DNA from: the human T2T-CHM13v2.0 reference genome, Homo sapiens
NCBI RefSeq assembly: GCF_009914755.1
Contig: NC_060926.1
Direction: 5' to 3' (one strand)
DNA length: 64,000 nucleotides
Made by a program: the position numbers and the translations under genes
Shown here: one piece after another, positions 1-64,000 of the stretch
Position numbering within the stretch: the stretch's first letter is position 1
Layout: each line of letters starts with the position of its first letter
Notes under the pieces: model-generated
Told to the model about the DNA's origin: nothing
The model's input: the letters and a program-made list of their open reading frames with translations, nothing else
Database searches by the model: none

Positions 1-231
1 AAAGGCATTAAATATAATGCAGGTCTTGAAAAGGATAATAATAATTTGTTATGAATGTACATTTCCTCTTAAAATTAAGTATAATCAGAAAATGTCTTAT
101 TTCTAAAGAAGTTTAGACTAAAAATGAATTTGTTCTAATCCTATTAGGATTTTTAAAAGATGATGTCACATGAACCAAATGTATCACAACTTTACCATTA
201 ATGACTTCAAGCTGTTGAAAAGGTAGGGAGC

Positions 232-570
232 GGATATAGTTTGGCTGTGTCCCCACCCAAATCTCACCTTGAATTGTAATAATCCCCATGTGTCAAGGGC
301 AGGGCTGGGTGGAGATAATTGAATCATGGGGGCTGTTTCCCCCATACTGTTCTCATGGTGGTGAATAAGTCTCACGTGATCTGATGGTTTTATAAATGGG
401 AGTTTCCCTGCATAAGCGCTCTTGCCTGCCACCATGTAAGATGTGCCTTTCCTCTTCCATTGCTTTCCGCCATGATTGTGATGCTTCTCCAGCCATGTGG
501 AACTGTGAGTTCATTAATCCTCTTTACTTTATAAATTACCCAGTCTGGGGTATGAGAACGAACTAATATA
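232..570 (+). mobile_element. THE1/MST-family MaLR solo LTR
   Basis: Begins gatatagtttggctgtgtccccacccaaatctc and ends gagaacgaactaata, matching THE1-type LTR termini. Confidence 0.85.
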
Positions 571-2382
571 GGAATCAATTTTAACATGTCTTTAAAAAAT
601 GTTTGAACTCCAAGCATAGGTGTTTTACTTCATGAGCACACCTGGAGAGCTGAAATATCTGAGTTTTCAGGTCCCAAAAGATACACTTAAAACAATTCTG
701 GTACGTGGGCACAGATTCACTCTAGAATGTCCCATAATAAAATCAGCTTTGAAAAGTTAGTATGACATCCAATGATAGTTAATTTATTATTTTGTTTTTG
801 AAACATATTAGTATGACACTATTGGTTTCTTAAAAACTGAAACTTGAGACATTTTAAAAAATAAAAATTGATAAGTTATGGGGCAAGAATGGAATCAAGT
901 GAAGGAGAAAATAATCTATCATGGGTCTTTGTCTAGATAAATGACTGATTTTCTGGGAACAGATAAGACAAAAATCTAGGAAGAAAGTAAATCTATTGCA
1001 CACGGAATCTGTACCTGAGTACTGCAGACTCAAAGCTGAAATTGTATTTAGAAGTTTTATATTACGTTATATCTGCATTGTGACACATCATAGTGTCTGA
1101 GATATCAGCAATAGAAGGAGGTTTGAACATTTTTCTGAGTGCTGACATTTTTAGATTTCATCAGACATCTCTGGCATTGACTGATTCTGTGGAACAAGGA
1201 TCTTGGTGCCAAAAAAAAATTGTGTGAAGTTTCAGTCAAAATAACGTAACTAAATAAACAAATGTTTAAGTACCTAAGAATGAACCGGGGTATGTTGGAA
1301 AGTAATCTCAGCAAATGGACAATTGATAGTCCTAAGCTCTTAGCATGGCTGGATTTCAGACAGGCTTAGAGAAAAGATCTGAGGACTGTTTTGGTTTCAC
1401 TTACTTCTGTCAACTGGAACTTTGTAGTTACTGTTGCAGCCCCCTGGCTCAAGTTCATATAGTCATATTAAGACTTTTCCTTTTCTTTCCATAAAATGTT
1501 TTGGGTTATAAGTCAAAACCAGTTTTTTCTTCCTATAAATGTTTTGGGTTATAAATCAAATTTATGATCTTACAATACCATAAATAACTGATGAGGTGGC
1601 ATTTTTTGCTAGCAAGGCAGTAGTTTCTATAAATCATAATTGGTGATTGACTCTGTCTTTACCTTGAGAAAGCAGGTAGGAAGAAGGCGCAATCTTTCCA
1701 CACAATCACAATTTGCCCTGGTTGGGACATAAATGTTTCACACCAGCCAGAACCTGGGCAGCCACTCCTTCCTGTGTATAGGCACTCTTTCTGTTCACTC
1801 TCTCTCTGTTGGCTCCTTACACATACATTTGAAGACTATAACTCCCAAGAGAGAAAGAGGATTTACATGTATTTACATACATGGTGAATAATCTCAGAGA
1901 AAAAATTAAGTTACTAAAGTTGACTCAAGAAAAAAATAGAAAACCTGTACCAAGGAAGATAGAACAAATGACCTTAAAATATTACATTCTGAGCCCAGAT
2001 CATTTTATGGGTAAAGGCTTCAAGGCTTTAAAAAACAAAAGATTTTTATACTTTGGAAATGGTTAGAAGACCTACAAGGTTACCAAATGTATTTTATAAA
2101 GCCAGCAAAACACTGAATGCCAAAAATGACAAAGCAATCATATGTTTCTCTCTATCCCACACATACTCTCACATAAAAACATATGGGCCAGTGTAATTTA
2201 TAAATACCAATGAGAAAATCCTAAATAAAGAACCTAGAAACCATATATTAAAAGAATAATTTACCATAACTGTGTAGGTTTTATTCTAGAGCTACAAAGA
2301 TGCTTGCTATGTGGAATTGATAACATAACTATTAATAGGTCCAGTAAACGAAATCAAGTGATAATTTCAGTAGGTGTTATGA

Positions 2383-2756
<374 letters not shown>

Positions 2757-2759
2757 ATA

Positions 2760-3930
2760 TTCTGAAATATATATACATTGTGGGATGAGTAAATTTATCT
2801 AATTAGCATGTATTACCTCACATACTCACTTTTGGGGTGAGAACACTTAAAATCTACTCTCTTAGCAATGTCCAGGAACACAATACATTGTTATAAACTA
2901 TAGTTGCCATATTGTACAATAGATCTCTCCAAGTTATTCCTCGTGTCTTACAGAAATTTTTGTATCCTTTGACCAACATCTTCCCAACCACCCTCCTCTC
3001 TCAGCCCCTGGTAACCATCAATCTAGTGGCTACTTTTATGAGTTCAACTTTTTTAAGATTCCACATATAAGTGAGATCATGCAAATATTTGTCTTTTTGT
3101 GCCTGGCTTATTTCACTTAACGTAATGTCCTCTAGGTTCATACATATTGTTGCAAATGACAGATTTTTTTTTCTTTTTGAAGACTGACTAGTATTCCATC
3201 GTGTATATACACCGTATTTCCTTTATCTATTCACCCTCTGATGGACACTGAGGTTTACTCCTATCTTGGCTATTGTGAATAGTGCTGCAGTACACATGAA
3301 GGAAAGATATCTCTGATATAATGATTCATTTCCTTTGGATATATACCCAGTAGTGGGATTGCTGGTTCATATGATAATTCTATTTTTAATTTTTTGAGGA
3401 ACCTCCATGTTGTTTTCCATAATGGCTGTATTAATTTACATTCTCACCAACAGCGTGAAAGGATTCCCTTTTCTCCACCTCCTCGCCAACACTTATTACT
3501 TTTTGTCTTTTTGATATAGCCATTCTAACAGGTCTGAGGTGATATCTCATTGTGGTATTAATTAGCATATCCCTGGGGATTCGTGATAGTGAACATTTTT
3601 TTCATAAACCTGCTGGCCATTTGTTGTCTTCTTCTGAGAAATTTTGATTCAGTTCTTTCGCCCATTTTAAAATCAGATTATTTGTTTTCTTGCTATTTAG
3701 TTGTTTGCATGCCTTATATATTCTGAATATTCACCCCTTATGAGAGACATGGTTTGCAAATATTTGCTCCCATTCTGTAGGTTGTCTCTTCATTCTCTTG
3801 ATTGTTTCCTTTGCTATGCAGAAGCATTTTAGTTGAGGTAATCTCATTTGCCTATTTTTGCTTTTGTTGTCTGTGCTCTTGGGGTCTGATCCAAAAAGTC
3901 GTTGTCTAGACTGATGTCATGGAGATTTAA
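2760..3930 (-). mobile_element. L1 (L1M-type) 3' region
   Basis: Antisense L1 3' motifs such as ccacatataagtgagatcatgc and ctatttttgcttttgttg; boundaries approximate. Confidence 0.8.
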
Positions 3931-5814
3931 CTTTACCTTTTTCCCATTGTTTTACATCTCCTGTTTCTTATTTCATGACTTTTGCCACAGTTTGCAGAAC
4001 AGGTGAAACACATAAAAATTATAAAAACAATCCAGTTGGAAAATATAAAAGAAAGATTTATCTCATAATTTGAGAGAAATTTAAAAATATTTAGGTAGAA
4101 AGCTACCAGAGGCTATGATTTCATGGCTGAGGCTCTTAAAACTGTATATCAAATTCATCAATGACTTCCATATTGCTAAGTCCAAAGTACATCTTTCTAC
4201 CTTTATCTTAGCTTTTTCTTGCTAAACTTTATTTTGCAATTTCAAAATACATAAAAGGTGGAAGAATAGTAAAAAAAAACAAAAACAAAACCTCTCATAT
4301 GCCCTTCTTCCAGAATCACTAATTGTTATTGTAAAAATGTTTGTTCAAATACACACACATCATGATTTTATTCTGAACCATTTAAGAGTAAGTTGCAGAT
4401 ATTCTGGCTTTTTACTCTTAAATACTTCATCCAGTATTTTTTAAAGATGATTTCCTTACATAGCTACTGTATCATTTTTTAAATCAAGAAATTTAACATT
4501 GATACAATGCTATTACCTAACAGACAGTATTTAAATTTTGCAAATAATGTCCTTTATAGCATTTTGTTTCCTGATCCAAGATCCAATCCAGCATCACACA
4601 TTGCCTTTAGTTGTCATATTTCTTTAGTACCCTATAATTTGGAACACTTCCTCAGCCTTTTCTTGTTTATTGTGACATTGACATTTTTGAATAGTATAGG
4701 TCAATTATTCTGTAGAAAATATCTCCAATCGAGTTTGTATGTTGTTTCCCCAAGATTATTTTTTAATTTATACATTTCTGGGGAGCAAGGATACCAGAAG
4801 AAATTCTTTGTCCTTCTTAGTGTATCACATGAGGAGATTCACTGCTATGCGGATGCTACCGTTTATCTAATTACCATGTGACATTACCTGTGTATACTTA
4901 ATTAAGTTGGTGTCCCTGCAAGCTGATGTCTGTGTCCTTCCTTTACACACATCACACATCACATCCAATCTTTTTTTTTTAAGCATTTTCTCATTTTCTG
5001 GGTCAATAAGATATTGCAGATTTATCACATATGTTCCCTGCCCCAATGCTAGAACCAATCATTTATTCAAAAAGGGTTGGTTCCTTTTAGTAGGGAGTGG
5101 TTTTAGAAATCAAAATTTAGGTGCTAAATGTGTTCACTGCTATGGGGATGCCACTGTTTTCTAGGCCTTTTCATAAGTTCATCATGATATCTTCAATTCC
5201 AATCTAGCAATCCAAAACCACAAGGTTCTTCCTTCCCGTCCCCCTTCCCAAATCTGTTTTACCCTTCCCCAATCTTGATTATCCTGGCTTCCAAAAACAT
5301 TGATATATTTGTTCATTTGCACAATGTTTAGCTTACCTTTTAAAACTTTCCCTTTCCAAACACTGTCTCTTGGCCTCTGTTTTATCACTCTACAGGCTCT
5401 CTTCCAACAGAAGATTGTCTTGAGTCTTCTTTGTTGGCCTCTCCTTGGAGATCTGGCCCTTAAATATGGGAGTGCCTTCAGAATGGGTCTTGGGCTTCCT
5501 TCCTTACCCTTCCCTTCCTACACATGTTGCATAGTGCCTAGGTCCCTTACCACCTTTAAGCTAGTGATTCACAAATTGATGACTCTAGCCCTGTCCTCTT
5601 CTCTGAACTGCAGACTCATCGATAACTTAGTACTTTCACTTAGATATTAAACTTGACATGCCCCTGATTTTCTATTCTATCCACAAATCTGTGCTGCTGT
5701 CTATCCACATTTTAGGAAATGGCACCATCATCCAGCTGGTTGTTCAAACTAAAACCAGTTAATCTTTGATTTCTCCTTTTTATTTACTCTCCTCGCTATA
5801 TTCATTCCAACTTA

Positions 5815-6135
<321 letters not shown>

Positions 6136-8098
6136 CTATGAGTGAGATATATCCCTCCAGAATATAACTCAATTTTCCCACTTCTCATTCTTATTACCAT
6201 CTTCCTAGTCTAAGCCACTAGCATCTCTTGCATGAACGCTCATAATGGCCTCCTAAATGGTATCCTACCATCTCTTCTTACATTCCTCTAAATTTTTCTT
6301 CAGAATGTACTTGCTAGTGCCTTTAAAATCCAAATTACCTACCAAGATTTTGTGAAAACTTCCAAGACCTGCCTTTTTCTCCAAATATTTCCCATATCTC
6401 TCTTGCACTTACACTGGCTAGCTTCTTTCTGTTTTTAAAAACTAACCCATCTCCTCTCTTACTCCCTACACTGGGCCTTTGCACCTGCTGCTACCCCTGC
6501 TTGGAAAGCTTCCTCCAGCTCATCTCACGACTGCCTCACATTCATCCTTAGGCTCCACTGAGCTCTTCGATGACAACCCTATCTGGAATAGCTTTATCGC
6601 ATCACTCTGTTTTAGTCATAGCTGTCAGCATAGCCTGTGGTCATCTTGCTTCGTTATATGTTTATTGGCTTAATATTTGTCTTCTTCACTAGAAAGCAAA
6701 CTCCTCAAAAGCAGGAACAAGAGCTATTTTGTCTTTTTTGTCCCTGTATGCTTAGTGCCTGCCTCCCACACTGCATGACTCATCATAAGCACCCAAGAAA
6801 TGTGTTGAATAAATGAATCAGGAGAGGCTGGTTAGCACTGTGCAGGGAGAGTGCCTTGCCTGTGATCTCTGCCAGTCGACACTGGATATGGCTCCATTGT
6901 GAAGATGCAAGTTAATTAGCATCAAAGACCATCAGATACCCAAATCATGTAAATATTTCTTGTTCTGACTCTGAGCCTTCTGATTATAATTTGTGTTTCC
7001 ATGTAGCTTGTGCAGGAAGTTAATGCACTTTTAGAGCTGTGGACATCTGGTAACTTTGGTACTTCTATTTTAAGTCTAAGAGTGGTAAGCTGGCATTCTT
7101 GTTCTATCATTAGTATTGTTGGCTTGGTTATCTGAGGGACATTAATGGTAGCTGCAAACTACACTTCTAATCCTGCAGAGGTGAAGAATAAATGATGGTC
7201 GTGGATTTTACTAAGGTGCTATCAGCCTGATAGACAGCCCATTCATGCTGGCAGGGAAGTGCACCCAGGCTGCCGACACCCAGAATGGGAGGGGATGGAC
7301 ATCAAAAAGGGTGGGCTAAGGACTGGCGCCCAGAGGGCATGGTGGGGGAGGCACACACGGAGGGCACTCAGGAACGGGACAGGGTGGAACTCCAGGGGTT
7401 GGCCAGTGAATGGTACTCAGGGGTGGGTGCCCAGGGGATTAAGAAAAAAAAAAAGAATGAGCATTGTTGGAATTTAGAAAAGAGGGATCCAAAGTATGTA
7501 TTGATCAAAACTGTGTGCTAGGCATTATTCTAGGTGCTTAGAAAACACCACAAAACAGATGAGTATTACTACTATAGAGCTTTCTTTTTAGTGTGTTAGA
7601 AGGACAATGGGCAAAAAGTATAATACATGAACAATAATAATGTGAGATTGTAAGCGCTGTGGAATACAACAAAAAGTAGAGAAGGATAAAGGGGGCTGAG
7701 ATTGCCGAGAGTGGCAGATAGCAGTGCTAAACAGCATGGTGTGTATAGGCATTATTAAAAAGGTGAAATTTGAGCAAAGGCTTGTAGGAAGTGAAGCGTT
7801 GGTCACATATCATTTAATGAAAGAGTGTTCCATGTAGAGGAAATGGCTAGTGCAAGGCTCTGAGGTGGGAGTGTGCCTGGCAGATATAAGGTACAGCCAG
7901 GAGGTTTATGTGGTGAGAGCAGAGTGGTATAAACGTGAAAAATAGTAGTAGGAGAGGAGATCAGAGAGATGAAAAGGTGAGGGTGGGAACAGATCATGTG
8001 GCCTTTCAGGCCATCATAAGGACTTTGGCTTTTATTCTGTAGTAGAGAGCCTCTATGAGCTCTTAAACGTAATTGAGCTACAATCTGATTCACATTTT

Positions 8099-9846
8099 TG
8101 TTTGTTTGTTTGTTTGTTTTGATAAAGTGAATGTTTAATGGTAAAAGTTAAAAATCATCAGATTCATCTATCCTTTCTGTAGAGATATTCTTACCAAAGG
8201 GGTTATACTATGTATAGTGTATTATATAAAGCTCTTACTCTGTTGGAAACTATTTGGATGAATATCACCAACTTTTGTGATTTTCTTTTTTTCCATGGTT
8301 GACACAATCCCTTTTTGATTGATGATTCCTTTTTTAAATCTACCAAAGCTTTAAATTAATTTATAGTCAAGGTTAGCTATTAACTGAAGCCTGGGATCCA
8401 TTCTGTTACTTTAAGATGACTGGTCATTTCACCCTCAAAATATAATTAATTACTATCCTATTCTTGGAAGTGAGAAGAAAATTCTTTTTTATTTTTTATA
8501 TATCTCTCTTCAAATCCATTTTGTATGTGATGACTGCAGTTTAATCCCAAAAGGATAATCTTCTTTCCCATATGTATTTTTTATTTTACTTTAAGTTCTG
8601 GGATACAAGCAGAGAATGTGCAGGTTTGTTACATACGTATACATGTGCCATGGTGGTTTGCTGTATCTATCAACCCGTCATTTAGGTTTTAAGCCCCACA
8701 TGCATTCCCTGGGATGTGAGACTGGTTCAACATATGCAAATCAGTAAACGTAATCCATCACATAAACAGAAACAATGACAAAAACCACATGATTATCTCA
8801 ATAGATGCAGAAATCACCTTCAATAAAATTCAACATCCCTTCATGTTAAGATCGCTCAGTAAACTAGGTATTGATGAAACACATCTCAAAATAATAAGAA
8901 CTATTTATGACAAACCCATAGCCAATATCATACTGAATGGGCAAAAGCTGGAAACGTTCCCTTTGGAAACCGGCACAAGACAAGGATGCCCCCTCTCACC
9001 ACTCCTGTTCAACATAGTATTGGAAGTTCTGGCCAGGGCAATCAGGCAAGAGAAAGAAATAAAGAGTATTCAAATAGGAAGAGAAGAAGCCAAACTGTCT
9101 CTGTTCGTAGATGTCATGAGCCTATATCTAGAAAACCCCATCATCTCAGACCCAAAACTCCTTAAGCTGATAAGCAACTTCAGCAAAGTCTCAGGATACA
9201 AAATCAATGTGCAAAAATCACAAACTTTCTTATATACCAACAATAGCCAAGCAGAGAGCCAAACTGTGAATGAACTCCCATTCACAATTGCTATAAAGAG
9301 AATAAAATACCTAGGAATACAGCTTACAAGGGACATGAAGGACTCTTCAGGGAGAACTACAAACCACTGCTCAAGGAAATAAGAGAGGACACAAACAAAT
9401 GGAAAAACATTCCATACTCACGGATAGGAAGAATAAATGTGAAAATGGCCATACTGCCCAAAGTAATTGATAGATTCAATGCTATTTCCATCAAACTACC
9501 ATTGACTTTCTTCACAGAATTAGAAAAAAATTACTTTACGTTTCATATGGAACCAAAGAAGAGCCTATATAGCCAAGACAATCCTAAGTAAAAAGAACAA
9601 AGCTGGAGGCATCACGCTACCTTACTTCAAATTATACTACAAGGCTACAGTAACCAAAACAGCATGGTACTGCTACGAAAACAGAGATAAAGACGAATGG
9701 AACAGAAATAACACCACACATCTACAACCATCTGATCTTTGTCAAACCTGACAAAAACAAGCAATGGGGAAAGGATCCCCTATTTAATAAATGGTGCTGG
9801 GAAAACTGGCTAGCCATATGCAGAAAACTGAAACCGTTCCTTACAC
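8099..9846 (-). mobile_element. 5'-inverted, truncated L1PA insertion with a probable 3' transduction
   Basis: 14-bp TSD (8085-8098 / 9847-9860); T/TTTG tail; unique segment 8121-8576; antisense L1 3' end 8577-8706; plus-strand ORF2 RT fragment 8707-9846 (ORF 8789-9382, ...[18 protein letters not shown]...). Confidence 0.85.
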
Positions 9847-9884
9847 CTGATTTACATTTTAAAAGAAGGCATCACTTTGGCTAC

Positions 9885-10302
9885 TGTTTCAGTCCATTTG
9901 TGTTTCCATAAGGGAATACCTGAGGCTGGATAATTTATAACAAAAATAAGTTTATTTGGCTCATAGTTCTGCTGGCTGTACAAGAAGCATGGTGCCAACA
10001 TCTGTTTCTGATGAGCATCTCAGTAAACTTCTATTCATGGCAGAAGGTGAAGGGAAGCTGGCCTATGCAGATCACACAATGAGAGAGGAAGCAAGAGAGT
10101 GAAGAGGGAAATCCAGGATGCTTGTCAACAATCAGCTCTCGTGGAAATTAATAGAGTGAGACTCATTCATTGTGAGGATGGCACAAAGCAGTTAATGAGG
10201 GATCCACTCTCATGACCCAATAACCTCCTGCTAGAACCTATATTGGGGATAAAATTTCAACATGACATTTAGAAAGTTCAATCAAATATACAAACCACAA
10301 TA
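9885..10302 (-). mobile_element. MST-family MaLR solo LTR
   Basis: LTR-type termini with 5-bp TSD gctac (9880-9884 / 10303-10307). Confidence 0.8.
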
Positions 10303-10988
10303 GCTACTATTCTAAGAATAATCTGTAAGATTTCAAGGATAAAGAAGGGAGACTACTTAAGAGGCTCTACAATAATCCAGAAGACAGTAGAGGCTTGGAC
10401 CCAGAGAGTAATGGTGAAATTTGGCTTCTGGTAAATCCAGAAGACTATTTTGAAGGTAGAGCTATCAGGACTTCCTGTGATTGAGCATTGAGTGTAAAAG
10501 AAAAGGAAGGTAAGGATGACTCCAAGAATTTTGGTTTGAGTGAACGGAAAGATAAAATTCCTTTTTATTGAGATTTTGTTTGAGATTGAGGAGCAGGTGG
10601 GAGATATAAGAATTAAGAGGTAAGTTTGAAACATGTTAATTCATTTGCCTATTAGCCATTTTAAGTGCAAATTGCAAGTAGGATAGGGGAATCTTAAGTT
10701 TGGAAGAGGTGACTGGCCTGGAGATATAAATTAGGGGATTACTTGTATATAGATGGAATATAGAATCATAGGACTGGATGGGGTCATGAGTAGCTACAGA
10801 TGGCAATCAAGGACAGATCCCTGGTGTACTCCAATATTATAAGGGTATAAGAGGATAAATCAGCAAAGGAGACTGAGAAATAGTAAAGCACTTCATGGGG
10901 ATGAAGTAGGAAGAAAACCATGAAAGTCTCATGCCCTAAAAGGCAGGTGAAGTAAGTGTATCAGAGACAAGGAAATGATTGATTATGT

Positions 10989-11800
10989 TGTTATGGGCTG
11001 AATGTTTGCTCCCCCTACCCAAACTAGTATTTCAAAAACTAATACCCAATGTGATGCTGTCTTAGTTAGCTTTGTGTTGCTATAAAGGAATACCTGAGGC
11101 TAGGTAGTTTATAAAGAAAAGAGGTTTATTTGGCTCACAATTCTGCTGGCTGGAAGGTTCAAGATTGGACATCTGGTGAGGGCCCCAGGCAGCTTCTACT
11201 CATGGTGGAAGGCAAAAGGGGGCTGGCATATGTAAAGATCACATGGTGAGAGAGGAAGCAAGAGAGGCGGGGAGGTGCCAGACAATTTTCAACAATCAGC
11301 TCTTGCAGGAACTAAGAGCAAGAGAACTCACTCACCCCAAGGGAGGGCATTAATCTATTCATGAGGGATCCACCCCTATGACCCCAACACTTATTAGGCT
11401 CCACATCCAACATTAGGACCAAATTTTAACATAAGGTTTAGTTGGGATGAACGTCCAAACCATAGCAGGCTTTAGGAGGTGGGGCCTTTGGGAGGTGATT
11501 AGGTCATGAGGGTAGAGGCCTCATGAATAGGATTAGTGTCCTTATAAAAGATGCATCTGAGAGCTGCCTAGCCCCTTCCACCATGTGGAGACACAGTGAA
11601 AAGGTGCTGTCTATGAACCAAGAAATATGTTCTTACCTAACACTGAATCTGCTGGCACCTTGATCTTGGACTTCCAAGTCTCAGATCAAGAATGGTGATA
11701 AATAATCAAGAATTCCCAGAATGGTGATAAATAAATCTCTGTTGCTTCTAAGCTACTGGTCAATGGTACTTTGTTATAGCAGCACGAAGGGACTAAGACA
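10989..11800 (+). mobile_element. MLT1A-like LTR with a nested antisense MST LTR (11058-11467)
   Basis: tgttatgggctgaatgt...gactaagaca flanked by TSD tatgt; internal MST-like sequence in the opposite orientation. Confidence 0.8.
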
Positions 11801-12531
11801 TATGTCAAATGCTACTGATAGGTCAAGTCAGCATGAGGACTGAGGGCTTATCATGGGATTTTGCAAACATGGTGGTAATTTTAGGGGCCATAGATGAAAA
11901 CTTAATTTTAATGGCATTGTTTAAGTATGACTTATGTGTGTTGATCTTGAGCAAGACACACTAGGGTTTGTGGCTGCTTTCCCAGAGATGGGTAGCACAC
12001 CTACAAAGGAGGAGACTGCCAGGACTCTGCAAAACCTTTGCTATGGCCTCTTTGTTTAGAAATCATGCTTCTTTGTACCAATAAACTGAGAGACTTGTGA
12101 TTAGATAGCTCTGTGGGCTCACTTTTTCTGCCCAGAAGAAATTAATATGAGGGGTAGAACAGCTGCTCACTGTTGGGAGAGTCACCAGTTTGCTTCCAGA
12201 AACTCAGCTACAAGCTTGGGTGACCTTTCTGTGTCCTCTGCAGACCGAGTAAGCTTTCAGCTCTGAGCCAGGACCATTTTAGAGTTAAAGATGTTAGTTT
12301 TAAGGCCAGCAAAGGAGCAAATGGAAGTTACACATTACTTCACAGTTGCATCTGGTAGTGTGTAGATGGAGGAATAGCTCTTTATCCTATTTCTGTCTCT
12401 TGGAGTCTCATAATGTTCATCTCCCTGAAATAAAAAGAAATAAGTAATGGTTCGCCAAGAGAGGAAAGGCCACATCACTGTGTAAGATCTATCAAGGCTT
12501 CAGTGAGATGAAGTTTGAGGACATAGTGTAG

Positions 12532-13045
<514 letters not shown>

Positions 13046-13160
13046 TGGAATTGAAGTAAGTTGGTGGCATTTACTGACTGGATTTAGGGAAGATAAAACA
13101 AATATAACAGTCAGTACAGATTTTGAGCCTAGCTGAGTCGGAAAAGTCAGTTTGTCTAGG

Positions 13161-13461
13161 GGCTGAGTGTGGTTGTTCATGCTTGTAGTCCCAGCTACTC
13201 AGGAGGCTGAAGCAGGAGGATCACTTGAGTCCAGAAGTTCAAGACCAGCCTGGGTAACATAGCAAGACCCCATCTCTACAAAAATAAAAATGAAATTAAA
13301 AATTAGCTGGGTGTGGTGGCATGTTCCTGTAGTCCCAGCTATTTGAGAGGCTGAGGTGGGAAGATCGCTTGAGCCCAGGAATTCTAGGTTGTACTGAGCC
13401 ATAATTGTGCCTCTTCACTCTGGGCTGGGTACAGAGCGAGAACTTGTCTCTAAAAAACAAA
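13161..13461 (+). mobile_element. Alu (AluJ-like)
   Basis: Dimeric Alu motifs and an A-rich tail. Confidence 0.85.
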
Positions 13462-14399
13462 TGATCTAAATATATTTCTTATTAATTCCCTTAAAATGAA
13501 AAATTGAAAGATATTTCTCTAGTAAGTTAAATAGCTGTTAGCTATAAGTATATATAGCCACATATTTAAGTATGCAGCCATTGTCTATAAGTAATAGAAC
13601 CCATCAATAACATGCACTTAAAACATAGAGTTATTTATTGTTTATTAGACAGAAATTCTGGAGTTGATCCAGGGTTGGTTCAGAGGCTCTTTGAAGCCAT
13701 CAAGCCCTCAGGATTAGGCACCATGCTTTTTCTGTCTTTCTTTACTGCTACCCTCCTATGCTGGTGATGTCTCTTCTCATGGCTACAAAATGGTTGCTGA
13801 AGCTGTGAGCATTACATCCCAGTAGGACAGCATTTTAAGCAGGAAGGAAGTAGGTGGGAGCCAAAGTGCTTTCTCCTTACATACCATTTATTCTCTCTGT
13901 CTCATGCAGGCCTCCAGAAGACTTATCTATCAGTGTCCAAAATGGGCTGTATGCCTACCCCTAGGCCAATCACTGGCAAATGGGACTAAATTAGGTATCT
14001 CACTATTTATTGGGCCCATCAACCATCCCAACAAAATCAGAGTTCTGTTGGTCATGAGAATTAAGCAGGGCTGTAGGGAGGGCAACTAATAGTGCTTGCT
14101 ATAGTTACAAAGATTTATAGACACTTAACTCATATTCCAGTGACCAATTAATTACTTTATACACATAATGCCTTTCTCCAAACAATACTCTAATTTTTCT
14201 ACAGAATATTCCTCTCTCATGGCTTTACCATGATAGCTTTAACAACATAGAGAAACTATTTATAATAACCTCACATTAAAGTTACTTTTAATGGGGAAAT
14301 CAGACTTGAGATTTCCCAAGTTGGTCTATTATATATAACAGGCTACCATGAGAACCAGTGCATCAGTCGAAAAAATAAAGAAAAAAAAAAAACTCCCTG

Positions 14400-14764
14400 T
14401 GTATTAGTCCATTTTCATGCTGCTGATAAAGACATACCCGAGGCTGGGCAATTTACAAAAGAAAGAGGTTTAATGGACTCACAGTTCCACAGGGTGGGGA
14501 GGCCTCTCAATCATGGTGGACGGCAAGGAGGAACAAGTCACATCTTATGTGGATGGCGGCAAGCAAAGAGAGAGGTTGTGCAGGCAAACTCCCATTTTTA
14601 AAGCCATCAGATCTTGTGAGACTTGTTCACTATTGTGAGAACAGCATGGAAAAGACCCACCCCCATGTTTCAGTTATCTCCCACTGGGTCCCTCCCACAA
14701 CACGTGGGAATTATGGGAGCTACAAGATGAAATTTGGGTAGGGACAGAAAGCCAAACCACATCA
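14400..14764 (-). mobile_element. THE1 solo LTR
   Basis: tgtattagtccattttcatgctgctgataaagacatacc...ccaaaccacatca with TSD ccctg on both sides. Confidence 0.9.
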
Positions 14765-15886
14765 CCCTGAAAAATACTTTTGAAGTGGCATCGTAATTAT
14801 TTCTAAATAAATAGCAAACACTTAACACTTTCCTCCCAGTGTAATTCCATATATTAGTTTGGGACAAATGTGTGGTAGTAGATATGGTGACTAAAATCAA
14901 TCCATTCTATTCTTCTATAGGAGTATATTCTAGAGCATTCTTGTCATCCTATGGTGGTCCAAACATATGGCAGTTCATATTCACGCTGGAAGTAGAGACT
15001 TCTGGGGATGGGGACTAATATGTCCCAAAAGGGGACAAAACTCTGTCTAGGTCTCCTCTAGCCCTTTCCTAGATGTCCACCAATTGGAGAAGAAGCTTAT
15101 TATCTCATTGTTCACAACTTGACACTCATGGGAAGAAAATCACTAAGGGGCAGGGCCACTACTTTGAAAGGTGATGTGTTCGTGGTTGTGTTCTTTGGTC
15201 TAGCTTTTCTATCTGGTTATGGGTAATAAGTGAGTCACATAACTGATTCAAGGGGTATGGAGCGGGAAATTTAGCTTGGGCTTCTTGGTCTGAATCACAG
15301 TTTCTAATCTCGCTTAGTTTTATCATAAGAAGCCCTGTATGTTGAGGAGCAATCGCCATGTGCCCAGCTCTGCGTAAAGCACCATTTGATTTCCCATCCA
15401 GCTCTTGTTCTCTGTGGTCACATTCCTTGGGTTGAGGACCCTACAAGGTCAGGCAATGGTATTGGTAGGATTAGGGCACAAAATCAATGTCCTTAACACG
15501 GATATTAAGCTTTCTTCACAATAACATCAAATGAAGTGCTGACTTTGGAAACAAGCAGAAGTCAGTCATGGGTTTGAAATTACCCATTGCATTATGATGG
15601 TGCAGAAGCAATGCAGAAGATGCAGCTACAATTTCCCTGAATTTTCAGAAAGTGATTTGTATCTTAAGAGCTATTAAACATACAGAGAAAGCACAGATAT
15701 CAGCAGTTCTTCACATGACTCCTGGGCTTTCAAAAGTTCCTAATTGGCATTGGTAAAGGGCCTTATTAGCTGGAAAATATCTCAGCATACTGGTTTGGCT
15801 ATTACTGCTTTAATAAAAGACTGTAATTTTTACTTAAACCATGCAATTATATAGTAAAAATATTAGGCTTTTCTTTCAAAATTCAT

Positions 15887-15892
15887 TTTATT
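15887..15892 (-). terminator. MDH1B: Candidate MDH1B polyadenylation signal (AATAAA)
   Basis: tttatt on the plus strand about 700 nt past the stop codon; other AATAAA candidates at 15954-15959 and 16543-16548. Confidence 0.5.
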
Positions 15893-16588
15893 CAGGCCAT
15901 ATCTCTTGTCAAGGAGCAGAAACCTATTCAATCTAAGCTTTAAAAAAGTGTGATTTATTGTACAGACCTTTATACAAAGCACACTCAAGGAAAAATGGTA
16001 CAGAGGCAGGTCTTATGAAGGTGGTGAACCCAACCAGCTCTGAAGAGCTCACAGGCACATAGTTCACCACCATTAACCTGACCCAGACACCAACTTACTC
16101 ACTGGTCTCAGTTCAATTTTTTTTTGAGAGACAGAGAGAAAATATGATTGGTTCTCCTTGAGTGAAGTACATCTGTTTGGCCTAATTAGTTGAGGCCAAG
16201 GTGATGAGGACATTTGAGCAAACATGGCCACTTAGGTGCAGGTCTTAGGTATGGCTGATGGAAGGAAGCAGGTTCTCTCAGAAGATGTATGGGCAGATGC
16301 AATGACTGACAACTCTATTTTAATGTAATATAAAAAATAGCATTTGACACCAAAATAGTTCTAAGAAAATGCAATTATTATGAAACAAACATGAGTGGAT
16401 ACAAGTAATGCAAAATGACGGAACTCTGACCTCTGTGCTGTCACAGTGATTTAATTGCCTTGCATGGTATTATCTAAGACTGACATAAATCTTTCAAATT
16501 ATTCTTCCTTAAATATAGACATTCATATAAATTCTTTCTATGTTTATTGTGCTATCAAGTAATTATATATTTCATCCAATTTGATCTG

Positions 16589-16617
16589 TTAGGATTCCAC
16601 GGTTTTGCCTTCAAATT
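16589..16617 (-). CDS. MDH1B: MDH1B coding exon 12 (…EFEGKTVES*)
   Basis: Acceptor TTTACAG; phase matches exon 11; TAA at 16591-16589; spliced CDS totals 1557 nt. Confidence 0.92.
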
Positions 16618-17239
16618 CTGTAAAAGGAAAAGAATGAAAAGACATAACTATTTCCAAAATATGTTAGTAGCATATGTTATTATTAGCTTTTTTGTTTGCT
16701 GGATTCCTGTATTCATGATTCAATAGCTGAGAAAGTGCATGTGTGAGAGTGATTCTATGGGGAAATAAAGCCATGAGATCATAGTTAGGTATTTTCATAT
16801 AGCAAAACTAATTGTGGCCTCTTCCCTGGCCACAAGCTATTTTTATGTGCTCTCTCCTGTCACCTTGCTTTTCATTCCAAATTATGTATGCAGCTATGTT
16901 GTCAGCTCCATTTCTGCTCGACTTTGCTGCTCCTCTATGTACCAATTCTAATTCCCCCTGATTAGCCCCATTCCTAAGTCCATCATACCATACATTTCAG
17001 AATGAAAGGTGCATGAAATTTTGTTCATTTTATTGGACATTTAAATAAAAGGGTGGGGGCTTGGGTGAATATCCTGATTGGTCAACCACAAAGAAATCTA
17101 CGTCAGCTTTGTTTTCAACTCAGTTATATACTTGGGAAATCTGGACATGCAGATTACTTGTGTCAATTTCCTTACTTATTCATCTTGAGGGAAGGATTTA
17201 ATGAAGGATTTAAGGATTTGGTTGCAAAAGTGGGAAGCA

Positions 17240-17529
17240 GGCCAGGCACGGTGGCTCACGCCTGTAATTCTAGCACTTTGGAAGGCCAAAGTGGATGGTC
17301 ACTTGGGCCCAGGAGTTTGAGACCAGCCTGGGAAACATTGTGAGACCCTAGATCTACAAAAAAAATTAAAAATTAGTTGGGAGTGGTGATGCATGCCTGT
17401 GGTCCCAGCTACTTCAGGGGCTGAGTTGGGAGGGGCACAAATCTAGGAGGCTGAGGTTGCAGTGAGCTGTAACCGCACCACTGCACTTCAGCCTGGGCAA
17501 CAGAGCAGACCTTGTCTTAAAAAAAAAAA
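17240..17529 (+). mobile_element. Alu with an internally deleted right arm
   Basis: ggccaggcacggtggctcacgcc...; flanking aaaagtggga duplication. Confidence 0.88.
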
Positions 17530-17698
17530 GTGGGACGCTGGGATCCAGGAGAGTAAGCAACCAAGGCTGGGTCCCTGGGGAATGTGGGAAGTGGGGAGGG
17601 TTTGACAAGAATAGTATTGCAAGGAAATTTGATCCTCTATTACCCAGTTCCACTTGTAGAATAAGAAAATACTAGTTAATGTTTTGTCTACCACCTAC

Positions 17699-17767
17699 CA
17701 TTTAGGAACTCAAGACTCTGTGGCTTTTCAAAGGTGGTTTGAGGAATCTGATTTGGAAACTCTGCTG
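17699..17767 (-). CDS. MDH1B: MDH1B coding exon 11 (AAEFPNQIPQTTFEKPQSLEFLN)
   Basis: Acceptor TTTGCAG within a CAGCAGCAG run; donor GTAGGT; 69 nt, phase 1/1. Confidence 0.9.
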
Positions 17768-18234
17768 CTGCAAATAGAGTTAAAAGAATAGTTTTTAGTA
17801 TGTAAAGCGCAATAATTTTTGCAGTTATTTCCATTTTCTTCTATCTTGTTCCTTCCACTCTGAGGTTTCTCTGAATGCATTGCTCTCCTAGGAGTTACAA
17901 GATGCTAGACCACTGTTATATAAAGTCTCAACCATTGATGATGACTTATCTATGTCCTGAGTGGACAATATGAACAAGCAGATGTTCAGTCAACTGCTCA
18001 GTATAGCATCTTTCTACCAACATCCCTATGAAGCCTCCTTCCCTGGCCCCCATAAACCACTGGGCAACTTCTCAATGATTGCTAGCTTCCTTCTAAATAG
18101 ATAGTTTCAGATGAAGCCATAAAAATGGAAACAGACTAAATTATTATTTTTTTGATATATGGTTTGTATAGGCAGCTTTAGAAAAAATACAATTCTCTAC
18201 ATAAATATTTGCAAGCACTCACATTATATGTATA

Positions 18235-18670
18235 CAGTTGACCCCTGAACAATGTGGAGGTTACGGACACCATTCCTCTGTGTGATCAGTAATCTACACG
18301 TAACTTTTGACTCCCCCAAAACTTAACTAATAGCCCACTGTTGACCAGAAGTCTTGCCAATAACAGTTGATTAACATATATTTTGTATGTTATATGTATC
18401 ACATACTGCATTCTAACAATAAAGTGAGCTAGAGAAAAGAAAATGTTATTAAGAAAATCATAAGGAAGAGAAAATATATTTACTATTCATTAAGTGGAAA
18501 TGGATCATCATAAGGTTCTTTATCCTCATTTTCTTTATGTTGACTAGGCTGGGGAGGAGCAGGAGGAAGAGGAGGCATTGGTCTTGCTGTCTTAGGGATG
18601 GCAGAGGTGGAAGAAAATCTGCATAAGTGGACCTGCACAGTTCAAACCCATGCTGTTCAAGGGTCAACAG
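18235..18670. mobile_element. Tigger2a-like TcMar DNA transposon
   Basis: Terminal inverted repeats cagttgacccctgaaca / tgttcaagggtcaacag; about 436 bp. Confidence 0.8.
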
Positions 18671-19159
18671 CATATGTGTGTGTATTTATGTAATACATTA
18701 TAAATTATATATATGATGAGATATATATACACATAATGAGACAAAAAATCCCAGATTTTCCCTGTTAAGGAGAATTCTAACTTGGTTCTCTCGGTCTTTT
18801 CCTCTCACCTGTGTTCTGAGGAAGATGCTATCTTGCCCTATTGGTTATTTTGGGCTTCATAATAGAGAATTGAGAAGAAAAGGGAAAGGTGAGAAGCAAG
18901 AGATACAAGGGACTGGAGCTGAAGTTAGAGTATTTTGGGAGAGTTTGAGGTGAATATGACAAGGAAGCAGTTTTAGTGCTTTTTAAAAAAAAGTTGACAT
19001 TTTTATGCCCATTTCAAAGTGTTTGTGAAGCATATGAAAAGAAGCAGTTATTTAAAACTTGCTTTGGTCGCTAGACCATAACATTATTCTCTAACAACTG
19101 GACAATATGAGTCACGACTATTAGCAATATAGACATTGTTTATAACCCCACTGACTTAC

Positions 19160-19210
19160 CATCTGACATAGCTAGATTTTTTTCTTCATCAGGGACCAGA
19201 TCTTTATGTC
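19160..19210 (-). CDS. MDH1B: MDH1B coding exon 10 (GHKDLVPDEEKNLAMSD)
   Basis: Acceptor TTTCAG; donor GTAAGT; 51 nt, phase 1/1. Confidence 0.92.
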
Positions 19211-19420
19211 CTGAAATCAAAATTAAATAAAACATGCTGGATTTAGAATATAACCAACAACCTAACTAGGTCATGAGATGTTCTGAGTCAATGTTTTTCA
19301 AACTTCAGTGACTATGACCCACAATAAAAGACACATTTTACATTATAGTCCAATGTGTACATTTGTGTACATATTAATGAAACAAAAAAATACATGAAAT
19401 AATACTTATCTTTTTCTAAT

Positions 19421-21280
19421 TGTGATGGTTAATACCGAGTGCCAACTTGATTGGATTGAAGGATGCAAAGTATTGATCCTGGGTGTGTCTGTGAGGGTGT
19501 TGCCAAAGGAAATTAACATTTGAGTCAGTGGGCTGGGGAAGACAGACCCACCCTTAATCTGGTGGGCACAATCTAATCAGCTGCCAGCAAATATAAAGCA
19601 GGAAGAAAAATGTGAAAAGGTGAGAATTGCCTAGCCTCCTAGCCTACATTTTTCTCCCATGCTGGATGCTTCCTGCCCTCAAACATTGGACTCCAAGTTT
19701 TTCAATTTTGAGACTCAGACTGGCTCTCCTTGCTCCTCAAGCTTGCAGACAGCCCATTGTGGGACCCTGTGATTGTGTAACTTAATACTCAATAAATTCC
19801 CCTTTATTTATACATAAGTATCCTATTAGTTCTGTCCCTCTACGGAACCTTGACTATACAGATTTTGGTACCAGGAGTGGTTCTAGAGAAACAAAATATT
19901 AAGGATGGAGTTCTTTTGTTGGTTTTCGGGTTTCTGGAGTTGGCTGCTTAGTATGATTCGACCTCCAAATGCTAAGGACCTAAGGACTCTACTTTTAATA
20001 GTATGGAGAACACTGATAGTCCTTGGCATGAACTGTTTAATGAGTTATGCAAAATAAATGAATTTGACACTCCTGATTCACTGCCCATGAGAGGCAGGGA
20101 GTTTAGTGACTCTATACATAATACCTTTGACCATATGTGGTGAACAAAGGAACATAATGAAGCTGGTTAGCTGCTCCTAAGTTCAGTGGACAAAGTGATG
20201 AAAGAAAATGATGAACTCAGAGATTCTGTCTCCTGGCAGATACTGAGCCTCAAATCTGCAAAGATTGCCCTGAGTGAGTCTTATCTCCTGTAGAGAAAGA
20301 GCTGAAATTGTGGAAAAACAGACACAAGCTCTTATTATGTGAGTGGTTGAACTGCAACGAAAAGTGTATGCACAGCCTTGCCAGGTGTCTCCTGTTAAAG
20401 TGAGGGCATTAATTGGAAAAGAATGGGATGCTGCAACTTGGAATGGAGACGTGTGGGAGAACCCTGATGAAGCTGGGGACACTGAGTTTGTAAACTCTGA
20501 TGAACCTTTTTTGCCAGATGGAACAGCTTCCCCATACCCAGTAGTGGCAACATCCCCTCCCTGACCCATGCTGTCATCAGCCTTTCCACCTTTGTCTGAG
20601 GAGATAAACCCTGTGCTGCCTGAGGCAAGAGTGACGGCCTCCCCTGAGGCAGTTGCCAGGGAAAATGTTGATTCTCCTCAGTAGCCACCCCTAACACCCT
20701 TGTTTGCTTCTAGACCTATAACTAGACTAAAGTCTTGGTGGGCCTCTAGAGGTGAGGTTGAGAGTATGACCCATGAAGAAGTGTGCTACACTCAAAAAGA
20801 GCTGCTTGATGTCTCTATTTTTTTTTTTTTTTTTTTTTTTGAGACAGAGTCTCATTCTGTCATCCAGGCTGGAGTGCAGTGGTGCAATCTCAGCTCAAGC
20901 TCCACCTCCTGGGTTCACGCCATTCTCCTGCCTCAGCCTCCCAAGTAGCTGGGACTACAGGTGCCTGCCACCATGCCTGGCTAATTTTGTTTTTGTATTT
21001 TTAGTAGAGACAGGGTTTCACCATGTTAGCCAGGATGGTCTCGATCTCCTGACTTTGTGATCTGCCCACCTCGGCCTCCCAAAGTGCTGGGATTACAGGT
21101 GTGAGCCACCACGCCCAGCCGATGTCTCTAATTTATATAAACAGAAATCTGGAGAACAGGTATGGGAATGGATATTAAGGGTATGGGATAATAGTTGAAG
21201 GAACACAGAGTTGGATCAGGCTGAATTTATTGACTTGGGCCTACTAAGTAGGGACTTGGCGTTTAATGTTGCAGCTCAGG
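19421..21280 (+). mobile_element. MLT2A LTR (19421-19860) plus 5' HERV-L internal (gag-like) remnant
   Basis: LTR tgtgatggttaat...gactataca; PBS-like tggtaccaggagtgg at 19866; degenerate gag ORF 20343-20564 (…LIGKEWDAATWNGDVW…); interrupted by an Alu. Confidence 0.85.
20818..21120 (-). mobile_element. Alu (AluY-like) inside HERV-L
   Basis: Diagnostic gggttcacgccattctcctgcc and ttagccaggatggtctcgatctcctgac; TSD gatgtctcta. Confidence 0.9.
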
Positions 21281-22707
21281 AAGCTTTCTACTCTGGTCTC
21301 ATTTCTGCCCTCTCCATTGCACAAAATTGCTCTCATTAAAGTCACAAATGACCTTTGTCATACATCCATTGGGTATTTTTCAGGTATCATTTTATCTGAC
21401 ACACCAGTAGCATCTGACAGTGTAGAACAGTCCTTGTTCTTGAAACACCCTCTGCCTTCAGGTCTTTTACATCATCAGATTCCAGGGACTTATCCTGACT
21501 CTCTGACCACCCCTTTCTCATGGTCCTCTGTCAGTTGCTCCTGTTCTACTTAACCATGACAGGCTAAGTTCCTCCAGGCTTTTTTCTCTTACCTTCTCTC
21601 TAGACAATCTCCACCATACTGATAGCTTCATTTCTATTTATGAGGCAACAACTCCCCATTTGGCAACTGTAGTCCAGATCTTTCTGAGCTCCAGGAAGTA
21701 TGCAGTTCTCCATGTGACATTTCCATTTTAGATATCACACAGGTATTTCAGAATCAAAATGTAAGAAATGAAACTCATGCTTTTTCTAATCTGGCACCAT
21801 GCTTCTTCCTCTTCCATCCACAGGCGTGCATGCACACACACACCCCTCCCACATTCTCATATTTTCTCTCTCTCTCTCATTCTTTTACCATTTTCCCCTT
21901 ATCAATAGTAAATCTGCCCAGTTGTTCAGCCAGAAGAACCCTGGGATTCACCAAAGCCAATCAGATTCATCAGCAATTCTTGATATTTCCACATCCTAAA
22001 TATCTCTCAAATTTCTACTGCCTCTGGTCTTGGCTGTATGCACTCCCCCTCAATACCAGTCTTTCTGCAAACAGCCTTGCCTTATTCCAGGATGTTTTTC
22101 AAACTAATCCCACAACTGACCAGGTTCTCTCCATCTAGAAATCTTCTGTAGCTCTCACATCTACTCCTCATGGCTGTATCTCTCAGCTCCATCTCTTCTG
22201 GCTTTGGCCACATGAGCTTTTCCACAGTTTTTCCAAACAAGTTGATATGTACTTTCCTGCTTCAGATTCTTCCCTTCTATCCGCAGGCATGAGCTCTGAC
22301 AGCACAGCAGCCAACATTTACTCCTCCCACGCACCACAGTTGCAGTCATCTATATAATGTGTGGCCAGCCTCTTGATGGACTGCAGGTTCCCAGAGGGCA
22401 AGATCAGGTCTATCTCATTCACCTCTGTATTTCCAGCTCCTAGCACTGGCTTATAGTTGGTACTGCACACACATTAGCAGAAGGAAGGAATATTGGGCTC
22501 CAAAAGACACTTGACTAAAGCCCTTTGCATAAATAAATTGATTTATTTCTACATGTATATATCCATACCTAAGATGAGATCATCTTTAAGGCAAAGAAAA
22601 GATGTCAGCCCTCCCCTATTTCTTATGAGTGGAGAAAATACCAATAAGAAAAATAAGCTTCTTGAAATTTGTTGGCTTTTAATAAAGTTATCTAAAAATA
22701 AATCTGG

Positions 22708-23493
22708 TGTTGTGAGTTGAATTGTGTTTCCAAAAAGATATGCTGAAGTTGGCCAGGCATGGTGGCTCATGCCTGTAATCTCATCACTTTGGGAGGCTGA
22801 GGTGGGTGGATCACGAGGTCAGCAGTTTGAGACCAGCCCGGCCAACATAGTGAAACCTCGTCTCTACTAAAAATACAAAAATTAGCCAGGCATGGTGGTG
22901 TGCACCTGTAGTTCCAGCTAATCAGGAGGCTGAGACAGGAGAATCGCTCGTACCTGGGAGGCGGGGCTTGTGGTGAGCCGAGATGGCACCACTGCACTTC
23001 AGTCTGGGCAACAGAGCAAGACTCTGTCTAAATAAATAAATAAATAAATAAATAAAATATATATATATATATGTTGAAGTCCTAACGCCTGGTACCTATG
23101 AATGTGATCTTATGGGAAATGGAGTCTTGGTGGATATAATCAATTTAAGATGGGTTCAGACTGGTTTAGGGCAGGTCTTGAATGCAATGACTGGTATCCT
23201 TAGAGAGAAAGAGAGACTTAGAAACACAGACACACACAGAGGAAAGATGGACATGTGAAGAGGGAAGCACAGGTTGGAGTGATGCAGCAACAAGCCAGGA
23301 ATGCAAGCAGTGCAACCCAAAGCTAGAAAAAGCAAGAAGGAATTCTTTCTCAAGCCTTCAGAGAGAGTGTGGCCCTGCTGATACCTCACATCAGGTCTTC
23401 TAGTCTCCTGAGCTGTGAACAAGTAAATTTCTGTTGTTTTTAAGCCATCCACTTTGTGGTAATTTGTTATGGTAGTCCTAGGAAATTAATAAA
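22708..23493 (+). mobile_element. MLT1 LTR interrupted by a plus-strand Alu (22751-23056)
   Basis: MLT1 motifs ggtacctatgaatgtgatc...ttttaagccatccactttgtggtaatttgttat; Alu with TSD atatg(c/t)tgaagt and (taaa)n tail. Confidence 0.8.
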
Positions 23494-23729
23494 TATGTTA
23501 CCTACAACATTTATAAGATCATAGTGTTCATAAGTTGTGTTTTCTTTAACATTCTTATGAGATGTTTTATTTCAAAGGACACATTGAACTTAACAGTTTA
23601 TTTTGTCATTAGTTTAGAAATGACAAAATATAAATGAGAGTTATTCATATTAACAGTGATTCAGTTATAACAAATATTTTAATACTCTTTTAATAGCAGT
23701 CCAATAAAACATCACGTCTAAGAGCTTAC

Positions 23730-23781
23730 CTGATTGGTATGGCTGAAAATGTATCTTGTCTCCAAGTGCAACAAGTTTCTC
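23730..23781 (-). CDS. MDH1B: MDH1B coding exon 9 (EKLVALGDKIHFQPYQS)
   Basis: Acceptor CAACAG; donor GTAAGC; 52 nt, phase 0/1. Confidence 0.92.
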
Positions 23782-23832
23782 CTGTTGAAATTTTATAATC
23801 ACAGAATTAAATGACCACAATTCCTAACTTAA

Positions 23833-24223
<391 letters not shown>

Positions 24224-24394
24224 TAAATGAGTAGTGTTCCTTCACTGATTTTTTTCAAACTTTTATTATCTCATTATTTTTAAGAATTAAAAAAAAATTT
24301 GAATCCATAGAAAAACCAATGTATGCCTTGGCCTAGGAGAATCAGTTTAAGGTCATTATCAAGGTCAGTCCCCTTGCATCTATTCTGACATTAC

Positions 24395-24534
24395 CTGAAT
24401 TAGATCACTTGTCATTCGGGTCATTATTTGTTCACTTATTTCAACATCTTTGAGATCTGTAAGAACCACCCAAGTTCCATTCTCAAATTTCACAGGCATA
24501 GAAAAGACGATCCCTTTCGGAATACCAAACTGGC
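24395..24534 (-). CDS. MDH1B: MDH1B coding exon 8 ([20 protein letters not shown]…SDLIQ)
   Basis: Acceptor CTGCAG; donor GTAATG; 140 nt; resembles the MDH1 C-terminal YGVPDDLLYSFPV segment. Confidence 0.93.
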
Positions 24535-26206
24535 CTGCAGTGAGCAAACACAAAGCAAAGCAATGCAGCAGAACTTAGAAACATGCACCTTTTCTGTTAA
24601 GCATTGTAGAAAATGACAGACATAGTATAGGATTTTTAATGATAATGATGGAATTAAATTTCTCGGAATTCTTCTCCAAAGAGGACTGAAACACTCCCTC
24701 TAGAAGGATTGACTGAGCGACTATCCAAGTTCTAACAATTCTGCCATCTGTATTTATCTGACATCCAGAGGCTAATGCAGTCTTTCTCTTTTGAACCCTG
24801 TCTGTATTCTTTTTGTCTGTCTGCATGGCTTTTCCCTGGACCCCTATGCAGCCCATGAGCCTAAGTCATTTGTCCATCTGGCCTTCCACTCTTCTCACCT
24901 GCTACAGCACTCACACAGCCAGAGTATGAAGAATTGGGAAGGGAAAGGAGGGGAGGCAGGAAATTTGGTTATTCCTTTGCAGCCCCCAGTTTGCCATGTG
25001 TTTTGGTGTGCGTTTGCTTCATGGGGGATGATTTCCTTTACATATTTCTATGTCTTAAGCAGAAGCCATCCTTCATTTAATAACACATTTAATTTCTTTA
25101 AGATATACAGAAATACTTATATTTGGATGTGCTCTAAATAAAAAGATTGACCATATTTATTACTAACTGAGCACCATTCAGACAAAATTGTCCCCGTTTC
25201 TGGTGCCTCGATCACATAAGAAAATTATTTCTGCCATACTAGACAACAAAAATATCACCAGGGCAAAAAAACAAACAACAACAACAACAACAACAAAACA
25301 TTGAGGACATTCGAGAAACCAAGATCTAAAAGACTTTTCCTTAGAGGGCTTCCCAGGTCCTCAAGTAATGCTGTATTTTGTTTAATCTGTGAAGAGCTAG
25401 CCTTATGGGCAGACAAGGTCTGAGGGTTTACCTATTTGGTATGGTTTCAGAGAGACAGATAATGATCATTTACCCTCCTCCCCCAAGTACTGCATTGTTT
25501 ATTTTTGAATATAATTCCTACAGAGATTAATTAAACTTTCTTTCTACAAATAAAGGTAAGGTTTTAAGTGCCTATTTCCCTAAGGAGATAATTTGCTGAT
25601 CTGAATTCACATTATGGCAATGTTCATGCACCTTAACTTCAATTGAACAAGATTGATTGAGTGTCTACCATATAAAATGCTTCTCCTGTGAAGAAGCAAA
25701 GAGGTGGCCCAGAAAAAGCCTTTGCCCTCAGGGTGCCACAAGGAAGGGGACAATGCAACTAATCATACTATCAAAAACAGGCACACTATAATATTCTCCG
25801 TGATAGGCGAACAAAATGCTATGTGGGGATACGGAGGAGAGACAGAGATTAATTCTGACATGGGGGATTTGGGGAGATTTCCTTAACCTGTACTGGCGTC
25901 ACTGAAACAATAGGGAAGATGGTGGTTCTACTTATAACATAAAGAATACAAGAGATGGAACCAATTGGGAAGGATGACAGTACATTCAGTCTGGTATATG
26001 TTGGATGGAAGTGATGACATGACATCCAGGTGACAATGTTTCAGAAGCTAGAGCTCGGCAGAGAGGTCCAGGTCTGCAGCTCTGGGAGTGAATTAGCTTG
26101 CTAAGGGAGAAAGTAGAACCCAAAGGGAAGAGATGCTTCAGATAGACCTTACAGATGACAGAACAGCAGCTATTCTCTTTCCTGTTTTGTAAAAATGGTA
26201 GAAGTC

Positions 26207-26542
<336 letters not shown>

Positions 26543-27127
26543 TTAGGGCTGTAAAAGTTTATATGCAGTATTCGTGGATGGAGAGCAACCTTTCCACATT
26601 CCCAGCGCTGCCTGGTACCCTGAGATCTGGGTCCTGAAGTGCCTCTCTCTATCCTGCCTTTGTGTCTGTGCTCCTATGGTTCCCTGTGCCCAGTGTTCTT
26701 TCCACACTTGTCTTCCAGGTCAAAGCTCCTCATACTTTAGGCTTACTGTAGTGTCACCTTCTTTATGAAGCCTGTCCTGGTTCCACCTGCTTCCTGCCTA
26801 GAATTGACCTTGCTTTCCCTTTATCTATTGCTAGGAAAACCTAACAACATGATTTTGTTTATGTATCTGGCTCTTGTTTATTCCACTGTAGGTTTCCTGA
26901 AGGCAGAGGCCAGGTCTTAACTCCTATGTGTATTTCCAATGCATCCATACAAAATATTGTTGACTTTCTGAATGAGTAATTGAATGAATGAATGAGTATG
27001 AAATTGTAAAAGTCCAGGCAGCTAATGGACCATGTTAAGAGCTAGATGGGTGGGGACACAGAATTAGGAGCACGAGTTATAGATAGAGGTTTTAAGATTT
27101 TACAAGATATGAAAAACCCAGATTTAC

Positions 27128-27291
27128 CTTCACTCAATATTCCTAAAGATACAATCTCCCCAGGTGGTGAGCCATGGTACCAGTATTTCAGTGTAGTGGC
27201 TATACTGTGTGCAGCCAAAATGCCTCCAAATTGTCTTCCTGTGGTGGTCAAGTTTTTAAGAATTGCCACAAATTCTCTTTTTACCCACTCA
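27128..27291 (-). CDS. MDH1B: MDH1B coding exon 7 ([13 protein letters not shown]…[11 protein letters not shown])
   Basis: Acceptor CTTACAG; donor GTAAAT; 164 nt; overlaps track ORF 27042-27269. Confidence 0.94.
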
Positions 27292-27668
27292 CTGTAAGGA
27301 GAGAAAGAAACAATTTTACAATGGAGAGAGGAATTAAAGAGAAAAAGGATGTTCCCTGGCTCAGTGGAACTAAGTATCAGAAACCTAATCCACAGTCAAA
27401 ATAGAAATACAGCTTTATTTCTAGTGTCTTTCCTCAAGTGTCTTTGATCCCCATAAAAAGTCAATTGAAAAATAGTGAAATGTAGTAGAAAGGAGTCCCA
27501 AGATGTCAAACTAAAAATATGATACTATAAATATGGAACATAGAAAAGTGGCTGAAAATGGCAAGAACCATTATTTTCATTACAAAGAATTGATCCTGTG
27601 TAGACTCTACCTTGGAACCAGTAGTACCCTACATATTAAACAAAATAATTTCATTAAACATTGAATTA

Positions 27669-28008
27669 CAGGTTGCGTATCCCTTAGCCTAAATGCTTAG
27701 GACCAGAGTGTTCCAGATTTTGGAATATTTGCATATACACAATGAAATATCATGAGGATGGAACTCAGGTCTAAACACAAAGTTCATTTATGTTTCACAT
27801 ACACCTTATACACATAGCCTGAAGGTAATTTTATACAACATGTTTAATAATTTTGTGCACAAAGCAAAGATTGTGTAAATTAAACCATCAGAAAGCAAAG
27901 GTGCCGAATGTAGAATTTTCCACTTGTGGCATCATGTTGGTGCTCAAAAAGTTTCAGTTTTTGGTGCATTTCAGATTTCTGATTTTTGGATTGGGGTGTT
28001 CAAGCTGG
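27669..28008. mobile_element. Tigger4/Zombi-like DNA transposon
   Basis: Begins caggttgcgtatcccttagcctaaatgcttaggaccag and ends with a degenerate inverted repeat. Confidence 0.65.
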
Positions 28009-28432
28009 ATTCACGTTGAGAATTAGGAAAATAATTATGTTTTTATGATCTGAAGTCTAAATTCAGAGAATAGTCCAGCTGGTTAGCTTCTGCTAACCCT
28101 GCACGACACAGCTCTATGCAACACTGGTCCTGCCCACGCAGCAAATGCAGAGGAATCATGCTTCAAAATAGTGAACTCGGGACACATCATCCCTAGGCAG
28201 GGGTGAAGCTCCTATGGTCTGAGGAAGAAAAGGAAAGCAAAGGGCAATGGAAAGAAAATCCTACAACTGGGAAAGTGCTGCAAAGTTTAGAAAAAATGCT
28301 TCAGAGGTGCTCCTTCCTGCTTCTCCTCTGCCTCATCATAATTGCTAGTGCTTATTGTACAGACACAGCCCTAAGTCCTTTATTGGGAGTAATCCATTTT
28401 ATCTTCCCCAAGACCCTATAGGGAGGACCCTT

Positions 28433-28540
28433 ATCATGTTACCATTTCCACTTTGCAGATGAAAAACTGAGTTACAGAGAGGCTGCTTAGCCTCTCTGTA
28501 ACTCAGTTTTTCATCTGCAAAGTGGAAATGGTAACATGAT
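28433..28540. repeat. Perfect inverted repeat (52-bp arms, 4-nt loop) within a MIR element
   Basis: 28433-28484 is the exact reverse complement of 28489-28540; followed by a 17-bp tandem duplication (28541-28574). Confidence 0.97.
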
Positions 28541-29041
28541 GGTCACACAGCTACTAAGGTCACACAGCTACTAAGTGGCTAAGTGAGAATCCCAGCCTGG
28601 GTGGCTTGGTCCTAGGACTGTGTTCCTCACCACCTCTTGCTTCGGCCTCCTGCCACAGAATGCCCAGACTGGCCTGTGCCTGCTCATCGTCTTAACTCCT
28701 TTCTTGAAAACGTTTCAATTAATTTCAACCTGGATAGATAGCTCTGTCTTTACACGAAGTAAGATTCCCTTATACATGCTTGCTTTAGAGATAACCTTAC
28801 TTGAATATATGAACTACTGAAGGATCTGAAATATAAAAATTCATAATTTCAAAATCAAATCAATTACCTAGTTGATATTCTGTGGAATTTTCTGTTTCTT
28901 CAGTAGACAGCATGAACAAATATGAGTGTGAACAATGCAAGTTATTTTTGTACAAAGATTTATGAGATGATTTAAAAGATTACAACCATTAAACATTTAT
29001 TTTAACATTGTCAGTATGCTTCACTTCAAAATATACTGTAC

Positions 29042-29183
29042 CTGTCAAAAATCAAGTTTAAAACAGGGCGTGAATAATGAAGAGGTCCCCAAATGGCACT
29101 CTCATATCTGTACACCCTTGTTTTTCTCAGATCAACGTAATTATTTCCACTGATATTACCCCAAATGATCACGTCTTTAATGT
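29042..29183 (-). CDS. MDH1B: MDH1B coding exon 6 ([18 protein letters not shown]…NLIFD)
   Basis: Acceptor CACAG; donor GTACAG; 142 nt; aligns with MDH1 VKNVIIWGNHS. Confidence 0.94.
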
Positions 29184-31406
29184 CTGTGAAGAATAGAAAG
29201 TTTAGAAAAATAATAATAATGTATGTTAATATAAAAAATTGCCTGAAGCCTATTTTTTGTTTGCGTGCATGTTTGTTTTAGGATTGGTCTTTTTGGTATA
29301 AAATGAATCTAGGTTTATGATTCCTAAAATTGTGCAAATTGTGTGGATCACCTCCCTAACTGTCATAGTTTGGCAGTCCCTAATAATGTTCTATGAATGG
29401 TATGGTGTATAATTAAATTAAAGAAATAATGAAATGTTCCTTGAAAGAAACTGCTACTGAAAATTATTTCACTGGTGTTTGTCCTGACTTTGCTTACCAT
29501 TGAGAGAGAGAGAGGTGGAGAGAGAGTGAGTGAGAGGTCAAGAGAGGTGAGGGAGAAAGGACTTTTTAATATGCTTTGGTTTTTCACAAGGAGTTCTTGT
29601 TCTAGACTAGAATAGAAATTAGGGCAAATCATTTAACTCTCTGATGGGTTTCATCTCTGGCAAAATGAGGATATTGTAAGAGGACCCTGGGCAACATCTT
29701 AGTCAACAGATAGTTATGAATTCTATTCTATGTGTGAGACACCTCTAGGTACCAGGTTTAGAAGAAAACAAATCAGCCCAAATCCTTACAACATTCTAGG
29801 GGTGGTGGGAAGTGGATGAGAAAACAACTATTATACAAAGCGATACATGCTAAGAAGTAAAATAAGACCATAGTGGTTAGAGAGAAATAGGCATTGGCAT
29901 TCAATATGATTTTATCATTGTTAACTGTCTAGGAATGTTGTATGAAAACTTTAAATAAATAATTTTATTTACTTATTTAACTTATTTGCCTAAAAACTTA
30001 ATCACTTTTAAGTCCACACCACTTCTTACTGTGGAGATTAACTTCTTCCCTCTTCTCCTGTATAAGATTGCTTTTGTCTTCAACTAACAGAATATCCTAC
30101 TGACTTGTCTTAACTAGAAGGACTACTTTTCTCAGGTAATTCATGGTAGGCAGTGACATGTGCTGGTTCAGCAGCTCAGAGATGTGATTCTCTTGGCCTT
30201 CCCCTCATGATCATAAAATGGCTGCAGCAGCTCCAACTATCACCCTCTGTCACACAGTTGTGTTCAAGTATTACCCTAACACAGTTGTGTTCAAGGGCAG
30301 GCAATAGGGAAAAGGATGGGGTAGAAGCTTCCTCTTTTGCCTTTTCTCTTTTCAAAAAGTGAAATATTCTTCCCAGGGGACCCCAAATAGACTATATCAC
30401 TCAACCACTCCTAGTTGCAATGAAGCTAAGAAAAGGGATGATTGTTTGAGCCTCTATAGTAGAGAGAGGCTAGCAGAAGAGAGCAGGAAACAGATTTTCG
30501 GTAGCCCACCATCACTGTCTACCTTTGTCCTGTGAGATTCCCGCCCCCATCGGAATGATTCCTGCAGTAGGAATAGCTAGTTCTCCCTCCACCACCCAAC
30601 TCTCAGGGGAGTTAGTGATGTGCTCCCGGGTCCCTCAGCTGCAGGTTGTAGGAGGGTGGGGAGGGTGGGAGTCAGGGTTTGGAGCTCATAGGATCCCACA
30701 TGGGGAAAATAATTCTTGGGCCAGGTAAGCATATGGTAGGCTTCCTTCCTACAGCCTAAAGAACCCTTTTAATTGTGCTGGGTTTCATTTTTCTTATCAG
30801 CTTTGAGGCCCTTGATAGCTCTAAACATCCCAAATTATGCTACAGAGAATGATAGTGGACATCTGCTTTCTTCCCTCTTGGCATGAATTTCCCCTCCTCC
30901 TTTTTTTTTTTTTTCATTAAGAGCATCCTGATTCTTCTTTAAATAACTACTCCTTCTCCAGTGTCAGTCCCTATCTGTCGGGTGGGACTGTCCTCACGCC
31001 TTAGGTCCACCTATAGGCATTAGATGCAGATTCCACCCACCCACCCCCTGCCCCTGGCCATGATGATTGATTTAGAGATGGGCATGCAGTCCAAGCCTGG
31101 ACGAGGAGTTTGTATTCCTTTTTGCACAAACAATTGGGAAAGAAAGCCCTCATTCTCCTGGGGTACGTAAACTACAAGCATGTGAGTCTGGGATGCCAGT
31201 GACCATTCTGCCACCTTTTAGGGCTGAACTGAGAAGATCAACACAGAGAGCAGAGCAGAGGGATAGGCCAGCAGAGAGAGCACAGGTATGTCCTGGCACC
31301 ACCGTTTGAGCCCCAGCATCCAGCTATGTCTGAAATAAGAACTACCTCCTGTGTTTTTCAGTTATGTGGGGAAAAAAGTTCTCTACTTGACTTCAATCAC
31401 TTTGTA

Positions 31407-31552
31407 TTTTTTTGAGTCAAGGTCCTTCTCTGTTGGCCAGGCTCACTGCAGCCTCATGGCTCACTTGCAGCCTCAAACTCCTGTGCTTAAGTGATCCTCC
31501 CGCCTCAGCCTCCCAAGTAGCTGGAATTACAGGTGTGAGCCATGGTACCTGG
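31407..31552 (-). mobile_element. Alu monomer (FLAM/FAM-like) inside an MLT1-like LTR
   Basis: Single Alu arm …gtgatcctcccgcctcagcctcccaagtagctgg…. Confidence 0.65.
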
Positions 31553-32589
31553 TGACTTCAGTCACCGTGAGTTGACTTTTTTGCAACAGAAGGAGTCCTG
31601 ACGAGCCAATACACATGGTCTGATAAATAGTGATTTATGAACTGAACTTAGGGGTTATCATGAATCTTGCTTTTCTGAAAAGGTTTGCCACCCTCTTGGC
31701 ATCTAGAATAATCCCTGAATCATTTCCTTGGTGGTTTTTCTCTTTCATGATGTTTTGCTCAACTTTGGTCATTGCTGGCTGTCTCTTTGCTGCCTCACTG
31801 ACAATTCTACTTGGACTCTGTCCCTCTAATGCCTTTTTCCTTTTACCAACTTTCCTCCATTTTTCTTTTTTCTGCTTCTCACATGCTTATTGGATTTGAG
31901 TAGAGTGGAGCTTAGAGTCATGGCACCAGCAGACCCACAAGACAGCAGCTTTCTGGCTGAAAGCCCCCAACCCCCCTCAACCCCACACCCCACCCACACA
32001 TACACCTTGTTTTAGATTCTTCTTGATACTTTTCAGTAGTGTATCATAGACTTTCTGAGATAAGTCACTGTCTACACATATAATTATAAGGTTGATGACA
32101 GAGATAAAATAGAAAAAAGTTTTCATTTCCTTCTGAATAATTTTAGCATCAATTTGGTTGAGTGTTGTAGTGACTGTGGGGATAAAATACTAAAGATATG
32201 TATGCAAGAATACCGGAAATTATTATTTACAGTTTCATTGTAACAAAAAAGAAAATATAGCTCTGGCTATAATGTTAGGGGTTCACTGAAGCCTAATTGT
32301 CCTAACTGGGAACATTCTAGGCTCACATTTCATTGTCTTTCCAATTTTGCTTGAGAGAATGCCTGTCATCTCCTTCCCTTCTCAATGGACACTGTTGCAC
32401 CTGCTCCATCTAAGGGCAAAAGTAGCTAAAATATGTCCAATATTATCTCCCTTTTCAAATACAACAATCCATTTTCTGATCTAGTCTCATCTTCTCATCT
32501 TCCTATGATTCTGATATTTACCATTCAAAGATTAATAGGAGCAGAAACCGATCAGATATCATAATCCTATTGATAAGTTTAACATCCTT

Positions 32590-32780
32590 AGAAATGTTTA
32601 TTATGTGCCATACACTCTTCTTAGCACTTTAGGAATACATCTCATTGAATCCCCACATCAATTCTAGGAGATAGGCACTGTTAACGTCCTCATTTTACAG
32701 ATGAGGAAACTGACGCACTGAAAGACTAAATGACGGCTCAAGATCATACGGGTGGGAAGTAGGGCAGAGCCACTTGCACA
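32590..32780. mobile_element. MIR
   Basis: MIR core cattttacagatgaggaaactga. Confidence 0.75.
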
Positions 32781-33115
32781 TAGTTTTGATTTTTTTTAAA
32801 ACACTGGTTATCTTAATTGACTATTACCATGGGAAAAATGGAATACGATGTGTCACATTATCACCTGAATAATATAAATTGTATCTTATTAAATATTTAT
32901 TGATTTTTATAATGATGGAAAAAGCCAGACACAAAAGCCAGTAAAAAAAAATGTTTGCACAGTAGTCAAATCACACAATAAGTTCTTTATGTCTGTTTTA
33001 TACTTCCTATTCCAGATACTCAGAATGTTCCTAGAGGGGACAGTGTTCTTCCTAGCTGCTTTGAAATCATGTTGTTTCAAAATAAAAACAAAAACATAAA
33101 GAGACATTCACTCAC

Positions 33116-33612
33116 ATGAAGGAGCTGTCTTCAGTTTTCTGGCCAGTATGGCTTTCGCTTCACCTTCCACCCCCAGCGCCACAGCAATAATGTTGTGTGC
33201 AATGCGTGGGGCATATCTCATGAGTAAAACTGTCTTCAGGTTTACAAAGGTTCTCCCTCCCACGATGACTCTGACAGACTCATGAGCATTTTTCTCTATC
33301 AGGTACCCATAGAGCCTGCAGAGAGGCACCCTGCTTCGGAGGCAGTCCTCCAGAGTGAACACCTCCTTGTTGGTGCTGTCATCCAGCACCACAATGACGT
33401 GGGCCTGGCGGAAGGCCTCCTCCACCTTCGTGCAGATGGAGACACTGCGCAGGACGGGAGATGCCAGGTCTTGGGTCTCCACCACAAGGCTTTTGAGATG
33501 TTCTTCCGCCTGCTTGTTGTCAAATAGAGTTATGCTAATTTCTGTATGCATCCCAAACACTTCGCCACTCGTCAATATGGGAATTAGGTTGTAGCAGGCA
33601 GGAGCAGAGGCA
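33116..33612 (-). CDS. MDH1B: MDH1B coding exon 5 ([12 protein letters not shown]…ARKLKTAPS)
   Basis: Acceptor TTATCAG; donor GTGAGT; 497 nt; core of track ORF 33108-33635; Rossmann-like MDH region. Confidence 0.96.
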
Positions 33613-35004
33613 CTGATAAAAATGCAAAGCCGCATTGTGAATAGTTATATCCTTTGTCCCTTTTAAGCCTTTATTCTTAATAGATATTTCTGCATGTGCA
33701 TCAATAGGGTGGTTTAATATTTAAATAAGCACACACATAGCTGCCCTGACATTCTAAGGCTAGAAGTCAAAAGTAGAACAAAAACTTCTCACTACCAATC
33801 CCTTGCTCTGGCCATCTGAAATCAGTCCCCAAATAAGAAATATACCTGTTTATTAGGTTTTTCAAAGAAAACAGAATTCCCCCTATGCAGAAATCAAAAT
33901 TAAAAAACTATTATATTACTGTAATTATGTGTTTATATTTCCTCCTAAAAAGATAAAGATGTAAGTTTCAGTTAGCCATAGCTCTTTTTTAAAAAATACA
34001 ACCTCATCTACACAATAATGACTTTTTTTTTTTTTTTGGAAAGGGCTATCTTTTCCAAATTCTTACACAGAAAAATCCTTACAAAGATGGTGGGATCAAC
34101 ATAGGCTATGTAAGGTGTATCTGTAGCCACAATTCTGCAGTTGTCTACAGCTGTGACTATCAGCTGTGAACTGTAATGCCCACCATGGGAAGTTCAGAAA
34201 TGCATCCGGGCATTTCTGGTATTCACAGTGGGTTTGGGGAGGTGTATAATGGGGGTTTCAACAGTATCTGTACCGATTTAATCCTTTGAAACATCTAAAG
34301 AAGATGTGATAGTTATTAAATCTGGGTTATAGGATCATGGATGTTTATTACATCATTCTCAATTCCTTTCTGTATTTAAAATATTTCATAATAACAATTT
34401 TAAAAATGAGTATATATTAGGATACACATGCACGTAAGAGCAGGAAAAGTGCAAAAGACAAACTGAGGGGTGAGGAAAGGAGAAGGGGAGGGAGAGAGAG
34501 AGCAAGAGAGACAGAGAGACAGTGCAGAGAAAGAAAGAGAGAGAGTATGACAACAAAGACTGCATGTGCCCAGACTGGGAGCAAAGTGGAGCACACATGA
34601 GAAGGAGAAAAGCAAAGGGGAGCAAGGCGAGGGGAGTGGGGTTACAGAGAGGGAGTGGGTGCATAGAGAAAAGGCAAAGAAAGCTCTAGCACGTGGGAAA
34701 GAGGGAGAGAGCAACAGTCAGAGAGGGTGAGCTTCTGCAAAGCAGCCATGCTATAGAGTTGTTTTTAGACCAAGTGACTGTGTTTGTGTCTATAAAACAT
34801 AAAACTCATTTATGAGTTATATGGAGGATACAAACACACACACACAGAGATGCATATGTATATGTGTATACATATAAGTATACATACACACAAATTTCAA
34901 ACCTGACATTCAGGTATTCTTCCATCATGAAATTAATCCCATCTCATTGTCCTTTCTAAATATAAAAAGTAAATCTCATGAATCCTGGGATTTGACTGTC
35001 CCAC

Positions 35005-35147
35005 CTGGTGATCCAGACCTGCAAGGGGTTGATGCAAGTTTTCAGGGCTTCTTCCTCCTGCTCTTTTTCTATATGTGCCCCCAGGTTCTCTTGAGCAATT
35101 ACCATCATCAGTTCAGTCGTCATGCTAGAGGTGACATCATAGTAAAG
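35005..35147 (-). CDS. MDH1B: MDH1B coding exon 4 (LYYDVTSSM…NPLQVWIT)
   Basis: Acceptor TTTAG; donor GTGGGA; 143 nt, phase 0/2. Confidence 0.93.
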
Positions 35148-35343
35148 CTAAATATTGGGAGAGAAAAAGTCAATATCAGAGAATAGATAACTAGTTGAAA
35201 TTGGCTATAATGGAAAGTTTTTGTTTAAAGTCAAAAGACAATAAAAAGAGACATGAGAGAATGTCTCAGAAAGCAAGATATTTGAAAAATAAAATAATGT
35301 AAGAGAATTATCATTATTAGAACAGATAAGTTAACTTATATAC

Positions 35344-35478
35344 CTGAGCATGCTCCAGGAACTCATTATATCCTCCCAAAAGCAAACCCTTTCCTCCACG
35401 ATCCAACAGCTCTCTCCAGATGATAGGGGAATTCTTGTGACTCCACTTATTCTTTTCACACACATCTTTTAGCCAATC
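35344..35478 (-). CDS. MDH1B: MDH1B coding exon 3 (DWLKDVCEK…[11 protein letters not shown])
   Basis: Acceptor CAACAG; donor GTATAT; 135 nt, phase 0/0. Confidence 0.94.
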
Positions 35479-36591
35479 CTGTTGAATGATATCCCAAGTG
35501 AAGTCATATATTAAATCTGCCTGAGAATTCAATTTCATACTTTAGAATTCAAACATTAAAATACTAGGTTGCTTTTAATGTCACTATATACACATAATAT
35601 AATTTAGATATCTTCAAAGAGTAAAATGTAAATATAGAAAATAGTGATGTTAGTAACAGATTAATTAGATAAGAAAGCATATTCTTCAAATTAATTGACC
35701 AAATAAAGGTACTGAAAGTTGCTCTTTTTGCTGAGGAGACCTGGAATCCAAGTGTTTAGCTTAAAGAGAGGTCACATGTTCCAACTCAACTGATTTTTAA
35801 AAAAATTCAACTAGTTTTGCCCTTATTCTTTTACACATGCAATATTTCCAGTCTTAGGGGCATATAAAACTTGATACTTTTTTTAAAATCTGTGAGTGTG
35901 GTTTATGTAGTTCAGACTAAATTAATAAGCTAAAAGTTATTTGGAGATTTCCGACAATATTTATCAGAAAAAATTTAAATTATCATTATCTGATTTATAT
36001 AGGCTAGGCCTTCCAATGACAAGATCTGAGTACAGTCAAACAGAAACATTTTTATCAGCAAAGTACATGGCAGCAGTCTTAAAAACCACGTCATTGGAGG
36101 CATGGGTAATGAGGCCACCTTACCAATAAAATCCTGGAAACTGATTTCCTTGCTAATATTGAAGATCTGCCTGCCTTTATCTCACTTAAAGCAAACAATG
36201 CTGCTATGAGGATTCCAACACGGTCCCTCTAGCCACAGCATAGCCAGACCAGTGAACTACTGGGCCCATGAAGGAAAGAGACATTACCCCAAAAAACCTT
36301 CTGCACCCTGCAAAGCATGTTAATGTCCCAGCAGGAGCTGCAAGGGCATGTACAAGACTGGACCCTTACAGTGCTGAATCAAGAGTGGAACATGAAGTTA
36401 GACAAGGGAGAATTTATTAGTATGAATCACTTTTCGGCAATTCAAGAGTGTATACCCTGGCAAGGACCTCAGAAGACAGGGACAACATGTTGCCAGACTG
36501 GCTCTTAGAAACTTGGAGAGAGTAATTAAATAAAATAGAAATGCCAGACTTCATGGAAGACGGTAGAAGAATGGATCAAAAGACTAGTGAT

Positions 36592-36898
<307 letters not shown>

Positions 36899-37068
36899 CT
36901 AGTGAACGTGGTACTATGGAAGGCTAGAAAGCCCGCCATTCAACCATGTTCTCTGGAAGGGATTGGAGGATACAACATGCACCTAAGTGATAAGGAATGC
37001 ACTGGTGAGAGGGGTCCTGGTGTCACTGAGGAGCCCAGTGTGGCTGTCCGTTCTAGGCCAAGGCTGTT

Positions 37069-37824
37069 TGTTTTTTTTTTTTTTCTTTATTTAAACTTCT
37101 ATTTTAAGTTCAGGGGTACAAGTGCAGTTTTGTTACATAGGTAAATTTGTGTCATGGGGGTTTGTTTTACAAATTATTTCATCACCCAGGTATTCAGCCT
37201 AGTGCCCGTTAGTTATTTCTCGTGATCTTCTTCCTCCTCCCACCCTCCACCCTCCGATAGGCCCCAGTGTGTGTTGTTTCCCTCCCTGTGTCCACGTGTT
37301 CTTATCATTTAGCCCCCACTTCTAAGTGAGAATATGTGGTATTTGGTTTTCTGTTCCTGTATTACTTTGCTAAGGATAATGATCTCCAGCTCCATCCATG
37401 TCCCTGCAAAGGACATGATCTCATTCCTTTTCGTGGCTGTGTAGTATTTCATGATGTATATGTACCACATTTTCTTTCTCCAGTCTATCATTGATAGGCA
37501 TTTGGGTTGATTCCATGTCTTTGCTATTGTGACTAGTGTTGCAATGAACATATGTGTGCATGTGTCTTTATAAAAGAATGATTTATATTTTCAGGGGTAT
37601 ATACACAGTAATGGGATTTTTGGGTTGAATGTTATTTCTATCTTTCTATGCTTCCACCAATAGCCTATAAGTGTTCCTTTTTCTCCACAACCTCGCCAGC
37701 ATCTGTTATTTTTTGACTTTTAAATAATAGTCATTCTGACCGGTATGAGATGGAATCTTATTGTGGTTTTGATTTGCATTTCTCTAATAACCTGCAATGT
37801 TGAGCATTTTTTCATATGATTGTA
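37069..37824 (-). mobile_element. 5'-truncated L1PA 3' end
   Basis: Poly(T) plus antisense L1 3' sequence; 12-bp TSD gccaaggctgtt (37057-37068 / 37825-37836). Confidence 0.9.
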
Positions 37825-39007
37825 GCCAAGGCTGTTAAAGGACATGCTGCCACACACCTGAACTCCCTGGCAATTGAGATGATAAAATCCTGAAACAATA
37901 GAGGCCAGTGGGCAGTGCCAACCAGACAACATTTATTGTGACAGAAGCACTACCAACCCAGCAGATGAGATAACTTAGCTGAAGACCAGACCAGCAGAGA
38001 GTGAGGGAAATCTATAATGGATGGTAGAGAAGAGAGGGAGAGAAAAGGTGATGACTGTCAGTTTGGCCCTGAAACTATGAGCAGTGGAGACTATAGTTCA
38101 TTTGACTATCCTTTCTCTTATCAAGTTTACCCAGGGAAAGATGGCAACCAGAATCCTGGAGGAGCTGTTCCAAGATGGTGTGAACTGATTATAGGGAGCA
38201 TGTGGATCCAAAAGGCACAACAGGTGAACTGTAGCCAGTGCTGTCATGTACACTCCAGGTTCCCCCTTCACAAATGAGGCACTCACTCTCCCAGGCACCT
38301 GGTGTATTAGAGGCTGATAACTTAAAGTCTGACTCCATTCTCTCTCTAGGAATTGACTTCAGCCAAAGCAAATTGCCCTGCCTAAGGTTAAGTTCCTTCC
38401 CAGGGGCAGCTGATATCCGATGGCTGGTTGAGGAGGGAGCACAAAAGCTCAGCTACCTTGCCTCAGTTTGGAATAATTCTGAAAGGCCATCAAGAGTTCA
38501 CTGTGGGATCCGCTGAGCCCTCTGTTGCAGCTATGTCAAACTTCAACTTCTCCCTTTACCCAATCCTGCCGCCCTCATTCCGTTTCAGGATGCTGTTCCC
38601 AAGACCACTTCCCAGTAAAGCCCCTTCACCAAAATCTACATCTCAAAGTCTGTTTCTGGGGAAACAGAGTCCCAAAGAAGGGTATCCCAAATAAGTCATT
38701 GGAAATCAATACCAAGGAGAATGAAAAGTTAACAAGTGCAGTGTAAGCTACCTGGATTCTTCAGGGGGTGCAGTCAAACTTATTCTACTTATTGATTAGG
38801 GTCTCATTTGTTCTACTAGGTATTAGGGAAAAAACATAAATATTATTTTGAGACTGGTAAGTAGGGACTTGTTTTACTAGTATTCAAATATCACTAGCAC
38901 ATGAACAGTCATTCCTAGAAGCCAGTCTAATACACCAGTTAATATTTAACCAAATTAAAACACATTTTGTGCATGAGTGAGTTCAACAAACTATAAAGGC
39001 TTCTTAC

Positions 39008-39120
39008 CTCCCAAACCTCAGGACGTTGTGTGATTTTATGTATCCGAAAATCAGGAAGATTCTTTTGTAAATAGTCTGCCACAAGTTCTGTTTTAGCATA
39101 ATATGGACAATCTGCTCTAC
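39008..39120 (-). CDS. MDH1B: MDH1B coding exon 2 ([18 protein letters not shown]…PEVWE)
   Basis: Acceptor TTTTAG; donor GTAAGA; 113 nt, phase 1/0. Confidence 0.94.
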
Positions 39121-39479
39121 CTAAAAGAGTTCAAATTAGCAATGTTTTCTTTCATCATGCAGAAATTATTATGTAGTTCTAAGTATTTGCTATGTAATTA
39201 CAGAATTAGTCATAGTTATGATATAATTTGATAACATAAAGTTGCAGTATAAACTGCTATTACATAAACTTCTGATGTTTATTAGATTAATACAAATAAA
39301 ATAAACTTCATAGGAGGTCAGAATCTTAAGTAACAAAATGTGGAAAGAAAAAAAACCCTACTGAATATTTATTCTTTTCTAGTAATATGCTAGACCTCAC
39401 TTCCTCTAGGAGGCTGCTAACTACTACTAATTCAGCATGAATTAGTACTGATAATGAACTACTCACTAATGGCCACCAA

Positions 39480-42100
39480 AAGGTAAAGTTTGAAGTGAGG
39501 AGTGGTGGTAAAGTCACTTTTGGATTTGATGTGTGTCAGGAAGTTGTGGGGGTGGGAAAGAAGAATCTGGGATAACTTCTATTTTCCGGCTTGGGCAGAT
39601 GATGCTGACCTTAACTAGAGAAAAATCATGAATGAGAAATTTAACTTTAGTCAAGTGCAGTTGGAGATATTTGTAGTGTGTCTAAGTGGATATGATCAGC
39701 AAGTAGCTGGATATATATGTATATGTATATGTACATGTATATGTATATGTATACATATATATGGGGTGCAGGTGCCATGTAAGGGTTTCAGACACACAAT
39801 TTGTAGCCATCAACACCCAGGAAGTTAAAGCCACTACAACAGATGGAATTGGGCATCTGATAGAGCAGGAGGGATGGGGAAAAATGCAGAGCCCTCTCTG
39901 TAGCATTCTTCCTCAGTTAAGATAACTTAACTCCTAAGTTACCAACCTGTCTGAAGCTACCCCTGTCTATCAGCCACCCTGTCTAGTTCAAATCTATGGT
40001 TCATCTCTTCAAACCACTTTCTGGTCCATGTCTTAAATTATCTTTCTCCACTATCCTTTTGGGAAATGAGCCTGATAAAAGCCCCTTATCCTGGATGAAC
40101 TCAATTACTTGCCTTTTCTGTAGCTGGGTCCTACCTGCTAGCCACCACTACAGAAACATTGTAGAACCAAGCGGAGGGCACCTTTAAAATTCATGGTCAC
40201 CAGCTTTAATTGGCCCTCAACCCTGCGTGGAGATCCCTCTGTTTCCCTTATCAGCACTCTCTTCTGTTCTCCTCATTACTATTCCAGTCTTTTTCCTCTT
40301 CCTCCAAATCTTTTCCTTCTCCCCAACATTCCTCTGCATTATCAGAACACAACAGACAACTTTGCTTTTTACTTTACAAAAACCAACCCAAACAAAACAA
40401 AATGGCATTAGTTTGGAAAATCTCCAACCTCGTCCATCACATCTACATGCCTGTCTGTACTTGGACTCATCCTTTCCTCCTTTCTTCATTTCAATGGAAG
40501 AGGAGTCCTACCTCCTGTCTAATCTAATCCCACCACTTATGCTCTGAATCCCATCCTCATCTGCCTTCATAGGAACCTTGCTTAGTTAATTATCCTCTCT
40601 TTCTAGAGTCTTGTATCTGTTTCTAATAGTCCCTTTCTGTCATATTTAAATATACTCATTACATTATGTTTCTCCTGTCCTAAGAGACAAAAAACTCATC
40701 TCCCCCTCTAGCTATTGCCTTTCGTATGTCCTTTTTGATCAAAATATCTTGAAAGAGTTCCCTATATTTGCCATCCTCAGTTCTTCACTTCCATTTATTT
40801 CTCATCCACTGCAATGTAGCAGACCCCACAATTCTCTTGAAGGTCACTGAAGACTTCCATGCCACTAAATCCAGCAGATACTTTCCGATCCTTTTCTTGT
40901 TGACCCTTGGCAGCATTTGCCACCACTGCCCCCTTCCAGGCTTTTGAAACACTGCTATAGTGGGGGCATTCTCCCAGTTCTCCTATTCTATGGTCACTCC
41001 TTTCTATCCTTTGTAGGTTTCCATTCCTTTATCAACCCATTAAAAGGTATCATTCTGAGAAGCATCTTGTCTTTATAACTTACATATTCTTTTTGGCCAA
41101 TCTGCTTCATTCCCTTGGCTTCAAGTAGCAATCTATATTTCCAGCTCAGATCTCCTTATCTAGATGCCTACACCCTCCTGTATTTTCCCATCTCCTTCAA
41201 AATGTCTCATAGACACTCAGAAGGTCTATGATGTATTTTGTCACCATTCCCCTACTAAATGTGCTTAGTCGCTTATATTTATTATGTCCATCTCCCTAAT
41301 TATCTAAGAGTAGTAAGAGTATCCAGAGTATTAAACCTACTCATCCGCTTTTTTTTTTTTTCAGTGACTCCTAATCTCTGCAATTATTCAAACCTCTGCT
41401 TGGGAACAATGTTTAACTCCTTTTTCTCCCTTATCTGCCCTCCTCCAGTCAATTAGACATCCAGTTCTATAGATTCTGCCTCCCTAATATCTCTCCAATC
41501 CATTCACTTCTCTCCATCTCCATTGTTTGCCACTCTAGGCCAGGTCACAATCAACTCCCTCCTGGACTATAGCACTAGTCTCCTAACTGGTTTCTTGGTA
41601 TCCAGTCTTTTTGTCCCACACTATAGCCGTAACATTCAGATAAAATTCAGATTTGATTAGGCCCTCCTCCCCTTCTAAAAACCTTTCATGTACTCTGGAT
41701 AAAGTCTAAACTACTGAATGTGGCTCAAAAGAATCTACATTATCTAACTCTAGCCTCACCTTATGAAATTCTCTTCCTTGTACTATTTGCTTCAGTCCTA
41801 ATAAACTTATTTCAATTTTATACTTATTTTATATTCTCAATTGTCACCAAACTAGTTCTCCTTGCTCTAACCCCACTCCCAGTTACCCATGCCTAAATTG
41901 CTCCCCTCCTTTCTACCTCTTCTCTGTTAGGTAATTCATTATCATCTTTCAGGTATCTGCTTAAAATCTCTCCCTCTGGGAAACCCTTACCTGATTAAGT
42001 AAGGTCCCCTGCTATCGTTCCTATAGAACCCTGCCCTGTCAGTGTCATACATGCAACATTCTCTGTGTGTTTTCCACTGACTTCCCACCATGTGGTTAGT
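39480..42100. mobile_element. L2 remnants with an embedded (TATATG)n microsatellite at ~39711-39762
   Basis: L2-like pyrimidine-rich motifs (ccattcacttctctccatctcc, ctcctaactgg); boundaries approximate. Confidence 0.6.
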
Positions 42101-42123
42101 CAGTGTTCAAAAATATTCTTCTG

Positions 42124-42451
<328 letters not shown>

Positions 42452-43362
42452 TCAATGCATCAAAGAGATCAAATAAGTCAAAGACTAAACAGCTTCTATA
42501 AAAGTCAGTGGTGACTTTGGTGACAGCAGTTTCTGTCAGGAAGCAGAAGTAGAAGCCTTCTTCCAAGACTGATTGGAAGGCAGAACTGGAGATGGAAGAG
42601 CAGTCTACTCTTTTAAGAAACTTTACGAGGAGAGGAGGTAGGTACCATGGATTGTTGTAATAAAAGCCTTCTCAGTTGAGTCCTTGCTGTCAACCAGCAC
42701 TTTCAATCATTCTCTCCGTTGCTGCCAAGACAGGCTTCCTAAAATGCAAACTCATTAAGACTACTCTCCTGCTTAAAATTTTTCTATAATTCCTCATTGC
42801 TTTCAGGATACAGTTCAAACACCTTTGCTTGACCTACATGAAATGCAAGGACCTGGCTCCTGCTCCTGTTGTAGCCCCAGGTCCTGTCACGCCCCACATA
42901 TCCAGATCTTCTGTTAGGCCAGGAAGCTTCCTGCCTCTCTGCTTTTATTTGGAATAGCCTCCTCAGCTCACACCTTCACAACTCAGCTCCTGTAATACCT
43001 TCCCCAGCCAGTTCCTTGTGTCCACCTCTCCCTCATCCCCCAAACCCAGATTAGGAGTCTACGCTCCCAGAGGCCTGTGCAGGTCTCCTTCATCGCGTTA
43101 ATCACACCGTATCAAAAGTACATGTTCTGTGCCCCATGAGACTGAAAGCTCCTCTAAGGCAGGGATATGTTTCCCTCCAATGCATCCCCAGTGTCCCACA
43201 ATGCTTGCAAGGCGCACCGTCACGGTCCAGTAAATAACTTTGAATAAATCTATAGCAAAGCATGGAGCGGTCCGTATAGAGGCTGCCAAGCCAAGCGGCC
43301 ATGGGAGGTGAGCTGTTGTCGGCGTTTTGAGCAATCTGCGGGCGGACGCGGGGATCACTCAC

Positions 43363-43384
43363 CCGCGATGACGAATTTGGCCAT
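43363..43384 (-). CDS. MDH1B: MDH1B coding exon 1 (MAKFVIA)
   Basis: ACC ATG G strong Kozak at 43384; donor GTGAGT at 43362; 22 coding nt. Confidence 0.93.
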
Positions 43385-43689
43385 GGTCGAGAGAGACTCA
43401 GAGGCAGGGACCGCGGCTTCGCGGTTTCCTGGCAACCACGCAGCCAAGGGCAAGGCGCAGGCGCACTACAAAGTCTGGCGCCCAGCAGAGGTTAGGTGTT
43501 TAAAGTTAGGACCTGAATGGGTTACGTTGCGATACACGATCAAACATCGCCCTTATAAGCTCTGTGGTATCCCCGAGCCCCACTCCTGTATGCAGGGAAA
43601 TTAGTCATTCTCCTTGGTAAACTTTCTTCAAGTAAGTCCTTCAGCTACAGCCGCGAACATATGCTTTTTGACCTTTGAGGGAATCCGTA

Positions 43690-43767
43690 AGATCTCGTGA
43701 GAAGCGCAGCTTCTCGGGGAAGCTGTCATGGCTGCTCCTGTACGTAGTCACGGTCTTGTGCTCTAAG
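43690..43767 (+). other. FASTKD2: FASTKD2 5'-UTR exon 1 (start approximate); alternative donor at 43861
   Basis: Consensus donors AAG|GTGAGT (43768) and GAA|GTAAGT (43861) in the CpG-rich region, upstream of the exon-2 acceptor. Confidence 0.65.
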
Positions 43768-43825
43768 GTGAGTGGAGGACGAGCTTGGGCTTAGCGGCAG
43801 CCCGTATCACATCCTAGACTTTTTA

Positions 43826-44527
<702 letters not shown>

Positions 44528-44683
44528 TCATTAATACAATGACTACTTCCAAAGTGACCTGGCTTCTTTGAAACTGGACACATTGTGGTAGATTGGAGGG
44601 AGCCCACATTGGTAAAAAAAACTTTTACTGTTTTATGTAAATGTTTAATGGCTCCATAGGTTCCCCATTTTCTCTTCTGTTAA

Positions 44684-45586
<903 letters not shown>

Positions 45587-46471
45587 TAAAAAGGAGATTT
45601 AAACATGCATTTACTTGATTTAGAATATTTTGAAAGAATGAAGGGATATAGATATGTAGCCTTCTTAAAAGAGACTATCAAATGGAATGGTAGTTTCCTT
45701 TATATTTATTTCTGCATATATATTATATGATTTAGAGGCCTTAAGTTAGCTAGTTATTTTCTTCCTTTTGCTATGGAAATTTATGAAAGCCTTCCACATT
45801 TACCATCCCCAGGGTTGAGTAGTGGTGAAGAAGCTAAAGTGAGGAGAGATGCAAGATATACAAAGAAAGCCTGGGTAGTTGAAGAAGGAGAGAAGGGAAG
45901 GGGAAGGAAGAGAATTTAGTCCATGGTAGAATTGGAATTCAGGCCCAGTAGATGATACCTAAACTGATGAGCAGAATGATAGTGAAGGGGATGGTGTTTC
46001 AAGTAGAGAGGATTGCATGCCCTACTGTTCCCAGAGGAAAAGTTTGGCAAATTTGAAGAGCTGAAAGTAGTTTGGTGTAGCTGAAGCACAGAATGATGGA
46101 GTTGTATGTTTGAGTGGGTGGGAACAAGTTTTGTACATGGCGATCAAAGGAGAGGAGTGAGGGGCAAGAGGCTTAGGGGCAGAACAAGAGGCCAGAAAAA
46201 TAGGAACCAAATCATAAAGAGCCTCTTACGGCTAGCTAAGGAGTATGCATTTATCCTGTAGGCAATGGGAATCCGTTGAAGAATTTTAAGCAATGGGTTG
46301 ACGTGCTCAAATTTGTATTTTAGATCACTGAATGAGTGGAAAATGTATTGGAAGAAGGTTAAAATTGGATGGAGGGAGCCATTTTTAGTCTGAAGCAAGA
46401 ATGTCAGTGTCCTGTTTAATGTCACTGAAATGGTGCCAAATGTAAGGAAGGAAGGATTAGCTTGTTAATCA

Positions 46472-46833
<362 letters not shown>

Positions 46834-48204
46834 TTAAAAGACAGGAATTCCTTGGGGATAATCTGGCATATATCCTGTCTTGCTATAGAATTCAATAATT
46901 GGGTTCATAGCTATGGGAAAGTTTTTAACTTTTTACATTACTGTGATTTCCATATGTCCTTAAGGAATAACTAATTTTTATTTAGTGTATGTGTGTGTAT
47001 TTGTTTAAACCACAGAATATCCCTGTTTATTTGTAGGCTGTGTATTAGTTCCTATGTAGTTATTTAAAAGTGACTAATAAATCACCTTACCTGGTCAGTG
47101 ATGCTCTTACTAGATTTTGGACAGATATTTGCATCGGGATGACATCTGTGTTGGTGAGGTATGAGTAGTAGATTTTTGTAGTCAAAACATCTGTATGGAT
47201 GATGGTGTCTCACTGACCTGTTGGAATAATGTAAAGACATTTTAGAGGTGAAAGGACAGTGTGCCATCAATGAATTTGCCCTTCAAACACATAGACAAGT
47301 GGTCTTTTCTTTCATAGTAGATATGGATGGAATGCTGTAAAATTGTTAAGGAAACCCTTTCATAGGAAAGAAACCTTTTTTTTCTTCTAACCATAACCAT
47401 TTCTTATTATTACCTGGTTCTGACTTAAGACTTTGTGATTCATTGGTTATGTAATTTTAGCAAAAGAGCTTCTCTCTCTTCAGGCTAAGTTTCCTCAGAT
47501 GTGATTTTTTGTGAGGTTTATAGACTAGTGATTAAACTGTAGAGTACTGCTAGTTAAGCTGTGTTGTTACTATTCACTTTCCAGATTATGCCCACTATTT
47601 CTGGAATCAAACTTAGTACCCTAAGTAAAGGGACCTGAAAGAAGAATCTGTGGGGTGTAGGCTTCCCTTGAGACCCAGATAGCAGTGGTAGAATGTGGCA
47701 GGAGATGTGAATCAGAAGACTCACAAGTAAAGTTTCAGCTTGATACCCAGGAAAGGATCTAGGGAAATTGTAAAGGCACAACCATTTAAGGATCTTTAGA
47801 GATGGGCTAGTTACCTTCTGTACTTCAGTAGTTCTTATATTCCTGCACTTTAACTGTTTTTGCCTTTGTAATGACCTTGAATTCCAAGAAGAGGTAAAAA
47901 TAATGTTTAATAAAAGTTGTTTCAGAAGCAGTGGAATATAATAAATATCAAATGTGTTTTCAGTGATAATGGTGAAGGTAAAAAAGTGTTGATGCATAAA
48001 AGGATGTGTATCAGTCAGCTGGAAAATTCAGTAAGTATGACTTTTTATTTCCCAAAGATGCTGTTTATTGTGGACTGACTGTAGGAATTGTTGGTTTGAT
48101 ACTCAATCGTTTTATTCAGTACATCAGTTCAGTGGTTTTGCTTGGGTAAGATAGTTTACTATGGGCTCATCACCTGTAGTGTTTTTGTAATTATATTTCA
48201 ATAG

Positions 48205-48309
<105 letters not shown>

Positions 48310-48575
48310 TGAGAACTCTCTTATGCTTTCTTCATGTGGTTTTCTTTGTTCCTCATATATCTGGAATAAAAAAATTGAGATGAAAACTAAACTCCTTTCT
48401 TGAGGGGAGGAGGGGTTGGGGAGGCTTTGTTGGTAGTTACAGTCTTTCATACCTTATTAAGCTTAAAATCCTGACTCTGGATGACATAGGCTGGAAATAC
48501 TTCTCTTAGGGTCCATAATAACAAAGATGTGAGTAACATTGAAATCTAAATTAATTTATTTTAAAACATAGTACT

Positions 48576-48905
<330 letters not shown>

Positions 48906-49209
48906 TCAGAATAGTTATTCGGGGACTATGTGAGGGTTGACGTTGACCCAGCTTGAAAAGGGATTTATAAAATTGATATAAATGATCTAATGTCATAGAT
49001 TAGTGAGAGTAAAACTTAACTCCCTTTGACATTGACTATGCATAGGATATGTTACTATAATCTCCTGACATAATTTGTTCTTTAGTAAAGACAGCACAAT
49101 AATGTGAGAGAAAATAGCACTATTAATAGATTGGGTCTCGATCTTTAACTACTTACACTCTCTCAAGCAGGTAGATCATTTCTCTGGGCTTCATAATCCT
49201 TGCCTGTAA

Positions 49210-49413
<204 letters not shown>

Positions 49414-49647
49414 TGAATTTTCTCTAGTGGATGAGATTTGAAAAAATCTTTCTTATAACCTGCTATCACTGCCTGAAGTCAATTTTCTAGGAGGACATTG
49501 CTGGGCTTTTAGGTTTAGCTTCACTAAAGTGAATGAATAGAAGTACCCTTATATTTATTTATCTGTATATATATACATGTATATTTATTTATCTGTCTGG
49601 GTCATATTACCCAAACTTCATCCTTTTTGTTTAAAAATAAATGTTTA

Positions 49648-49767
49648 GGCCAGACATGGTGGCTCACACCTGTAATCCCAGCACTTTGGGATGTCAAGGG
49701 CAGGGAGATCTCTTGATCCCAGGAGTTTGAGACCAGCCTGGGTGACTGAGCAAGACCCTGTCTCTGC

Positions 49768-49798
<31 letters not shown>

Positions 49799-49953
49799 AA
49801 GAATTAGCCAGGCGTGGTGGTACATGCCTGTAGGTGGTGCATGCCTGTAATCCCAGCTACATGGGCGGCTGAGGCAGGAGGATCACTTGAGCCTGGGAGG
49901 TTGAGGCTCCAACCTGGGTGACAGCACAAGACCCTGTCTCAATAAAAATAAAA
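49648..49953 (+). mobile_element. Alu (AluJ-like, rearranged right arm)
   Basis: Alu arms with an expanded central poly(A) and a duplicated ggtggt…catgcctgta. Confidence 0.85.
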
Positions 49954-50009
49954 GTTTAATTTATTTTGTCACAGATAGTAAATTAAATTAAAATTTGTTT
50001 TTTCTTTAG

Positions 50010-50168
<159 letters not shown>

Positions 50169-50283
50169 TGAGCTTCTGTTTTAGACTATTTTTGTTTTGT
50201 TTTAAAAACTTTGCTTTTATATGAAAAAAGAATAAAGCATGTTGTATTCAAAACAATCAGGTAATTTTTGTTTGTTTATTTAA

Positions 50284-50454
<171 letters not shown>

Positions 50455-50619
50455 TAGAATAAGCCTCACAAACTTTTAAAACACTAATTCATGTAGCATT
50501 TTAAGTATTTCTCTTTCACCTTTATAGTAGTTAAGATACCAAAATATTCCAATGCTGAATTGACTTTTGAAAAATTAGCTCCTTATTATTCCTGTCTGGG
50601 GGCTACTTGCTAATATGAA

Positions 50620-51070
50620 TAGTCCCCAACTTAGGATGGCTTGACTTAATATTTTTTGACTGTTTGATGTTGCAAAAGCAATACGCATTCAGTAGAAACC
50701 ATACTTTGAATTTTGAATTTTGTTGTTTTGCTGGGTTAGTGATATGTTGTATGATACTCTCTTTTCATGCTGAGCAGTGGCAGCAAGTCGCAGCTCCCAA
50801 TCAGCTGTGCAATCATGAGGGTAAACAATGCATATTGTATTCAATAAATTACTTGAGATATTCAACACTTTTATTATAATATAGGCTTTTTGTTAACTCA
50901 TTTTGCCCAACTATAGGTGAATGTAAGTGTTCTAAGCGTGTTTAAAGTAGGCTAGGCTAAGCTATGATGTTCAGTAAGTTGGATGTATTAAATGCATTTT
51001 GACTTAAAATATTTTCAATTTATGGTGAGTTTGTTGGGATATACCCCACCGTAAGTCAAGGACAATCTGT
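50620..51070. mobile_element. Tigger5/MER47-like DNA transposon
   Basis: taggctaggctaagctatgatgttc…ccccaccgtaagtcaaggacaatctg, matching recalled Tigger5-family sequence. Confidence 0.65.
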
Positions 51071-51135
51071 ATACTATTCTATCCTTTGGTCATCTTTCTA
51101 TTTGAAACAAAAATTTGCTCTTCTTTTTCGTTTTA

Positions 51136-51521
<386 letters not shown>

Positions 51522-52238
51522 TCAAATAATAAAGATGGGTGATGTGACAGGCTTGGGGTTTTTGAAGAATAAAATGTCACTACTTAATGGTCATGTCCAT
51601 TGTTTTATCCAGAGTAAAAGCCTTTAAAATCAGGAGCTGTGTTAAGAATATAAACATTTAATGAAGCACCTGGTAAAAACTTCTTTTTGCAATGAAATAG
51701 GTGATAACTGTTAGATCTCTAGGTTCAGTTTATTTTGGAGAGTAAGGTAAATATTGAGTTTACTGTGGAAATTGGTTATAGAAAGAGAAGTAATAATCCT
51801 AAGTAAGAAAGATTGAGAAGGAAATTGGAGGTGAACTTGAAAGTTTATTTTAATCATAATGTTTCAGTTCCATTTTCACTTATAGGTATGAATATTAAAT
51901 ATAGAAATTTTGGGGTTATGTCTTACATGTTAGAATCTAGGAAGTATTTAAGTTTGGGAATGCGAGAAGTTGAAGATTGAGTTGGTCATTTTGAAAACCT
52001 TCAGAAAAGGCATATTTAAAAGTAATTTTCAGATATGTTGTATGAAAAGCATGTAGGAAGAGATTTATTTTTAAGTCAGATGGAAACGTAGAAATCATTG
52101 TATGCCCTGGTTCTCAGCTTAAAAAAGATTGCTTATTAACTTGATACCCAATTCAAGAATTAATAGAACAGATTTTGTGAGAGAAAGATGATTGTTCCTT
52201 TTCATGGAAATATTCTGTTTCAGGATATATTCTGTTGA

Positions 52239-52577
<339 letters not shown>

Positions 52578-55500
52578 TAAGCTTAATGAATTATTACAAG
52601 TGAACACACCCATAGTCATCATCCATGCCAATAAATAAAACATAGTGTTCCTTACTCATTTATAAGGTTAAACAAAATTTTGTTTTATATTTGCTGCCCT
52701 TTGTCTTGTTTGTTTCTTTGTTCTTTATAATGTATTAGTTAATTCATTATAGGAGTTTGATTTCAAACCCTCCCAGCTTATCCTCGTAGCTCCTAAGTTC
52801 ATAGTTTATTTTAACTGTATTAAAAAATGGAGAAATCTGTCTTTTAAAAAATTTGACTTTTTTTATTATGGTAAGAACATTTAGTAAATTTTAAAGTGTG
52901 CAGTACAATATTGCTGACTTTATTATTAATGATATAGTTAACAATATTGTACAGTGGATCTCTAGGACTTAATCATCTTGCATAGCTGAAACTTTATACC
53001 TGTTGAATAGCAACTCCCCTATTTCCCCCTTTCCTCACCCCTGACAATCAACATTGTAATCTCTGTTTCTATGACTGACCTTTTTAGATACTTTATATAA
53101 GTGGAGTCATGCGGTATTTGTCCTTCTATGACTAGCTTATTTCAGTTAGCATAATGCCCTTCAAGTTGATCCACGTTGTAGCATGTGATGAGATTTCCTT
53201 CTAAGGCTGAATAATATTCCATTATATGTATATATCACATTTTCTTTATCCATTCATCTGCTGATGGATGTTTAGGTTGTTTCCCTATCTTGGCTATTGC
53301 AAACAATGCTGCACTTAACATGGGAGTGCAGATGTCTCTTTGAGATTCTCATTTCAATTCTTATGAATTGAAATATATCCACAAGTGAGATCCCTGGATC
53401 ATACAGGGATTCTGCTTTTACTAAGGGTTCTACTTTTACCAAATGCCTTTTTTTTTTTAGCATCAGTTGAAATGATCATATGGTTTTTATCCTTTATTCT
53501 GTTGATATGATGTATCATATTGATTGATTTGCATATGTTGAACCATCCTGGCATCCCAGGGATAAATCCTGCTTGGTCATAATGAATAATCTTTCTAATG
53601 TATTGTTGAATTTGGTTTGCTAGTATTTTTTTTGAGGATTTTTGCATCAATCTTCATCAGAGATACTGTGCTGTAGTTTTTTTGTTTGTTTTTTGTTTTT
53701 TTTGATGTGTCTTTGTCTGATTTTGGTATCAGGGTAATACTGGACTTGTAGAATGAGTTTGGAAGTATTCCCTCCTTCTCTGCTTTTTGGAATAGTTTGA
53801 GTAGGATTAGTATTAGTTCTTCCTTAAATGTTTGGTAGAATTCAGCAGTGAAGCAGTTTGGTCCTGGGCTTTTCTTTACTAGGTAGTAGTTCTACTTTTA
53901 CATTTTTCAAGGAAGCTTCATACTGTTTTCCATGCACCATTTTGTAGTCCTATCAACATTGTGCAAGGGTTCCAATTTCTCCACATCTTCTCCAACACTT
54001 GTTAGATTTTGTTTTGTTTTGTTTTTTTGATAATGGCCGTCCTAACAGATGTAAAGTGATATCTCATTGTGGTTTTGATTTGCATTTCCCTGATGATTAG
54101 TGATGTTGACCATGTTTTCACATACCTGTTGGCCATTTGTATGTCTTCTTTGGAGAAATATTTAAGTCCTTTGCCTATTTTTAAATCATATTATTATTTT
54201 TGCTATTCAGTTACAGTATGTTATAATATGTAAACATACTACAAATATATATATAATATATATATTATGGGATGCAGAAAAAGCAATCCTGACAAGAAAA
54301 CTTAAAGCATTAAGTTTTATGTAAACTTATAGCAATAAGCATAAATATATGAGTTACAGGAATTCCTTATATATTTTGGATAATAACTGCTTATCATATG
54401 TATGGTTTGCAAATATTTTCTCCCATTCTGTAGGTTGCTTTTTCACTTTGTTGACTGTTTCCTTTGCTGTGCAGCTTTTTAGTTTGATATAGTTCTCCTT
54501 GTCTGTATTTGCTTTTGTTGCCTGCACTTTTGGTATCATATAAAAAAAATCATTGCCTAACTAAGCCAATGCCATCAGGCTTCTCCTACACATTTTCTTT
54601 TAGGAATTTTGTAGTTTTAGGTCTTATGTTTAAATCTTTAATCCATTTTGAGTTGATTTTTGTGTATGTTATAAAATAAGGTTCCAATTTCATTCTTTTG
54701 CATGTGGATATCCAGTTTTCCCAACACCTTTTGTTGAAGAGCATATTCTTTTACTATGTGTAGTCTTGGCAGCTTTGTCTTTTTTATGCCAGTACCATAC
54801 TGTTTTAATTACTGTAGCTTTGTAATATATTTTGAAATCAGGAAGTGTGATACTTCTAGCTCTGTTCTTTTTCAAAATTGCTTTGGCAGTTCAGATTCCT
54901 TTGTGGTCCTATATGAATTTTAAGTTTTTTTTCTATTTCTGTAAAAAAATGCCATTGGGATTTTGATAGTGATTGCACTGAATCCGTAGACTGCCTGGGT
55001 TAGTATGGACATTTTAACAGGATTAAGTCTTTCAATCCATGAATGCAGACTGTCCTTCCATTTATTTGTGTCTTTAATTTCTTTCATCAATTTCTTTGTA
55101 GTTTTCAATATACAAGTCTTTCACTTCCTTGATTAAGTTTATTCCTAAGTATTTTATGCTTTTTGATACTATTATAAACAAGATTGTTTTCCCAATTTCC
55201 TTTTTGGATAGTTTGTTATAAGTGTATAGGAACACAGCAGATATTTTTACTGCTTCCTTTCTAATTTGGTTGTTTTTCTTTCTTTTTCTTTCATTTGCAT
55301 AATTACTCTGGCTAAGATTTCCAGTACCTTGTTGAATAGAAGTGATGAGAGTAGGCATCCTTGTCTTGTTCCTGGTCTTAGAAGAAAATATTTGTTTTTC
55401 ATCATCGAATATGATGTTAGCTATGGCTTTTCATATATGGTCTTACTTACGGTGAGGCACATTTCTTCTATACCTAATTTGTTGAGAGCCCTTATCATAA

Positions 55501-56790
55501 AGGTTGTTGAATTTCATCAAATGGTTTTTCTGCATCTAATTAGATGATCATATGATTTTTCTCCTTTATTTTGTTAATGTGGTGTATCTCATTAATTGAC
55601 TTGCATATACTGAACCGTCTTTGCATCCCAGGGATAAACCCCTTTTTATTCATGGTGTATGATCCTTCTAATGCTAATATTTTGTTGAGGATTTTTACAT
55701 CTGTGTTCATCAGGGATATTGGCCTGTAGCTTTCTTGTGTCATAATGCATGTGTCTGGCTTTGGTATCAGGGTAATGCTGGCCTCATAAAATGAGTTCTC
55801 TGTCTTCAGGTGTTTGGAAAAGTTTAAGCACATTAGAAGTATTGTTAATTCTTCTCACAATGTTTGGTTGACTTCAGCAATGAAGCTATCTAGTCCTGGC
55901 CTTTTTCATTGTTGGGAAGTTTTTGATTACTGATTAAATTTCCTTATTCATTATTGGTTTGTTTAGATTTTCTATTTCTTTATGATTCAGTCTTGGTAGG
56001 TTGTATTTTTCTAGGAATTTATTCATTTCTTCTTGATTATCCAATTTGTTGGCATACAGTTGTTCATGATAGTCTCTTATGAGCCTTTTTTATTTCTGTG
56101 GCATTGGTTTTTATTTCTAGTTATAATGTCTTGTTCGTCTCTTATTTATTTGAATCTTCTTTCTTTTTTTGTCAGTCTAGCTAAAGGTTTGTCAATTTTG
56201 TTCATCTTTTCATAAACCCAAGTCTTCGTTTTGTTGGTTTTTTCTACTTCTTATTGTCTATTTTATTTATTTCTGTTCTAATCTTCATTATTTCCTTCTG
56301 CTAACTTTGGGCCTAGTTTATTTGTCTTATTTCAGTTCTTTGAGGTGTAAATTTAGGTTTTTTATTTGATAGCTTTCTTTTTTTTTAAGATAGGTGTTTA
56401 TTGCTATAAGTTTTCTTGTTAGTACTGCTTTTTCTGCATCCCATAATTTTGGGTATGTTGTGTTTTCAATTTTATTTGTCTTGAAATATTTTCTAATTTC
56501 CCTTTTGATTTCTTCTTTAACCCATTGGGTGTTCAAGAGTGTGTTGTTTAATTTCCACATATTTGTGAATTTTCTAGTTTTCCCTCTGTTGATTTCTAAT
56601 TGTATTTCTTTGTGATCCGAAAGGATACTTGGTCTGATTTCAGTTTTCCTAAATCTGTTATGACTTGTTTTGTGACCTAACATATAGTCTGTTCTTGAGA
56701 ATGATCTATGTGCACTTGAGGAAAATATGTGTTCTGGTGCTATTGGCTGGAATGTTCTGTATGTGTCTGTTATATCCATTTCATCTGTAG

Positions 56791-57081
56791 CAGGGGACCC
56801 CAGCCCCCAGGCCACGGACTGGTACCAGTCCGTGGCCTGTTAGGAACTGGGCCACACAGCAGGAGGTGAGTGGCAGGCGAACATTACTGCCTGAGCTCTG
56901 TCAGATCAGCCATGGCATTAGGTTCTCATAGGCGCGTGAACCCTATTGTGAACTGTGCATGTGAAGGCTCTAGGTTGCGTGCTCCTTATGAGAATCTAAT
57001 GCCTTATGAAACACCCCCCTATGCCCAGTCTGGAAAAATTGTCTTCCATGAAACCAGTGCCAAAAAGGTTGGGGACCACTG
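56791..57081. mobile_element. MER1B-like hAT MITE
   Basis: TIRs caggggacccc / ggggaccactg with 8-bp TSD atctgtag / atctatag. Confidence 0.88.
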
Positions 57082-57482
57082 ATCTATAGTGTTCTTCAAG
57101 TCCTTTGTTTTCTTACTGATTTTGGTCTGGATGTTCTATAAATTATTGAAAGTGGGGTTATTGAAGTCTCCTACTGTTATTGTATCATCTGTTTCTCCCT
57201 TCAGATCTGTTATATCTTCCTGATGAATTGGCCCTTTTATCATTATGTAATGACCTTGTTTGTCCTTGTGACAATTTTTAACTTAAAGTATATTTTGTCT
57301 GATATAAGTATGGCTACCTCTGCTCTCTTTTGGTTACCATTTGCATGGAATGTCTTTATCCGTTTCTTCACTATCAAACTATGTGTATGTCCTTAAATCT
57401 AAAGCGAGTATCTTGTAGACAAGTTATAGTTTGGTCTTTTTTTTTAATCCATTCAGCCATTTTGTGTCTTTTAACTGGGGAA

Positions 57483-57842
57483 TGTATTAGTCTATTCTCA
57501 CGTTGCTATACTACCTAAGACTGTGTAATTTATAAAGAAAAGAGGTTTAATTGACCAACAGTTCCACATGACTGGGGAGGCCTCAGGAGACTTACAATTA
57601 TGGCGGAAGGCAAAGGGGAAGCAGTCACCTTCACAAGGTAACAGAAGAGAGCAAGAGAAAGGGCGAGGAAGTGCTACACTTTAAGCCATCAGCTCTTGTG
57701 AGAACTCCGTCACTATTACGAGAACAGCATGGGGGAAACTGCCCCCATGATCCAATCACCTTCCAACAGGTCTCTCCCTTAATACATGGGGATTAAAATT
57801 TGAGATGAGATTTGGGTGGGGATACAGAGCCAAACCATATCA
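57483..57842 (-). mobile_element. THE1/MSTA solo LTR
   Basis: tgtattagtc…ccaaaccatatca; TSD gggaa / gggag. Confidence 0.88.
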
Positions 57843-59419
57843 GGGAGTTTAATCCACTTAATGTTTAGAGTAATTATTGATAGAGAAGGACTTACTATTG
57901 CCATTTTGTTTTCTGTCTTACAGTTTTTTCTTCTATCTTTTCCTTTCTTGTTATCTTCCTTTGTGACTTGTTGATTCTTTTGTGAGATGTTTCAATTCCT
58001 TTCTGTTTTTCTTTGGTGTAGTCTCTAAAGGTGTTTCATTTGTGGTTACCATGGGTCTTACATAAAACATCTTATTGTTTTAACAGTCTATTTTAAGCTG
58101 AAAACAACTTAACTTCCATTGCATACAAAAGCTGTACACTTGTCTCCCCATACTTTGTTATTGATGTGACAGTTTACATCTTTTTATATTGTATATCCAT
58201 TAGCAAATTTTTATAGTTACAGTTATTCTTGATAGTTTTTTTTAACATTTATACTAGAACTAAAGCACACCACTATTACAGTATTACCATATCCTATATT
58301 TGTTTATGTATTTGCCTTTACTAGTGAGTTTTATACTTTCCTGTGTTTTCACATTGATGTTTTGTGTTTTTTCATTTCACCTGTCTTTAGCGTTTAGTTT
58401 AAGAAAAGACTAGTAATGACAGTTTTCCTTGGCTTTCATTTGTTTGGGAGTCTTGATCTACATTTTTGAAGGACGGTTTTGCCAAGTATAGGATTATTGG
58501 TTGGCAATTTTTCTTTCAGCACTTTGAATACATTATCCCAGTCCCTTCTCTGGCCTGCAAAGTTTCTGCTAAGAAGTTCACTGCTAGTCTGATGGGGGCT
58601 CCCTTGTACATGAAAAGTTGCTTTTCATCCTTGTGGGAGATACGAGTTGCTTTTAAAGTTCTTTTTGTTTTTGAATTTTGACAGTTTGATTACAATGTAT
58701 CTTAATGTATGTTTCTTTGGATTAATCTTATTTGGGGTCCTTTGAGCTTTATGAATCTGGATGTCCATTACTCTTTCTAGATTTGTGAAGTTTTCAGCCA
58801 CTATTTCCTTAAATAAGCTTTCAGCTCCTTTTTTTCTTCTCCCGAGACACCCATAATGCGCACATTGGTTTGCTTGTTGGTGTACTGTAAGTGTCTTAGG
58901 CTTTCTTAACTCTTCTTCTTTCTTTGTTCTTTTTTCTTTTTGGACTGGGTAATTTCACATGACCTGCTTCAAATTCTCCGATTCTCTTTTGCTTGCTGAA
59001 ATATGCTGGTATGGCCCTCTAGTCAATTTTTCAGTTCAGTTATTATATTCTTTAGCTCCAGAATTGCTGTTTAGTTCTTTCTATAGTTTATCAATTCTTT
59101 GTTGATACTCTTATTTTGCTCATATATCATTTTCCTAATTTCATTTACTTTTCTGTGTTCTTATAAGACAATTATTTTTAGTTCTTTGTTGGGCAGTTCA
59201 TAGATCTTCATCTCTTTAATGTTGATTACTGGACATTTATTTTGGTACTTTGATTGTGTTACATTTCCCTGATGCTCTTTCTTCCTTGTAGCTTTGCATT
59301 GGTGTCTGCACAATTAAAGAAACAGTCTCCTCTCCCTGTTTTTACAGACTGGCTTTGACAGGGAAAGACTCTTATTAATCAGCTTAGCCAGAGATTCTGG
59401 GGGCCTCTTAAACTTTTTC

Positions 59420-59845
<426 letters not shown>

Positions 59846-60769
59846 TGACTGCTGTACTACAGTCGGGGACATAGATGCTCCTCTCCTTTCTCTCCTTCGC
59901 TGTAGAGAAGCCTTGAGTTGTGCTGTCTGCTGCAAGCCACTGACCCCTTTTTTTCCTACTTAACTGCTCCTGAGCATTCAAACTATGCTGGTTTCGTCCG
60001 CTCTCCTTGTGAGGTGAGATAGAAACCAGCTCCTTGGACAGCTCACCAAAAGGCTAGGATGTTGAAGACATGCTCCACTCCTCTCATTTCCTCCTGAGGC
60101 TGAATCCTCGGGTTGCGTACCTTCTCTCAATCTCTCAGAGCTGTGCTGAGTGCAGGAAGCTGTCCACCCCTTTTCCTTTGTTCTTAACTGCTCTCAGGCA
60201 TCTGAACCCTGCTGGTTTTGTTAGTATTCCACGTGAGTTTAGACAGAAATCCAGCCCCTAGGGCAGCACAGTGAAAAGCCGGATGTTGGTTGCACACTCT
60301 ACTCTCTCCCTCCAAGGGAGAAGTCCTAGGCCAAGGTGATCTCCTTGGTGCTGAGCTGTGCCGGCTTTGGGGAGGGGCTGACCTGGGTAAAATGTTCTTC
60401 TTGCCTGTTTCAGTGCAACTCTTCTTGGTTTTGTTCTTGTCTGGAGTACGACAATATCTTAATTGGTTTCTGGACTTTTCATAAAGGTATTTTTGTCTAT
60501 ATGTCCTTGCTAAATCAGTGTTTCTGAGAAGCTGTGAGAACTGGACCTTCTTCTAGTTCAGTTTTGACCTTAACTATTCATTTGGTCTCAAGCTACTGCT
60601 TTCTATTCTTTTCATTTTAACCACAGCCATGCATTCCTACTATTAAATACAGTAATTCCTCAAATGTGCCAGCTTCTTTCATACCTCTGCTTTCTACCCA
60701 GAACATCTTTTCTTACTCTTTGGATCAGTCAGGGTTCATTAAAAATCAGAAAAGCATATAAAATGTCAT

Positions 60770-61000
60770 TTGTTAAAACAGTGATTAAAAGCATGGACTC
60801 TAGAGCTAGCTTGCTTAGGTTTGAGTTTCAGCATTGCCATTTGTTAGCTGCTTGACTTTTGGCAAATTACTTATCTGTGCCTCAGTTTATTCACTTATTA
60901 AAATGGAGATGAGCTATGTCTAATCTCATTGGGTTGTTATTAGAATTAAATGAGTTAATCTATGTCAAGTTCTTATGACAATGCCCAGCACATAGTAATT
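60770..61000. mobile_element. MIR
   Basis: ggcaaattacttatctgtgcctcagtttattc…aaaatggagat core. Confidence 0.7.
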
Positions 61001-61353
61001 TTTAGATTTGAAAAAAATTAGAGTGTAGGTCACAGAGGCCTTGGGGGAACAAACTAGGGCAGTTGTGAAGGTCTCAGTGGCAAGATGCACAGGCCATCTG
61101 TTTGCCATCAAATGACTTGACTCCAGCTGCTTGCTTTCCTTTTAGTTTTCCCTCCAGATTTAGATTTCTGAAAGAGAACATCTGATTGACTGAGTTTGAG
61201 TCAAATGCCCATCCCTTAGGGGCAGTTAATCAATTAAGTGGTGTCAGGCCAACTAAAAAGCAGCTTCCCACTGTACTGTCCACTGAATGGACAGACTCAG
61301 CTCATACTGCATTTCCTGTGTCTTCCCTAATTGTCACCGTCAGAGTCCCTGTG

Positions 61354-61428
61354 CTTGTCATGTCTTACCCAGTCTCTGGTGCAGCCTTGACAACAGGCTG
61401 CACCGGAGACTGGGTAAGACATGACAAG
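61354..61428. ncRNA. MIR3130: MIR3130-1/-2 pre-miRNA hairpin (readable from both strands)
   Basis: 75-nt inverted repeat with 34-bp arms and a 7-nt loop; contains GCTGCACCGGAGACTGGGTAA, the recalled miR-3130-3p; lies in a FASTKD2 intron. Confidence 0.88.
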
Positions 61429-61929
61429 TTGTGTCACATCATTTGTTGTGTCAGTAAGTCTGTCTCTGCTCCTCAGTTGGTAAGCTCTCCGGAGTCCGAC
61501 CCAGCTGCCTGTTTTTCTGAACTTAGTACAGGACCTGCCAAAGAGTAGACATTTAATAAAGGTCGAAAAATATCTCCCAAATTCAATCTTCCTTTACTCC
61601 CCTGGCTTCATTTTCTTCTGAGGCTGGCTCCCATTGATGCCTTGTACTTTCTAGACAAATAATATCAAGCTAAGTGGTAATTAAAACTCCAGAAACAGCC
61701 CCAGAGGGATTAAGAGAGTAAGTACTGGGCGGGTAAGAGTTTTTCAGGTGACTCCAGGCAACCTGAGAGATAACTTGTTCCAACAAAATTGTTACATTGA
61801 AAATAGAGGGGGGATAACAAAGGTAACAAAGGCTGGGAGGACATTTAATAAAATGGCAGTAGTAGAATTAGTACAGGAGGAGAATCATGAATGTTGTCTT
61901 TTTGTCTGTCTATTCTGCTTTCATTTAAC

Positions 61930-62150
61930 CTAGTGGTTTTCAAACAGGGATGATTTTGCCTCCCAGGGGACATTTGGCAAGGTATGGAGATGGTTTTTAG
62001 TTGCCACAACAGGAGGGAGGTCTGTGCTACTGGCCTCTAGTGGACAGAGGCCAGGGGTGCCGCTAACATCCTACTATGCAGAAGATAGCCCCTCACAATA
62101 AGGAATTATCCAGCCCCGGATGTTAGTAGTGCTGAGATTGAGAAACCCTT
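61930..62150. mobile_element. MER20 (hAT-Charlie)
   Basis: tagtggttttcaaac…ggggacatttggcaa…gtgctactggcctctagtgg…gctgagattgagaaaccct. Confidence 0.8.
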
Positions 62151-63058
62151 ACCTAATTCTAAGCCTCCCACCTCAACATTTCTCCAAAGGAGAAGTAGGG
62201 GCAATATGGCAGATATAGCAAGATTAATTAGTCACCATTTCCTGAATGCCCATGAATGTACAATTGCCTGGATTTGGTATTTTGAAGGCTATAAAAAAAG
62301 AAGTTTGTATTCCCTGCTCTTCCTAGACCATTTATGAGAACAACTCTGTTGTATATCCAGAGGAAGGCAGTACATGGTAGGCACCAAGTAAGTGCTTTAT
62401 GGAGGAAGGAGAAAGGAAGATGGCAACTTATCTGGAGTAGCAAAGGTTTTGGAAGCAGAATAACTCAAAGTATTTGGGAAGAGAGTTGACTAGAAGAGAT
62501 GGTTAGATAGGAGAGTGGTAGGAATTCTGGCTTATTGTATACCCACATGCTATACATTAATCATTATTTCATTTATGATGGCCCATCGGGGAGAGGGTGT
62601 TAAATCCAGAGTATCTTGCTGCGCTTTGAACCCAAGGAACAAATATGTAACGTTTAAGCTCTGTTGTTTTGGTCCTTTGGTTTCTTCTCTTCTTGATCTG
62701 TATTTACCACCTTATGGATAATCCCACATTTGCATCTGTGGTCATGAGTGTGCTCCTTAACTCCAGACCTGAGTCTCTGTGGGTTGCATATGGTCACTGC
62801 ACATCCCAGAAGTGTCTCAAGTTCAGTAATTCTGGAAGTCAGCTATTTTTCTTGACTCATCGTTTTCCAATGACAAGCTCGTCCTCCTGTCTTCCTCATC
62901 AAAGTTTATTTGTTCGTTTAGTCAGCATTTGCCAAGCACCTGGACACTTAGGAGAAAGATGAATAAGACAGTCCTTCTTGCCAGAGGATTCTGTGTAATG
63001 GGTAAGGTAGATATGTAAATTGGCAGTTAAATATAGCATGAAAATTCGAGTGATCTAG

Positions 63059-63413
63059 CATATTAGTCTGTTTTCACGCAGCTGATAAAGACATACCCGA
63101 GACTGGGCACTTTACAAAAGAAAGAGGTTTAATGGACTCACAGTTCCACATGGCTGGGGAGGCCCCACAATCATGGCAGAAGATGAAAGGCACATCTCAC
63201 AGGGCAGCAGACAAGAGAGACAGCCAAGCAAAAGGGGTTTCCCCTTATAAAACTATCAGATCTCGTGAGACTTATTGACTACCACAAGAAGAGTATGGGG
63301 GAAACCACCCCCATGATTCAGCTATCTACCACTGGGTCCCTCACAACACAAGGGAATTATAGGAGCTACAATTCAAAATGAGATTTGGGTGGGGACACAG
63401 CCAAACCATATCA
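63059..63413 (-). mobile_element. THE1 solo LTR
   Basis: tattagtctgttttcacgcagctgataaagacatacccgagac…ccaaaccatatca; TSD tctag. Confidence 0.9.
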
Positions 63414-64000
63414 TCTAGGATATTTGGAAATAGAGGAAGGATATATCAGGATGCCAGCCTGGTGAAGAGGAGGGTCAGGGGATATCAGGCAGTGTTGCCT
63501 GGAGGGGTTGGTATCTGAGCTGATCTTAAAAGATGGAGAGATGGGGTTTTACCATGGAAAGATAAGCAGGAAAGAACATTCCAAGTGAAAGGCCCTCTAT
63601 ATGCAAGACCTGGAGGAAAGAAACAGCAGAGCACATGCAGGGAACAGCACACAGTTTGGGCTGCTGAAGCATGAGGTACAGGGTGAGGAGTGGGGCAAGA
63701 GAAGACCAGAGGGGGGATCATTACCCAGGCTCCCAACTTCCTTGTCCACACCATCCCCTGCCCCCGCATCCCACTGCATGTTCCAAAAGCAGTCAGTACT
63801 AATTTCAGAAGTGCTGCCTTGCTATTGCGTATATGATCTGTTATATTCCTCCCATTTCATCATAATTCCTATCGTTTTCCTGGCCTTATCACAGCCCTTC
63901 ATCCTCCCCAACACTTCTTCCCCTACCCGTGGACCTCTCAGTTGATTTCAGTCTCATTGTTAACAAGGGCTTGTGTCCAGGCATATTTGCCCCAGCTGTT

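What the first reader, a model, noticed from the sequence alone, without database searches (positions are those of the whole stretch)
28433..28574. Perfect 108-bp palindrome inside an ancient MIR: template-switch scar and possible de novo hairpin RNA
Seen: 28433-28484 and 28489-28540 are exact reverse complements (52/52, loop gctt), followed directly by ggtcacacagctactaa twice (28541-28574). The left arm and the downstream flank follow the MIR core (…cagatga.aaactgag…cagagagg[…]ggtcacacagcta.taagtgg). The right arm replaces the short MIR segment expected between them. A mismatch-free stem in a heavily diverged repeat must be recent or actively homogenised. This fits a replication template-switch mutation, a mechanism proposed to create miRNA hairpins in one step. 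It lies in transcribed MDH1B intron 6, so it gives a 52-bp dsRNA stem (Drosha/Dicer/ADAR substrate) and a potential DNA cruciform. I recall no miRNA annotated here.
Basis: partly seen in the sequence, partly recalled or inferred. Interest (0 to 1): 0.75.

Follow-up and report, generated by a model that had tools for sequence, protein, structure and literature searches.

The report
Young perfect hairpin in old SINE
A stretch of an ancient repeat in an intron of the human MDH1B gene was copied backwards, and a neighbouring 17 bases copied forwards, in what looks like one recent copying accident; this made a flawless 52-base-pair hairpin, a clean example of a known mutation type with no sign yet that it does anything.

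Summary
28433-28484 and 28489-28540 are 52/52 reverse complements around the spacer GCTT. GGTCACACAGCTACTAA follows twice at 28541-28574.

A profile I built from 30 other genomic copies of the same interspersed repeat (I recall it as MIR) matches the + strand at 28352-28484 and 28554-28651. It matches the right arm only on the - strand. So the left arm and both flanks are native, and the right arm is an inverted copy. The copy carries all the left arm's private changes.

The 17-bp duplication is the only complex perfect tandem duplication in the 64 kb, and it touches the palindrome. I therefore read both as one compound templated insertion.

The mechanism is template switching, either at a replication fork (favoured) or as snap-back synthesis during break repair. 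These cannot be separated here. Zero differences put the event at a median of about 5-13 My, with an upper bound of about 22-58 My.

The RNA hairpin is certain to form (-98 kcal/mol). It is 52-56 bp with a 4-nt loop, which is off the miRNA optimum. It matches no Rfam family and carries no annotation. Outgroup alleles, polymorphism, reads and small RNAs could not be tested.

Verdict: a new member of a known kind, of modest interest.

The parts
28352..28432 (+). Native upstream part of the old interspersed repeat (MIR-like). It runs without a break into the left arm.
   Evidence: nhmmer with a profile of 30 other genomic copies: + strand hit 28352-28484, profile positions 41-188, E 9.5e-16.
28433..28484 (+). 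Left arm of the palindrome. This is the native repeat sequence and the template of the inverted copy.
   Evidence: The profile alignment runs straight across 28432/28433. Against the majority of the 30 copies there are 32 matches, 10 mismatches and 7 bases in insertion columns.
28485..28488 (.). 4-nt spacer GCTT, the loop (AAGC on the MDH1B sense strand). Its ancestral orientation is undetermined.
   Evidence: The - strand profile hit runs through it, so both orientations resemble the family at this point.
28489..28540 (-). Right arm: an inserted inverted copy of 28433-28484 (48-52 nt new, depending on whether AGCC at 28489-28492 is ancestral).
   Evidence: 100% complementary to the left arm. 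It matches the repeat profile only on the - strand (28536->28483, profile 140-194, E 1.4e-9). 43 of the 56 bases of loop plus right arm fall in columns where the other copies have gaps.
28541..28557 (+). First 17-mer: an inserted direct copy of the native 17-mer to its right.
   Evidence: Perfect tandem duplication 28541-28575. It is the only non-simple one (unit 12-40) in the 64 kb. 15 of its 17 bases fall in gap columns of the family alignment.
28558..28651 (+). Second 17-mer and the native downstream part of the repeat.
   Evidence: nhmmer + strand hit 28554-28651, profile positions 200-304, E 9.9e-11.
28426..28429 (+). GACC. It pairs with GGTC at 28541-28544 across a 3-nt bulge, extending the predicted stem to 56 bp.
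   Evidence: Minimum-free-energy folds on both strands.

Best explanation
An old, roughly 29%-diverged copy of a mammalian interspersed repeat (MIR-like SINE core) in MDH1B intron 6 suffered one compound templated insertion of about 63-69 bp. A growing DNA strand left its template just past the motif ...CAGAGAGGCT. It then copied the preceding 48-52 nt from the opposite strand, or from itself after folding back. The 4-nt complementarity GGCT/AGCC may have primed this. The strand then returned to the original template and copied the next 15-17 nt twice, re-annealing on a 1-2-nt microhomology.

The result is left arm, GCTT, inverted copy, then two 17-mers. I favour short-range template switching at a replication fork, as a chained event. 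The event is late in the element's life, most likely within the last about 5-15 My and at most a few tens of My.

Shown: the anatomy, which arm is native, and the lateness. Inferred: that it was a single event, the switch points, and the replicative setting.

The consequence is that every MDH1B pre-mRNA carries a 52-56-bp perfect RNA hairpin about 470-610 nt into a 1750-nt intron. The DNA is a cruciform-capable palindrome. Most likely it is a neutral by-product: an editing or dsRNA-nuclease substrate at best, and not an established miRNA gene.
For: (1) Arms 52/52, spacer 4 nt, adjacent 17-mer repeated twice.
(2) The motif pair that flanks the junction occurs in 164 places in the genome (86 forward and 78 reverse; 0 for the reversed control). 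The usual spacing is 17 nt, seen in 21 of the 30 copies fetched. The window instead has 10 + 48 + 17 nt there.
(3) The profile of those 30 copies hits the + strand on both sides (E 9.5e-16 and 9.9e-11). It hits the right arm only in reverse (E 1.4e-9).
(4) The right arm reproduces all 10 private mismatches and the private inserted bases of the left arm. It was therefore copied from this locus after it had diverged.
(5) Window identity to the family majority is 0.709 over 86 core columns (the 30 copies range 0.57-0.88), against 0 differences between the arms.
(6) The 17-bp duplication is the only complex perfect tandem duplication in 64 kb, and it begins at the base after the palindrome. Chance adjacency is about 1e-4 to 1e-5 (the probability is my inference).
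(7) AA precedes GGTCAC in 15 of 30 copies, and the 17-mer ends in AA. This gives a plausible 2-nt microhomology for the direct copy.
(8) Published template-switch events: mean length 11.6 bp, maxima of 97-180 bp per person, and chained inverted-forward-inverted cases (passages of PMC9435742). Events behind the human miRNA loci in part 1 of 3 of Table S1, the only part I read, are 20-88 nt (PMC10710096).
(9) The region is unique in the assembly: only self-matches plus one weak repeat hit.
Against: No outgroup or second human haplotype could be examined. The pre-event allele, the date and the switch points are therefore inferred, not seen.

The junction right arm | first 17-mer shows no microhomology that I can read from the derived allele.

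The loop can be aligned to the family in either orientation, so two different switch paths fit.

At 48-52 nt the inverted copy is about four times the published mean for template-switch events.

The locus is absent from the supplements I could search of two template-switch papers. Those studies excluded repeat-overlapping loci or listed only miRBase loci. Files 13-22 of PMC9435742, which the file list names as figures and tables, were not searched.
Confidence: 0.75

Rival explanations
1. Same anatomy, different setting. A double-strand break inside the repeat was repaired by synthesis-dependent microhomology-mediated end joining (polymerase theta type). One 3' tail snapped back on itself at GGCT/AGCC and was extended 48 nt. 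It then sampled the other end, copying 15-17 nt, dissociating and re-annealing. This left an inverted plus a direct templated insertion.
For: The insertion consists only of copies of its two immediate flanks, one inverted and one direct. That is the pattern described for snap-back and trans-templated synthesis. My sources are abstracts in a search listing only: PMC4912351, PMC5728401, PMC2943611, PMC11724301. The 4-nt GGCT/AGCC and 1-2-nt AA/G microhomologies are of the size those pathways use (reading).
Against: The inverted templated duplications at breaks in the yeast study are 'most ~5-34 bp' (abstract of PMC11724301). Here the inverted copy is 48-52 nt and the whole insertion 63-69 nt. 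No deletion of flanking sequence is evident beyond at most about 5-7 nt of the repeat. Germline short-range inverted copies are usually attributed to replication in the literature I read.
Confidence: 0.2
2. The hairpin is already a small-RNA gene, a proto-miRNA or hairpin-derived endogenous siRNA. It would be cut out of the MDH1B intron by Drosha and/or Dicer in testis and ciliated cells.
For: It lies in the sense strand of a transcribed intron, the favoured site of template-switch-born miRNAs (abstract of PMC10710096). The fold is extremely stable: -98.1 kcal/mol, with 0 of 200 shuffles as good. On the sense strand a U|G sits at the base of the extended stem, and CUCC follows it directly (sequence; the rules for the basal UG and downstream CNNC motifs are recalled). 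A near-perfect palindrome 33 kb away in the same window is an accepted miRNA on both strands (MIR3130). Rfam's nearest models are miRNA hairpins.
Against: The stem is 52-56 bp and the loop 4 nt. The stated preference is a 35-bp stem and a loop of 10 nt or more. MIR3130 fits that rule, with 34-bp arms and a 7-nt loop. No Rfam family reaches threshold: the best are 44.5 against a cut-off of 84, and 43.9 against 70. RefSeq annotates no miRNA here (supplied table). A 20-nt string from the arm occurs in 0 papers. None of the 5 papers holding both 'MDH1B' and 'hairpin' concerns this, judged by title and abstract. Only 18 of more than 6,000 suitable template-switch hairpins became accepted miRNAs (abstract).
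Confidence: 0.1
3. The palindrome is old and is kept perfect by repeated arm-to-arm correction, through gene conversion or recurrent template switching.
For: Template switching has been proposed to maintain hairpins as well as create them (title and abstract of PMC8794818). Zero differences alone cannot tell young from homogenised.
Against: It needs an unknown selective or mechanistic drive at a mid-intron site. The adjacent 17-mer pair is also perfect, and hairpin correction would not homogenise a direct repeat. MIR3130, an accepted palindromic miRNA, already shows a mismatch in 34 bp.
Confidence: 0.04
4. It is an assembly or sequencing fold-back artefact in T2T-CHM13.
For: Fold-back chimeras exist in long-read data (recalled). 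No reads could be inspected.
Against: The structure is short, internally exact and embedded in collinear unique sequence. It comes with a direct 17-bp duplication that a fold-back read would not create. A consensus of many accurate reads would not keep a rare chimera (inference).
Confidence: 0.02

Closest known systems
Short-range template-switch mutations (four-point model; Loytynoja & Goldman 2017, Walker et al. 2021, Loytynoja 2022) and the hairpins or miRNAs born from them (Monttinen et al. 2023)
   Same: It is an inverted copy of immediately adjacent sequence that creates a perfect stem in one step, and it is intronic. Its size lies within the 20-88 nt listed for miRNA-generating events. 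Chained inverted plus forward pieces have been described.
   Different: The ancestral allele has not been seen, so the defining parent-child comparison is missing. The copy is about four times the mean event length. It lies inside a repeat, a class those studies filtered out. No small RNA is known from it.
MIR3130-1/-2 (Rfam RF03736), the palindromic miRNA in the same window
   Same: It is a near-perfect palindrome in an intron of a neighbouring gene, and it folds equally on both strands.
   Different: MIR3130 has 34-bp arms, one mismatch and a 7-nt loop, which is the canonical size. It does not match the repeat profile (no hit). The MDH1B hairpin is 52 bp with a 4-nt loop and is unannotated.
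miRNA hairpins with MIR-like sequence: mir-3934 (RF03195) and mir-452 (RF00839)
   Same: These are the best sub-threshold Rfam matches (E about 1e-7). The mir-3934 locus matches my repeat profile (E 2.9e-12), so a hairpin miRNA from this repeat core has precedent. Both arms of mir-452 carry the same core-like motif.
   Different: The scores are far below the gathering cut-offs (44.5 against 84; 43.9 against 70), so it is not a member of either family. mir-3934 uses the repeat's own imperfect fold, not an inverted duplication. The repeat origin of mir-452 is not established here (E 0.075 over 17 nt).
Templated insertions of polymerase-theta / SD-MMEJ break repair
   Same: The insertion is built from an inverted copy of one flank and a direct copy of the other, with short microhomologies.
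   Different: It is larger than the sizes given in the abstract I saw. It is germline and fixed in this assembly. The break is hypothetical.
Hairpin-derived endogenous siRNA precursors from inverted SINE pairs (mouse ES cells and oocytes; recalled, not looked up)
   Same: It is a long, perfectly paired intramolecular duplex made of SINE sequence.
   Different: Those arise from two separate SINE insertions and are longer. This one is a 52-bp fold-back inside a single element, in human, where Dicer handles long perfect duplexes poorly (recalled).

Membership tests
Template-switch mutation product | The new sequence is the reverse complement of sequence lying within a short distance on the same chromosome. 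| tested here: met
   52/52 complementarity to the segment 4 nt away. The right arm matches the repeat profile only in reverse.
Template-switch mutation product | The flanks on both sides stay collinear with the ancestral sequence. | tested here: met
   + strand profile hits 41-188 and 200-304 lie on either side of the insert. Other family copies stand in for the ancestor.
Template-switch mutation product | A parent or outgroup allele without the inverted copy, explained by one switch path better than by point changes. | not testable with these tools
   No other primate genome or human haplotype is held. The assembly has no relatives in the tool.
Canonical miRNA precursor (Microprocessor substrate) | A stem of about 35 bp. 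| tested here: not met
   52 bp, or 56 with the bulged extension. The rule is quoted in PMC10710096.
Canonical miRNA precursor (Microprocessor substrate) | An unstructured apical loop of 10 nt or more. | tested here: not met
   The loop is 4 nt. The rule is quoted.
Canonical miRNA precursor (Microprocessor substrate) | Membership of a described miRNA family, or an annotation. | tested here: not met
   No Rfam hit at gathering score. The best sub-threshold hits are 44.5 against 84 and 43.9 against 70. There is no RefSeq miRNA row for this place.
Canonical miRNA precursor (Microprocessor substrate) | Stacks of about 22-nt reads with a 2-nt 3' overhang, dependent on Drosha and Dicer. | not testable with these tools
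   No small-RNA data are available. A text search for a 20-nt arm string found 0 papers.
MIR-type interspersed repeat (name recalled) | Significant collinear similarity to many dispersed genomic copies. | tested here: met
   164 genomic matches to the flanking motif pair against 0 in the control. Profile hits at E 9.5e-16 and 9.9e-11. No curated repeat library was available, so subfamily and name are untested.
mir-452 family (RF00839) | A score at or above the Rfam gathering cut-off of 70 bits. | tested here: not met
   43.9 bits on either strand. The true locus scores 111.9.
Polymerase-theta / SD-MMEJ templated insertion | The insertion is templated from the break flanks, directly and/or inverted. 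| tested here: met
   Inverted copy of the left flank plus direct copy of the right flank.
Polymerase-theta / SD-MMEJ templated insertion | Microhomology at each junction, and the usual short size. | tested here: inconclusive
   GGCT/AGCC (4 nt) and AA or G (1-2 nt) are possible, but none is visible at 28540/28541. The 63-69 nt size is above the '~5-34 bp' of the one abstract seen.

The most novel reading that the evidence does not exclude
The insertion is hominid- or human-specific, and perhaps still polymorphic. It was created in one chained template-switch event inside a SINE core, and it is caught at the proto-gene stage. In MDH1B-expressing germline and ciliated cells, the 52-bp perfect intronic duplex would be edited by ADAR and/or diced into small RNAs. 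Its nearest sequence and structure neighbour would be mir-452, which may itself be an ancient fold-back of the same repeat core. That would make this repeat core a recurrent seedbed of hairpin genes, with a before-and-after pair available for study.
Probability: 0.1. Interest if true: 0.55.

Novelty: new member of a known kind. Interest (0 to 1): 0.3.

Why it matters
It is an unusually clean and long natural example of a one-step birth of a perfect hairpin from non-hairpin sequence. Three things make it useful: the donor arm is datable because it sits in an old repeat; an adjacent direct duplication records a second switch; and the site is transcribed. If ape genomes show the pre-event allele, the exact switch points and microhomologies can be read off, which bears on the open question of replication versus repair. 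If small RNAs or editing are found, it would be a very young proto-miRNA or endo-siRNA locus. As DNA, a 108-bp spacer-poor palindrome is a candidate site of fork stalling and deletion polymorphism (review passages). If none of this holds, it is simply one more neutral template-switch scar.

Tried and rejected

A shorter pattern was used instead.

(c) A whole-genome DNA search with 28300-28700 gave only self-matches and one weak repeat hit, because common words are skipped. It did not help for family assignment.

(d) Two head-to-head insertions of the repeat: rejected. The right arm shares every private change of the left arm, and the family is 12-43% diverged from its majority.

(e) mir-452 as an ancient fold-back of the same repeat: a lead only. 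The profile gives E 0.075 over 17 nt and no reverse-strand hit. In a review table of transposon-derived miRNAs, the only visible names matching the search string are miR-4520a, miR-4520b, miR-4525 and miR-4527 (one passage seen).

(f) I looked for the locus in supplements of PMC10710096 (3 files) and PMC9435742 (files 2-12 of 22, including Data S1-S3; files 1 and 13-22 not searched). The search strings were coordinate fragments and gene names, and they gave no relevant hit. The GRCh38 and hg19 coordinate fragments were derived from recalled miRNA coordinates and may be off.

(g) The palindrome catalogue PMC7680136 counts 783 palindromes of 100-200 bp. It requires a perfect central 8 bases, so this one, with its 4-nt spacer, would not be listed (passages).

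(h) I searched for other fold-backs of the same repeat core. There is one other locus with the CTGAG...CAGAGAGG centre, two with a GGAAACTGAG centre and none with a GGTCACACAGC centre. The class is rare and shows no evident hotspot.

(i) I could not decide whether the spacer is ancestral or inverted, because both readings align about equally.

Full report
**1. The observation**

Reading 28200-28800 and two repeat scans confirm the finding base for base.
- 28433-28484 and 28489-28540 are 52-nt arms, 100% complementary, separated by GCTT.
- GGTCACACAGCTACTAA follows immediately, twice (28541-28557 and 28558-28574).
- A script shows the tandem match runs one base further, to 28575.
- Across the whole 64 kb, a scan for inverted repeats of at least 24 nt within 200 nt returns 4 pairs. 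Only two are at least 97% complementary: this one, and the annotated MIR3130 hairpin (34-nt arms, one mismatch, 7-nt loop).

As single-stranded RNA the 132-nt segment folds to -98.1 kcal/mol on the MDH1B sense (-) strand and -98.7 on the + strand. As DNA a 162-nt segment folds to -68.8. In every case 0 of 200 dinucleotide shuffles do as well, with z between -14.5 and -19.3. Chance is excluded.

The folds add a 4-bp extension: GACC at 28426-28429 pairs with GGTC at 28541-28544 across a 3-nt bulge.

By the supplied exon table the site lies between exon 7 (27128-27291) and exon 6 (29042-29183) of the minus-strand gene. That is intron 6, about 470-610 nt from its 5' end, in a 1750-nt intron.

**2. 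What the surrounding sequence is**

No curated repeat library was available, so I built my own comparison set.
- A pattern taken from the window's own flanking motifs (AAACTGAG, 3 free bases, CAGAGAGG, a 5-40-nt gap, GGTCACACAGC) matches 164 places in the assembly: 86 forward and 78 reverse. The reversed control pattern matches 0. So this is a dispersed repeat family. I recognise its core as MIR, but that name is recalled.
- In the 30 copies fetched, the gap is 17 nt in 21, 16 nt in 6, and 12, 15 or 18 nt in one each. In the window the same interval holds CTGCTTAGCC, then 48 further bases of the right arm, then the first 17-mer.
- I aligned the 30 copies with the window, and built a profile from the 30 copies alone.
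- The profile hits the window three times: + strand 28352-28484 (profile 41-188, E 9.5e-16); + strand 28554-28651 (profile 200-304, E 9.9e-11); and - strand 28536 back to 28483 (profile 140-194, E 1.4e-9).
- The + strand alignment runs without a break across 28432/28433. So the left arm is native sequence continuous with its upstream flank, the downstream flank is native, and the right arm is a reversed second copy of profile positions 140-188.
- 43 of the 56 bases of loop plus right arm, and 15 of the 17 bases of the first 17-mer, fall in columns where the other copies have gaps.

**3. Order of events**

Against the majority of the 30 copies, the left arm has 32 matches, 10 mismatches and 7 bases in insertion columns. 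Over 86 well-defined core columns the window is 70.9% identical to the majority; the 30 copies themselves range from 57 to 88%. The right arm reproduces every one of those private differences, since it is 52/52 complementary. It was therefore copied from this very locus after the element had aged. It was not brought in by a second insertion of the repeat.

With 0 differences in 104 arm sites (138 sites with the two 17-mers), and recalled neutral rates of 0.5-1.0e-9 per site per year, the median age is 5-13 My and the 95% upper bound 22-58 My. A clock-free version gives a similar picture. The element accumulated at least 29% divergence over its life, so zero differences place the copy in roughly the last tenth of that life. 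This last step is my inference numbers.

'Recent' is thus right in relative terms, but the event need not be human-specific.

**4. One event or two**

A scan for perfect tandem duplications with units of 12-40 nt finds 8 rows in the window. Seven of them are three simple-sequence loci (poly-A, poly-T, TAAA). The only complex one is the 17-mer pair, and it starts at the base after the palindrome. With one such duplication per 64 kb, exact adjacency by chance is of the order of 1e-4 to 1e-5 (inference). I therefore read the inverted copy and the direct copy as parts of one compound insertion, or at least as causally linked.

A consistent path is as follows.
- A growing strand reaches ...GAGAGGCT GCTT AGCC.
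- Its end AGCC pairs with GGCT 4 nt back, or with the sister strand.
- It copies 48 nt in reverse, as far as 28433.
- It returns to the original template at GGTCAC and copies 15-17 nt.
- It slips back on a 1-2-nt match and copies the same stretch again. The 17-mer ends in AA, and AA precedes GGTCAC in 15 of 30 family copies. The repeat also runs on by one G.

A mirror-image path on the other strand works equally well. The reverse-strand profile hit runs through the spacer, so the spacer may be either ancestral or inverted. I cannot decide this without an outgroup.

**5. Mechanism and rivals**

Short-range template switching at replication forks is the documented source of such inverted copies in primates.
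- In haplotype-resolved human genomes the events average 11.56 bp, with per-person maxima of 97-180 bp. Chained inverted-forward-inverted cases are described (passages of PMC9435742).
- More than 6,000 hairpin-forming events are inferred on the human lineage, and at least 18 became accepted miRNAs (abstract of PMC10710096).
- In part 1 of 3 of that paper's Table S1, the only part I read, event lengths run from 20 to 88 nt. Several are 47-61 nt. The present 48-52 nt is long but within range.

The main rival is the same copying chemistry at a double-strand break: snap-back and trans-templated synthesis by polymerase theta or SD-MMEJ. I know this only from abstracts in a listing. The pattern of an inverted copy of one flank plus a direct copy of the other fits that pathway well. 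The size is larger than the '~5-34 bp' of the one abstract that gives numbers.

I put replication at about 0.55 and repair at about 0.2 of the total. The shared statement, a single late templated insertion, gets 0.75.

Long-term homogenisation of an old palindrome is unlikely, because the direct 17-mer pair is perfect too. An assembly artefact is unlikely, because the structure is short, lies in unique collinear sequence, and is accompanied by a direct duplication. Neither could be tested directly.

**6. Is it a miRNA?**

Nothing says so.
- Rfam at gathering thresholds finds mir-3130 (both strands) and three Alu-type SRP matches in the window, but nothing at 28.4 kb.
- With permissive thresholds the best matches are mir-3934 (44.5 bits, cut-off 84) and mir-452 (43.9 bits, cut-off 70). 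These are not memberships.
- The preference quoted in PMC10710096 is a 35-bp stem and an apical loop of at least 10 nt. MIR3130 meets it, with 34-bp arms and a 7-nt loop. The MDH1B hairpin, at 52-56 bp with a 4-nt loop, does not.
- On the sense strand a U|G sits at the base of the extended stem and CUCC follows it. These resemble the basal UG and downstream CNNC motifs, whose rules I recall, so some Microprocessor recognition is not excluded.
- A 20-nt string of the arm occurs in no searchable paper. The five papers containing both 'MDH1B' and 'hairpin' are unrelated by title and abstract.

The duplex will form in every pre-mRNA, and by its length it should be an ADAR substrate (recalled knowledge). 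Function remains unshown. I give 0.1 to real small-RNA production of any consequence.

**7. DNA-level consequence**

A 108-bp palindrome with a 4-nt spacer belongs to the class that review passages describe as riskier the longer, more identical and less spaced the arms are (PMC7999016). The human palindrome catalogue counts 783 palindromes of 100-200 bp, mostly AT-rich (PMC7680136). This one is 40% G+C. With a non-palindromic centre it would not be in that catalogue. Instability or polymorphism is plausible but untested.

**8. Context from the rest of the genome**

A search for other fold-backs of the same repeat core found few.
- One further locus has the CTGAG...CAGAGAGG centre: chromosome 19, 24/24 arms and a 1-nt spacer.
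- Two loci have a GGAAACTGAG centre.
- None has a GGTCACACAGC centre.

The MDH1B case is the longest of these, and there is no sign of a hotspot.

The mir-3934 locus matches my repeat profile (E 2.9e-12), and a second, reversed repeat copy lies about 110 nt downstream of it (E 1.3e-4). So hairpin miRNAs from this repeat core have precedent. Both arms of mir-452 carry a core-like motif, but the profile gives only E 0.075. That is a lead, not a result.

**9. Verdict**

The origin as an inverted templated copy inside an old repeat is well supported by anatomy. Timing, polymorphism, the exact mechanism and any RNA function are open and need data that these tools do not hold. It is a new, unusually tidy member of a known kind of mutation. 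Interest is 0.3.

Noticed in passing
window 61354-61428: MIR3130-1/-2 is a second near-perfect palindrome in the same window: 34-nt arms, one mismatch (a G-U pair on the + strand, unpaired on the - strand), 7-nt loop. It scores above the Rfam cut-off on both strands (99.7 and 97.4 against 95). It does not match the repeat profile. It is not mentioned in the text or the 3 held supplements of the template-switch miRNA paper, so its own origin by inverted duplication appears not to have been examined there.
   Followed up: partly
L037 1495-1543 (G000:C19:44054542-44054590): Another copy of the same repeat core carries a perfect 24/24 fold-back with a 1-nt spacer, centred just after CAGAGAGGGG. 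It is the only other genome hit to the fold-back pattern, and it looks like a smaller event of the same kind.
   Followed up: partly
L034 (G000:C23:150225842-150225926, mir-452): Both arms of the mir-452 hairpin contain a motif like the repeat core (...TTTGCAGA..GGAAACTGAGAC and its complement). The two arms differ by 3-nt gaps in different places, as if derived from one core-like arm. The profile support is weak (E 0.075 over 17 nt), so an ancient fold-back origin is only a lead.
   Followed up: partly
L035 (G000:C6:33519320-33519411, mir-3934): The mir-3934 precursor lies inside a copy of the same repeat (profile E 2.9e-12). A second, oppositely oriented copy lies about 110 nt downstream (E 1.3e-4).
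   Followed up: no
G000:C3:142876676-142876702 and G000:C19:38689203-38689223: Two short fold-backs centred on GGAAACTGAG (10-nt arms specified, spacers of 7 nt and 1 nt). Their full extent was not examined.
   Followed up: no
window 42259-42406, 44227-44374, 51150-51266: Three matches to the Rfam Metazoa_SRP model just above its cut-off (70.5-71.7 against 70). These are ordinary Alu-type elements.
   Followed up: no
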